Shown: positions 1-64,000 of the stretch, in pieces
Numbering within the stretch: the first letter of the stretch is position 1
Layout of the letters: every line of letters begins with the position of its first letter
Assembly (NCBI GenBank): GCA_964035545.1
Contig: OZ037766.1
Coordinates: 32,416,773 to 32,480,772, forward strand
Direction: 5' to 3'
From: Bugula neritina
Taxonomy: Eukaryota; Animalia; Bryozoa
DNA: 64,000 nt
Translations under genes and position numbers: made by a program
The notes under the pieces: model-generated
Database searches by the model: none
The model's input: the letters and a program-made list of their open reading frames with translations, nothing else
Told to the model about the DNA's origin: nothing

Positions 1-3000
1 GGAGTGTTCTCTCCGTCACGGTGCTTTAGCTAGTTGCTAATGGATTGGTAATAGTTACGGTTCAATGGTTTGAGAGGGAAGTTATAATTTTCTCAAATTG
101 AAGTACTGGAATACGTCATAGTATGAGTGAAAGCTGAGAAGAGTTCACTTGTCAATTACCTCTTGGATAAAATAAACATGCGAAAAAATTGATAGATTTT
201 AAAGTTAAAGTAATATAGGTTTTTGAAATAGTTTAGGAAGCAAATTGACTGGCTTTCTTGTAAATTAAGCTTAATTAATAAATTTTCTACCGTATCTAAA
301 TATTTGGGCCATGAAAGCAGTGATTTTAGTTCATTTGAATTAAATTGAACAGCGTATTCTGGTAGTTAATTTTTATAACACAAAACTAACTTCCAAATAC
401 TGTTATTCTTATACAAGGAATTTCAGAAGCAGAAACAAGATTTTTGGATCTATAATTTCATGCCCTCTGCTCATAATGAAACTCAAGACTGACCAGTGCA
501 ATGGTACCTAAACATCCACTAGCTAAGCCTGAGTTGCTATTACCACCAGTGGACTACTGCACTAATGTCTCAACTCTGAAGTTGACTACTGCATTGATGT
601 CTAAACTCAGTAGATATGCCTGGTTAATGACCAACCCATGGTAAAATATTTATATATTTTGTACCAGTCAGTGCAACAGGACTGCTCCTAAGGTTTTCAC
701 ACTTTAATTAGTAGGCTATTAATTTTGTTATTTATTGCAGCAGTTACTGTTTGTTTGGTCCGTCAATTAAATTTAATCCGTATATTTCTTAGAAAGGAAT
801 TAGTTTTAAATACAATGGCAACATGAGAAGGCATTTAAACACCAAGTAGACTACAGCTATATCTACTCAGTTGTCACGTGACTTTGAGCTGTTTAAACTG
901 AAGCTGCAGTTAATCCTGATAAATGTAGCTAATACGAAGGAGTGTGGAGCTCTTATCAAAAGCACAATTCTTACAGTAGCTAACATCCTAACACTTCAGT
1001 TACTTTATAAAATATCCACACAAATTTAAACTGTGGCTTTAAACTTATAGCTTCAAAGATTATGCTTTTAAAAAAGCCAAAGCAAATTGAAATTCAAATA
1101 AGAAGAAACTAGGTTAGTAAATATATCTTCTGTTGAAACTCAAAGCATTGATTCCTTACCTAGTAACAGACACCAAATCTAAGGTAATACTGAGACTTCT
1201 GGAAATCGATCTTACTACAGGAATGCATTGACCTTAGGCTATGTTTTGCTGAAGAATAGAACAACTAACCAAGCAAACCACATATCTATTATATAGCTAG
1301 ATTTTGGGGGATAAAAGCTGCAACAAATACTGGTACCAATTCTACCTCCACGTCGTTGAGAATTTAGTTACTGCGTGTTATAGGCTGTTAGATTTCACAC
1401 CATTGCAAATAAGAAATGGATACTGATTGATTTCAACTATGAGGTTAAGTTTTCTTTTCTAGTTTTTTCTTCATTACTTATAATATAATACAATATATAT
1501 GATATATGCACAAGGGCTGAAAGTCTTTCAATTTGAAATACTTAAATAAAACTCTTTTTGCTTTCAAATCTGAATTACAATAACTATAATAATAATTCAA
1601 ATAAAGCTGTTGTGAAATTTTACTAAAAAAAGTCCTTGAATCAAAACACAGATGTTATCCTCTAATTTTGCTTAATTTATTCCGAGCTGTCAAATATAAT
1701 GGCTAGCTGTGCCAATTCCAGAGTTGCAAAACCTTCATCTTTACGAATTTGTAAACTTTGTACATTACGTCTACTAGGGAGAGGTAAAAGCCACAATCAA
1801 TCATATCTAACAAGTTTCTATTCTGATAGGTTCATTTTGAATTGAGATTAATTCACAAACAGGTTGCAAACTCTTTAGAGAGAAGTTGTTTAAATGTTAT
1901 CTGATAGTATATATTTGTATGTGATATTTTATGTGTCAGATTGACTCCTGAATCAATATAGCAGTTTGACAAAACTACCTGTTGCCATCCTACAAAAAAC
2001 CTATATAGACTTTATTTTCTGCCACCAAGAGTACAATACAATACAATACATATATAGCAAAGTGTCCCTCTGCAATACCACACTTACTCAGTAAGATTGC
2101 GGCTTCTAGTTCTGTATAACAATTCAAAGCTTGATCTCCTAACATGCAGAGATAGCATTTACACTTCACTGTGTGTAAAGATATAAATATAATGTTGATG
2201 AATTAAAATCCGTATTATTAAGATTAATGGGTAGATTATTCCTACCAGAAGAACTATTGGTTACAATTATCTGTTAAGTTACACACTCGATGGTTTAGCT
2301 CCACTTATTTTCAGTTTTTTAATTAGAATATCAACCAATCAAAGCTGTGAAATTGAAAGTGCGATTGTACCGCACTTTGGCGAGTAAATGTTAACCAAAC
2401 TCCGAGAATTGTGATTAAATTTTAAGTTGGAGGTGCTTCACATTCTGAAGTGACTATTCTAAAGTCCAAACCCTGATGAGACTTTTCCTTCAACTAAGTC
2501 GCAAAGGCACCACTGCGACAAGGAAAAGTTTAATTATTGTTAAGCAGTGAATCATAGGTTACCAGTGCAAATCAATGGATGCTGTGATTGATGGAAGGCA
2601 TATGGCACTATAAGATCTAGAATGAAGTATGAGAAGTAGTATTTCTGTTGCCAAAGTCCCTGGACACTATAGGAAGGGCTAGCCCTACTTCCTGACAGAG
2701 TTATGTTGGTTCTTCAGAGCTGTTGTTTATCACAACAATATGTTTACACTTGACAGAAACTGATTACAAACATTATATTCTTTACAAAACTTTCATTACT
2801 TACTAGATATAGTACAAATAACTTTCATTACTTTGTAATAAAGGCTTACGTATTATTTAGACCTCAGGTGTATTATAAAACTATCTAAAATTCAAATGAC
2901 TAGCATATGATGTTTGTTTACAGCTACAGGATAGAATGCAAATCGAGTAATTGCTACTCGACTCCGTGAAATAATTTTGGCCCTAGCTAGAAATTATGAA

Positions 3001-3672
3001 GCTGCACAAATCAACAATCTAGTTATAAAAGTAAAGTCCTATATATATAAGGCTTTTAAAAGCCAAGTTTCAAGGCTGTTAGAAGTTAAGTTCCCTGATG
3101 CTGATATTTTTTTGAGCCAGTTGGAATAATATTTAGTTTAGTTAATAAATAGGATAAAAGAACTTCTAAGTCAAGAAATTATTGTTAATTTAATAGTAAA
3201 AACAGAACAATTTTAATGCACTTTTGACGTCAAACACCTCTTGATTGCCAAAGTGCAGCCTGACACTATAAGTTGATTGCCAAGAGTTTTGAATTTTGCT
3301 GTGTCAGTTTGAATTAAAGAATAAATGTGACTGAAAATAGGCTATAGAAATATAATATATAGCCAATGCACGTAAGCTACAGTTGAAACAGCTTTGTGGC
3401 CGTAAACTCAAGACTATACAGAGCGCAAAATGCTATCATAAACCAAAATTATAAACTAGTACAGAGTGTAGAATATAGACTGTAGACAGTGAAATCCCGG
3501 TGTAGAGCGTAGAATATAATGTGTTAAAGTGTTGAGTGTAGAATATAGCTTACAAGGTACTACAAATGCAGGACGTAGAATCCTAAAATATGTAATTCAG
3601 AAAAAAGAATATTGTGTATTGCATTAAACTTTGATATGCCAAGTACTTTAATGTAAATATAGCTAAAGTTAC

Positions 3673-6600
3673 CTCCAGCTGTGACAGTGTTTCAAGGGAA
3701 AGAGATTTCTTGGCAAGGGCGGATAACACCAACTTCATTGAGTCGTAACTACACAGCGCTGAGTCTAGGTTAGTCAGGTCTGTGTTTAAGTTGGCTAGAA
3801 AGTGATAGCCCAGCTTTCTACTGACCTAAAAGTAAGAATATGCAACATATATAGACTGGACAACTCCAAAGTTCAATCATTTTCCGTGTATATATCATTG
3901 AAAAGAAAACACAACTTAAATGTAAAGACAAGAAATGTGTAACAAAAATTTGGAAAATGTTTTTTTATCTGACCAAAAAACTAAACCGTAGTCACTGGAA
4001 TATTGGTTGTGTATAGCTAAAACAATTGTAGAATAGCAATATAATAGCAATAGGATAGCAATAGAGTAGCAATAGAATAGCGATAGAATAGCAATATAAT
4101 AGCAGTATAATAGCAATATTAATCACTGCTGCAAAATAATAGCAGTTGATCTTTTGCTGAATGAAGTTGAAAGATGCGAGAAATATTTAACAAAAAATAT
4201 TGTAAACAGGATGCAATGCTTAAACTGACATCAAAAATATCACTACAAATTGCTACAAAACTAGTTTGTAGTGCAACTGAATGAACTGATACAATGATTT
4301 AATAGCTACAATACCTGTGTATCTACTATATATTTTCTGGAAGACAGGGAGTATGTGTGAGAGTCCTTATACGCGCTGTCACTATTACACAGAATCTCAG
4401 GCTTTTCTAAAGCTAATAATAGTTTTGGTAACTGAGTGGAAGCAGAGCAAATCATTCTCTCTTCAAACAGAATAACAACCTGAAAACAGAAATAGTTTAG
4501 AATAGCAAAACAAATAATGTAATTAAATAACAGCTAAATTTATTTATAAAAATATTTTATGTACATGTAAACAAAATTATACTATTTGATTACCTGCTAA
4601 AAATTTAATAGCTGCTAGAGATTTGTCACTAGCCTTGTGTTTACAAACTATTTATAAGTTGTGACAGCGTAGGTGCCCTTAACGTTATCAGTGCAAGGGC
4701 CACATTGGGAAATTTAGCTTGAACTGGGGGGGACTGGGTCACAGCATCAGTAATTTTCAAATTACTTTATTCCAACTTCCTATGAAGCATTTCACAATAA
4801 AGTTTCAATAATTATTGCAGGCTGCATTTTTTGTAGCACGTATATAAATAATATATCTAAAAGATGGTTTTTTCTACTCTAATTCGTATACGTGTGCAGA
4901 AAAATATTTTTTTTTTGCTTTCAAGGGCCACATAAGTGTAGATTAACATAGCGTAGCCCATAACTAAAACGTTTAGTTGTGCCTTGCAATAAAAACTTAT
5001 TGCCTACATGTAAATAAAATGTATTGAAAAGTCAACATAGCAGATGAAAAACCAACACAAGTAGTTATATAACAACCTTAGACATCATGGTGCATGATTT
5101 GCTCTCTATGTCTAAGCTCCGTATAGTCGTTACTTTTCTCTTTGATAGTATATCAGTAAGTCTTTCAATTTCCTGTAAAAAACCCCATTGAAAATAATTA
5201 GTTTTAGAGTGATTTGAGAGAACTTTAGTAAGATGCTTTGTGCAAATTGAAGAGTGGGCAACTCCATCAACTGTTGATGCAAATAGTAATGTTGACATAG
5301 CAATATGATTTAGCACTGATGAGATATTTCTAAGAATTCCTGACACAGAGTTATCACTGAGCTGGATTACAACCTTTCAAGTCGACTCAGTGATTAGAGT
5401 GTGTGTTGCAGAAGCTAGGAATAACATGCAATGAAAATTAGCAATAATTATTATTAGTTCTATTATACAATAATCAGCCAAAGCAAAAAACTTATTATAA
5501 AACAATCTTTTGAGAATACAACCCTCAAGTAGTCTGTAGAAGATAGCTAAGAATATTTTAATATTGCATACATAAAATGGGCCATGTGGATTCTTTAACA
5601 TTCCACAAATTTATTGAAGCATTCAACAATTCAAAATGGAAAAGGTTGAAAATACAGGCATAGCCTTCAATTCCTACCTGTGCATGTTCTTCAGAGTGGG
5701 GGATGCATACAGTGTCCCATCTCATTTCCTCTAAAATAGCTACAAGTGCTGGATACAAGGACTCCAATGTCTGCATGATGTTGAACACATTAGGCTGCGG
5801 CTTCACCATCTTTCTACTGCATATAATCTGCAAACATGGTATGCATGTGTATAATATTATAGTATGTGTAATGTAGTAGAGTAATATAAGAATATGTGTA
5901 ATATAACTGAGTAATATTATAGTATGTGTGATGTAACTGAGTATCATTAAAAATCAGACTGTAAACTTGGCTTTTTCAATATTTAAATGAATATCTTCAA
6001 TAAAATTTTGCATGCAACCTCGTCAACTTATTTTATAATAATGATACTTCACGTAAAATTCTGTTAGTTTGGTGGTTAGAGTACTGTTTCCTCATTAATC
6101 ACTTAAGAGTACTCGTTACTACTAACACTTTACTCACCTAAGGATACCTGCCAATACTGACACTTTACTCACCTGGGGGTACCTGCAGCTCTGGCAGCAT
6201 CCTCCCACCACTATGACATCATCCAATGAACTGTTTTTAACGTACTCCTTGATTTCACCATCTCTACACTGAGCGCAAGCATACTGTATTACATTGCGAG
6301 TAAAAGCTTAAATTGGAAAATTAATTTATCAAATTGTTTGTGAATAGGCAATTAATAAAATTTCAGCTATATTTTAAAGTAAGTAGCAATTAAGAAAAAT
6401 AAAGATTGCATAAAAATGCTGCTACTTTTAGTTTACGAAATGCAATTACGACAGACTACCAAATGTTTAAAAAACCATTTATTATTTTGTATTTTAGTAA
6501 AATAGTGATATTAGTTATAGCACGCGCTAGGCTGCAAGATCAAAATAAAAGCAGATAATTCAACAATTCTCACATACCGTACAACTTCTTGCCTATTCTA

Positions 6601-8091
6601 CTGGAAGACCATTATTAACACATGAGCCTGCCTATATATCTAGTGAGTAAATGAATAAAAGTTGTAAAACTAACTCATACAACCTATTATTTATATTATT
6701 CTTTTGATTAAACTTTGTGATATTTAAAAAGAAACTCAAAAATGTTTAGCCTGAATTATATAACATTTCTGTGGTTTACACTCTTCTAATAAATATAACA
6801 CCGCAAAGTAAAGAATAGACAACAAGACATAGTTAGTTAAAAGCACTAGGCCTGCTGATAGTCCTAAGTATCAATAAAACTCATCAGCTGCTGGTAAACA
6901 AACAGGTACAAAGGTAAATATTAAGATATTTATTTTTTCATTGATTTGTGATTTGCGCTGTAACATGATTGATAGTCACACCCACTTTATTTACCATTTA
7001 ACTTATGCACACGTAAGTTATATAGGTAGAATGTAGGGCAGCATTTATTGCTATATGCTGCCAACTGCTAGCTTATACTACCACCAGCAGAGCCAATTTA
7101 TAAACATCATTGATTTTGTATTTCAATTTATCATTTAGAATCACACGACATGCTAGATATTCCTCTGAATGCTGATATTGTAATTAGTTTGTTAGACTAG
7201 CCTTAGATCTGAGACAACAATTACCTGTATTACAATAAGAACTGGAGATTAGATGCAAATTTGTTTCTGCATATTATTTAATGTAGCATGAGCTTTACAT
7301 ATTAGCGTCAAAGACTAGGTTGTGTGATTTTCATTTAAGTAAGCAACAGCTTTTAGGTAAATACGTTAAATTAGTCCAAGAAGGAAAATTTCATCTCGAT
7401 CTCTTACTATCTATACTAAAATTTTCAAAGCAATAAAATAGTAACTGAAACGAAGTACTTTTGATGCAAGCAGTTTAGCTGGTTACAAATTTCGATATTG
7501 AGTTTTATTTAACTGGCAGAAACCAAGTGAGCAAGCTTGGAAACTATATTTTCATTTTTTTATATTTATTTTCTTTTTTGGCAGAAAGTTTATCTATAAA
7601 CAGCTCCGCTACAGTGCAGTGCATGGTTATGCAATATTGGAATTGAAGTTATATTATATATAAATGAACTGTAGTTATAATAATATAGCCAATTTTAAAG
7701 AGTATAAACTTATTTATCTGCATGCACTGCAAATGTTGGTATGTGACATATTGTACAGCACTACATATAACCCTATTAATAAACTATAGAGCTATAATTG
7801 TATGCTGCAGCAAAAGAACTTTTCTCCAGCTATCTGTATAGAATAATATATATTGCTGAACTGGTTGGTCTAGCAGAGCATGTTATAGTAAGCTGAGAAA
7901 TAGACTGAGAGTACAGAGATTACGTATGTTACCTGGTAAAGTTGGTAGACTATCCGTGTCTCATTAGACAGCTCCTGAACTGCTAAATCATAGGCTAGTT
8001 GTTGGGGAGAATCATCGTATAAAGCCAATATAGAAGTTGCGTCAGCAGCAGCAAAAGCAACTAAGATTAGCAGAGCAACCCCGGCAGCCAT
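3673..8091 (-). CDS. Signal-peptide protein with divergent ANF-receptor / periplasmic-binding-protein type 1 (Venus flytrap) ectodomain, as in iGluR ATD, receptor guanylyl cyclase or class C GPCR; partial, 3' exons unresolved
   Basis: Six open phase-0 GT-AG exons: 7933-8091 (MAAGVALLILVAFAAADA signal peptide), 6173-6283 (DDVIVVGGCC), 5678-5827 (LYPALVAILEEMRWDTVCI), 5077-5172, 4315-4479 (VVILFEE), 3673-3825 (SALCSYDSMKLV). The motif order matches the ANF_receptor fold (aiiGp.cs / al..ll..f.W..v.i / viil / a.aYDav). A likely 5'UTR exon has its donor at 9151 (CAG|GTAAG). Confidence 0.6.
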
Positions 8092-8383
8092 CTTTTCTAA
8101 CATAAAATAAAAATAGATATAAAACAACTATATTATATTCGCTGTGTTTTAAGTATTATTCTATGAACACCTGGATGTGGTTTAGTAATAATAGTCAGTT
8201 CATGTGATGGCAATAGTTGAAATATTATTTTAGCAGAGTTTTCTTGCCTCTTTTTCCCAGAATGGGTAAATGAATTTCTAACAAATTATATTTAAATTTT
8301 CTGTGCACACAACGTTTACCACAACTATCCAATAAATTTTAAAAACTTTCCAATTTTGATAATTTATGTTTATAGTTATTATA

Positions 8384-8453
8384 TATTATACAGAATTTTA
8401 CATTATATTATATAACATGAGTTATATAATATAATGTAAAATTCTGTATAATA
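8384..8453. repeat. Perfect 33-bp inverted repeat with 4-nt loop (ATGA)
   Basis: 8384-8416 TATTATACAGAATTTTACATTATATTATATAAC is the exact reverse complement of 8421-8453. Confidence 0.95.
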
Positions 8454-8510
8454 GTATTGCATTGTGTAACTCATTGGGAAAACATCAAATAATTGGACAC
8501 TCCAACATTA

Positions 8511-8725
8511 AAAACTCACGCAAGTTTATAGTCGCTATCCCTGTGAGAAACCCCTGATAGAAAGGGGTTTTTATTAGAACGCGCTAAGGACATGTTCAAA
8601 TGAGGCACAGGAGCAATTAAGACTGGATGCTCTTCCTAACATCACCAATGGCCTTTGTCGGGTTTGAACCCACAACTTCGTGTTCACAAAGCGAACGCTC
8701 TAACCCCTAGACCACGGCTGCTCCC
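8511..8725 (-). mobile_element. tRNA-derived SINE (~215 bp) with 17-bp target-site duplication
   Basis: The minus strand reads GGGAGCAGCCGTGGTCTAGGGGTTAGAGCG (A box) ... GGGTTCAAACCC (B box), then the body GGTGATGTTAGGAAGAGCATCCAGTC, ending GACTATAAACTTGCGTGAGTTTTT. It is flanked by TGGACACTCCAACATTA (8494-8510) and TGGACATTTCAACATTA (8726-8742). A second copy lies at 53516-53716. Confidence 0.88.
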
Positions 8726-10576
8726 TGGACATTTCAACATTACATAACCAAATATTATAATATGATTCAACACAGTCATACAATATTAAATAAAACAATA
8801 ATTAGCTGTGCCATTACACCATGCATAGCTTTTCCCTAACAGAAAAATATTATAGCAGTTGCTATATTTATAGAATATTATTTTACTAAACTATACTTTA
8901 TTGAAGAAATTATTGTAATAATATTTTGGTTGCCCTTTTGTGAAGTTGAAAACTCTTTGTGATTAAAGGACAATGCTAATTAGCTCATATTTTATGTTGT
9001 CCCAAAAGTCTCTCACAACTCCTGTTATTATATACTAGAAAAGCAAATCATTCTATTGTTATCTTACTTTAATAGTTACTAAAATTATAAAAATTGAAAA
9101 ATTATAAAAATTGAAAAATTATATAAATTGAAAAAGTCTAAACTTGCTTACCTGAAGCTCGTATGAGAAAATTGCCATTCACAGAAAAAACACTAACTTT
9201 AGAGCTACATTTGGTGAGAATCTGTGTCACAGTACACTACGACACGCAGCAACACTTCATGTTCAAATATAATTCATTTCTCTTGAGATTTTGCTCTACT
9301 AACTGTTTGTGAATTATTCTCTATTTTGTATTGAAACCTATCAAGGAGGAGCTAAAGTGGCAACACTGTACCAATATTCAACTTATTAATAATTGATCTG
9401 TACTCAAACTGCTGTCAGGATGTGCTGTCACTGCAAGGAGTGGATCCAAGTTTAGTTGCTGCTTTTAGGGGCTTAATGTTTCTATATTGATGATTTGTTT
9501 AGAAATTTAATTCAACTTGAAAACCTTTTGTCAAACTACCATTAAACATACTATTTTCCTATTAGTTTTTAAATTGTTTAATTGATTTGCAACTAACATG
9601 TTGAAAATTATTTTAGATAGTGCCCAGTGATAATTAATATAAGTAGAATCAGTAGTCATGGAATACAAGCTATAAACTATTACTATACATATATGAATAT
9701 TATGAATATTTACTATATATGAAACTATATATTATACAAACTATTTTATCATATTCTGCTAAATAACCAGTTATTGAGAGTAAGCCACTAATTTGCTAAA
9801 TCTGTTAATATTAATGAAAAACAAACAGCACACGGAATTTTTCAATAAATTTGGTTTCACAAACTTATTGATTTTCCCAGAGAAAAGTATAAACTAAGCA
9901 AAGTATAATATTTGACTCATTAAATTTCTATGCTTAGCAAATATAGTTTTATGATGGTGAATTCTTACGGCTTATAAAACTTTCCTGTAACGTTATACTA
10001 GCTATGATATGGAGAAGAATAACTATCTTTGAGTAGAAAAGCTATGAAAGCCTGTTTGATTTAATTAATCTGCCAATGCATAGGAAATCTTATATTTTTG
10101 AACTCTGGAAATATTATATAAGAAAATGCAGTCATATTTATATGCTATTTCCAATTTTTTTCTGAATTTCAAAAACTTATGATTTTGATTATAATCTCAT
10201 TTCTTGTTAGCAGCTAAAAGCTGATGCTTAGAAAAAGCTTTATAAAATCAAGTTTTGTTCAATCTTCACAGGCATTTTAAAAAAAAGCCCATTGCAATTT
10301 TCAAAAAACCTGCGTAATGATGAAGCTAGCGTTAAATACAGAGAAATATATAAGCAGTGATAGTTTAAGACTCAAATGTTGTTATCGATGTTTTAAAGTT
10401 ACATTCTTAGTTTTAAAATATTTAAATAGAGCTTGCAATTTGCTAGTTAGGATTAGAAATGTTCATTTTGTAAATAAGGGCATTCGAAAATTACAAAAAT
10501 AATGTTTATCTTTTCACAATTAGGATTATCTAGGTAAAAGCTGCACCTGTCCTAGTAAAATGCTAGTAGAAACTAG

Positions 10577-10957
10577 ACTTATGCACAGTGTACTTACCTC
10601 TACTTATACACAGTGTACTTACCTCTACTTATACACAGTGTACTTACCTCTACTTATACATAATGTACTTACCTCTACTTATACACAGTGTACTTACCTC
10701 TACTTATACACAGTGTACTTACCTCTACTTATACACAGTGTACTTACCTCTACTTATACACAGTGTACTTATCTCTACTTATACACAGTGTACTTACCTC
10801 TACTTATACACAGTGTACTTACCTCTACTTATACACAGTGTACTTACCTCTACTTATACACAGTGTACTTACCTCTACTTATTCACAGTGTACTTACCTC
10901 TACTTATACACAGTGTACTTACCTCTACTTATACACAGTGTACTTACCTCTACTTAT
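10577..10957. repeat. 25-bp minisatellite (TACTTACCTCTACTTATACACAGTG), ~15 copies
   Basis: Direct tandem array; it explains the spurious ORFs 10560-11053. Confidence 0.95.
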
Positions 10958-11508
10958 TTCACGTTATGCAGTCTGAAGCATGTGGTACTCTATCAAACAT
11001 CATCTTGTAATTCTCAACTCATCTCTTACAGTGCTGCTGGCTCTATATTCTAGTAGCTGCGCTGCCTCTGCGTACAAACCCCTGCAGTGTCTTATCAACC
11101 AGTGATAGCTGCTGCTCCAGCTGTTACTATTATTGTACACGCATTGTATAAATTCAATGTAGACCAAAGACCATACAGATCATTCGCTTATACTGCGTAG
11201 CTTTCCCATCAAAGACTATAATGTTTACTATTGACAATGTATGCATTCTATTTTGATATGCCAATAATATTTTTACTACCTTAATCCGCATGTCAATCAA
11301 CCACTTTAATCCTTCAAGTTGTCTTGTTATAATATTATTTTATTGCATAGTTTTATTACTCCATAAGTAAAACATGGGGCTATAATCTGTAAGCAAATAT
11401 TTGTCAAAAGGTAAATTGATAATACGAAACACCTAAAGGCGTCAGGTGAAATAAATAGTAGTGAATCGTGTGCTGCCATTTGTCTGCTTTACTGCTGCCA
11501 AAAATTCA

Positions 11509-11622
11509 GCTACTACCTCTAGCTGTCTAGCTACTACCTATAGCTGTCTAGCTACTACCTATAGCTGTCTAGCTACTACCTATAGCTGTCTAGCTACTAC
11601 CTCTAGCTGTCTAGCTACTACC
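11509..11622. repeat. 21-bp minisatellite (AGCTACTACCTATAGCTGTCT), ~5 copies
   Basis: Direct tandem array. Confidence 0.9.
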
Positions 11623-14577
11623 AGCTATAATGAATAATTAAATTGAACATAAACAGAGTGAGATTGGAAAGCATATAAAGTATGTTTAGTTTATGTTAGG
11701 TGAATGTGCAGCTACAACTTTGACTCTATCACCTTTAACTGAAATATTTCAAGGTTTTAATGGTGTTATCTTAGATAGACGCTATTTATTTATTTTGGTA
11801 CCATTACATATAGTAATATACCTATAATATATTTTACCATTCGTCTAGATTATTTTGCAAGCATATTTTTAAATAATAACTCTAGCTAGAATAACTTAAT
11901 TACATCTGAACGTAAAACGTAATTTTAACAGCTTAACAACAACCATTAATTTGAATACTGCAGATGAAAACCAAAATTATTCAATTTAGCTAAGCTATTT
12001 TGCATTATTTTATTTGTGTTAGCTTTTGTAACAATCGCAGAATTTAATTTGTAGGCAAAATGAATTTTATTAACTTTGTAGTTTAAAATTTATGAATGGG
12101 CTGCATGCTGTCTTTTCAGAGGCTTCTTAACCCTTCCTCTCTTCAATTCTTATTACATAACTGAGTAAATATTCTTTACCGGCAGCAAACAACCGCTGAA
12201 ACTATAATTAGCCGTTTTCTTGGAACATATTTTACCAACAAGCAGAAAAGATTAGGCAGCTTTTTGTAAAAGCAAAATATCCTGAAATAACAAACACAGT
12301 GCAGGTGCATGCAGAATAAAATGAGTAACGTAAAACTAGAAGCAATAACCTGTCAGTTTAATTAAAGTTGTGTTGTCTTTGGTCAGGATCAATAATGTAG
12401 TGTGATTGCAGCACAAACCAGATTGACTATGTCAATAATACTGTTATATTTGCTACATTGTTGTCTTTAGACACTTGGTATATGTGAGTACACAAAGCCT
12501 TCGTGACTATCAATGTACTGGCAATATTTTCTAGGATGAATTTGTATTGAAATTTCTCCATTATTGTATATTGAAAGGTGTCGCACAACTTTATATATTG
12601 TTACAACCAAGGTGAGGTAAGGTATAAGGAGAAAATGATGTTGCAATATTTTGGAGTATAAAGCTGGAGATCCTCACTGGGGGGAAAATTAACAAATTAC
12701 CAACAGCTCCAGTCCATTGATAAAATGAAGCTAGCTTGTAACCTTTAACCTTCCATAGTCAAACAGTATTGAGTCCCTGATACAGTCTCGTCTTCTGTAA
12801 TCAGCCCCCTGGTGGTGGGCCCAAGTCATATCTCAGCATGCATTCACTATAATAGTCTGAGTTATGCACTTGCTTTGTCTACTTCATTGCCTTATCACAG
12901 ACTAGAACTCTTAGAATGTAAAGGTTTAATGGCTGGTTATATCAGCTTTAAAGAGAGAAAAATCAGAACTATATAAAAATATTATTTCCCTGCCTTGGCT
13001 TGTGTGTCTACAATTTCATATAAACACTAAGTATAGTTATCAAAGTTTTTTCATAGCAGTAGATCTAAAAACTGTTTTTCTCACAAATATAACAGTTGAA
13101 AGGTCAAGGTTAGCTTCAATTCACTAAGTAATTTATTTTGACAGTCATTGAGTTTAGTTAGCCGTGATGATAGGGGAAGCTGTAGTATTGATTGTTTAGA
13201 CAACCATTTGAGTCCTACAATAGACATCAGCCAGTCAGTTGAGCCAGTGAGTAGACAAACTCAATTGAATATTAATTTGATTGTCAACAAGCTGTCAATG
13301 AATTAATTAACCACAACGAGTACAATACTGAGTTATTTTGACACAGCATCTATCTGCCATTCAAAAGTACAAAGGAGAGCAACCTATGAAATACTCTTGG
13401 GAAATGTTACAGCATGTTACTAGCATTGATCAGAATATATACAGAGTGTTATGTAATTATATGAACAGTAATGTACTGTTATATGACTGCAATTATTTCA
13501 ACCAATATTGCTGTAAGACTCCATGAAGCATTTCCTTTTTCAGAAACAGATGAATAATTAGAGCAGCAAACATATTTCATAGAGGTACAAACAGCAGAAA
13601 ATTGCTGGATAGAGAAACGTGGTGGAAATGAAATTATTATTGTTGCTAAAATTCTATTGACCAATCAAATGGTACTTATCGTTGATTGTGATTTTTCGTC
13701 CATAAGCATCATTGTGTACACTCAACGAAAAAGATTTCGTTTGAAGTCTCTCTAATTTCCTCGTATGAATGTTTTTTTCGTGTTAAATAGACGATTTCGT
13801 GTGAGGCCAGGCCTTTTGTCGCATACTAATTAAAGGATTACATAGAACTATAGATACTATGATATATTCATTCAGCCCTCCCACTTGCAGTGAAACACTT
13901 GGACTAGACACAATACAGGAGTGCTAGTGCAGACAGTTTATTGACTATTAAGAGCAGTATTCTACCAAAATATAAAACTACAAGTAAATACACATAAAAA
14001 TATGACATAGTAAAATATGACAACTATATTATGTTTACAAGCTACAGTCAATATCAACACATGGCCGCCGTCTGGTCGGCTACTAACAAATATATTATAT
14101 ATCAGAGAAAATACTATTTCAACAATATATTATCTATCAGTTACATCAGAAAATAGAATATTAAGTTGACGAGTTTAAAGGAGGGGATACAATAAGTAGC
14201 TTCAAGAGCAAAACAACACAACATGAGGATATTAATACTAACAGGAACAAGTGAAGATATAACATGCAGTATGTCCTCTGATACATTAGTTAAGTGACGC
14301 AATGTAGGTTACCATTGGTAACGCATATAATGTAGCAGTGAGATTGTATTGCCACAAATAAGTACAAGCCTATACAGCCGTTGACATAAGTTTAGTATTG
14401 TTTTGGCACACAGTTAATAGGCAGTCTATACGATAGGTTAGAGCGAAGGCAGTAGAGTAGTTAGAGTAATGCTATAGTATGGTGGAGATGTCATTGTGGG
14501 AGTTGTCAGATACTGGTAAGATAGCATGACGTGAGAATTGCCTACTCCTGCACGTACGGTGACCTACATAGAGCTAG

Positions 14578-17500
14578 TTATTCCGTCCCGATGTAGAACT
14601 CAAAGTGAACAGTTCCTTTCTTCTCCTTGCCGTCAGTACTGTCAATATTCTTGGCCCACAACATGCAACGAACCTACAAAACAGACCAGTTGAATGCATG
14701 ACTTTTTTCTACAGTGCAAACTAAAAGATCATACCAGAAGGCAATTGAAGACATGGCGGTGCGGTGAGGGGATTCCCTGCGCAGAAACCTACCTGAACGG
14801 TGCTTCCCTTCTCGATGTCTTCAAACTTGGCCAGGATGATAGGCGACCTGTAGCCCACCTGGTTGAGGTATGGGAAGAATTTCTGAAAGTAGAAAAGGTA
14901 ACAACTGTACATATACGAGAATGCGGTGGGTGGAAAATATGTGGTGTCACAGCGTTACTTGGTCACACACAGTGCTACATGGTCACACACAGTGCTACAT
15001 AGTCACACACAGAGTTACATAGTCACACACAGAGTTACATGGTCACACACAGAGTTACTTGGTCACACACAGAACTACATAGTCACATCATTACCTTGTC
15101 ATAGCCGTCGGTGGGGAAGAAGGTGATGTTTCTAAGGTACATGGCATCCACTGCATTCTGCCCGTCACAGCTCACTCCAACGTTGCCTACAAGGAGATAC
15201 CACTGAGTCATTGAGAGAACAACTCCGAAACACTCGACACAGAGAGAAGACAAATCTTGGTGAGAGACAAGAGATAATAATGGAGCTCATATATTGAGCC
15301 AAAGAATTTCCAACCAATCAGAAGTCACGTACCTGGCACAAAGGAATAGTATCTGAACTTCTCATCATCGTTGAGGTCAGCTATTATCTCTGCTTTAGAG
15401 TCATAAGCTTTGGGCTCAAATCCATACAACTAAAAAGGAGGCAACTCTTATTGAAAATAGAGTAGGAAATTGTATTCCCATTGATAATTTGAAAATTGAT
15501 GGACATCACAACCTACATTTTTAAAGTGATGTCTAATTCTCGTTAGCAACAAGCTAGCTGTAAGCAAAAAATGCAGAGAAATACAGAGCAGCACACTGTT
15601 TAAGCCAACACCACTTGATATAGAGTTGCCTCCCCACCTTGTTCATCTTGAGCACCACACACGGCTTGTTCTCCTTGAATCCATAGTCAGTGTCCCTACC
15701 ACAGCCTGCGCTCTCCAAGTAGCCGTCGACATCAAAGTTGCAGCCCTCAGTCTCACTGATTGGACTACTTTCATTGCACATGGGGAGATTGGGTGTTGGA
15801 GCATAGGCTACAATATACAGAGAACACAGGCTAGAATAGGCAGAGAAAATAGGCTAGAATAGACAGAGAACACAAGCTAGAATATACAGAGAACACAAGC
15901 TAGAATAGACAGAGGAACGAACACAGGCTAGAATATACAGAGATCAGTGAGCTTGGCCTGAATAAGACTTCAACAGAAGTTCAGTTGACAGTGTCATAAA
16001 GAGTTTATACTGCTGAATACAGAGTGAACAGTTAGAGTAGTAACACTGCAGGGTATTGACCAGGTAGATATGTAACCAGCTAAGAGAAGGTGTATTATAC
16101 TCTAGTTGATGGATTATATTCCTTCAAGTCATTGATACCAGCTTTTCTTAGCTCTTACATCAATTTAATCAATCATAGAAGGTGCATGCCCTAGCCGTAG
16201 ACCCCCTGAAACAAGGCTAGCTTATCAAGTCAGACGGCACCCCCCCACAACCCTAACTACCAGTTGCCAGGAAACCAGCTACCAACCAACTGCAAGTGTA
16301 ATTCTCTCTAGTCAGCTAGGACATTGACCTTCACCTTTGAATAAGCTGACAGACTAACTACCCTATGTTGAAGTCCGGTATTTCTGTTGTAAGTTTATGT
16401 AATGTAAAAGTCCATGATATTCAGTGAAATTATACGCTATTCCTAAACCCCAACACAAGTGCTTTATATCCACAGTAAACACTAAGCAGGGACTGACAAT
16501 TCTGATTGTGAAACCCCATCCTCCTTACAATATTATAAAACTGCACTAATCTCTAAACCACACAATGTTATTATTGTTGACATATTTGCCAATTATTCAT
16601 GATGTTGCAAGAAAGTAACTTATTTCGAAACTGTCACAGTAGAGCTGGTGTTTAGTGGTTACTAGAAGGCAGGGTGAACTAACTGTACTTATTTTCTAAT
16701 TAATTTGTCTCAGTCACTTCCACTCTGATTTTGTGGCTGGTTCCAGAGAAGCTGGCCTGGATGTTCAGGTAAGGAGCAGGTTACACAGACTTGATAACTA
16801 CAGAACATTTCTTTCATGAGGAGATAACTGATCAATCGTTTTGCAAAGTTGAAGACAAAATAAAGGTGGGCTGAGAAGAAGCCCCGGTAACTGGCATCTT
16901 CACCTTCTCAGCTGGGTTTTAGCTCAACAAACTTACTTTTGGAAAGAGAAACTTACTTTTGAAGAAGGCTTCGAGGTGGTCAGTGTAAGGCTGGTAGCTG
17001 CTTCTCCTCCCAGAGGTGTAGCGGATGAGAGTGGAGTCGATGAGGGGCATGGGCCTGACACCGATGGCTGCAACAGGGACTCAATTATTGTACTCTTTAC
17101 ACAGTGTACTTACTATATAGTGTACTCTTTACACAGTGTACTTACTATATAATGTACTCTTTACACACTGTACTTACTATATAGTGTACTCTTTACACAC
17201 TGTACTTACTATATAGTATACTCTTTACACACTGTACTTACTATATAATGTACTCTTTACACACTGTACTTACTATATAGTATACTCTTTACACACTGTA
17301 CTTACTATATAGTATACTCTTTACACACTGTACTTACTATATAGTATACTCTTTACACAGTGTACTTACTATATAGTATACTCTTTACACACTGTACTTA
17401 CTATATAGTATACTCATTACACAGTGTACTTACTATATAGTATACTCTTTACACACTGTACTTACTATATAGTATACTCTTTACACACTGTACTTACTAT

Positions 17501-19432
17501 ATAGTATACTCTTTACACACTGTACTTACTATATAGTATACTCTTTACACACTGTACTTACTATATAATGTACTCATAGCCGTTAACATTTCACAGTCCA
17601 ATATGACGCAGGTATTGCTGGTTGATGTAGGTCAGCCAGCTGACAGGAAGTCAGCACTCACCTGGGTTATCCTGGAGCAGCGAGTTAACTCCATAGTATT
17701 TAGGAGCTATTTCGTCCAGAGTGGAATAGAAGGCGTGTAACAGACCGGCAAACCAACCCACCAAACAGGCATAGAAGATGAGATAGAAGACCCCAATCTT
17801 CACTGCAAAGGGAAAATATTCATAATGAAGAAAATAAACATTACCACATATTACATCACCAGTACACAAGTTTATGACAAGTTATTAGCTACAAGTTGCA
17901 CTCTACAAGAACTATGGGGAGGAGTAAGCTTGAATGTAACTGATGGAAAAGGTCAACAGCTGTACGCAGTATGCCCGGGCACTGTCATACAGTAGCATGG
18001 GATTGCCGGCATTTGTTATGATAGGGCATAGCATCTGTATCTGCGCATAGTTGATGTGTTTTACATGCGGTAAGCTAGAATTACTGTTTGAATAAACAGA
18101 GTGGAGTAATAAAATGATAAGCCGAGACCACATTCCCATGACCTGGATAAACGACTGGTGCCTTACTGGGTAGAATAACTAGTTGACAAATAATGTGACA
18201 CTGCCTTGAAGAGCCGGCAATATTCAGCTGTTTTCTGGTCCTGTATGATTGTCTAGTATGTTTATGATTACGTAACAACATATGCTTATTATATAACACA
18301 GCCTGTTTGCATTAAAATAATGGTACAGATTATTGTAGTTGAATTCCAGTGACCAAACATGCATTGGGTAGTGAATATTCAAGGAAAGGGGTTCACAAGT
18401 TTGTGGGTGTCAGAAGCTAACAATCCTAGCAATTACTCTCATTATAGTCTATATAATATGGACACCTTTTAGACTAGGAGACTGATTAACAATAATTGGT
18501 CAAATCTATAAATGTTATGCTATAAATCCTGAAGGATTTACTAATTAAACTTGGCATTATAGCTTCTAATACCGGTAAACCGCAGCAGCTTTACGCTTTA
18601 TATTAGAATATTAGCCAACAAGTTATTGTTGGCTTGTCTCTAACTCATTCCCAAGCTTTAAAATTAATATTTTAAAATCAATTTAGAAACACTTCAACTT
18701 TTACACAATTCAATTTCATGTTGGCATAAACAAGTTGACAATATTTGACATGTTTCAGTTTATGGCCAAATAATACAACAGAAAACTACGCTGTTCTGAT
18801 TACTTAGAAGAAATTAAAAAAACAACTTCATAAAGTGAGTTGGAGTTTGCTTTAGGGTCGATCATTTTATAACTGAAAGACAAGACCAAGTTGTGTGTCA
18901 AGTTGAACTAAATATCGAATCCCTAAGTCTAATGGCATGCTAGCATGGAGCCGTAACATCGAATGCAATACGTGTAACTGCAAAATAAACAAATATTGCT
19001 ATATTAAAATTATATAATACAACAATAGCCACACTTTTACTTTGTCTCTAAAAACTGATTCAGTTTCATGATTGATTTTCATGTTAATCACATTCACTGA
19101 TGTTACTCTTGCCCGAGACTCTTGCTATTGCTACTAGTTAACCGTACAATCAATGTGCCAGTTGATGTTATATTCTATTGGTATATGGCAATGATGTGAT
19201 AGTATTATCATCATGTCTGTGATTATGAATAAGTATAACACTTTCACTTTTAACATCAAATTCAATATGAATATATATCAATATCAATATGACAATAGTT
19301 CAACTTACACCAGCTCATTCCTGTTCTTCCCAGGAATGTTCCCTTGTCGGAGTTGAATATAAAATCCTTCCATGTTTCTTTGCGTTCAACCACATCTTCA
19401 TCAACATATCCGTCAACTTCTTTATTAGCCAT
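14578..19432 (-). CDS. ATP1B: Na+/K+-transporting ATPase subunit beta (nervana/ATP1B family)
   Basis: Eight phase-compatible exons: 19309-19432, 17662-17802, 16957-17067, 15638-15807, 15333-15429, 15095-15186, 14793-14882, 14578-14673. Hallmarks are WKDFIFNSDKGTFLGRTGMSW, the TM helix KIGVFYLIFYACLVGWFAGLL, YGFKENKPCVVLKMNK, FFPYLNQVGYRSP and VRCMLWAKNI...GTVHFEF*. Confidence 0.96.
14945..15088. repeat. 20-bp intronic minisatellite (GTCACACACAGAGTTACATA), ~7 copies
   Basis: Tandem array abutting the exon-6 donor of the ATPase beta gene. Confidence 0.85.
17089..17576. repeat. 32-bp intronic minisatellite (TGTACTCTTTACACAGTGTACTTACTATATAG), ~15 copies
   Basis: Direct tandem array filling most of intron 2 of the ATPase beta gene. 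Confidence 0.95.
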
Positions 19433-20936
19433 TTTGACGTTTTACTATCAACTACACTTGCAGCTTGCAACTTTTAACTAACGGGCACTGTTCGCCGGTC
19501 AATAGCTACTAGACCCAGTATCTACGCAGAGCAGGTACTTGCTTTCAATAGGAATACCCGGATGAAGCAAAATGCATTTTGGTGTGTTGTTATTACGCAC
19601 GCAAAAATATATATTGATAAACTTCAAAAAACGTGTAAAACTTTGAAATGTACAAAACTTAAAAATGCACAAAATTAATATCTAATCAACAGCAAAAACA
19701 TTTTTGGTTCATTAGAGTAATATTAAAAAAAGAGGGAAAGCAACTTCTTAAAAAACATAACAACACTATTTCCCGCTGGTAAGTCATTTTCAAATCGGTA
19801 AAGCCCTCCTGCGATAAAAGGCCGCTCTTGAACCGATGGCATCTGACAATTATTATCAAGTAAACCCAGGCTTGACTTTCAAATAGTTTCATTAGATTGT
19901 AAGAAGCAAAAACAATAAATATCGAAAACTTGATGTTATTTAACAATAACACATTTAAACACATAAAATAAAAATACAATAAAATATTAGACCAGTTGTT
20001 ACTTTAACTTACTCGAGACCTATAGAATAGACTACAGAGAATCGGAAAAGCCAGGCAACTGTAGTCGCGACATATATCATCGACCTGCGCGTTGAAGTGC
20101 GAGGGTCGAGTTTCTTTTTCTCTGTTGGTGACTTGGGCTACAAAGAGAAAATAATATTATCATTATGAGTATATCTGAGTAATACTCTATGACAATGGTT
20201 AATGCTCATGCTCCAGCAACCGCTTCAATCTTATTTACCGCCAGTATGAATATAATATTCACCGTGACTATTATAACTATTGGTGATACTAAATTTAAAC
20301 TGTATTTCAATTTGTTATCTTCATCTTATGAAGAACTAAAAAGGAAAATTAACACCATCACCATGTTCATGGTTGATGCAATAGACATACTTATGGTTAA
20401 TAATAGTAATACTAATACTATTGTCTGTGTTAATGTTGATCATGATAATGATGCTCAAAGTAATAGTAATATACTGGTAGTGATTGTCCATGTCATACTC
20501 AATCTCATACTCATACTGATACTGTAACTGATACTTATACTTATAGTTATAGTCATACTGATAGTGATACTCCTACTTCATAGTGATAGTTATACTCATA
20601 GTCATAGTGATAGTCAATGTCATACTGATAGTCATACTAATTTATTATCATTAAATCAAAACTTCTACATCTTTCTACATAGATAAAATCATTTCCCATT
20701 ACATTGGAGGGTGTTGAAAGACATAACGTAGACCTAAACAAAATAAATCACTAGGCTCAGATCAGATGCACGAGGCTAATTACTAATGTTAATAAACCCA
20801 AAATCAATGCAGAGTGTCGCCAACATATCTCCGCTTCCTAAAAACAAGTTGTGCTCGCAGGTGCATGGAAGACTGCTAACAACATTCCTAAATATCTACA
20901 AGAAAAGCGAAAAAGTGGAACCCTACAGGGTATCAA
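19433..20936. promoter_or_regulatory. Divergent (head-to-head) promoter region between ATPase beta and ATRX
   Basis: The two start codons point away from each other ~1.5 kb apart. CpG-richer patches occur at ~19480-19600 and ~20010-20110 (including TCGCGA). TSSs cannot be determined from sequence. Confidence 0.5.
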
Positions 20937-23900
20937 ATGGCTAATGTTGCTTCAGCTGCCACCTCCAAACAATCTAAAAGGTTAGTAATTTTGTATTCGA
21001 TCTTGAAATGTATTTTGGTCAAAAATACAAATAGGAAAAGCAATGTTTTTAATATTTTCAGTATCGGTTTAAAAAGAAAAGCAGTTGCAGTTTGCGAAAG
21101 CTATGGTCTCTGTATTCATTTTGTTACCTCACACTCCACCGGGATGATATACTGTCTGCTACTTCTTTAGCTCGAGTCTGGAGCTGCTCATTAGCAAGTT
21201 TAAGACCACCCCTCTTCCACAAGACCCTAACAATGACAGCGAGTCTCGAGTTGAATCCGCTGCCCCAATTGGACCAACTGCGTCGGGCAGCGGCGACCAT
21301 ATTGCTTCTGAGAAGAAGTCTAGGAGGAAAGGCAACCCCGTCAGGTTAGTCAATTAGCTGAATTATCCTGCAGCTCATCTTATTCTACTAAACATTTCCT
21401 AACTTGGAGAATAATGAAAGTGCGTTTTGAATATCCTATGCATTTAGTAATTTAAAAATTTAAATTTAATATTTAGTGTTTTAAAAATATGATAAACCCA
21501 ATTGCTACTTCAAAGTGCATTTGAGGCTGGAAATCATATATCAACTGTGTAATTGCGTATTGAATTGGGTTTTATATTTAACTGGGATTTTGTAATGCAG
21601 TTTTGTATCGACGTGTGTGCAGTACGAAATTGATGAAGACATGGAGGTAGACGAATGCAATGCAGACTTAGACAGAGTGTCTTATAATCTCACACCTAAT
21701 GGAGATATTGCATCACCTCCCACTACTAGGTATGTTGTCTGTTTAGCTTGAGTTTTGCTGCTCTGCTAACTTCACATCAATATTTTTGTCTATATGGTTT
21801 ATTAAACTGCATATGATTGGTTTTTAGTGAAAGTCTGTCCCGGCCAGTTCCGGAAGAGGAGATAATTCCAGAAGGTATTGCACTTACTAGACTGCACTGA
21901 ATATACGGTTACTTATTCTCTGTAAACTTGTGATGTGCATGAACAGGAGAACTTGATTCTAAATATGAACTAGCAACTTCTAATGCTGAATCTAAGCATC
22001 CTTTGCACGGCTTTCTCTCTCTCACACTCTGACTCTCTCACTCTGACTCACTCACTCTGACTCACTAACTCAATCACCCACTCACTCACTCTGACTCACT
22101 CGCTCGCTCAATAACACACGCTCACTCACTCGCCCACTCACTTGCTCACATGCACACTCACACACACGCACGCACACACTCTCGCTCACACACCCATTCA
22201 CTCACTTACTCGCTCACTCACTTACTCGCTCACTCACCTACTCGCTCACTCACCCACTCACCCACAGAGTAGGAGCAGTCACCCTGCTTTGTTGGGTCGA
22301 ACTTTTCTGTACTGCATTCAGTGTTATCACCTCATTACACATTATACTAAACACTACGCTTCATAAATAGGATACCAATATACTATTCTCCTATTTATTT
22401 CATTTTCTTTTCTAAAAGAATGGAAAATGTAAGATAATCAACTCTGACGATAATATTAGAATAAGTAACTGTAGGCTGGTTAAGAAACATAGTCGCTAGA
22501 AGCCTGTGTGTCTCATACTCTCTCTGTGTGTCCCGTACTCTGTCTGTGTGTCTCATACTCTGTCTGTGTGTCTCATACTCTGTCTGTGTGTCTCATACTC
22601 TGTCTGTGTGTCTCATACTCTGTCTGTCTGTGTGTCCCATACTCTGTCTATATCGCATACTCTGTATGCACCAGGGACTATCGTTGTAAATCCGGAGGCC
22701 CCCAGCGCCGAGCAAGAGAAACAGGCTCCTCAGGTCAACCCAGAGATGCAAGGCTCTGAGCTAGCCTCAGGACCCGAACTCGGAGGTAAGGGGCAGGCTG
22801 TGAAAGACCCCTCCTACCAGTGTACTATATGCAGGGAACCCCTTCACGTTAAAATGTTTCACAATATTAGAACACATCCAAAGCTCAAGGTCACTGTATG
22901 CAAGGTGAGATAACTCTGCAATCTGAAGAACCTTTACTATGTCAATGTGTTGAAACAATAAATTTTTCATAGAAAATATATAAACTCTGTAACTATAGAT
23001 ACTATAATTATAGAAACTGTAACTATAAACACTGTATACTCTGAACTGTGTGTTAGACATCAATCCATAGATATGGGGTTAAATTTTATTGTCAATATCA
23101 TATTGTTTTTTATTACTGTATTTTGTTACTGTAGTCCTGCTATCAGTTCTACACTAACGGTGAATTCACAAAGGATGAAGATGGACTCGACAATCAGTGC
23201 TCTTGGTGTGGGGAGGGAGGAAACTTGCTCATCTGTGATTTCTGCACTTGCGCCTTCTGCAAGAAATGCATTAGAGTAAGCTTGTATGCGTGTTGTTAGT
23301 GATTGGTTGAATTCATGTGGCCTTACTGCATGTTTTAAACTGTGTCTATGATTGGTTAATACAACTTGTTCTGTATTCTGATTGGCTAATGTAGAATAAC
23401 TTCAAGAGAGACATGATCAAGCAGATAGAAGAGGCTGTCAAGTGGAAATGTCTCATCTGTGACCCAAAACCGTTAGCTGTGCACGTCATTCGCTGTTCTG
23501 ACCTCCAGGTGAGACCCACAGGCTTTCATTTCGTAGTCTGATCTTCATCTCGTAGTCTGATCTTCATCTCGTAGTCTGATCTTCATCTCGTAGTCTGTCC
23601 TTCAACTCGTAGTCTGTCCTTCAACTCGTAGTCTGTCCTTCAACTCGTAGTCTGATCTTCAACTCGTAGTCTGATCTTCAACTCGTAGTCTGATCTTCAA
23701 CTCGTAGTCTGATCTTCAACTCGTAGTCTGTCCTTCAACTCGTAGTCTGATCTGCAAAAACTTAAGCATAGCGTTTATTATAATATGACATTTCTATAAG
23801 CTTTGAGGCACCAGCTAGTTGATGTGTGATAGTTTACCCTCTTGATTTAGCAATGTTCTATTTTCAGCTGAAATATATATTTTGTGTAATTTACTATTAT

Positions 23901-26900
23901 CACTTTTATTTTATTTTCTAAGAAATCTATAGAAGAGTATAAAAGACTTGCATCTGAAAAGCCCAGACCTAAAGTAGTGGCTACACATTCACTAAACCAG
24001 ACAAAACAAATACCAGGTAAGGTGGGGGTAGGGCAGGTGGGGGTATGGTAGAGCAGGGGGTAGGGTAGGGCAGGTGGGGTAGGGTAGGGCATGGGGGTAT
24101 GGTAGGGCAGGTAGGGTAATGTAATAGGCTACAACTTGATTTAGTTATTTTAAACACAGCACACATTGACTTCGTTAGTGTTGAGGTTTCCTTCTTGAGT
24201 TGAAAAAGTTGTAGAGGTCTATTTTACTTTGTGGCATGTTTTTATCACAAAGCATGTTGTAAGCTGATAGGTTATACATGACGTAACTGTATACATGGTG
24301 TAACTGTATACATGGTATAACTGTATATATTATGTAACTGTATACAATGTTGCTGTAGCTACTCAAGCTCCGCCTACTGCTGCTTTGCCCGCTGCCGCCC
24401 TGTCACAACCCCGAGACAGCTCTCAGAGTTCCGAGTATGACAGCAGGATACACATCAACATCCCGACAGCAGCTGGGCTGTCCGTCAACCCTAAAGGTCA
24501 GCTAAATTGATACTATGTACTGTATACTCTGTACTGTATACTCTGTACTGTATACTCTGTACTGTATACTCTGTACTGTATACTCTGTACTGTCTACTCT
24601 GTACTGTATACTCTGTACTCTATACCCTGTACTGTATACTATGTACTGTATACTCTCTACTGTATACTCTGTACTGTGTACTCTGTACTGTGTACTCTGT
24701 ACTGTATACTCTGTACTGTATACCCTGTACTGTATACTCCGTACTGTGTACTATGTACTGTGTACTCTGTACTGTGTACTATGTACTCTGTATACTCTGT
24801 ACTGTATACTCTGTACTGTATACTCTGTACTGTATACTCTGTACTGTATACTATGTACTGTATACTCTGTACTGTATACTCCGTACTGTATACTCCGTAC
24901 TGTATACTCCGTACTGTATACTCCGTACTGTATACTCCGTACTGTATACCCTGTACTGTGTACTCTGTACTGTATACTCTGTACTGTATACTCTGTATAC
25001 TCTGTACTGTGTACCCTGTACTGTATACTATGTACTGTGTACTCTGTACTGTATACTCTGTACTGTGTACCCTGTACTGTACACTCTGTACTGTGTACCC
25101 TGTACTGTATACTATGTACTGTGTACTCTGTACTGTGTACTCTGTACGTTACAGCCAAACTGACAGTGAATCTCTCCACAATAGCCTCGCAGTATATCAA
25201 CGCACAGAGCGTGGTGTGTGAGGACTGGTTGCTCGAGTCCGTAATCCAGGAGCACAACAGGTTCAGCAAGGAGCTCAAGCTAATCAAGGAGAGTCTATTG
25301 GCAGCACAGCAGCAGTGTCGGCATCTTCTAGTCAGCGGGGACAGTGAGGTTGGTCACAGTGCTGCCGCTACTCAGTGGTGGATAAGTGTAGACCCACCCA
25401 GTGGTGGATAAGTATAGACCCACCCAGTGGTGGATAGTCAGCTAGTATACATGAGCATCTCTTAACACAATATCTTACAAGTTGTGAATGTAGACACCAA
25501 CACTGTTGAGTAATGCTGTGTTGTCTAATGTTTCCCACCAGAATATTTGTACTATTCGTTTGTGTTTCTCCACTCTCTAGTCTGTCCGGGAAGCGCGTAA
25601 TACGTATACAGAGACGTGTCGAGTCCTCGGCACCGCCATGAAAAGGAAGATGGCCGAAAGTGTCACCAACAACATCAAAATTATATCCAAGGCTTCGGCC
25701 AAGTCATCCGCGGCTCAGCGTTCTCCTGCCGTAGTCTCTCGTCCCTCCGTAATCTCAAAGACTCAACTTCCTGTCCAGACGTCTGCTGGTAGAGGCGTGA
25801 GTCGTCTGCCCATGTCAACTACTGTAGTGTCCTCACTGATCAGGGGCGGGGCTACTCGCAGCGAGGTTGGTTGTCTCTCTCTGTCTTATTCCAGTAGCAT
25901 ATCTACCTGTATACCTGTATGTATAGCAGAGTATAGTATACCTGTATAGCAGAGTATAGCATACCTGTACAGCAGAGTATAGTATACCTGTATAGCAGAG
26001 TATAGCATACCTGTAGCATCTGGTCAACTTGTATTGTGAAGAAGATGATTGGAACCAGTTTCAAACTGACAATGTTTTAGTTACTTTTTCCCGCAAATCC
26101 ACATTCATATCTGCAAGTGATATTTTTCTACGATAGTATCTTTGATAGTTTGCCGTTAGTGGCTGTAGATTGCTGTTACTGCAGACCCCTCCTGTAACTT
26201 GAAGTTCTTTCTTCATAACTCAGTTATATTCTCCTTTTCAGGTAAAACTAAGACCGAGTAGCCACCCGTTGCTGACTTCAGCGGTTACTGGGGCAGCTGC
26301 TGCCACTTCTCGGACTAGCAGAGAGTTTATCGACATCGGGGAGCTGAGCAAAGAGAATAACAAGGTAAAGGTGTACAGATAATACTCTCTAAACTCTAAC
26401 TCTAGGCTCTAACATGATTAAACTGTCCATTTGTTACTCTAATTACAGAAAACTTTCATTACTTAGTTAGAGATGAAGTACTGTTATGTTTGTGTAAACT
26501 TTACTGATATTATTTGGTACTTTTGTATGCTGAAGTTTTTGTTATAACATTGAAACAGCATTCTCTGATAACATTTGTTTTTATGTTCCAATATTCATAC
26601 AATCTATGCACAGTATTAAGACTATGCTATGCAATTGTTAGACCATCTTGTTTGGTATGCTTGCTATTAGCCTATATTTCCAATAACTGTCTTGTAAAAT
26701 TATATTGTTTCCAACAAATAGTTGTTTTGACTTTATTTTTACACTTTCTAGAAATTGTCTTCTTTCTTCAGTCTAGCTACCGTCAACAACACTATTTTTT
26801 TGTAAATAAATGCAAGTTTTTTGAAAATTTTAAGCAAGAATAAAGTAATAACACAAATTTATAAACATACTGCAGCTGGTAGCTACATATATAATGTATG

Positions 26901-29900
26901 CTAGGGGCCATCTCTTGTTTGCTGGGGAAATATAGACAATTTAGTGGAATTAAATCTTATACTGGCCATTTAAAGAAGACAATTTCTAATAATTTCTTCA
27001 TGAATGTTTTTAATCAAGCAATCTTAATCTGTATTGAACTACGGATAGCGTGGATGTATCCACTATATGTATGTTACAGAAAACTTTCTTAAATTGTTTG
27101 CTAAGTTTTTACAATTTGCTGAAAATATTAATCAGTTTTATAAATACAGTTTAACTAAAGAAATACCTGGCTCTGATTTTATGTCCTGCCTTCTTTCATT
27201 GGCTGATCAAAATAGGTTAATTGACTTGCGTTGCGGGTGACAATATCTCAAATGGAAGAGCACAAATTTCTTGTATTGCAATACTTCAGTCGAGTAACAT
27301 TTCATCAATATAGCCATTTATTGGGTTTGTGAAAGTGGAGTGGCAGTTTGTTTATATAAATTTGCTTCGGTTCGCTCACTCATCATGACAAGACCGACAA
27401 CGTGATAGCAGAACAGATATCTCACGAGGTAAGAGACATTTCTGTAGGGTAGAGAGAAATATGAATTCGCTCACTGTAAAGTATTTTACCCGTCTGATTG
27501 TGTTTGTAGAAAGAGAAATCCAATATTGAGAAGGAAGTGATAAATCTGTGCTCAGATGATAGCGATGATGAAAGTTGCAGACGGCTTGCAGAGGGGATGA
27601 GTCATGTCTCTAAATCGTCTGCGGATACAACGTCTGCAGCCGGTGCCGTGTTGTCCAACTCTCACCTGAGCACCCAATCAGAGCTCATTCCTAAGTCTGC
27701 TGTAGATTCCAGAGCAGATTCTGTTGAGTCAGAGTTGATCCCTAAATCTGCTGCAGATCCTCTCTGCTCGCCTAAATCTGATTCGACTGACTCGGAGTTG
27801 ATACCGAAGAACGATGCCCCGCCGCTGGCGCTGCAGCCTGCTGACAGCTGTGACGACAGCGATGACCTTGTCGGCGTGACCCCTAGGAGATCCACTAGAA
27901 TATCTGCTGACCAAACTTCCTCCGCAGCAAATGGTGCGTAGAGAGCCGTTGTAGTGTCTGTATAGTCTATATCCTGTCCAAGCTAGCATGTGATCACATG
28001 ATAGAGTGAGTTGGGGGCCTTGTATATAGTCTGAGGATCCTTGTAGTCACAGAAAGAACTAGTACATTGTGTATGTGTATAATATAGGCCGAAGAGTTTA
28101 ATTTAAAATACTTGATAACATGTTGAAATGTTGATAAACATGTTGAAATGTTGATAAACATGTTGAAATGTTGCAGATGAGAGTAAGAAAAAGTCCATGT
28201 CTGATTCAGCAAAGCATCCCACGTTTGATGGTATTTTTAATTCATATTTTCATCGTAGGAATAATTACTAATTTTATCCAATTTCACAATGAAATATCTT
28301 ATGGCTACGTACAAAAGCTTGTGTGGACAGTTTTGTCATTTTGAATGTGTTAGATTTAAGTTTACACTGCTGGTTTTATTTGCCATATTTTACTTATTTC
28401 ATTATTAGTGTTATTAGTAATTGACTGTGCCAATTATATGACAAAGTAAAAGCTGAGTCTTATATTAGAATTGGCGAGCACTCCTGGACCTTCTGGTTTG
28501 ACGAAAAGAGGACTGAAGCTGCTACTAAAGAGGCAATCAGAAGAGGCAGCCAATACTCAGAAGAAGGATGGTGCTGCTGACGAAGAAGCAGCAGTCACAA
28601 ACAATGATGTCACCGGCAGCGGTGTTAATACTGATACTAATAAACCCTCTGATGATGAACTCGCACCAACTCCAGACAGGGCGGTGTCTGAACCAGGAAG
28701 TCTAGAAGAGGAACTCTCTGGGAGTGCTGATGTCACTCGTGAGAATCCAGAGAGTGTTAGTAACGGAGAGACTTTCACCCAAAGTGTTCAGTCTGACAGA
28801 GAGATGAGTGAAGACAACTCCCATACTCCTATGGAATGTATGGATAGTGCAGACGTTTCAACTGCTCTGGATGACTCATTATCTGCAGTCGATTGCTTTA
28901 AGAAAACAGGAAGTGCTGAGAAAAAGTCTGCACGAAAGCAAAGACTTACCCATAAAACATCAAGTCGCCATACTGGTAAAATGATTGTAGATTGTGTCTT
29001 TATCTCTCCGATAATTCCTTCATGCTTGTTCTAAATTGTTCTAATAACTGGTTGGTGAAATCATGTAGTAAAATGTGATTGTTTTTAGAAGTGTTGGACA
29101 AAACACCAAAAACTGCCGAGTTTGTAGAAACTTCCAGCGAAGAAGAGACAACAGGTATTCAACGTCTGCAACATTCTTGGTGTTTACTTTAGTCATACAT
29201 AGTGATTGCATCTCTAACTTCACTATAGTCAATCTATTAGTTGTATATACTGAGTAATACATACACAGTTCTTGTATCTGTAACTCTCTGAATGTGTTGT
29301 AGCGTCTGTTGTGACCGTTGACTCTAGCAGGATTCCCGGTGCTGACTCTAGTAGGATACATGGTGCTGACCCTAGCAGGATCCCCGGTGCTAACTCCACC
29401 GATGAGAAAAGTCCTAGCAAAGAGAAGAATAGAAGCAAGAGGAGGCAGAAAAAGGTGTCGCCCACCAGTGCATCAAAGACGGCGCCCAAATCAGCAGCCA
29501 CTGTTGAGAGCAGTGAAGATGAGGCGGAAGTGACTAGCAGATTAAGTTTGGATGATTCACTGACAGAAAACTTGCCCCAAACATCTAGTGTCGAAGAAAT
29601 TTGTGATGAGTCACTGAACGAGATTGGAAAAACTGTGACTTCTAAACCCATGAGTTCGAAATCTCTTGATGGTGTTATTTCTGACAATGAGGATTTAGAC
29701 GTCCCAGACAAAGATACTGAAATCAAGCAGAAGTCTACGGGTGGTAAAGTTGTGGAAGCAAGCAGTCTACTTAGTAGTGATCATAGTGATGACCTTGATG
29801 ACCTAAATGAGGTCAATGATGACTTGTTACTCGACATCGATGAGTCACATCATCAAAATGTAGAGTCAACATCCGTGCATCAGAAGAAAAAACATCGGAG

Positions 29901-32900
29901 TGAAAGAAAAACGGATAAAGGTGCCGAAACCAAAGCCAATGAAAACGGTAATACTTTTGACAAATGAATATTTTTGTATAATTGAAGCCAATCATCAAAA
30001 CGCATGTTTCTCCTATTTTAGTGCAAATTGAAAAAAGTATAATATTTTAGTTATCTGTATTTTATGTATACATGAAGAGTCTTAGATCAACATGATATTA
30101 ATTATACATTAGATTACATTACAATATCGCAAAACTGTTCATAAAATGTTCAAAACCGACACCCATTATTCTAGATTATTAACCTTTGAGTGTGAGCCTG
30201 TACTTGATTAGACAGCTGTGAATAGTTTAACACAAGTTTAAATAGGCCAACACAGGTGTAAATAGGCCAACGCAGGTGATAGGCAAGTATGGTAGGACCA
30301 GCTTTTTGTATCTAACCTGTCCAATTATTTACCTTGAATACTGTCTAGATTCTCTCCAAGAAGTCCCGGATAGTGGTGACGCACCGCCCAGCGATGCCGA
30401 GAATAAAATGGCGATGAACAATCTCAAAAACGCACTGATGTCTTCAGACTCAGACTCTAACCATGTTTTACCTCCGAGAAGAGTTCTCCGTCGTCAAGCG
30501 AAGTTGTCTCCCTCTAAAAGAGTTAAGTCGAAAGAGAACAAGACCGAGCGTAAACTGGCGCAGCAGGAGAAGCAACTCCGACAGCTGAACCCGGCTCAGC
30601 AGAGGTGAGGAATAGTCTGGCTGTTGGTGGTATAGTGACTCGCTGACATTGCGTGAAGAGGCAGCTAGGACTTATTTAGTGCTTAAGTACACTTAGTGAA
30701 AGGGCAGTTTTTCCCATGATTTATCATTAACGAAAGGCGACATGAAAACTAAAACAAAATTAGGTGAAGAAGCCAAATAAAGGCCAAAGGGTTAACTTCA
30801 TTGTGGCTAAGAAATAAATGTGTATAAAATACATTAAACAAAATAGACATATCATTTGTGAATTTCTCACCAGTAATTCATTTGTTAAATTAACGCTGTT
30901 GGTCACCTTTCACCACCGTGGTCCTGCGTGGGTGGCCGGGTTAAATTAGCCTTGTTGATATAGAAATACAAAATGTTGCTCTGTTTTTCCGCATTTGTTG
31001 AGGGAAATATAATATTATTATTAAGGCTTCACAATCTTGTGTCTAAGTTTTCTTTAAAGAATAAGCCTCAATTCTCATGATACTAGAGCCTTTGTTGGCA
31101 GAACATTCTGTTGACCTCGCGACCCCCAACTCTCTGCTATCTCTTCCAGGTATATCAGGAGAAGAACTGCCGGGCTGTTGGTTTCTCTGAGGGAGCAGAA
31201 GGAGACTGCCTTACAGAAACTGGTGAAGGAGATCGAAGAGAAGTCTGTTGCTGAGATGGACTCTCTCAACAAGTTACAGATGAGGTATGGACAGTATCAC
31301 TGGTCTGGTCACAGGTGCTCAGATTCTAATCTTATTATTATTATTCAAAGTAGTGCTTTTTCTAGTAAATTTATAGAATAGTTAGATAGATTTTTAAATC
31401 TAAATAAAATAGTAATTTTACTTGCTGACTCTCAAATTACAGTAATATTAATTTTGCTTCATATTTTCAGTAATATATGCTGTTATAAATTTATCCTCTA
31501 CTTTCTGTTATCTTCTTAACTATTTTCAGTCACAAGAATAAGAAATGTCATATGGTCCCCAGGCGGGCGTACTATTTCATGCCTTTATTGTTTAACTAAT
31601 ATGTAATATATTATGATATAGATATAGTAGAATATGTTTATAATACACATAGTATGATTCATTATATAATATTTATTATATTCATTAATAGGACAAAAGC
31701 AAAAGCCTTTTGTATTTTATAATCTATGAATTCAGTTTTAGACTAAGTTCATAGCTGAAAACAGCTCATGGAGTTATGTCACTTTTCCTTATCATACACA
31801 ATCTAGTTTGTTTATTCTCAGCTTAACAGAAGTGAAAATACGATTCAGTCTACAGTATGTTCCTGTTTCTCACAGACCCGAAGTAAAGGTTGAGAGAATA
31901 GATGTGGAGAATGAGGAGGCAGTGAGGAGACTGGTTGACCTTCACATGCAGAGTTCGAAGAGCACGATGTCAGTCAGCGAGCTGATAGCCAAGAATAAAA
32001 CGGCTGCCGACCAACGGCGTCAAGATGCCGGCGAGAGTGAGGGTGACAGCGATGTCGAGAAGGAAATAAAGCGGCTCTCTAAGCTGAGCATTCTCCTCAA
32101 CAGGAACAAGTCTGCCATTCAACGTTCGAAGCCGAAAGGTACGTTACTGCTGGTCAAGGTCATTTCCCATCTGCAGACAGAGGTGCAAATATCTGCAGAC
32201 AGAGGTGCAGATATCTGTTGTACAACAAATGAAACAATCATTATTACATAATACGTTTCCCCGAGCAATGAATTTGCCTTCTTATGTCATGTTGTTTATT
32301 TTATAGTATATCTAGCTTTTTCCTGTAGAATCGGTTAATCTCAAGTTTCTAGTGAATGATAAAAAGAAAACCTAGTTTTAGTAGCTTATACTGATAGTAA
32401 TTTGAGTGTGGTATTAATGTACAGTTTAATTCTGTGCTGTTCATTCTTAGAACAGTACAGAATTTAAACTGTACTATACATTCCTAACTGTGGAATTGTC
32501 ATGTATGTATTGTATTGGTGTATGTTTTGTGTTATTGTATATGTATTGTTGTACCGCATTATTGTAGAAGTGAAAACCCGTCGTAAGATCAGAAAGATAA
32601 TTCACGACAGTCTGTCAGAAGTTTCCAGTGAGCACAACTCTGAGGCAGAGGAAAACTCTAGCAGTGAAATGGAGGACAACTCCGCTGATATAATTCTCAT
32701 CCCAGACAAGGTGAGTCACCAGTCACGTGGAGAAGTACCTTTTATGTATTATGTGTGACATCATACACATGTGTAGCCTGTGTTCCTTAGGAGCAGCTAG
32801 ACAACGAAGAGGCCATGAAGAACCTGTTGCAGACGCTCACTGACAGCGACAGCGATGCTAAGGCATCGGCTAGTTCAGACAGCTCTTCAGATTCCGACAG

Positions 32901-35900
32901 CTCGGTTGTGAAGGACAAGAAATCTAATAACAACAGGTTCAGTCACTCACTTCCCTTCCGCAGGACTAAACTCACTGTCTAGCCCTAGTGTCAGTGATGT
33001 GTTTAGAGGTTGGGTGCGTCTATAGCCCACCCGACTAATGCTCACTCAGCAACTTACTTAGGCTTGTTAGTCGGCTTTTATACTTCATTGTTGAAATTTT
33101 TCCTGATGATCAAGTCGAATGTTTTGCAAACATAGATGTAGTGATCAGACTACGGTTAACTTGACGTGGGAGTTGTGTTTTCTCAGATACAATCGTAAGA
33201 AGAAAAAAGTTCACTCCTTAGAGTTGGTTGGGCTGGACGGAGAAGAGAAATCAAAACGAGGTCGTAAGACAAGAGTCAGTTCGAGTTCTGCAGACGACAA
33301 AGCGGCCGACCAATTAGATGATGACGAGTTCAAAAGTAGCGGCTCTGAAATTATCCCTTCATCCAGGAAAAGAAAAATACGGAGGTTTGCTTTGAATTTA
33401 TCTTAAGAAAAGTATATCAGTGGCGTGGTTACAACTCCTGGTGTGTAGTGAGAGTATAACTCCTTGTGTGTAGTGAGAGTATAACTCCTTGTGTGTAGTG
33501 AGAGTATAACTCCTTGTGTGTAGTGAGAGTATAACTCCTAGTATGTAGTGAGAGTATAACTCCTAGTGTGTAGTGAGAGTATAACTCCTAGTGTGTAGTG
33601 AGAGTATAACTCCTTGTGTGTAGTGAGAGTATAACTCCTAGTGTGTAGTGAGAGTATAACTCCTTGTGTGTAGTGAGAGTATAACTCCTAGTGTATAGTG
33701 AGAGTATAACTCCATGTGTGTAGTGAGAGTATAACTCCTTGTGTGTAGTGAGAGTATAACTCCTGGTGTGTAGTTAGAGTATAACTCCTTGTGTGTAGTG
33801 AGAGTATAACTCCTAGTGTGTAGTGAGAGTATAATTCCTGGTGTGTAGTTAGAGTATAACTCCTAGTGTGTAGTGAGAGTATAACTCCTAGTGTGTAGTG
33901 AGAGTATAACTCCTGGTGTGTAGTTAGAGTATAACTCCTTGTGTGTAGTGAGAGTATAACTCCTAGTGTGTAGTGAGAGTATAACTCCTGGTGTGTAGTT
34001 AGAGTATAACTCCTTGTGTGTAGTGAGAGTATAACTCCTAGTGTGTAGTGAGAGTATAACTCCTGGTGTGTAGTGAGAGTATAACTCCTTGTGTGTAGTG
34101 AGAGTATAACTCCTAGTGTGTAGTGAGAGTATAACTCCTATTGTTCCTATTGTATGGAGTTTGTCATTATTCAACAAATCTACAGTGAAGCTGTAAAGCT
34201 AGCCTTAAGGGAGCTGATTTTACTCATAAACTGAAAGTATGTATGCAGTTAATGGCTGTGTATTCTGCTAAGAAAGTTGAAGGTCACATGCTATAGACTA
34301 TAGAGAGTAGTCTTTGGCTGCTACTGGAGAAATTTTTCTAAGAAAGCTAAAAAAGCTGAGTTGGAGAAAGCTGATGACTCATATAACCAGCAAAGTGGAA
34401 CAAGGCATGGCTTTAACCAATGAGCATTGAGAGAATGTCAGTCTCCTTGCTGATTGGATGAGACGTATATTTAGAGTGTATTTATTCTCAGTTCCAGTGG
34501 AAGTTGCTCTCCTGATGCGATAGACAAGAAGCTGACCGCCAGACACAAGGGTAAGACTAAGAAGGTGCGACGTAGAGTGCAGGTCAGAGCAAGTAGCAGC
34601 AGCAGTACTGGTAGCAGTTCTAGCAGCAATAGTGGCTCATCATCAGACAGCGACATAAAGGTTACTAGTCCCCTGAAAGGCAGGCATAAGATCAGAAAGG
34701 TTATGGACGACAGCAAGTTGAAGAACTCCACAAAAAGTGCTCATCGGCTGGAGATGGAGAGACGGAAGAGAATCGAGGAGAAGCAGAAGAAGGTACACGT
34801 GTTTCTCATTCTTGTCACTCGTTTTAGTGCACATTTTATGTGTTGAAGTTGTCTTCTACCACTTAGCAGATTTGTGATAAATTTACTGGTTCTAATCAAC
34901 ACGCACAGCTTTTGTACATTGTATTATGTGTATTATTTATTATAGTAGAGTAATATCATTCACATTACATAATAGAAAGTCCCTTCCTTCTCTATAAAGT
35001 TGTTCAGTAATTCACCAACTTTTTAATTTGACCAGCTGTGTTTTTGTTTTGAATTGTTCTCTCATTGTATATTTTTACTGCAAAATCTAATCGAATATTC
35101 TAAAAGTTGCTGTAAGTATGGCCAATATTTTGTGGTGTCACATTGATGGTATGTGTTGGGTGCCTCAGTACAACGAGGAGTTGCTGGTACAGTCTGAGTC
35201 TAAGAGTAAACCTACTAAGTACAATCACCTGATACTGGAGAAGGACACAAAAGGCAGGACAGTGGTAGAAGTTGACCCGAATCTCGTTAGGAAGCTTAAA
35301 CCCCACCAGGTATTCCATTTCATCCGACAAACCCCATTCCTACTCTTAGTATGCAGTTTACTTTGCTTTCTGCTGTGACATTACATAATATGCTGCCTCA
35401 TTTTGTGTGACACACGGCAATATATATTACAATGTGGTAATATATATTACACGCATTATACTATATATTACACAAACTGTAATATATATTATATTACACA
35501 CACTGTAATATATATTATATTACACACACTGTAATATATATATTACACACACTGTAATATATATATTACACAAACTGTAATATATACTATATTACGCACG
35601 CACACACTGTGACAGGTTGAAGCTGTCCAGTTTCTCTGGGACTGTGTCTGTGAGACCGTGAAGAGGGTAAAGGATGGTCAGAGTGGTGGCTGTATACTCG
35701 CTCATTGCATGGGACTCGGCAAAACGCTCTCGGTTAGTGATGTCATTTCCTGTTTGAGATTGCGGTTGACAGAAATTGATTCAGAATGAGTAGGTCGGTG
35801 AACAAAGCTGTGTATCTGCTTGCAGTTGATTACGTTTGTCCACACGCTACTGGCTCACGAAGACAAGCTCAACCTACGCAGGATGTTGGTAATAGCTCCT

Positions 35901-38900
35901 CTCAACACCGTGCTTAACTGGAAGGATGAGGTCATCAAGTGGACGGAGAATCTGGAGATAGACATCGACGTGAGTCGGTTATGTTATTAGTTTGATCATG
36001 TGGTTTAGGTGCGGCCATATTTGTTTACCATTATTGTGACTTTTTTGGCGTATTATTTGGGCTACCTTATCAACTTGAATAACCAGTGTCTTGTTACGCA
36101 TCAGTTTTACAATGTTACTTAATATTGATATACAGTATGTATATTGTATAATATTATATGACAATGTCTCCTACAATGTATATTGTATAATATTATATGA
36201 CAATATCTCCTACAATGTATATTGTATAATATTATATCTCAATATCTCCTACAATGTATATTGTATAATATTATATGACAATATCTCCTACAATGTATAT
36301 TGTATAATATTATATGACAATATCTCCTACAATGTATATTGTATAATATTATATGACAATATCTCCTACAATGTATATTGTATAATATTATATCTCAATA
36401 TCTCCTACAATGTATATTGTATAATATAATATGACAATATCTCCTACAATGTATATTGTATAATATTATATGACAATATCTCCTACAATGTATATTGTAT
36501 AATATTATATGACAATATCTCCTACAATGTATATTGTATAATATTATATCTCAATATCTCCTACAATGTATATTGTATAATATTATATGACAATATCTCC
36601 TACAATGTATATTGTATAATATTATATGACAATATCTCCTACAATGTATATTGTATAATATTATATCTCAATATCTCCTACAATGTATATTGTATAATAT
36701 AATATGACAATATCTCCTACAATGTATATTGTATAATATTATATGACAATATCTCCTACAATGTATATTGTATAATATTATATCTCAATATCTCCTACAA
36801 TGTATATTGTATAATATAATATGACAATATCTCCTACAATGTATATTGTATAATATTATATCTCAATATCTCCTACAATGTATATTGTATAATATTATAT
36901 GACAATATCTCCTACAATGTATATTGTATAATATAATATGACAATATCTCCTACAATGTATATTGTTTAATATTATATGACAATATCTCCTACAATGTAT
37001 ATTGTATAATATTATATCTCAATATCTCCTACAATGTATATTGTATAATATTATATAATTATCTGATATAATATTACTCTATCACTGCCCATAATCTACT
37101 CTATTATTCTAAGAGTTGCCTCCTCAAAGTAGGAAACTGTGTCAAGATATCCTCCAATCACGTCTCAGCTATTTGCCAGGTGGACGAGCTGCAGGCCAAT
37201 AAGAAGAATGTTGACAGACTGCACAGACTGCAGAGGTGGTACTCCACAGGGGGCATCATGATTATCGGCTACGAGATGTTCCGCAACCTCACGCAGGGCA
37301 AACACGTCAAGAAGGCGGCTCATAGGGACAAGTTTACAGAGTACCTGCTCAAACCAGGTACTTACCTCTATTCACCCCTGCTTACTTACCTCTATATAGT
37401 GTATGTTTACCTCTACATACTTACCTTTATGTACCTCTGTATACTTACCTCTGTGTTCTTACCTCTATATACCCACTTCTCTGTATGTTCACCCCTCTAC
37501 ACTCTTCTCTCTGCATACTTACCTCTCTACACTTACTTCACTCACACAGACATTTAGTTTATATTTGTGTATCTCTACGACGCAGGGCCCGACCTCGTTG
37601 TCTGTGATGAAGGTCATCTGTTGAAGAACTCAAAGTCCAATATCCGCAAATCTGTGATGCGAATAGAGAGCAAGAGGAGGGTGGTGTTGACTGGCACCCC
37701 GCTACAGAACAATCTCAAGGAATGTAGGTTATTCTATTCTATCTGGTTATACGAGTGAAACTAAACACTAATTCACAGACTGCTACTTCTGATATACTAA
37801 TGTTTACTTCTGGAGAGTTGGTGTCTAAATTATGTCACAAGATTTTTTATTTTAATGCGAAAATCCCAAAATATGTTGTAATCCAATTGAAATCCAATTG
37901 TATACTTTGAGTCTTGTTGACGAATAGAGACCTTTAATTATCACATATCGTATTTGTCTCCCCTCGCTTCACCCCATTTCTGTCCTTGGCTAGCCTCAGC
38001 TCTTACTGTGCTTACAGACCACTGTATGGTGGACTTTGTGAAGCCCAATCTGCTGGGAACAGAGTCTGAGTTCAACAACAGGTTCATAGCTCCCATCACC
38101 AACGGCCAGTACGAAGATTCTACGCCTTTCGACGTCAAACTGATGAAGAAACGGGCGCATGTCCTGCATGAGATGCTGGCCGGGTGTGTGCAGGTACAGT
38201 ATCAGTTCTATGTAGATGTGTACAGGTACAGTATCAGCGCTATGTAGATCTGTACAGGTACAGTATCAGTACTATGTAGATGTGTACAGGTACAGTATCA
38301 GTGCTATGTAGATCTGTACAGGTACGGTATCAGTGCTATGTAGATGTGTGCAGGTACAGTATCAGTGCTATGTAGATGTGTGCAGGTACAGTATCAGTGC
38401 TATGTAGATCTGTATAGGTACAGTATCAGTACTATGTAGATGTGTACAGGTACAGTATCAGTTCTATGTAGATGTGTGCAGGTACAGTATCAGTACTATG
38501 TAGATGTGTGCAGGTACAGTATCAGTGCTATATAGATGTGTGCAAGTATAGTATCAGTGCTATGTAGATGTGTGCAGGTACATTATTAGTGCTATGTAGA
38601 TGTGTGGAGAGGCAATGGCAGCTCTACTTTGTGTATTACAGAGGAAAGATTACTCCGCACTGATTAAATTTTTACCTCCGAAATACGAATACATTTTGGG
38701 TGTGAAGTTGGGAGAACTACAAGTAAAACTGTACCAGCGATATCTGGACATGTTAAAAGGAGACAAATTAGGTGAGAGTTATCAGTTCACTTCTCCCTGT
38801 AGCTTATGGGCTGTCTGCAGTAATACAAACTTGTGTTTGTTTTTAACCCTTCTTAGATAACAACTACTCTCTTTTTAACAATAATTAGTATATCCACAAC

Positions 38901-41900
38901 TGTATTCAATCTTCCTTTGGTTGCTCAGGTGTGAGTGGAAAACTATTTCAAGATTTTCAAATATTGGGCAGAGTTTGGACTCATCCAATGATGTTGGAGC
39001 TCTACAGGCAGGTGAGCTGATCCTCTGAACTATGATTGGCTGATACGTTGAAAAGTGTTCTATTCTCTAGTCCCGTTACAGTTTGATTTACATATGTTTT
39101 GTGTTTCTTAGAGAAAGTCCGAAAATAATTTCATAGATGACGAGACGTCAGAAGCTACTCCGTCCACATCGCATAATGAAGATGGCAGCGACATTCTCGT
39201 CAGAGACAGCGATGACAGTCAGGGATCTTGGAGGCCGAGTAAAAAGTGGGTTTGTCCTGTCAGTCATTCAATTTATAACTTTCAGGGTTTGAGTGCTGGA
39301 GCTCATTTTTAATATTTAATTCTTTTGTTTTCAGAAGCTATATTTTGGATAACCATGTATTGTTGTAATTGAGTGATAACTTGATGTGTTGCTATTGTAT
39401 TGTTGTAGGAAATCTGGAAAAGATGGTAAACAGAATAATCTCAAGAAACTCAAGTCTCAAGATGCAGAAAATAAATCTGGTGGGTTTTTCTCTTGTATGT
39501 CTGATTTCCCATGTGTCCCACCCTCTTGTCATATGCCCCACCCTCTTGTCATATGCCCCACCCTCTTGTCATATGCTCCACCCTCTTGTCCTATGCTCCA
39601 CCCTTTTGTCATATGCCCCACCCGCTTGTCATATGCTCCACCCACTTGTAATATGCCCCACCCGCTTGTCATATGCTCCACCCGCTTGTCATATGCCCCA
39701 CCCACTTGTCATATGTCCCACCCGCTTGTCATATGCCCCACCCCCTTGTCATATGTCCCACCCTCTTGTCATATGTCCCACCCTCTTGTCATATGCCCCA
39801 CCCGCTTGTCATATGTCCCACCCACAAATTTTTCACGCAGACATTCTGTCATGGCCATGTGTTGTAGGCACTTCCACCCCCATCAATGGAGAGGATGCGA
39901 CATGGTGGAAAGACGAGGTGAAGGACATCAAGATGAATGACATCTCCCTCGGCTATAAGTTTGTCTTACTTCTTGAGATATTGAAGAAGTGTGAAGAGAT
40001 CGGGGACAAAGTGTAGGATAAATTCTATATGATATTATTATATTATTGTATACTGTTATATTATTATATACTATTGTATTAATATATTATTATATACTAT
40101 TATATTAGTACATATGTATTAATATATTATTATATTATTATACTAATAGATGCTATTATGTCATATATTATTATGCTATTTAAATTATAATCCTTAAATA
40201 TTTCTGCTTCTAAAATTGTTGACAGAAAATGTCTGCACTTGAGAGTTATTCTCTCTTGTTCTAACTCACATTAATGGGAAGACAACTACGAGAATGCAAT
40301 ATTTACAACTTCAGTGTAATTTAGTCTGGGCTCATATTGTAATCATTTTATTCTATGTTGAATTCAAACAAAGTGCTCAACTTGAACAGCTGTATTAAAT
40401 ACTGGTTGCTTACTGTTACCAATCACTATAACCCTTTTATACAACATGTTTGTTGAACAGTTTTCTTGCAGTTGATTGGCTAATATCTGACTAGTCTTTA
40501 TTCATCAATTTGTTTTCATTGGCTAATTGTAGTCTCCTATTCAGCCAATCAATACTCACTCTAGATCTCATTGAGGATTTTCTAGAGATGATTGACAAAG
40601 CCGTCAACAGTGATAAAGATGAAATCATGAAAACTGTAAGAAGCATTATTTAACTTCTGATTGGTTGTATTATGAGAAAGCTTTTGATTGGATGTTTTTC
40701 TATATCTCCAGCGTGTGTTATTCTTACCAACAGCTATACGGAAGCAGTAAATGGAGAAAAGGGACCAACTATTTCCGTATTGATGGCACAGTGGATGCCA
40801 AGCAGAGAGCTCGGGCCACTGCCTATTTTAACCGTCCTCAGAATCATGGGTAGGCAGTCATTCTACTGGTTGTTGTGTTACTTACACTATACTGTATACT
40901 TACTTTCTACTTTATACTTACACTCTACTTATACACTCACACTGCTGTTGTGTTACTTACAGTGCTAAGCTGTTTCTCATCTCAACCCGAGCCGGTGGCA
41001 TGGGAATTAATCTCGTTGGTGCTAACAGAGTCATCATCTTTGATGCCTCGTGGAACCCGTCCTTTGACGTGCAAGCCATCTTCCGGGCGTACAGATTTGG
41101 ACAGAAGAAACCAGTCTATGTGTACAGATTACTGGCTAAGGTATTCTATAATATCATTATATGTAGCTGATAGTGTTGGTACTGTCAGGGTACACTGTGT
41201 AGTTGATAGTACTGTCAGGGTACACTGTGTAGTTGATAGTACTGTCAGGGTACACTGTGTAGTTGATAGTGCTGTCAGGGTACACTGTGTAGTTGATAGT
41301 GCTGTCAGGGTACACTGTGTAGTTGATAGTACTGTCAGGGTACACTGTGTAGTTGATAGTACTGTCAGGGTACACTGTGTAGTTGATAGTGTTGGTATTG
41401 CCAGGGTACGATGGAAGAGAAGATATACGAGAGACAGATCGCCAAGTTGTCTCTCAGCGAGAGAGTTGTGGACGAGCGTCAGATTGACCGACACTTCACG
41501 GCCAATGACCTCAGTGAGCTTTACACCTTCAGATCAGACGATGAGCCGAGTGAGACGCCTGCCGTACCCAAAGTATGTCCGTCTGTTAGATTGCTGTGTT
41601 ATATAGTATACTATGTTATATAATGCAGTGTATTGTATTTATAACTTCTTGATTAACTGTTGGTTGCTTATGCCACCAAAATTATAATGTTTTTACAATA
41701 TTGTTAGATGATATCCTATTGGCTAATGTACTGATATTCTGTTACAGGATCTCCTATTGGCCGACCTGCTCAACTCTCACGGTAGTCTCATCAAGAAGGT
41801 CATGGAACACGACTCCCTCCTGGAGAACAAAGTGGAGGAGGAACTGAGTGAGGCGGAGAGGAAGGCTGCGTGGGAGGAGTTTCAGCAGGAGAAGGACAAG

Positions 41901-43003
41901 GTGCTGCGTACGCCTCTCCCGCCTCCCCCCAACGCTGCCGCTGCTGCCTCCGACCAGCCCAGCGTCCCTGGCGTGTACAGTGCTGCCGCTCTCTCCAGAG
42001 TCTTCCTCAGTGAGAGAGAGAAGGAGGGGATGAGGGCCGCCCTTCAACACAGGGTGTGTGTCCTTCGTGTGACCCTGATATGATCTTGACTTGCTGCTCT
42101 CTACTTGACTGTAATAATAGTGATAGTTGTGACTCCACACTGTGTATTAGTCTATATTTATGGGACGGTCACAACTCGTACCATCTTCTCACTGTAAAAT
42201 AGTCTACACGGACTTTATGTAAACTCCAGGGTTTTTATACATGTCTGTAGTATTTAGTTTTTACTTTCTTGACCAATATCAAGTTCCTAATTTTTTGATT
42301 TTAAAACGAGATGTCATTTCTAGAACCTGCTATGAGCTGCCATCCTAAAGTGTCACATGCATCAAGTGTCACGTGTTTAGTATGTATCTAATGCTCTTCA
42401 CACGCTACCTTATTGTAGTTCCCAGCCATGCAGGGGGAGGATTTCACTCGACTGTTTGAAGCTCAGTGCAAGCAGGTTAACTACCAACGGTTTCAGCAGC
42501 ATCTCATGGTATGTCTGACACCATCTGACACCCTTTAGGCTGACACCATCTGACACCCTTTAGGCTGACACCCTTTAGACTGAGTGTTACTTAGAATACG
42601 GCTGTTGCCGTCTGACAAGGCTACGGTTTAGTGACTCAAATCAGACCTTCAGTTTGACTGGTCAAGTGATTGGAGGTTTTCTGCCAATCAGTGTAGTTGT
42701 GTTACTTTATATCTCATTCAAGAGCTTTTTCTCTAACTGTACTTCTGTTGCTTCATCATTTCATCTGTTATAACTCTATAAGAGTCACATTGCCATTGCC
42801 TTTCCTATAAGATATTGTTTGTTGTGTAGAGAGTTGGTGATGGGCGAAGAGTGAACTTCCAACAGATGCAGATGGTGCAGGAGAAAGTGGAGTATGAAAG
42901 ACAACTTCAACAGCAGCAGCAACTGCAGCAACAGCAGCAACTGCAGCAACAGCGGTATATGCAGTATCTTCAGCAGCAACAACAACGGCAGCATCCCAAT
43001 TAG
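20937..43003 (+). CDS. ATRX: Transcriptional regulator ATRX (ADD domain + SNF2-family helicase), multi-exon
   Basis: ADD domain ~22820-23470 (CTIC...[12 protein letters not shown]...[16 protein letters not shown]...FCKKCI...WKCLIC), followed by a long acidic Ser/Lys-rich region. SNF2 motifs are LKPHQ (35296), [13 protein letters not shown] (~35690-35726), DLVVCDEGH (37591-37617), [10 protein letters not shown], and [39 protein letters not shown] (~40990-41104). A C-terminal polyQ ends at TAG 43001-43003. The start codon at 20937 is less certain than the rest. Confidence 0.96.
22011..22266. repeat. (CACT)n / (CA)n low-complexity microsatellite in an ATRX intron
   Basis: Imperfect CTCA/CACT repeats. 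Confidence 0.85.
22506..22665. repeat. 20-bp minisatellite (TCTCATACTCTGTCTGTGTG) just upstream of the ADD exon acceptor
   Basis: Direct tandem array. Confidence 0.9.
23530..23753. repeat. 19-bp intronic minisatellite (TCGTAGTCTGATCTTCAAC), ~12 copies
   Basis: Direct tandem array. Confidence 0.92.
24511..25147. repeat. 14-bp minisatellite (TACTGTATACTCTG) forming almost an entire ATRX intron
   Basis: Tandem array between the donor at ~24497 and the acceptor at 25154; it explains the spurious ORFs 24507-25411. Confidence 0.95.
33433..34140. repeat. 25-bp intronic minisatellite (TAGTGAGAGTATAACTCCDTGTGTG-like), ~28 copies
   Basis: Direct tandem array with CCTT/CCTA/CCTG variant units. Confidence 0.95.
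35440..35609. repeat. Degenerate minisatellite (TATTACACACACTGTAATATA)
   Basis: Imperfect tandem array ending at the acceptor of the Walker A exon. Confidence 0.8.
36137..37055. repeat. 39-bp intronic minisatellite (TGTATATTGTATAATATTATATGACAATATCTCCTACAA), ~23 copies
   Basis: Direct tandem array with TGAC/TCTC variants. Confidence 0.95.
38186..38605. repeat. 32-bp minisatellite spanning an ATRX splice donor (GTGTRCAG|GTACAGTATCAGTGCTATGTAGAT), ~13 copies
   Basis: The first unit overlaps the exon end at 38193; nearly every unit carries CAG|GTAC. Confidence 0.93.
39517..39823. repeat. 20-bp intronic minisatellite (CCACCCKCTTGTCATATGYY), ~15 copies
   Basis: Direct tandem array. Confidence 0.93.
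41167..41390. repeat. 30-bp minisatellite copying an ATRX splice acceptor (GTTGATAGTACTGTCAG|GGTACACTGTGTA), 7 copies
   Basis: Tandem array inside intron 41141-41404; the true acceptor reads GCCAG|GGTAC. Confidence 0.93.
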
Positions 43004-43805
43004 CTCAATATCTGCTGTAGGGTCAGCATTTCTGTGAGCAGCACCTGAGAATTATCATGGAGTGAAATGGAGATTGTAGAGAGTGGAGTACAGGGTTGTG
43101 CAGCTCGTTTCAGCTAGTCATTTAAACATTCTCTCTAAGTTGATGTGTAATTTAGGAAATATTTTATATGAATAAGGCAATGCAAGCAAGTTTTGATGTT
43201 GAATCAAACAATTTTATGGCCAGTATTTGCCATCATGATTAACTAATGGTTTGGCACTGAGCCAAAATGTTTGCTATTGCTCCCTATGGCTGTAATACTG
43301 ATTGTCTTATATCTTGCTGTATAAATTATTGACATCTCTTGGACAGAATCTGTTGTATATGTATGTGTACAGTGTATAAATAAATGCTTTATGCATAATT
43401 GAAATATAAGTCTACTAAATGTTGGTCTATAAAATAATAAATCGGTTAAGAAGCAAAAATGTTGAAGAATCATGAAGTTGCTTGCTCTATTTAGCCATAA
43501 CCTAATTGAGAAGATAACTCCATGAGCACTTGTAGCGCTCTACTATAATCATTTAGATTTTAGTGGTATACTGAATGTTTTTGGAAGTAATAATTTATGG
43601 TGGTTTTAGCCGTGATGTGTATCTATAAATAGCTATTACTGCATTCCTCGAATTATTAGACATGATTATTGCGTTAGTCTGAGCTTTAGCTGTAATGTTG
43701 CAACACAGTTTAAAAAAAACTTCATCCCTGATTGGTTTATTATGCTGGCTGCAGTCGAGGATGAAACATTTAACAGTCACTCCCAGCCTTTGGTAGGGAT
43801 GGTAC

Positions 43806-43896
43806 TATATATAAGTAACCAGTACAATTATATTATACTATTGACTAATTTGTACTCTGTGGAAGGAGAGCTTGTTAGGAGAAAAATACAGTGCTG
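43806..43896 (+). promoter_or_regulatory. Candidate TATA box and non-coding first exon of the sulfatase gene
   Basis: TATATATAAG at 43806-43815, a strong donor CTG|GTAAGT at 43897 and a strong acceptor TTTTTGTTTCAG at 45432 upstream of ATG 45520. An alternative TATAAA lies at ~45346. Confidence 0.4.
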
Positions 43897-45519
43897 GTAA
43901 GTATATAGTTATTCAGATTTTAGTTGGCTAATTTAAATTGAATTTAGTAAATGATATTGTTGTGTAATATATCAATATACGAATATCAACACATGTTAAT
44001 GCTGTAAAGTCTCGTTGCAGTGATAAGTTTGTCCCACTAAATTCATAGCAACTAGTTCTCGACGGTGCCTAATGTTCTTTGTAGAAAGTTTTGAATATTG
44101 TAGCATAACCTTCTGAGAAAAAAAGATAGGAATTTGGGCTACATATACACACAATCAATTGAACTATTCAGTCCACAGGCATACCATAAGGCATAAGCTG
44201 AGCTGCTACAATAGACTACTAATAATTCTGCTAAGCCTAGTACTACTAGTGCTAGTAATTTGTCACCTGCATTATCTTTACAAAGGACAAAGGGCTGGTT
44301 TGACAGGATGAATTAATATTCTGAAGACCCATGCCATTGCTCCAAAGGTCCAGTAGTCCAAATATGTTATCCTAGTGTGTGCTAACTGAAACAAATTGTT
44401 ATTCAAATTACACCACCTTCTATTACTAAGTACAATAATAAGTTATAGAAGTAGAAAAGCTTTTAAAATCATTGAGACTATTGCGCAGCATTTTATAAAG
44501 AGACTCCAGTAAGAATGGCAATTTATAAATGAGCTTTCTTTGTCTATATAGTTTAATGCAAATATGCTAGGCTTACTGCAATTTGAATTTTATTAAGAAC
44601 ATTCAACTCCATGTTATATAGCTCCATGCTATATAATTTTTGCCAGCTGGCAATGCAATAAACATGTTTCATTTTATTAAACAACCACATTTGAGACATT
44701 CTAATAATTTTTAGCCAAATGGAAATAAATCAAATGCTATTCAGAAGTATTTGCAATGACAGATATTTATGGCAATTTTAGCAGAAATTATTAAAAACAG
44801 AGATTTTATAACTTCAAAATGCGTTTCCACTTCCCACGCAAAGGCTCATTCACTTGAATTATCTAATCACTCATAGTTTATTTTACCATAAACATATCTT
44901 TCTAACTATAGCCAAGCTAGGATTAAAAAACTTCCTCTTTGATGATATGAGCAGCAATAAGGCTAAAGCTAAATTCTAAAGACTTTTTGTGTTCTAAGCT
45001 TTTCTTAAAGATATTTCTAGAACTTTTATGATTCTATTGAATTTTCAAAAATTTAGTAAGAGTTTAGGCATTTTTGACAAAATAACAGGTTGATGTCAGT
45101 AGCTTGCTTTCGATTTATCCATCTGATTGAAATAATCTAAAAATAGATTTGCCGAAGTTTCAGGATTTTGATGTATTAGAATCTGATGTTTGAACTTAGA
45201 TATTGTCTCCTATGTGACCTCAACTGAATGGTTTTCATTAAATTCTATGATCATCAACAGTTAACCTCAAGCTTATATCACTTGATAGAAACTACTGTTG
45301 TTTAGTTAAAATGAAGAGTTAATAAACAAAATAAATTCCTGAGTCTATAAATAGAGCTGACGGCAGTTTGTTGTGATTGGTTGAATCCTCCAGATATTTT
45401 ACTTGTCAGCATTTGCAGTATTTTTGTTTCAGTTGAAGAAGTGACTCTGTAAACAGTGGAAGTAGTAGAGATTAGAGGAACTTAAAGTACAACCTCTACT
45501 TTAACGCAACATTGTAACT

Positions 45520-48500
45520 ATGAGACTAACTTTACTGCTGCCTCTGTGTGGCATGCTAACCCTGGTATCGGCAGCAAAGCAACCCAACATCATATTCATC
45601 ATGGCAGATGACCTAGGTGAGTGACTAGAAACTGTAACAATTTTCTGTTGCCTCAGTTCTTATATAGGTGTCATGTCATTGAGTTCGGAGTCTATGGAGG
45701 GGGGACCTTGTGAGTATTCAAATTAAAGGAATTGTTTACAAAGCCACTGTAAATGTAGACTAAATACCTATCTCATATAGATACTACAATTATTTACTGT
45801 AGTTTGCCTATATTATAGCTATCCTACGATGGAAAGTATCATAGTCTAAAAGTTGATTTTTCAATAATATTCACTTGTATTTGCTTAACTTTTTAAATTT
45901 AAAATAAAGTAGATTACAAATTTACAAACAGAAATATTTTGTAACTTTTTTATAGATATATGCAAGCATGACAGGGACATATATAGCATATGCAATTCTG
46001 TGAGCTGGTTTTTTATTGGTCCGTGGTTTTAGGTTGGAATGATGTGGGTTTCCACAACCCAAAACTAAAGACTCCAAACATGAATTGGTTGGCTAAAGAA
46101 GGGATAGAACTGACCAATCACTACGCGCAGCCTGTTTGCTCACCGTAACTACTAATTCTCTTTGAAAACTTTATCAGCTGGTTTCACACTACAGTTGGAG
46201 CTTGAAACTGTTATATTTTAGCTTTTATTCTACAGCATACTGCTTACAGTATAAGTTGATTATTTCATCATTTCTTATTATTTGTTACCTCTGTGAAGAT
46301 TTATAGTAAAAAATTTGAAAAATGAATGAATAACTTTACCTCCAGGTTTGCTTTTATTAAACTAATACGCATGCCGCATGCATGGATATAGAATTTGAGG
46401 GTTTTCAGTTTGAAAATGTTATGCTTGTGTACGTTTTATTTCATTGAGGTCAAGGTCAGCGCTGATGACAGGGAAATATCCGTCTAATAATGGCTTCAGC
46501 GTAAGTGTAAAGAAATTATTATATGATCATGTATTTTTCACAATATTATAGAAAATCTCTCTGTTTTTGCCTTCTCCAGCCTTGGAAATTTCAGCCATTC
46601 AAAAATTTGTGACTAAAGTGTCTTCTTCTACGCTTCCAAATAAATTATTTGCATTCTTATCCATACTTATTTTTCAGCAATTTGTGATTTTCCCTTTGAG
46701 TAAAAGTTGTCTTCCCCTAGAACACAAAATCCTCCCTCAATACCTCAAAGAACTGGGCTATTCGACCAAATATGTTGGAAAGTAGGTATTATAAAAGCAG
46801 CAATGCCACTTTGATTATAAGATACCTCAAACTAAGAGAAAAAACCACTTTGTCACAAAAACTAGACTAGTTTTTAAATTATATACTTTCAGATGGCATT
46901 TGGGAGACTGCCACGAGAGTTGTCTGCCCACTAACAGAGGTATAGATGAGTTTAGGGGAATCCTGTTTGGTCAAGCTGATTACTTTCAATGGGGTATGTT
47001 TATCACGTGACACTTATTGAAGGAGCAGGAACAGGAAATGCGTTTGGCTATTAAAAAAAGTTAATGGGCTTCGGGTTCACAGACTTGAGAATCTAAGTTA
47101 TGTTAGCAATGAAAAGATATTTGCATGTTTTTACATTAACTATAGTAAATAAAAAGCTCCAGTATAGCCTATGTTTTTATTAGTTTTTTTGAGGCTTCCA
47201 AATATTGCAAAATCAAAAAAGCTTCATTATACCCACACATCTTTTAGGTTTACTTCAAGAGTTATTAATTGTCTAATCTGTTTAATTTATGTCTAGCAAG
47301 TTAATAATTTCTGGTTTCATTTTTGAGTAAAATAAAATAATATTATAAGAAGTTTACCAATAAGCTGTTAAATGGATTATGGAGTGTTACAGTGTGAATT
47401 AGGCCATGCTGACCTTAATAGACTATGTGATGTCATGAGGGCCTACAGCTAGTGTAAACAGCCGTTTGACTTATTATCAATTTATTCCTTGAGACACATA
47501 GTCTAGATAAACGCACTGAAAGCCAAGAGCTAATTTACAGAAAGCTTAAAGAGCTACATAGGTTTTATAATATACTATTTTATGTGTTGCAGTATATACA
47601 GAAAAACATGGGGTAGTAGAAAGGTATGTGAATGACTCAGTATCTCTGGAAAACATTGGAACACATCTTACAGTGAGTGTTGACTCATTATCTTAGCCTA
47701 AGGTCATTGAATCAATCAATAAAATATGGCTGTTGTATAATATAGTGGGAGAAGGTTATATGAACTAGTGATAGTGGTGGTGGTGGTGGTTGTGGTGGTG
47801 GTGGCGGGTAGCGGTAGCGGTAGCGGTGGCGGTGGTTGTGGTGGTGGTGGTGGTAATAAGAAGGGTTGTTGTGGTGGTGATAAGAAGGGTAGTTGTGGTG
47901 GTGGTTGTGATAAGAAAGGTGGGGGTGGCGGCGACAGATATAGTGGTGGTGGTAGTAGTGATGCTAAAATATTCTCTAATTTTGCTTTTATTTTGTGCAG
48001 CTTTTAGAGAAATCTGATGTAAGGGAGATGATCACAGCTCACAAAGGCAATGATTCCGCACTGTTTATGGTGGTATCTACTACAGCCCCGCACACTCCTC
48101 TACAGGTCGGTGAGGTCCTCTACTAACCCAGCGGTTGCCCAGCAACAACTAGTATACTTGAGTATGGAAGGCATATGCTGGGTCATTGCATGGTGCTAAC
48201 TAACATAATATTAAAATTTAAAATATTAAAATTAATTAGACATTTCATAGTAAAAGAGATTCGTTTTGTTGCAAGGGATTTGGCCAGGGGTAGGAGCCCT
48301 TAAAATCTGCATAAAACCATTAAGCTGATTTATGTGCTAAATTACAAATTCTTTACAGATCAGTGGCCCGATATAAATGGCCATTAACCAGAGCAATGAC
48401 CTTATAGAAACATCTGTTTAGAACATTAAATTGCTTGCTGTACTTCCGAATGCTTTCATTCACCTGAAATATTTCCAGAAACTTTGTGACAATCTTCTGA

Positions 48501-50823
48501 GATAATTGTTTCTATTTAATTGAGGCTTCTTTGACGTGCTAACTGAAACTCATCAGAAAGGCTGAGTATATTTGAGACTATTACAGTAGGCAGAGATAGT
48601 TAGCTACTAATTCTACCTGCTATTACTGGTACCTAACTGAATAAACATATATAAGTGATACCTTGTGTTACAGACTACCGAAGAGATGTACAACACTCAC
48701 GACTTCCTAAATGGAAGTGAGCCCGAAAGTATTAAACGTAGGAAATATCTAGGTATGGTTTTGTGACAGCCTTTATGCATATAAAAGTTTAATCAAATGA
48801 CAGGCTGGTAGCTGTGTCCTAATCCAGCAGTTGTGTTTGCTCATATAAACTATTGCAGGAATTTTGTATAGTAGAAGAAGTTGTACATACTGCAACTTAC
48901 TTATTTATATTGCTACTTTTTACTATCAATATATAGGGTGTTGCCTCTAATACAAAGTTTACTGACTGTAATACTAATTGTGGTGACTGTAATACAAAAT
49001 GTGTTAGCTCTAATACAAAAGGTGTTGACTGTAATATAAATGACTTTGACTAATACAAAGGGTGTTGACTGTAATACAAATAGTGTTGGCTGTAATACTA
49101 ATGGAGTTGACTGTATCTCTCCAGGTCTGGTCTCAGCTGTTGATGACATCATAGGAGAAACCATACAGTCTCTGAAGGATGCAGATCTCTACAATAACTC
49201 TGTCATTATCTTCACATCTGATGTAAGTGAAAGCTAGAATAAGCTGACACAATTTTCACAACTCTTTTTACAAGCTGCTGACACTATTACAAAATTAATT
49301 AAGTTTTAGATATTTGGGAAGAATCACAATAGTTGCGTTCTTATAACTTTCTATTTAGTATTATTTTTTTACAGAATGGCGGAACCAGCCTTCCATATAG
49401 ATTTCCAGGCTTACTCGAGGCAGCGGGCAATAACTACCCCCTAAGGAGTGGAAAAGGCAGCATGCTAGAAGGGGGTGTAAAAGTACCAACTCTATACTTC
49501 GATACCCGACTTCCACAAAAATACGCTGGGACTAAACGAGACTTCTTAATGCACATCTCTGATTGGTTGCCTACAATGATGCAACTGGCTGGGAATGATA
49601 GCTTCGGTGAGCTTCTATAGCAACAACTTTATATTAATAAACTGTTTAATTGTCTTTTTATTTTATATGTATATACTACATAATCATATAGATGTTCATA
49701 TGAAATCCTCGCCTATTTTTAGATGTTTCTATAGACGGAGTTTCTCAGTATGGGAATCTAAGAGGAAGTTACAGCGAGCTGAAGAAATACTGCGCTAGAA
49801 GAGAAGTCTTGCTTTCTCTAACTAATTACTCAGCATTATCAACCGAAACCTTGTGCGGGGCTTCAGATGCTGCCTTCAGGTGAGAGCGGGAGAGAGAGAC
49901 TGACAGCGTTTCTAAACCTCTTTTTAACTCATTTTGCAAAAAAATAGATAAAAGCCTTTTTTATACTGCAATAATTCAATAAGTATTTGAAATAGGTTTG
50001 AAGATTGGAAATTACTGTACGGCACAGAATCTGGAGTAGTGAGTCACGGTGTACCAACTGAGTGGGTGAAACCTGTAGAGTCTCCAGAACTACCAGATAT
50101 CACAGGGGATTCTTGTTTCAGGTTGGATGAGGAGGGAAACCAGGTACTAAGATGTCTCTTCAACCTGAAAGGTGAATCTAAACTCACACTTCACTGTTTC
50201 ATCATCTCAATGCTTACTTAGAGCTATCTAATCTGTTTCTCTTTAGACGAACTCAAATAACTTTGAAACAACTGCTTCGAGTTTCTTTCTGTAGAATCAC
50301 CAAAGGCAAAAACAAAGCAATGTGAAAAACTGCAGCTACTTACACAGATATTTTTCTTTAAATGTAGTACTGCCACTTCTGTCTTGCTGTTACTTCTGAC
50401 AATTCTTCAAATGCTTAATTTAAAACAAAAAATATAATTTTACTGCTAATGTGCTAGATTATTATCTTATACCTTGTGTGCCAACATAGTAGTGTACTTA
50501 TGATTTATATTATTTCAGAGGATCCATACGAGCAGACGAACTTATACGATTCTCACCCCCAAATTGTAGAGCAGATGGTCGAAATGATAAATAAGATGAA
50601 AGCAAAAAGAGTTCAAAATATTTTCAAAAGATCTGTTGATATAAACATGGGATCGAGGATGTATGGCGGCCATCTTGTTCATAGGAGCAATTACTGCGAT
50701 CCTGCCATTGACTTTCCGTTACAACCTGTCCATCCATCTTGTATTTCAGAATTCTCCCATGTTGCAACTGACGGTATCAACTGCTGCAACAGCTGTTCAA
50801 ATTCATTTATTTGTAGCTTGTAG
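45520..50823 (+). CDS. ARSB-like: Arylsulfatase B/I/J-like formylglycine-dependent sulfatase, secreted or lysosomal, 13 coding exons
   Basis: Signal peptide MRLTLLLPLCGMLTLVSA; PNIIFIMADDLGWNDVGFH; FGly motif CSPSRSALMTGKYP split by intron 46145-46448; GYSTKYVGKWHLG; APHTPLQ; IIFTSDNGG; NYPLRSGKGSMLEGGVKVP; HISDWLPT; LFNLKEDPYEQTNL; stop 50821-50823. Confidence 0.94.
47768..47960. repeat. (GGT)n-rich low-complexity tract in a sulfatase intron
   Basis: GGT/GGC repeats plus 3x GATAAGAAGGGT; it explains the Gly/Val-rich spurious ORFs. Confidence 0.85.
48937..49114. repeat. Degenerate 21-bp minisatellite (ACTGTAATACAAAGGGTGTTG)
   Basis: About 8 imperfect units ending at the acceptor 49124. Confidence 0.8.
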
Positions 50824-51772
50824 ATACTAAATAATACATAAGAATTCTTTTAGCTTTATGTACATTTTTAGTTGCTATATACTTACTGTAAATAATATAC
50901 AGTAATATACATTTCATTACTTATATGCTTTTAAATGTGTACTTTATATAATCAATAGTGTATAGCAGCTGTACTTTTAATCAGCGAATTTAAAATTATG
51001 CTGATCTATTCCTCAGTATTTTTAAACACTAACTTGATTTTTATATTTTTGTTTGCAGACATTTCAAGGTGCAGTAAACAAGCTCACTCTTTACATAATC
51101 ATACTCTATAAGAGTTAGATTTTATCTGGTTAATTTAGTACTACGTGCAAATTATTGAAACTTCAATATTAACAAAGTTGAATAGATTTATTAAAATTAT
51201 AGTGTCTTCAAGATTGATTTATTTAACATAATGAAACAAACAAAAAACTAGTTTTTTCATTCAATTTGTACGGTACAAGTAGTGCAATAATTGCTACATT
51301 TAGCAGCAATAGTGGAAAAATTGAGATAGCATGAGCTCATTGTTTTTTATTAAACTTTTCTTTGAAATTCTTGCGAAAACAACTTATTTTGTTACATTTC
51401 TAAACTATAACGCAAGCGTTTCTCAACTTGTCAATTACTGCACTCACCTTTACTTATACTGTTGAACAGCAATCAGAATAGCAATAAAAGTAACAATCAA
51501 TTAATAAAAGAATAAATAGTACAGAAAAATATTCTGTACTATTATGCGGCACAATGCTTCATTTAACAAACTGATAGTAAACGGAATTAATTTTCAGATT
51601 CAGAAAGATTTTTCTGAACATGAGTCAACATTAAAATAGTTTTCAATTTAAGAAAAAAGGCATAATAATTGAGTGTTCTTTTAAGCAACTCACTCACACA
51701 CTCACTCGCTACACTCACACTCACACACTCGCTACACTCACACTCACACGCTACACACTCACTAATCATCGG

Positions 51773-54092
51773 CTACACCCCATGCACTTCGATTTCATAC
51801 AGGTTTAAAATAGTTGTAGCGTTCAGTAGAACCTGAACAAATCTTCCCTTGATGGCCGTGATACAGGTGATGGTGGTATTGTATCTGCTCAGCTGTCCTT
51901 CGTGATACCCGCAAAAGTTTCCAGTTTTATCTGACTCGTAGAATATTTCCTGTTCACTGAGGGCTACCGTAATCAAAGCATTTACTGTGCGTTCCCAACA
52001 GCAATCTAGATAAAGTAGCATAGACTTTGTTATATTGAAACTTTTATGTTAAAGCATACTTCGCTATAGCAGTAATGATAAATGCAATACTATAAAATTA
52101 TAGGGCAAAAAAGATTACAATATTATTAAATATAAATGACAACCTATGTATGAGAGAGGTTATTGAGTTTTTGATGGTTTGATACACCAGATTGAAAGAA
52201 AGCGTGAGGGTTTTAATAAGACCTGATTCAATCATGTTTGATAACTAAAACATATGGGATAATAATAGGTGCATTGTATTGCATTATGTTGTGTTTTATA
52301 TTATTTTTGTGTTTGCTTTTGCTGGTTTTCTATGCACTTATTGATATTGTGATTTGTCATGCCATGCATATAAATGGTTGACCAATATCCATGAGTTAGA
52401 CGCTGTAGCTTTTATTACAATCTAATCAAGAAATTAAAAATTTTGGATATATAGTGTTATTGTTATATGACGGCATAAAAGAACATAAAACATGCATACA
52501 CAACATATATACTATAATAAAAGAATGCCAGAGTAACAGCAAAATACTATATTAATACATATAATACATATAATTACACCAGAGAGAATAATTTATACAA
52601 GATGTATGATGGTATTTGAAATACAAATGGTTACTAGAATTATTCAAGTAATCCTAACTTTGTATTGTGTTATCAAATATAAGTAGTTGACCTAATTCTA
52701 TTTTAACCCATCAAATTCAAGCAAATTTGTTGAGCAACTACAAATACAATTATATATATATATAGCGTTTTCTGAGCTCTATACTACCGTGTCTGTGGTA
52801 GAGTTCTTTCTAATGACTAAGATTGCTGAATAGTTAATGATTTGCTAGTTACTATATTTACTGAATATTCTATCAACATCAACAGTTGCATTGCTGTTAT
52901 ATTTTAATCAGTTGTCAAGGTATTATATTTTGATTTGAACATTTAGATCCACCGCTAACCTGCATCCCGATTCACCACCTTGACAGCCCATATGCACCTG
53001 AGACTTTCCAGGTCAACTCTCCACCATGGTTGGTGCTCGCCAGCATCCTTAGAATGAGCCATGGAGCTATATGATAGTATGCCATCAACAGCAAAACCAG
53101 CTTGACTAATAGGGTATGTACTAGACATAGAGGCTGGCTTACCTGTGAAATATGGGCAGGTTATAAGACAACTTAGTTATTTATTCAAATTTTAATTTTA
53201 CAAAAAAATTAAAAGCTTTGCTTATACTATAAATTATCGAAAAACTCCTCCCATATTTGGACATACGCAAACTAATTTCCACTTTTCCTATCAAAATAGT
53301 TGCAGTTCTGTGTGCTTAGCTGTAATGATCCAAGTATACACAGCTCAGCAAAATTTGCATAAAGGCTTATTTTATTACAACAACCTAACATAACAATATG
53401 ACTGTCTCTATTATTGAGCTAGAAGTATAAATAGGAAAACAGCTTTCTGTTGGTAAAATTAGAAATACTCTAAAGTGTTGTCTATTGATAAAATATCATA
53501 TCATTGTGCAAGCACGAAGCAGTCATGGTCCAGGAGTTAAAGAGCACTGGGTTAGTAAACACAAGGTCGGCACCTCTCTGATAAAGGTCTTTGGTGATGC
53601 TATATAGGGCATCCAGTCATAATTGCTCTTTGTGCCACAATATTAGTAAACAATTTCTTAGGTTTTTCACTAAGCATTCTCACAGGGACAGTGACTATAA
53701 ACTCAAGTGAGGTTTTAATGCTGGTTTATATTGACCACATGTCTCATTTGTTTTGTCAAACATAAATTTTGAATAATACCTCTAGCTAAAGATAGATTTG
53801 CTGTCAGCCTCTCTTCTACATACAGTCTCTCTGATGAACTTCCGTTATTCAATATATTTGGGTTTAGACATTCTGATATCTTGCACTTTCCTCCAGCTGT
53901 CCACGAAAAGCTCTGACAATAGCCATGTTCAAGACATGCTATTGCACAATGAACTGGAGTAGCGGCTGTTGAAGCTGACACCATATTCTGTTCTTTCACA
54001 TCCAAAACTCGGAATTGTCTTAGCTGATATCCAAGAATTGAAGGCAGGAGAATAAGCACTAGACAAAACAAATCGTACACATAAAATTGAGT
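51773..54092 (-). CDS. Secreted PAN/apple domain + F-type lectin (fucolectin/FTP) domain protein; start unresolved
   Basis: Exon 53780-54092 has hydrophobic LFCLVLILLPSILG and PAN-like HCAIAC..C.SFSW..GKC. Exon 52960-53142 has GKPASMSST..AGFAVDG..AHS..QPWWRVDL..I.AV.VVNR. Exon 51773-52005 has DCCWER..FCG..C...KGRFVQV....LNLYEIEV*. Phases are compatible (phase 1, phase 1). Confidence 0.85.
53516..53716 (+). mobile_element. Degenerate copy of the same tRNA-derived SINE, inside a lectin intron
   Basis: AGCAGTCATGGTCCAGGAGTTA... GGTGATGCTATATAGGGCATCCAGTCATAATTGCTCTTTGTGCC... TTCTCACAGGGACAGTGACTATAAACTCAAGTGAGGTTTT aligns colinearly with the reverse complement of 8511-8725. The B box has decayed and no clear TSD remains. 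Confidence 0.82.
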
Positions 54093-56268
54093 CTGCGAGA
54101 ATTGATTTTGTCAACTGAGATATTCAAGTTTATATATTTCTTGTATACGATAGTGTATAGCAAATTTTTATACGGAATAACTAATTGTGAATTTAAATAT
54201 ATTCAGTGAGTAAATTGATGCTGCATATTGTCTGAGACTATATGGATATACAGAGAGAACTATCAGTCTGATAATATGTTTTTATTTTATTGAAATACGG
54301 TATTGAATGTGGAAATGATGGGAAATGTAGACAAGCTGGTAACCTAAAAGATATACAAAAAAAACTCAAAATAATTAATTTATCATCAAACTAAAAGGAC
54401 GATTGGGTGCAAACAACAACTTTTTAGACTGGAGCAAGAAAACAAGACTTTTGTTGAAAGTACATTTACCAAATTTGATAATATAGACTTTAGGAAAAAT
54501 CTTTAGCTCTTTTCTATGTGCAGTATATTCCAAAAAGTCCCAAATATAATAAATGTTCTGTAAAATTCACTGCAATATTTGTTACAAATTTATGGTTGGT
54601 ACGTTAGTTGACTAATTTGAATTGCTTCTGGCTATATTGTGTGTAATTGATAAAGTTTAATAATTTATATATGAAATACTTACTAAACGCTGCAACTGTC
54701 GCTGCTACTTCCATTTTGAAGTTGATCAACCATTGCATGATGTCTATAAACCTTCTCAAATCACTGCTGTTTACACAAATGTTGCTTATTGATTGGCAAT
54801 TGCTAGCTCGTAACATCTGCTAAATAATTTATGGGTTGAACAAGAGTTTTCAGAGTTCAGCAATCTGTATAATCATAACATGTTGATGAAAAGTTGTAGA
54901 TTAATTTTTTAATTTTTTATAGCAATTTAATGTCGGATACAATTAATTTGTTAACGTTACTTCACTACAGTAAATGGTTGAATTATATCTGTGCCATTAT
55001 TATATTTTCATTTCGTGACTGATTTCAAATGTTAACCAAATAAACGTGACTTAATTGGGTAGTTGTGGTACAAAATTTGCTGTTTTGAGATTATTTTCTT
55101 TATCATCCACTTTTCATTCAAAAATACAAAATAAATTCCAAAAAACTATAAACTGAGGCCCGAGGACCCCCTAATTAGAAGGAAAAAGAAAGTAAGCTAC
55201 TTGTTGATCAATGCCAACTGTTTTTGTAATTAAAAAAGAAAGCTCTAAAGTTGTTTGCAAAACTTGCTACTTATAAACCAACAGAAGACAAAGGAGAACA
55301 CTATGAGAGGGAAATACCTTGGGGATAGAAGGTTACTATACCATAGATGTGTATAAGTATGCTAATGCTAACAATGACTGAGTAAAGGAGCTATGATGTA
55401 GCTCTACAGGCATTCAGATTATAAAGCACAATAGCCTTACGATCATAACCAACTCTGCATAATCAATATTTTAGCTATATTTATCATGTATCCCTTTTAG
55501 AACCCTTCCGTCATGCTGCATTAGACTGTGTACTTAGCGGCTCAAATCCAGGAATAAATCCGGGGAACATTGCTTCTAGCATTTAAGCCTATGTGACAGC
55601 TTGTTTTGTAAATTTAATAACTGTAAGTGCAGGAGCTAGAGTGGCTTGTGTAGTAAAAGCTGAAATCAAAAACCCGTATGTTTTTCTATCTGAATTAAAT
55701 ATAGTAGCTTATAGACAATAGTATTACATATTCCAAGAAATCAATACAAATTAATTGCTATACATTCAAAGGACTGTAGTGTGTGTTTGTTCCTTCACTT
55801 TCACAACTACAATATGGAACTGCTCGCAGCTTTTTATTCTTGGAAGTCACGAATAGCTTTTACCAAACTTCAATGCATAGCAGACGATTCAAGTTTCAAC
55901 TTTTCAATTTTTACCTTTCAGTCAAGTAGATTATACAACTGAACAAATAACTAAAATATTTTTTAAAAAGCTCTTGGTACACCCTTGGTACATCCCTGTA
56001 TAATACACCCCTAGTGCAGCTGCTGTGGAAATTCAAGAATGAGCACATAAGACTAACATTGTTGCCAAAAAATATTAATTTTTTTTAAACATAATAATGT
56101 ATTAGGATACACTTTTATATATGTCTTATTTATTACAGTAAGAATATTGCTTAATAAACATAATAGACACAAAATATGAAAATGTGCAGTTGATAACTTA
56201 AATAATTGTGTTATTTTATAATAATACAATATAATATAATAATACAATATAATAATACAATATATACA

Positions 56269-56270
<2 letters not shown>

Positions 56271-56341
<71 letters not shown>
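56271..56341. repeat. (TA)n microsatellite
   Basis: Perfect AT dinucleotide run about 150 bp downstream of the NTase-TPR stop codon. Confidence 0.95.
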
Positions 56342-56345
<4 letters not shown>

Positions 56346-56494
56346 ATTTGGGCATATTAAAATAAAAGAATATTAGATTGTGATCTTGTCATTGTCCTCA
56401 GAAAATATTCAGTTTAAAAAGCTTATAGGTAACAGTTTGATTGTTTGCATTTCAGCTGATTGTTCAGTAAATTACATTTAAATAAAACTCTGAA

Positions 56495-59400
56495 CTAACT
56501 GCAATTATTATTAGCTTGTGACTCAATTTTTTCAGAAATAGATTGAATATGTCTTATCACTTCACAAATCTTTGGATGATTGTCATCATCACACGCAGCG
56601 AGAAACTTTCTTTCACTCTCTTGGAAACATTCGAGTGCTTTATCATAATGATGGAGTGATTCAAACATGCAGCCCATCATTTGAAGAATTTCGCCTCGCT
56701 CTAAATCAGCAGATTTAGGAGTTGCCCTATCAACATGAACGAGAAGCTCTAGTGATTCACGATAGTATGCTTTAGCTTGCTCAATGTTGCCAGATTTCCA
56801 GTAATTTAGAGCAAGATGTGACAGCGTGTTTGACACGTAGCCGTAAGGAAAATGGCAATTTCCTTCATCAGCACTCTTTCGGTATGTTTCTAGGGATAAT
56901 TTTAGTGTTTTTTCTGCAAGGCAATGTTCCCCGATATGAAGGAGATGCAAACCGTAGCGACTCGCAACTGTGGCAGACTGAGAATGAGCCACTTTGAAAC
57001 GAGGCAGCTCAAAGAAAATCTTTACCACTAGTTTGTGATATTTCTTCAAGTCTATCTTTGCTAAGCAGTGCAACGCAGCTGATGGAAGTCCTTTATTTTT
57101 GCCAAATGCTTGAATTGCCATGCTAAGACCACCGTGGAAGTACTCTTCTGTCTGTGCATGGTGACCAAGCAAAGTGCTAATGCTGCCCAAGGCGTACAGT
57201 AACTGTGAGATATCTTTATGACACGCTTCACTTCCGTATCTTTCATAAAACATCTCTCTACTTTTGTCAAAGTAAAGAAACGCGAGGTTGTAGTACTTAG
57301 TGAACATGTAGTTTAGTCCAAGAGCCCATAGGATGTGCGCAAGAATGATAGAAGAGTTGTTGAGATATTTTAGCCTCTCTTCGGGAGATTTCTCACGCAG
57401 ATTCACCAGGGAGTGGTCAGTTTCCTTTGTATAAATAACTTCACCATAGTAGTTGAATTCAACTTCTTTAGAGGTTTCATTAAAACAGATTTGTAGAGCT
57501 TCAAATAAATGATCCCGGGCTTTTTGGTATTCAAACATCATGTTGTAAGACTTTCCAATGCGGTGGTGTGTTTTAGCCAAATGTTCATAGTTGTTTGACA
57601 GCAGTGTGTTTTGAATTCGAAGAGAGAGTTTGAACTCCTTCAGGGCTGAGGTGTAGTCGGTGAGGCCATAATAGCAGGAGCCTGACTCTGTTTTTGACTC
57701 AGCAAGAACTAAGTTTCTTTCTTGATAGTCTTCCAACTCTGCACCAGATTCAGCCATGTGTTGGATATGCAAATGATAGGCTAGGGCTTCCTTGTACTTC
57801 CTTTCTTGACACAACGAGTACGTCAAAGCCTTGACACAATTCCAAAGCTCATCAAAACTATGATTCACCATGCTGTGAATCGTGCTAATGGTTTGCTCTG
57901 GTTGCTCAAGCAGATTCTTTGTATTGATGTGTTTTTGAAGCAGACCCTGGCTCTTAGACCATCGGTTGCAAGAGTGAAATATTTGAAACTTTACTAGCCA
58001 GTTAACCTGTTGAACTTGCTCCTTCAAAAGAAACTCAATACTTTCAACTTGGCATGCACTAATGTGCTTCTTTAGTGGAACCAAGTATTCACAATGTAGG
58101 TTAAAGAGTTTTTGTGAAAGAAACCATCGTTTACCAGAGTCGCACTCTGGTTGAAAAAATGGCCGGTTCTTAGAATGGCTGAAAAGATTTATAGGCAGTA
58201 CAGAAAGTCTGTTTTCAGCTGAATCATAAAACGTGTAAGTTGAAAGCCGAAGGTAGCAAGCACAAGACAATAAAAACAAAATACTTTTGTGCACTGAGCT
58301 AGATATATAATTCTGTTGTCTCAAACAGTCTAAACTCTGCCAGGAATTTGTTTCTGACAAGTTGAATATGATCAGAATGTTGTAAAGCAATATTGAAGGG
58401 TATCGGTATAAATCCTTTTTGGTATTTATCGAAAAGCCATTGCTTATAGTGTGTTCTGTGGGTCTGAAGCCGTACTTCTTTGAGTCGGCAAAAAACATGT
58501 TTCTGTTTGCTTTTTGTCGCTCTTCATTAAGTGGTAGGCGGTTCTTCTCCTCTACAAACTGATCCAAGAAGTGCTCAGCGCCTTCTCCATTGGAATACAG
58601 AAGCTTAGTGAACTGCAACTTAGCGGTGAAGTCTCCTCTGACAGCATCTTCATTAGGGTTATCCAAAACGTCTCTGTACTTTTGAATAAGTTCTGCTGGG
58701 GTAAGAATAAGGTGGTTGAGCTGTGAAGGGGATCCATTGCCAGTTGGAATATTTCCTGCTCCCTCTTTCAGCCCATCTATTTTGAAGCCACTCTTCTGCT
58801 TATCTTCAAACCAGCCTTTCAGTTCTGCAATTGACATGTAACCTAGTTCAGTTTCCTTCAGGTTCCCAATGATGAAATAACCTAAAACGGCAAGCTTTTC
58901 AAAATATGCAACGGTTTCTGGAGATTTGTGCTGAATTAGAAAGAGATACTCTAAATCGGAGTATGGAGTTGTCTCTCCTTTTGCTAAAGAGCCAAACGCC
59001 ACCGTGCAGAACGCACAAGGAGGGTTAGTAGTTAAACTAGCGACGCTCAACATAAATACTTTTTTTGCAAATGACACAACTTTATCTGAGCAACTTATTG
59101 AAACTTCCTTGATGCTTGTCACAAACTTTTCAACAAATGCATCATCTGTGATCTCGTTTGCATCAAACCGCTTGACAATCTTGTGGGTTTTTTTAATTTG
59201 TGCTTTTGTGTCTTGTCTGACTTTTTCCAAGTCATCTACCAACTGCCGTGTGATAGAGTGTTGAGTCTCGAAGTCCCATGCCCCAATATCTTGCAAGTAA
59301 AGAGCTTGTCTCTCAAACGCTTTTCGCTCCCAAACCTCCGCCATCTCAGGATTGCGTTTTGACACAGCAGTGCACAAAGCGTGGCTCTACAAACATCAAA

Positions 59401-60484
59401 AGTTAATTTTAGGCTTCTTGCATATACAATATTAACTCTGAGTGTAATATATATAACACATAAGTATGCATTTACCCGTATTGCTAAAACCACCCAGTTT
59501 TAACTTTATATAGAAATGTGTTTTCACGAATTTAATAAAAATGTCTTCGTAAGATTTAGCAACTTATTATTTGCAGTTTAGTAATTTCAAAGTAGACCAA
59601 ATAAGTCTTTAAATTGCGTAGGTGCAAATTAACCTGGACCTAGCCAACTCTGAATAACTAACACGCAATAGTTTTCTAATGTAGTGATAAGCTATTGTGG
59701 TGAATAACACTTCTTCATACCCTCAGAATATCTGCCCAGTTGCCGGTTTCCTCATACTTGGCTAAGTATTCTTCAGCCAGCTCCCCTAGGTATGGAACTG
59801 GAACTGATAAGTTGTACTTTCCACCTGGGGCTAGGGAATAGGATACCTTAAAATCCTTCAATCTTTCAGGAGTTATCTGTTCAAAAATTATATGTTATGT
59901 AGTATACTATATATTACGCAGTATATAATATCATATGTTATGTAGTATATTATGTATTATGTAGTATCTATAATATTATATGTTATGTAGGTATATTATA
60001 TATTATGTAGTATAATATCATATGTTATATAGTATGTTATATATTATGTTATATATCATTTATTATGGTTATTATAATAATATATAGTTTAAGCTTTTCA
60101 AGCTCACATCTCTTATGAGTGTGAGGTGCTTTTTTGAGTTTTACAATAATATAGGAGCAGTATTAGAATGAATGCCCCAATTTACGTGCTTAGATGCATA
60201 TATTTACTAACCCTAGCATAAACTACTATAGCCTAGCTGTGAGCCATATTATATTTAATGTAATTGTCCTTCACCCACTTTACCACCAAGTTATAAATAT
60301 ATAATTTAAACTTCTCAATGAATAACTCAAAAAAATTTTGATACAAAGAAACAATGCAGCAAAGCCTTATCTATTAATAATAATAAACTATGCTTGTATT
60401 CAAGTAAAAATCTCTCTGTCAGCTATCTAAAGCTATTTAAGCTGCCTTAATATTCCCACTCACCACGTAATCTTCCATGATCAT
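56495..60484 (-). CDS. ~1022-aa Pol-beta-superfamily (GlnD/GlnE/DUF294-like) nucleotidyltransferase fused to a C-terminal TPR solenoid
   Basis: Exons 60464-60484 (MIMEDYV, with an in-frame stop upstream), 59721-59876 (ITPERL...YLGELAEEYLAKYEETGNWADILR) and 56495-59386 (2892 nt) are all phase 0 with GT-AG boundaries. The NTase signature FCTVAFGSLAKGETTPYSDLEYLFLI (hG[GS]x10DhE) lies at 58949-58993. Kinesin-light-chain-like TPRs include LAKTHHRIGKSYNMMFEYQKARDHLFEALQI and VSNTLSHLALNYWKSGNIEQAKAYYRESLEL. Confidence 0.85.
59888..60050. repeat. Degenerate AT-rich minisatellite (TATATTATGTAG)
   Basis: Imperfect tandem units in intron 1 of the NTase-TPR gene. Confidence 0.7.
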
Positions 60485-63400
60485 TACGAGATGTCATGAA
60501 TTGTAGACTCTATATTCAAACTGTAAACCTATAAAACATAATGCATAAGTTTTACTTTCGGGTAGAGTTTTTCTACGGATAAGAATATAGACGAAAGTAT
60601 AGGGTACAAGTACAATACAAATAGGTTACAAGTGTAAAAGTAGTAAATTATGATGTAAATAATATAGCAATAAATTATCAAAATGATTATGTAGAAAAGA
60701 ACAGACTTTTGCACCAAATGACACATCAAAGTTAAAGCAACTTTGCAAACTTGAGTTGTTTAAACAAATTCTAACATGGCTAAAGAGCTTCCAAATTATT
60801 CTAGAATATATTTATAGCATGAATAATCGTCTGGTATGAAAATGAAGAAATCAAGCTCGATCGCATGAGGGACAAACCAAAAATTCTGAATTCTCAAGCT
60901 AAGCAAATCTTTACTTATGCATTGCACTCAATTACCCATGCCACTGAAATCATGCTGATAATATTGGTTATGAGTGTGTTGCACTGCTTTTACATTTAGC
61001 CTCTTGAGCAAATGCAGGGACAGATAACTTCTTCAAGTGTTGTTGAAAGCTTACAGTAATCTGATTGGTCAACTCTAAATTGTTATTAGCTATTGTAAAA
61101 GGAGTAGCCCCTTACTTCAAACAACTACCTTGATATTGTGGTAAATATCAGAGTTATCCCCCTTAACACATTACTTATGGCTATTTTTCTGAATGCTTTA
61201 ATTATAGCTAAGTTCCTGGCGTAACTTTTTAATACCTTGCTTAAATAGCTAATCCCTTTCCCACATTTACAACTTACAATCTTTACGCACTTGCATGGTT
61301 GGGTTCAATTTTGCCGATACATAAGGAGACACATTTTTGAGCTCAGACTGGCAGGATCAACTACACCGATAAAAACTTACAGCAAACACTATAATATACT
61401 CTACACTCTCTTATCTCTTCTCTTACAAGGAGTTATGTTCTCTGCTTGATTGCATTCAATAACCCACAAGTTACTACAATATTTATAAACCAATATTTTT
61501 GAAGAATTTCAAAATTGCTTAAACCGGACAAGCATTATTATATAACTGAAACTGGAAACTTTTTTCAGCAGAGGTATAAACGCAACTTTTGAAATGCCAG
61601 GTGCTTTTAGATTGATGTTTAATTGCTTGAATATGTTGTTTAGAAATAGCGAGTGGTTCAAAGCAGAGATAACTTCTAAGTACGGTAGCTAAATAATCTC
61701 TTTTTAGATTGGACAGATAATGAATTAGTCTGTAAATGTTTTTCTGTAACATGTGACGGACACAGCAGTTCAAATGTCTTTAGGTGGTGTAATAAGAGCA
61801 CCCTATATCTGCTTTCATATAGTTATCTCCACTTTAACTTCACAGTTTTACTTTTGTCGACTAGACACTATAGTATATAGGTTATAAACTTCATCCATAC
61901 GCATTTAATATGATAATGTAGCTTATCTTAACCTAATTATTTATTGCACCTCAACTTCAACTGTAAGTGTATGGGATGAAATATAGCCGACATCAGAGCT
62001 AAGTTTATTTCTTTTAAGAAGCTACTTAAGTTTCGGTAATTTACTAACAGATAAAAGCTTGAAACTGCTAAAACATAACAATACGCTAAAGACAAGATGG
62101 TGTATTAATATACTATCAGTAAAATACAAAATGAGCAGAATATGCTACGCTATGCATGTGTAGTGTGGGATGTGTTGGTAGAAGTATCACAATGCAGTTA
62201 CACTGGTAGATCTCAAACAAGTTCTCATAATGATGAGGTTTTTATTTTCTCAGCATGAAAAAAGTAACTTATCTTGCATTGTTGTTTAATTAAATAACAC
62301 AACTGCTAAAAAATCAACTGCGCAAAAAGAGCATTTTGTAACATTGTGATATTTTGTGTGGTTTAGGCTCTTGTTTATAGCAGTCTATCACATATACAAT
62401 AGCGCATTAGTTGCATAAGAGTAATAAAAAATCAGAGAAAGGATATAATAGTAAGTCGAAAAATTAAATAAATCTACTAAATAGATAAATACACGTAGTC
62501 CTTTATTAGCATGAATTATAATTCTACAGTAAACTGTGATGTCTACGGCTTAATGCAATGAGCTGATCAACAGCAAAGGCGGCAGCTTACTTAGTTTAGA
62601 CACGCTATAAGACTCGTGCATACTTGAAACTCAAAGCATGCGATGCTTTTTAATGCAAACACTATACAATCCAAGGCTGAGAAACCCGTTTAGTGAATAA
62701 TTCCATGAGAACAACTTTATAAAATGTAATTTGATTCTATGCAATCAAAACTGAATGAGTAAATAATGATTTTAGTTTTAATCCCATCGAGGTATAACCT
62801 ATAATAAGTATTAACTCATTTTAGCCCTTTTAACTTAATCCCTTATTCTTGAGCTTTGTTAAATCAATAGACTATATTGTTCATAGCCAAAACCCTAATA
62901 TGTACATTGGGAAGTTCTATATGCATTGTATACGTTGTATTGTGCTACATGCGTTAGCTGTGCTATATTGTATTGTATACTACTTCTGAACCTGTACACT
63001 ACCCTGGCACCTAGCTCATTGGAGTACTATGATTAACCATATTTTAAAAATCCTATAAAGCAGTTTACTAATGTAAATCTCTTATTAATTGTAAATATGC
63101 GTATCTTATACAGAGCTATTTTTAGATACAATAATTGTTAGTAGAGATAGTATAACTTCGAAGCTATGCAACTCAAGTCATGGTTATGTTGAAGTCAGTT
63201 TTTCTGCACAGTTGCAGCATATTAAACCTACTATTACATATATAATTACTTGAATGCTACTACGAAATATATAATTATACCTACAAATACAAAATACAAA
63301 TAGTAGAAAAAATCAAATCATTACAAAATATGATAATATATTATGTGGAATAAAAACAATGCAACCAATGACACTGGAACTGCAAAGTGAAGCTTTAATT

Positions 63401-64000
63401 GCCTTAACCAGAACTGGATTGAAATTACAGCGAGTCAAATTAAGTCAATTTAATGGTTAACCAGTTTAAGTTATGTAAGTCACAATTCATGCCAAAAATG
63501 ATGCATTGAGACTAGTTGAACTGATATAAGACTCGTAAAAGTATTTAATTTGTTCATTTAAAATGTTACAATCAAGCTGGTAGTAGCAATTAGCAAGTCA
63601 GAAAGTATATTGACAGTGTTAGTTCCTGCTATTTGGAAGTCATTATTGTCTATTATTGTTAATTATACGTAATAATTTGTAGTAAATTTCGAAACCTCTG
63701 CTGTATTATAGCAGCTAAACACACCAATAGCTTACTGATTAGAGACGCTCCGAATAGTTTTCCTTAAAAATTCTATCGCACTATCACTAGCAAACTTATA
63801 TCTATAAATGCAAGCAACTCCCTATAAATGTTGAATCTAGAATTCAATTTAATTGATCTTTTGAAGGTTTCATCTCAAATTATAGACACTTTCTACTTAG
63901 ACACTTATCAGTTAGACACTTCTCAGTTAGTTATTTTTTATTTTGATACCATAATGATATATATACCTACATAACTGTTGTATTGATTGCTAAATAGCTA

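What the first reader, a model, noticed from the sequence alone, without database searches (positions are those of the whole stretch)
56495..60484. Animal nucleotidyltransferase-TPR fusion: candidate sensor-coupled NMPylase or second-messenger synthase
Seen in sequence: an intact ~1022-aa ORF with an N-terminal helical hairpin, a complete Pol-beta NTase catalytic signature (GS-x10-DLE at 58949-58993) and a plausible third acidic residue in GFKIDG. A helical region (KKDLYRYP...YLRLSTY) sits where GlnD/GlnE/DUF294 enzymes have their substrate-binding helical bundle, and about 8 degenerate TPRs follow. There is no signal peptide or TM segment. Established knowledge: GlnE/GlnD AMPylate/UMPylate proteins, cGAS/OAS/CD-NTases of the same fold make immune second messengers, and TPR arrays act as ligand sensors (IFITs, NLR-like proteins). 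This architecture matches none of the canonical animal NTases (PAP, TUT, CCA-adding enzyme, cGAS/Mab21, OAS, FAM46). Inference: a cytosolic sensor(TPR)-effector(NTase) protein of invertebrate innate immunity or host-symbiont conflict, with unknown substrate.
Basis: partly seen in the sequence, partly recalled or inferred. Interest (0 to 1): 0.88.

Follow-up and report, generated by a model that had tools for sequence, protein, structure and literature searches.

The report
Animal DrrA-like protein-tagging enzyme family
A marine invertebrate, most likely a bryozoan, expresses this gene, one of about 60 copies, which joins a binding arm to an enzyme shaped like the Legionella effector that attaches AMP to host proteins; if active, it would be a third, undescribed class of animal AMP-tagging enzymes.

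Summary
The gene is real. It has three exons, not one ORF; both splice joins appear in contigs of a probable RNA run, and paralogues favour a start giving 1020 aa. The enzyme domain folds confidently (pLDDT 94). It matches Legionella DrrA/SidM (Z 19.8) and GlnE (Z 17-18), not cGAS, cGLR or CD-NTases (Z 3.6 or less). The DrrA catalytic triad appears kept (D141, E143, D201); DrrA's D249 is not. About eight TPRs follow. The genome holds about 64 loci, 56 with an intact enzyme domain. Relatives are Watersipora, a large Branchiostoma expansion, and bacteria whose named families are intracellular (Rickettsiaceae, Holosporaceae, Amoebophilaceae, Chlamydiae). The DUF294+TPR layout is already published for Neochlamydia; I found no paper on the animal family. 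Best reading: a cytosolic protein NMPylase, probably an AMPylase, whose TPRs select the target (0.55). A second-messenger synthase is unlikely. A diversifying sensor is unsupported in this subfamily: no positive selection, TPR dN/dS 0.15-0.25. Activity and substrate are untested. This scan noted the same family earlier on other DNA of this genome (s1-456718, s1-456761).

The parts
60464..60484 (-). Exon 1, coding part (two in-frame ATGs, 60484 and 60478; the second matches paralogue starts), phase-0 GT donor at 60463
   Evidence: joint 59876/60464 with GT-AG ends in run X1
59721..59876 (-). Exon 2, 52 codons, N-terminal region of unknown role, no Pfam match
   Evidence: joints; 43-62% identical in 15 paralogues, 94% in L054, and matches Watersipora P0008 residues 15-63
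56495..59386 (-). Exon 3, 963 codons plus stop, carrying the enzyme and all TPRs
   Evidence: covered by contigs of four probable RNA runs from four studies
59162..59377 (-). N-terminal helical hairpin (aa 1-72 of the 960-aa ORF)
   Evidence: AlphaFold model, helices 10-31 and 36-72
58178..59149 (-). DrrA/GlnE-type nucleotidyltransferase: catalytic lobe plus helical bundle (aa 77-400)
   Evidence: Pfam DUF294; profile hit to 6yx5_B, E 2.6e-8 and 7e-12; fold Z 19.8 over 256 residues
58949..58993 (-). Signature G129-S130-x10-D141-L-E143, aligned to DrrA G98-S99...D110-x-D112
   Evidence: 96-97% conserved in 157 domains
58775..58777 (-). D201, likely third metal ligand (DrrA D150 equivalent; inferred from position and conservation)
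   Evidence: D in 123/127 bryozoan-side, 38/38 bacterial and all amphioxus domains tested
58226..58525 (-). Helical bundle (aa 285-384) with conserved D298, K320, R325 and R377; S328 stands where DrrA has D249
   Evidence: alignment to DrrA; residue counts; DrrA C-part 3l0i Z 5.6
56501..57856 (-). TPR solenoid (aa 508-959): eight helix pairs, one degenerate pair and a capping helix

Best explanation
A cytosolic protein nucleotidyltransferase of the DrrA/GlnE type, most likely an AMPylase. Inferred steps: (1) D141, E143 and D201 bind Mg2+, and K320, R325 and R377 of the helical bundle hold the NTP; (2) the TPR solenoid binds a protein partner and presents it, or switches the enzyme on when it binds; (3) NMP is transferred to a Tyr, Ser or Thr hydroxyl and changes the partner's activity. 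Paralogues keep one catalytic module and vary the TPR arm in number and sequence, which would give each copy its own target. The most likely setting is conflict with intracellular microbes or cell-level self-recognition (about 0.55 given this chemistry). Shown: gene structure, transcription, fold class, conserved residues, copy number and purifying selection. Not shown: activity, nucleotide, substrate or biological role.
For: DrrA is the best PDB hit by sequence profile, with both halves matched (E 2.6e-8; 7e-12). Pfam SidM_N matches 90 of 136 family members. By fold, DrrA scores Z 19.8 and the two GlnE domains 17.8 and 17.4; after a DrrA fragment (8.5) the next unrelated entry scores 6.4. Foldseek gives the same four top hits. 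All of these top hits add NMP to, or remove it from, proteins (PMC7815794, PMC12409994). Catalytic residues are 96-97% conserved and the domain is under purifying selection, dN/dS 0.12-0.23. TPRs set target specificity in the animal AMPylase FICD (PMC8065156, title). For a conflict role: tandem clusters with 7 broken loci and open frames of 861-2267 codons; every bacterial hit named to family is intracellular; an NB-ARC fusion in one bacterium (L062); CARD fusions in two Branchiostoma species.
Against: No activity was measured, and a shared fold does not fix the substrate. Identity to DrrA is only 12-15%. DrrA's D249, reported to bind metal (PMC8097203), is S or T in all 127 bryozoan-side domains. 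Predicted bacterial CBS-DUF294 proteins, whose function I did not establish, are structurally as close as DrrA (TM 0.72-0.75 against 0.60, different tools). The GlnE removase domain matches nearly as well as DrrA. No positive selection was found in this subfamily's TPRs (p 0.87-1.0).
Confidence: 0.55

Rival explanations
1. The enzyme runs the reverse reaction. Like the removase domain of GlnE, it strips NMP from proteins, for example host proteins tagged by symbiont effectors.
For: GlnE's N-terminal removase domain (1v4a) scores Z 17.8, close to DrrA and level with the transferase domain 3k7d. The animal lineages share a change at the D249 position that most bacterial relatives lack (D in 26/38).
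Against: The sequence profile finds DrrA and not GlnE. No cognate tagged substrate is known.
Confidence: 0.1
2. NMP is transferred to a non-protein acceptor (RNA or tRNA end, or a small molecule), with the TPRs binding RNA as in IFITs.
For: The superfamily includes antibiotic, tRNA and RNA NTases. Aminoglycoside NTases are the next structural tier (Z 6.0-6.4). IFIT5 is among many TPR matches.
Against: These matches lie far below DrrA and GlnE. TUT, PAP and GLD-2 folds score Z 3.6 or less. The TPR hits are generic and mostly peptide-binding.
Confidence: 0.12
3. A sensor-coupled second-messenger synthase like cGAS, cGLR, OAS or CD-NTase.
For: Same superfamily. A Mab21-plus-TPR layout exists in oysters (PMC8195603). 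A sensor-effector layout and lineage-specific expansion fit immunity.
Against: cGLR Z 3.4, DncV 3.6, CdnE 3.3 or less, MAB21L1 2.9, against 19.8 for DrrA. No Mab21 or SMODS Pfam match in any of 136 members. The C-terminal bundle is of the DrrA/GlnE kind.
Confidence: 0.08
4. Most copies are scaffolds, or serve a developmental or housekeeping role, and catalysis or conflict is incidental.
For: This subfamily is under ordinary purifying selection, and TPR helix A is less variable than helix B (p 0.016). An orthologous exon structure is kept, and the N-terminal exon is shared with Watersipora. One sampled orthologue lacks 13 residues just before the GS motif.
Against: Catalytic residues are near-invariant across more than 150 domains. 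The distribution found is patchy (bryozoans, amphioxus, endosymbionts), and birth and death of copies is ongoing.
Confidence: 0.14
5. Bacterial contamination or a recent symbiont insertion.
For: The closest non-animal relatives are endosymbiont proteins, and the main exon has no introns.
Against: Two spliceosomal introns are spliced out and sit at the same places in paralogues. The gene lies on a 33.6 Mb contig among host genes. About 64 loci lie on nine contigs. The bryozoan-side sequences form one long-stemmed group with 100/100 support.
Confidence: 0.01

Closest known systems
Legionella DrrA/SidM AMPylase domain (PDB 6YX5; Pfam SidM_N PF20879)
   Same: Whole two-lobed fold (Z 19.8, 256 residues aligned), G-S-x10-D-x-[DE] signature with near-identical local sequence, likely third Asp, and the K241, R246 and R303 equivalents
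   Different: 12-15% identity; E rather than D at the second acid; D249 replaced by Ser; no GEF or P4M domain; TPR arm instead; encoded by an animal, with introns; substrate unknown
E. coli GlnE (GS-ATase) AT and AR domains; GlnD
   Same: Fold (Z 17.4-17.8), three-acid active site, helical bundle after the catalytic lobe
   Different: Single domain with TPRs; no regulatory R, ACT or HD domains; no profile-level sequence hit
Neochlamydia NEX2 family (Domman et al. 2014, PMC4209131)
   Same: DUF294 followed by C-terminal TPRs; lineage-specific expansion of about 50 genes; direct homologue (tblastn E 4e-22, 11 places on one record)
   Different: Bacterial putative effectors with an N-terminal F-box and sometimes OTU; function untested; His at the D249 position in the chlamydia-like P0142
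Branchiostoma proteins annotated 'Protein-PII uridylyltransferase N-terminal domain-containing' or 'TTC28'
   Same: Same enzyme plus TPR layout in an animal; very large expansion (951 hits, nearly all of the best 120 from Branchiostoma)
   Different: Separate branch of the tree; some carry tandem enzyme modules or CARD-fn3; database names are automatic, and I found no paper on them
FICD/HYPE
   Same: Animal AMPylase whose TPRs select the target: a functional analogue
   Different: Unrelated Fic fold, ER membrane-anchored, a single gene in most animals
cGAS/cGLR/Mab21, OAS, CD-NTases
   Same: Pol-beta superfamily signature
   Different: Different C-terminal lobe; Z 3.6 or less

Membership tests
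Pol-beta NTase, GlnD/GlnE/DUF294/DrrA branch | hG[GS]x9-13Dh[DE]h signature | tested here: met
   G129-S130-x10-D141-L-E143
Pol-beta NTase, GlnD/GlnE/DUF294/DrrA branch | Catalytic lobe followed by the GlnE/DUF294_C-type helical bundle | tested here: met
   Z 17-20 over the whole domain to DrrA and GlnE; TM 0.72-0.75 to DUF294+DUF294_C models
Pol-beta NTase, GlnD/GlnE/DUF294/DrrA branch | Pfam DUF294 above gathering score | tested here: met
   25.7 and 27.4 bits against 21
DrrA/SidM | Acid triad D110, D112, D150 | tested here: inconclusive
   D141 and E143 align directly with D110 and D112.
DrrA/SidM | D249 metal ligand | tested here: not met
   S328; S or T in 127/127 bryozoan-side domains
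DrrA/SidM | GEF and P4M domains; Pfam SidM_N above cut-off | tested here: not met
   No such domains, and no SidM_N hit for this protein itself; 90/136 relatives hit it weakly
DrrA/SidM | AMPylation of Rab1 Tyr77 | not testable with these tools
   Needs biochemistry
Neochlamydia NEX2 | DUF294 plus C-terminal TPRs | tested here: met
Neochlamydia NEX2 | N-terminal F-box (most members) | tested here: not met
   No F-box in exon 2 or exon 3
cGAS/cGLR/CD-NTase | Mab21/SMODS-type fold | tested here: not met
   Z 3.6 or less; no Pfam match in 136 members
Canonical animal NTases (PAP, TUT, CCA-adding, OAS, FAM46) | Family-specific fold and accessory domains | tested here: not met
   TUT4, TUT7, GLD-2 and TRAMP score Z 2.8-3.6; no matching Pfam. 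CCA-adding, OAS and FAM46 were not among the listed rows.
Diversifying immune receptor family | Positive selection on the ligand-binding repeats | tested here: not met
   M2a against M1a p 0.87-1.0 for this subfamily. A weak signal appears in the distant C6 cluster only (p 0.012 uncorrected, about 1% of sites).

The most novel reading that the evidence does not exclude
Bryozoans and amphioxus took up a host-directed AMPylating effector of endosymbiotic bacteria and expanded it into a cytosolic recognise-and-tag defence system of tens to hundreds of genes. It would be a third class of animal AMPylase, and in the papers searched the only DrrA/GlnE-fold protein-modifying enzyme encoded by animals, acting on microbial proteins or on host switches such as small GTPases.
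Probability: 0.35. Interest if true: 0.86.

Novelty: new variant of a known kind. Interest (0 to 1): 0.7.

Why it matters
Recent reviews name only two metazoan AMPylases, FICD and SelO, note that many AMPylated eukaryotic proteins have no known writer, and expect more enzymes to be found (PMC8097203, PMC12409994). This family is a concrete and testable candidate of a different fold. It also ties DrrA, a well-studied Legionella effector, to a broad family shared by Rickettsiales, Holosporales, Amoebophilaceae and Chlamydiae, which suggests a function for the Neochlamydia NEX2 proteins. It offers a case of likely gene exchange between endosymbionts and animals followed by large expansions. It is not a new kind of chemistry or a new domain layout, and nothing here suggests a vertebrate member.

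Tried and rejected
A single-sequence PDB search found only Csm2 at E about 0.01, a chance helical match. The viral contig scan found no relative. PADLOC gave only weak motif-level hits. Nine literature searches found the DUF294+TPR layout only for Neochlamydia; the HEPN survey lists DrrA, GlnD/E and DUF294_C as bacterial. Positive selection was tested by NG86 and by my own codon site models (M1a against M2a, fixed tree, scaled branch lengths, recombination ignored): nothing in the C5 cluster, the C2 cluster or all 15 close sequences. The NG86 means for the C2 cluster are distorted by saturated pairs and were not used. The direction of gene transfer could not be shown: the tree has no outgroup, and animal monophyly is neither recovered nor rejected (AU p 0.49). 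The careful 87-row tree did not finish. Exons were searched and folded separately by reference, and the joined spliced protein was left out, so the models lack the first 60 residues. Cluster look-ups gave no organism names for most metagenome hits.

Full report
Observation. The minus strand holds a stop-free frame of 963 codons, 59386-56495. Residue numbers below follow the 960-aa ORF; add 60 for the likely full protein. Contigs of run X1, which the tool guesses to be RNA, show both joints with GT-AG ends. Contigs from four runs of four studies lie on exon 3, and of the two introns only X1 covers parts. These contigs differ from the window by about 2-5%, so they come from other populations or a sibling species; they show presence, not level. 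Exon 2 is conserved in 15 paralogues and in Watersipora. Twelve of those paralogues have a first exon starting M-[ED]-[ED], so the ATG at 60478 and a length of 1020 aa are more likely. All motifs are at the stated places. Pfam gives DUF294 above cut-off and several TPR models. No segment is hydrophobic enough for a membrane anchor. Exons were searched separately; the joined protein was not built.

Organism. It is not given. The only named close homologues are from the bryozoan Watersipora subatra, and one unnamed homologue comes from a sample labelled BRYA. I infer a bryozoan. The genome is 216 Mb.

Fold. AlphaFold models of the enzyme domain (pLDDT 94.3) and of exon 3 (93.2) are confident. 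Against 48,161 representative chains the domain matches DrrA at Z 19.8 (256 residues, rmsd 3.9) and the GlnE domains at 17.8 and 17.4. A DrrA fragment follows at 8.5 and aminoglycoside NTases at 6.0-6.4; cGLR, DncV, CdnE, MAB21L1, TUT4/7 and GLD-2 all score 3.6 or less. Foldseek gives the same four top hits. Profiles of homologues find DrrA by sequence alone, in both lobes (E 2.6e-8; 7e-12), and Pfam SidM_N matches 90 of 136 members. In the ESM Atlas the nearest models are a mostly chordate DUF294+TPR cluster (TM 0.88) and bacterial DUF294 proteins (TM 0.72-0.75). The C-terminal half is a TPR solenoid of about eight repeats with only generic matches.

Active site. With the residue numbers of PMC7815794, G129, S130, D141 and E143 align with DrrA G98, S99, D110 and D112. 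K320, R325 and R377 align with K241, R246 and R303 (chain offset 12, fixed on G98 and D110). D201 is near-invariant and lies just before the second aligned stretch; I infer that it is the D150 equivalent, but no alignment spans it. All these residues are at least 96% conserved in 157 domains. One difference is systematic: the position of DrrA D249, a reported metal ligand (PMC8097203), is D in 26 of 38 bacterial relatives but S or T in all 127 bryozoan-side domains and never D in the amphioxus ones tested. A separate Asp, D298, is kept in 126 of 127. So the protein works plausibly like DrrA but is not a DrrA.

Family in this genome. The search gives 67 matches, about 64 loci on nine contigs. 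Of these, 56 have a stop-free enzyme domain, 53 of them in open frames of 861-2267 codons; 7 loci are broken and one is a fragment (counts are lower bounds). They lie in tandem clusters. This gene is the first of six loci over about 80 kb, the rest lying beyond the window's right end. A long member examined owes its length to more TPRs.

Selection. Against its orthologue in L054, dN/dS is 0.19 for the enzyme and 0.15 for the TPRs. Among 15 close sequences the TPRs are less conserved than the enzyme (51% against 64% identity; dN/dS 0.165 against 0.12), but site models find no positive selection (p 0.87-1.0). Helix A, which in canonical TPRs lines the groove, is less variable than helix B. Only the distant C6 cluster gives a weak signal (p 0.012 uncorrected, one site, first 897 codons only).

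Distribution. Branchiostoma carries a very large expansion, automatically named 'PII uridylyltransferase N-terminal domain' or 'TTC28'. Some members have tandem enzyme modules, and two have CARD-fn3 in front, one with an intact motif. A scan of 185,579 prokaryotic genomes with one motif gave 44 loci. Every one named to family is an intracellular lineage: Rickettsiaceae, Holosporaceae, Amoebophilaceae, Rhabdochlamydiaceae and Parachlamydiaceae. The rest are MAGs of unstated lifestyle; the motif biases this scan. The six tested carry TPRs after the enzyme, and one has NB-ARC between them. Neochlamydia has 11 matches on one record, the NEX2 family of Domman et al. 2014. No viral relative was found. 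In a 32-row tree the bryozoan-side and amphioxus groups each have 100/100 support. One animal origin is not rejected (AU p 0.49), and there is no root, so transfer from symbionts is an inference from patchy distribution and the single large exon.

Mechanism. The closest solved relatives all act on proteins, the catalytic residues are kept under purifying selection, and a TPR arm is the targeting device of FICD. A protein NMPylase, probably using ATP, is the best reading (0.55). Rivals are a scaffold or non-conflict role (0.14), a non-protein acceptor (0.12), a removase (0.10), a second-messenger synthase (0.08) and contamination (0.01). A role in conflict is suggested by birth and death of copies, shared use by endosymbionts, and CARD and NB-ARC fusions, but nothing here shows induction or a target.

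Novelty. The domain class and the DUF294+TPR layout are known, the latter from one paper on Neochlamydia with no function tested. In nine searches of the held literature I found no description of the animal families or of their link to DrrA, and reviews list only FICD and SelO as metazoan AMPylases; subscription papers are mostly not covered. I class it as a new variant of a known kind. I reached the DrrA reading (noted) before consulting earlier scan notes. Note s1-456718 says the same about another cluster of this genome and is not independent support. Interest 0.70.

Noticed in passing
L054:2407-5259: The orthologue from another sample (94% identical) lacks 13 residues (aa 115-127, the strand before the GS motif) in frame. 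This is a possible null allele or an assembly error; the X1 contig over this place has no gap.
   Followed up: partly
window:60497: An out-of-frame ATG just upstream of both in-frame starts opens a short frame that overlaps them and would end a few codons into exon 2: a possible regulatory upstream ORF.
   Followed up: no
L062:5305-12918: A protein of an unnamed gammaproteobacterium with the order NTase, NB-ARC, TPR: an NLR-like layout with this enzyme at the effector position. The same genome has several related loci.
   Followed up: partly
L102:203-14541: A run of three large genes: double NTase-TPR, TIR plus NB-ARC, and F-box plus TPR.
   Followed up: partly
P0339, P0346 (Branchiostoma): CARD-fn3 fused in front of the NTase-TPR module in two species; the GS motif pattern was found in P0346 but not in P0339.
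   Followed up: partly
window:53715-54080 (-): A small ORF with a signal-peptide-like start and a weak PAN/apple domain match (E 6e-4), 2.4 kb downstream of the gene.
   Followed up: partly
window:27500-40000 (+): Exon-like pieces of a large gene with acidic low-complexity stretches. A piece at 37180 looks like an ATRX-type SNF2 helicase motif from memory; Pfam gave no hit on the short piece.
   Followed up: no
window:50476-50823 (+): An ORF piece that looks like a sulfatase C-terminus from memory; no Pfam hit.
   Followed up: no
window:10500-41400: Many intronic-looking minisatellites with units of 14, 19, 20, 25, 30, 32 and 39 bases.
   Followed up: no
window:61133-61194: A short element upstream of exon 1 matched by many unrelated contigs at high depth, probably a dispersed repeat.
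   Followed up: no
ESM Atlas row 2: A cluster of short DUF294 proteins, mostly eukaryotic and commonest in ciliates, matches the catalytic lobe: a possible further eukaryotic branch.
   Followed up: no
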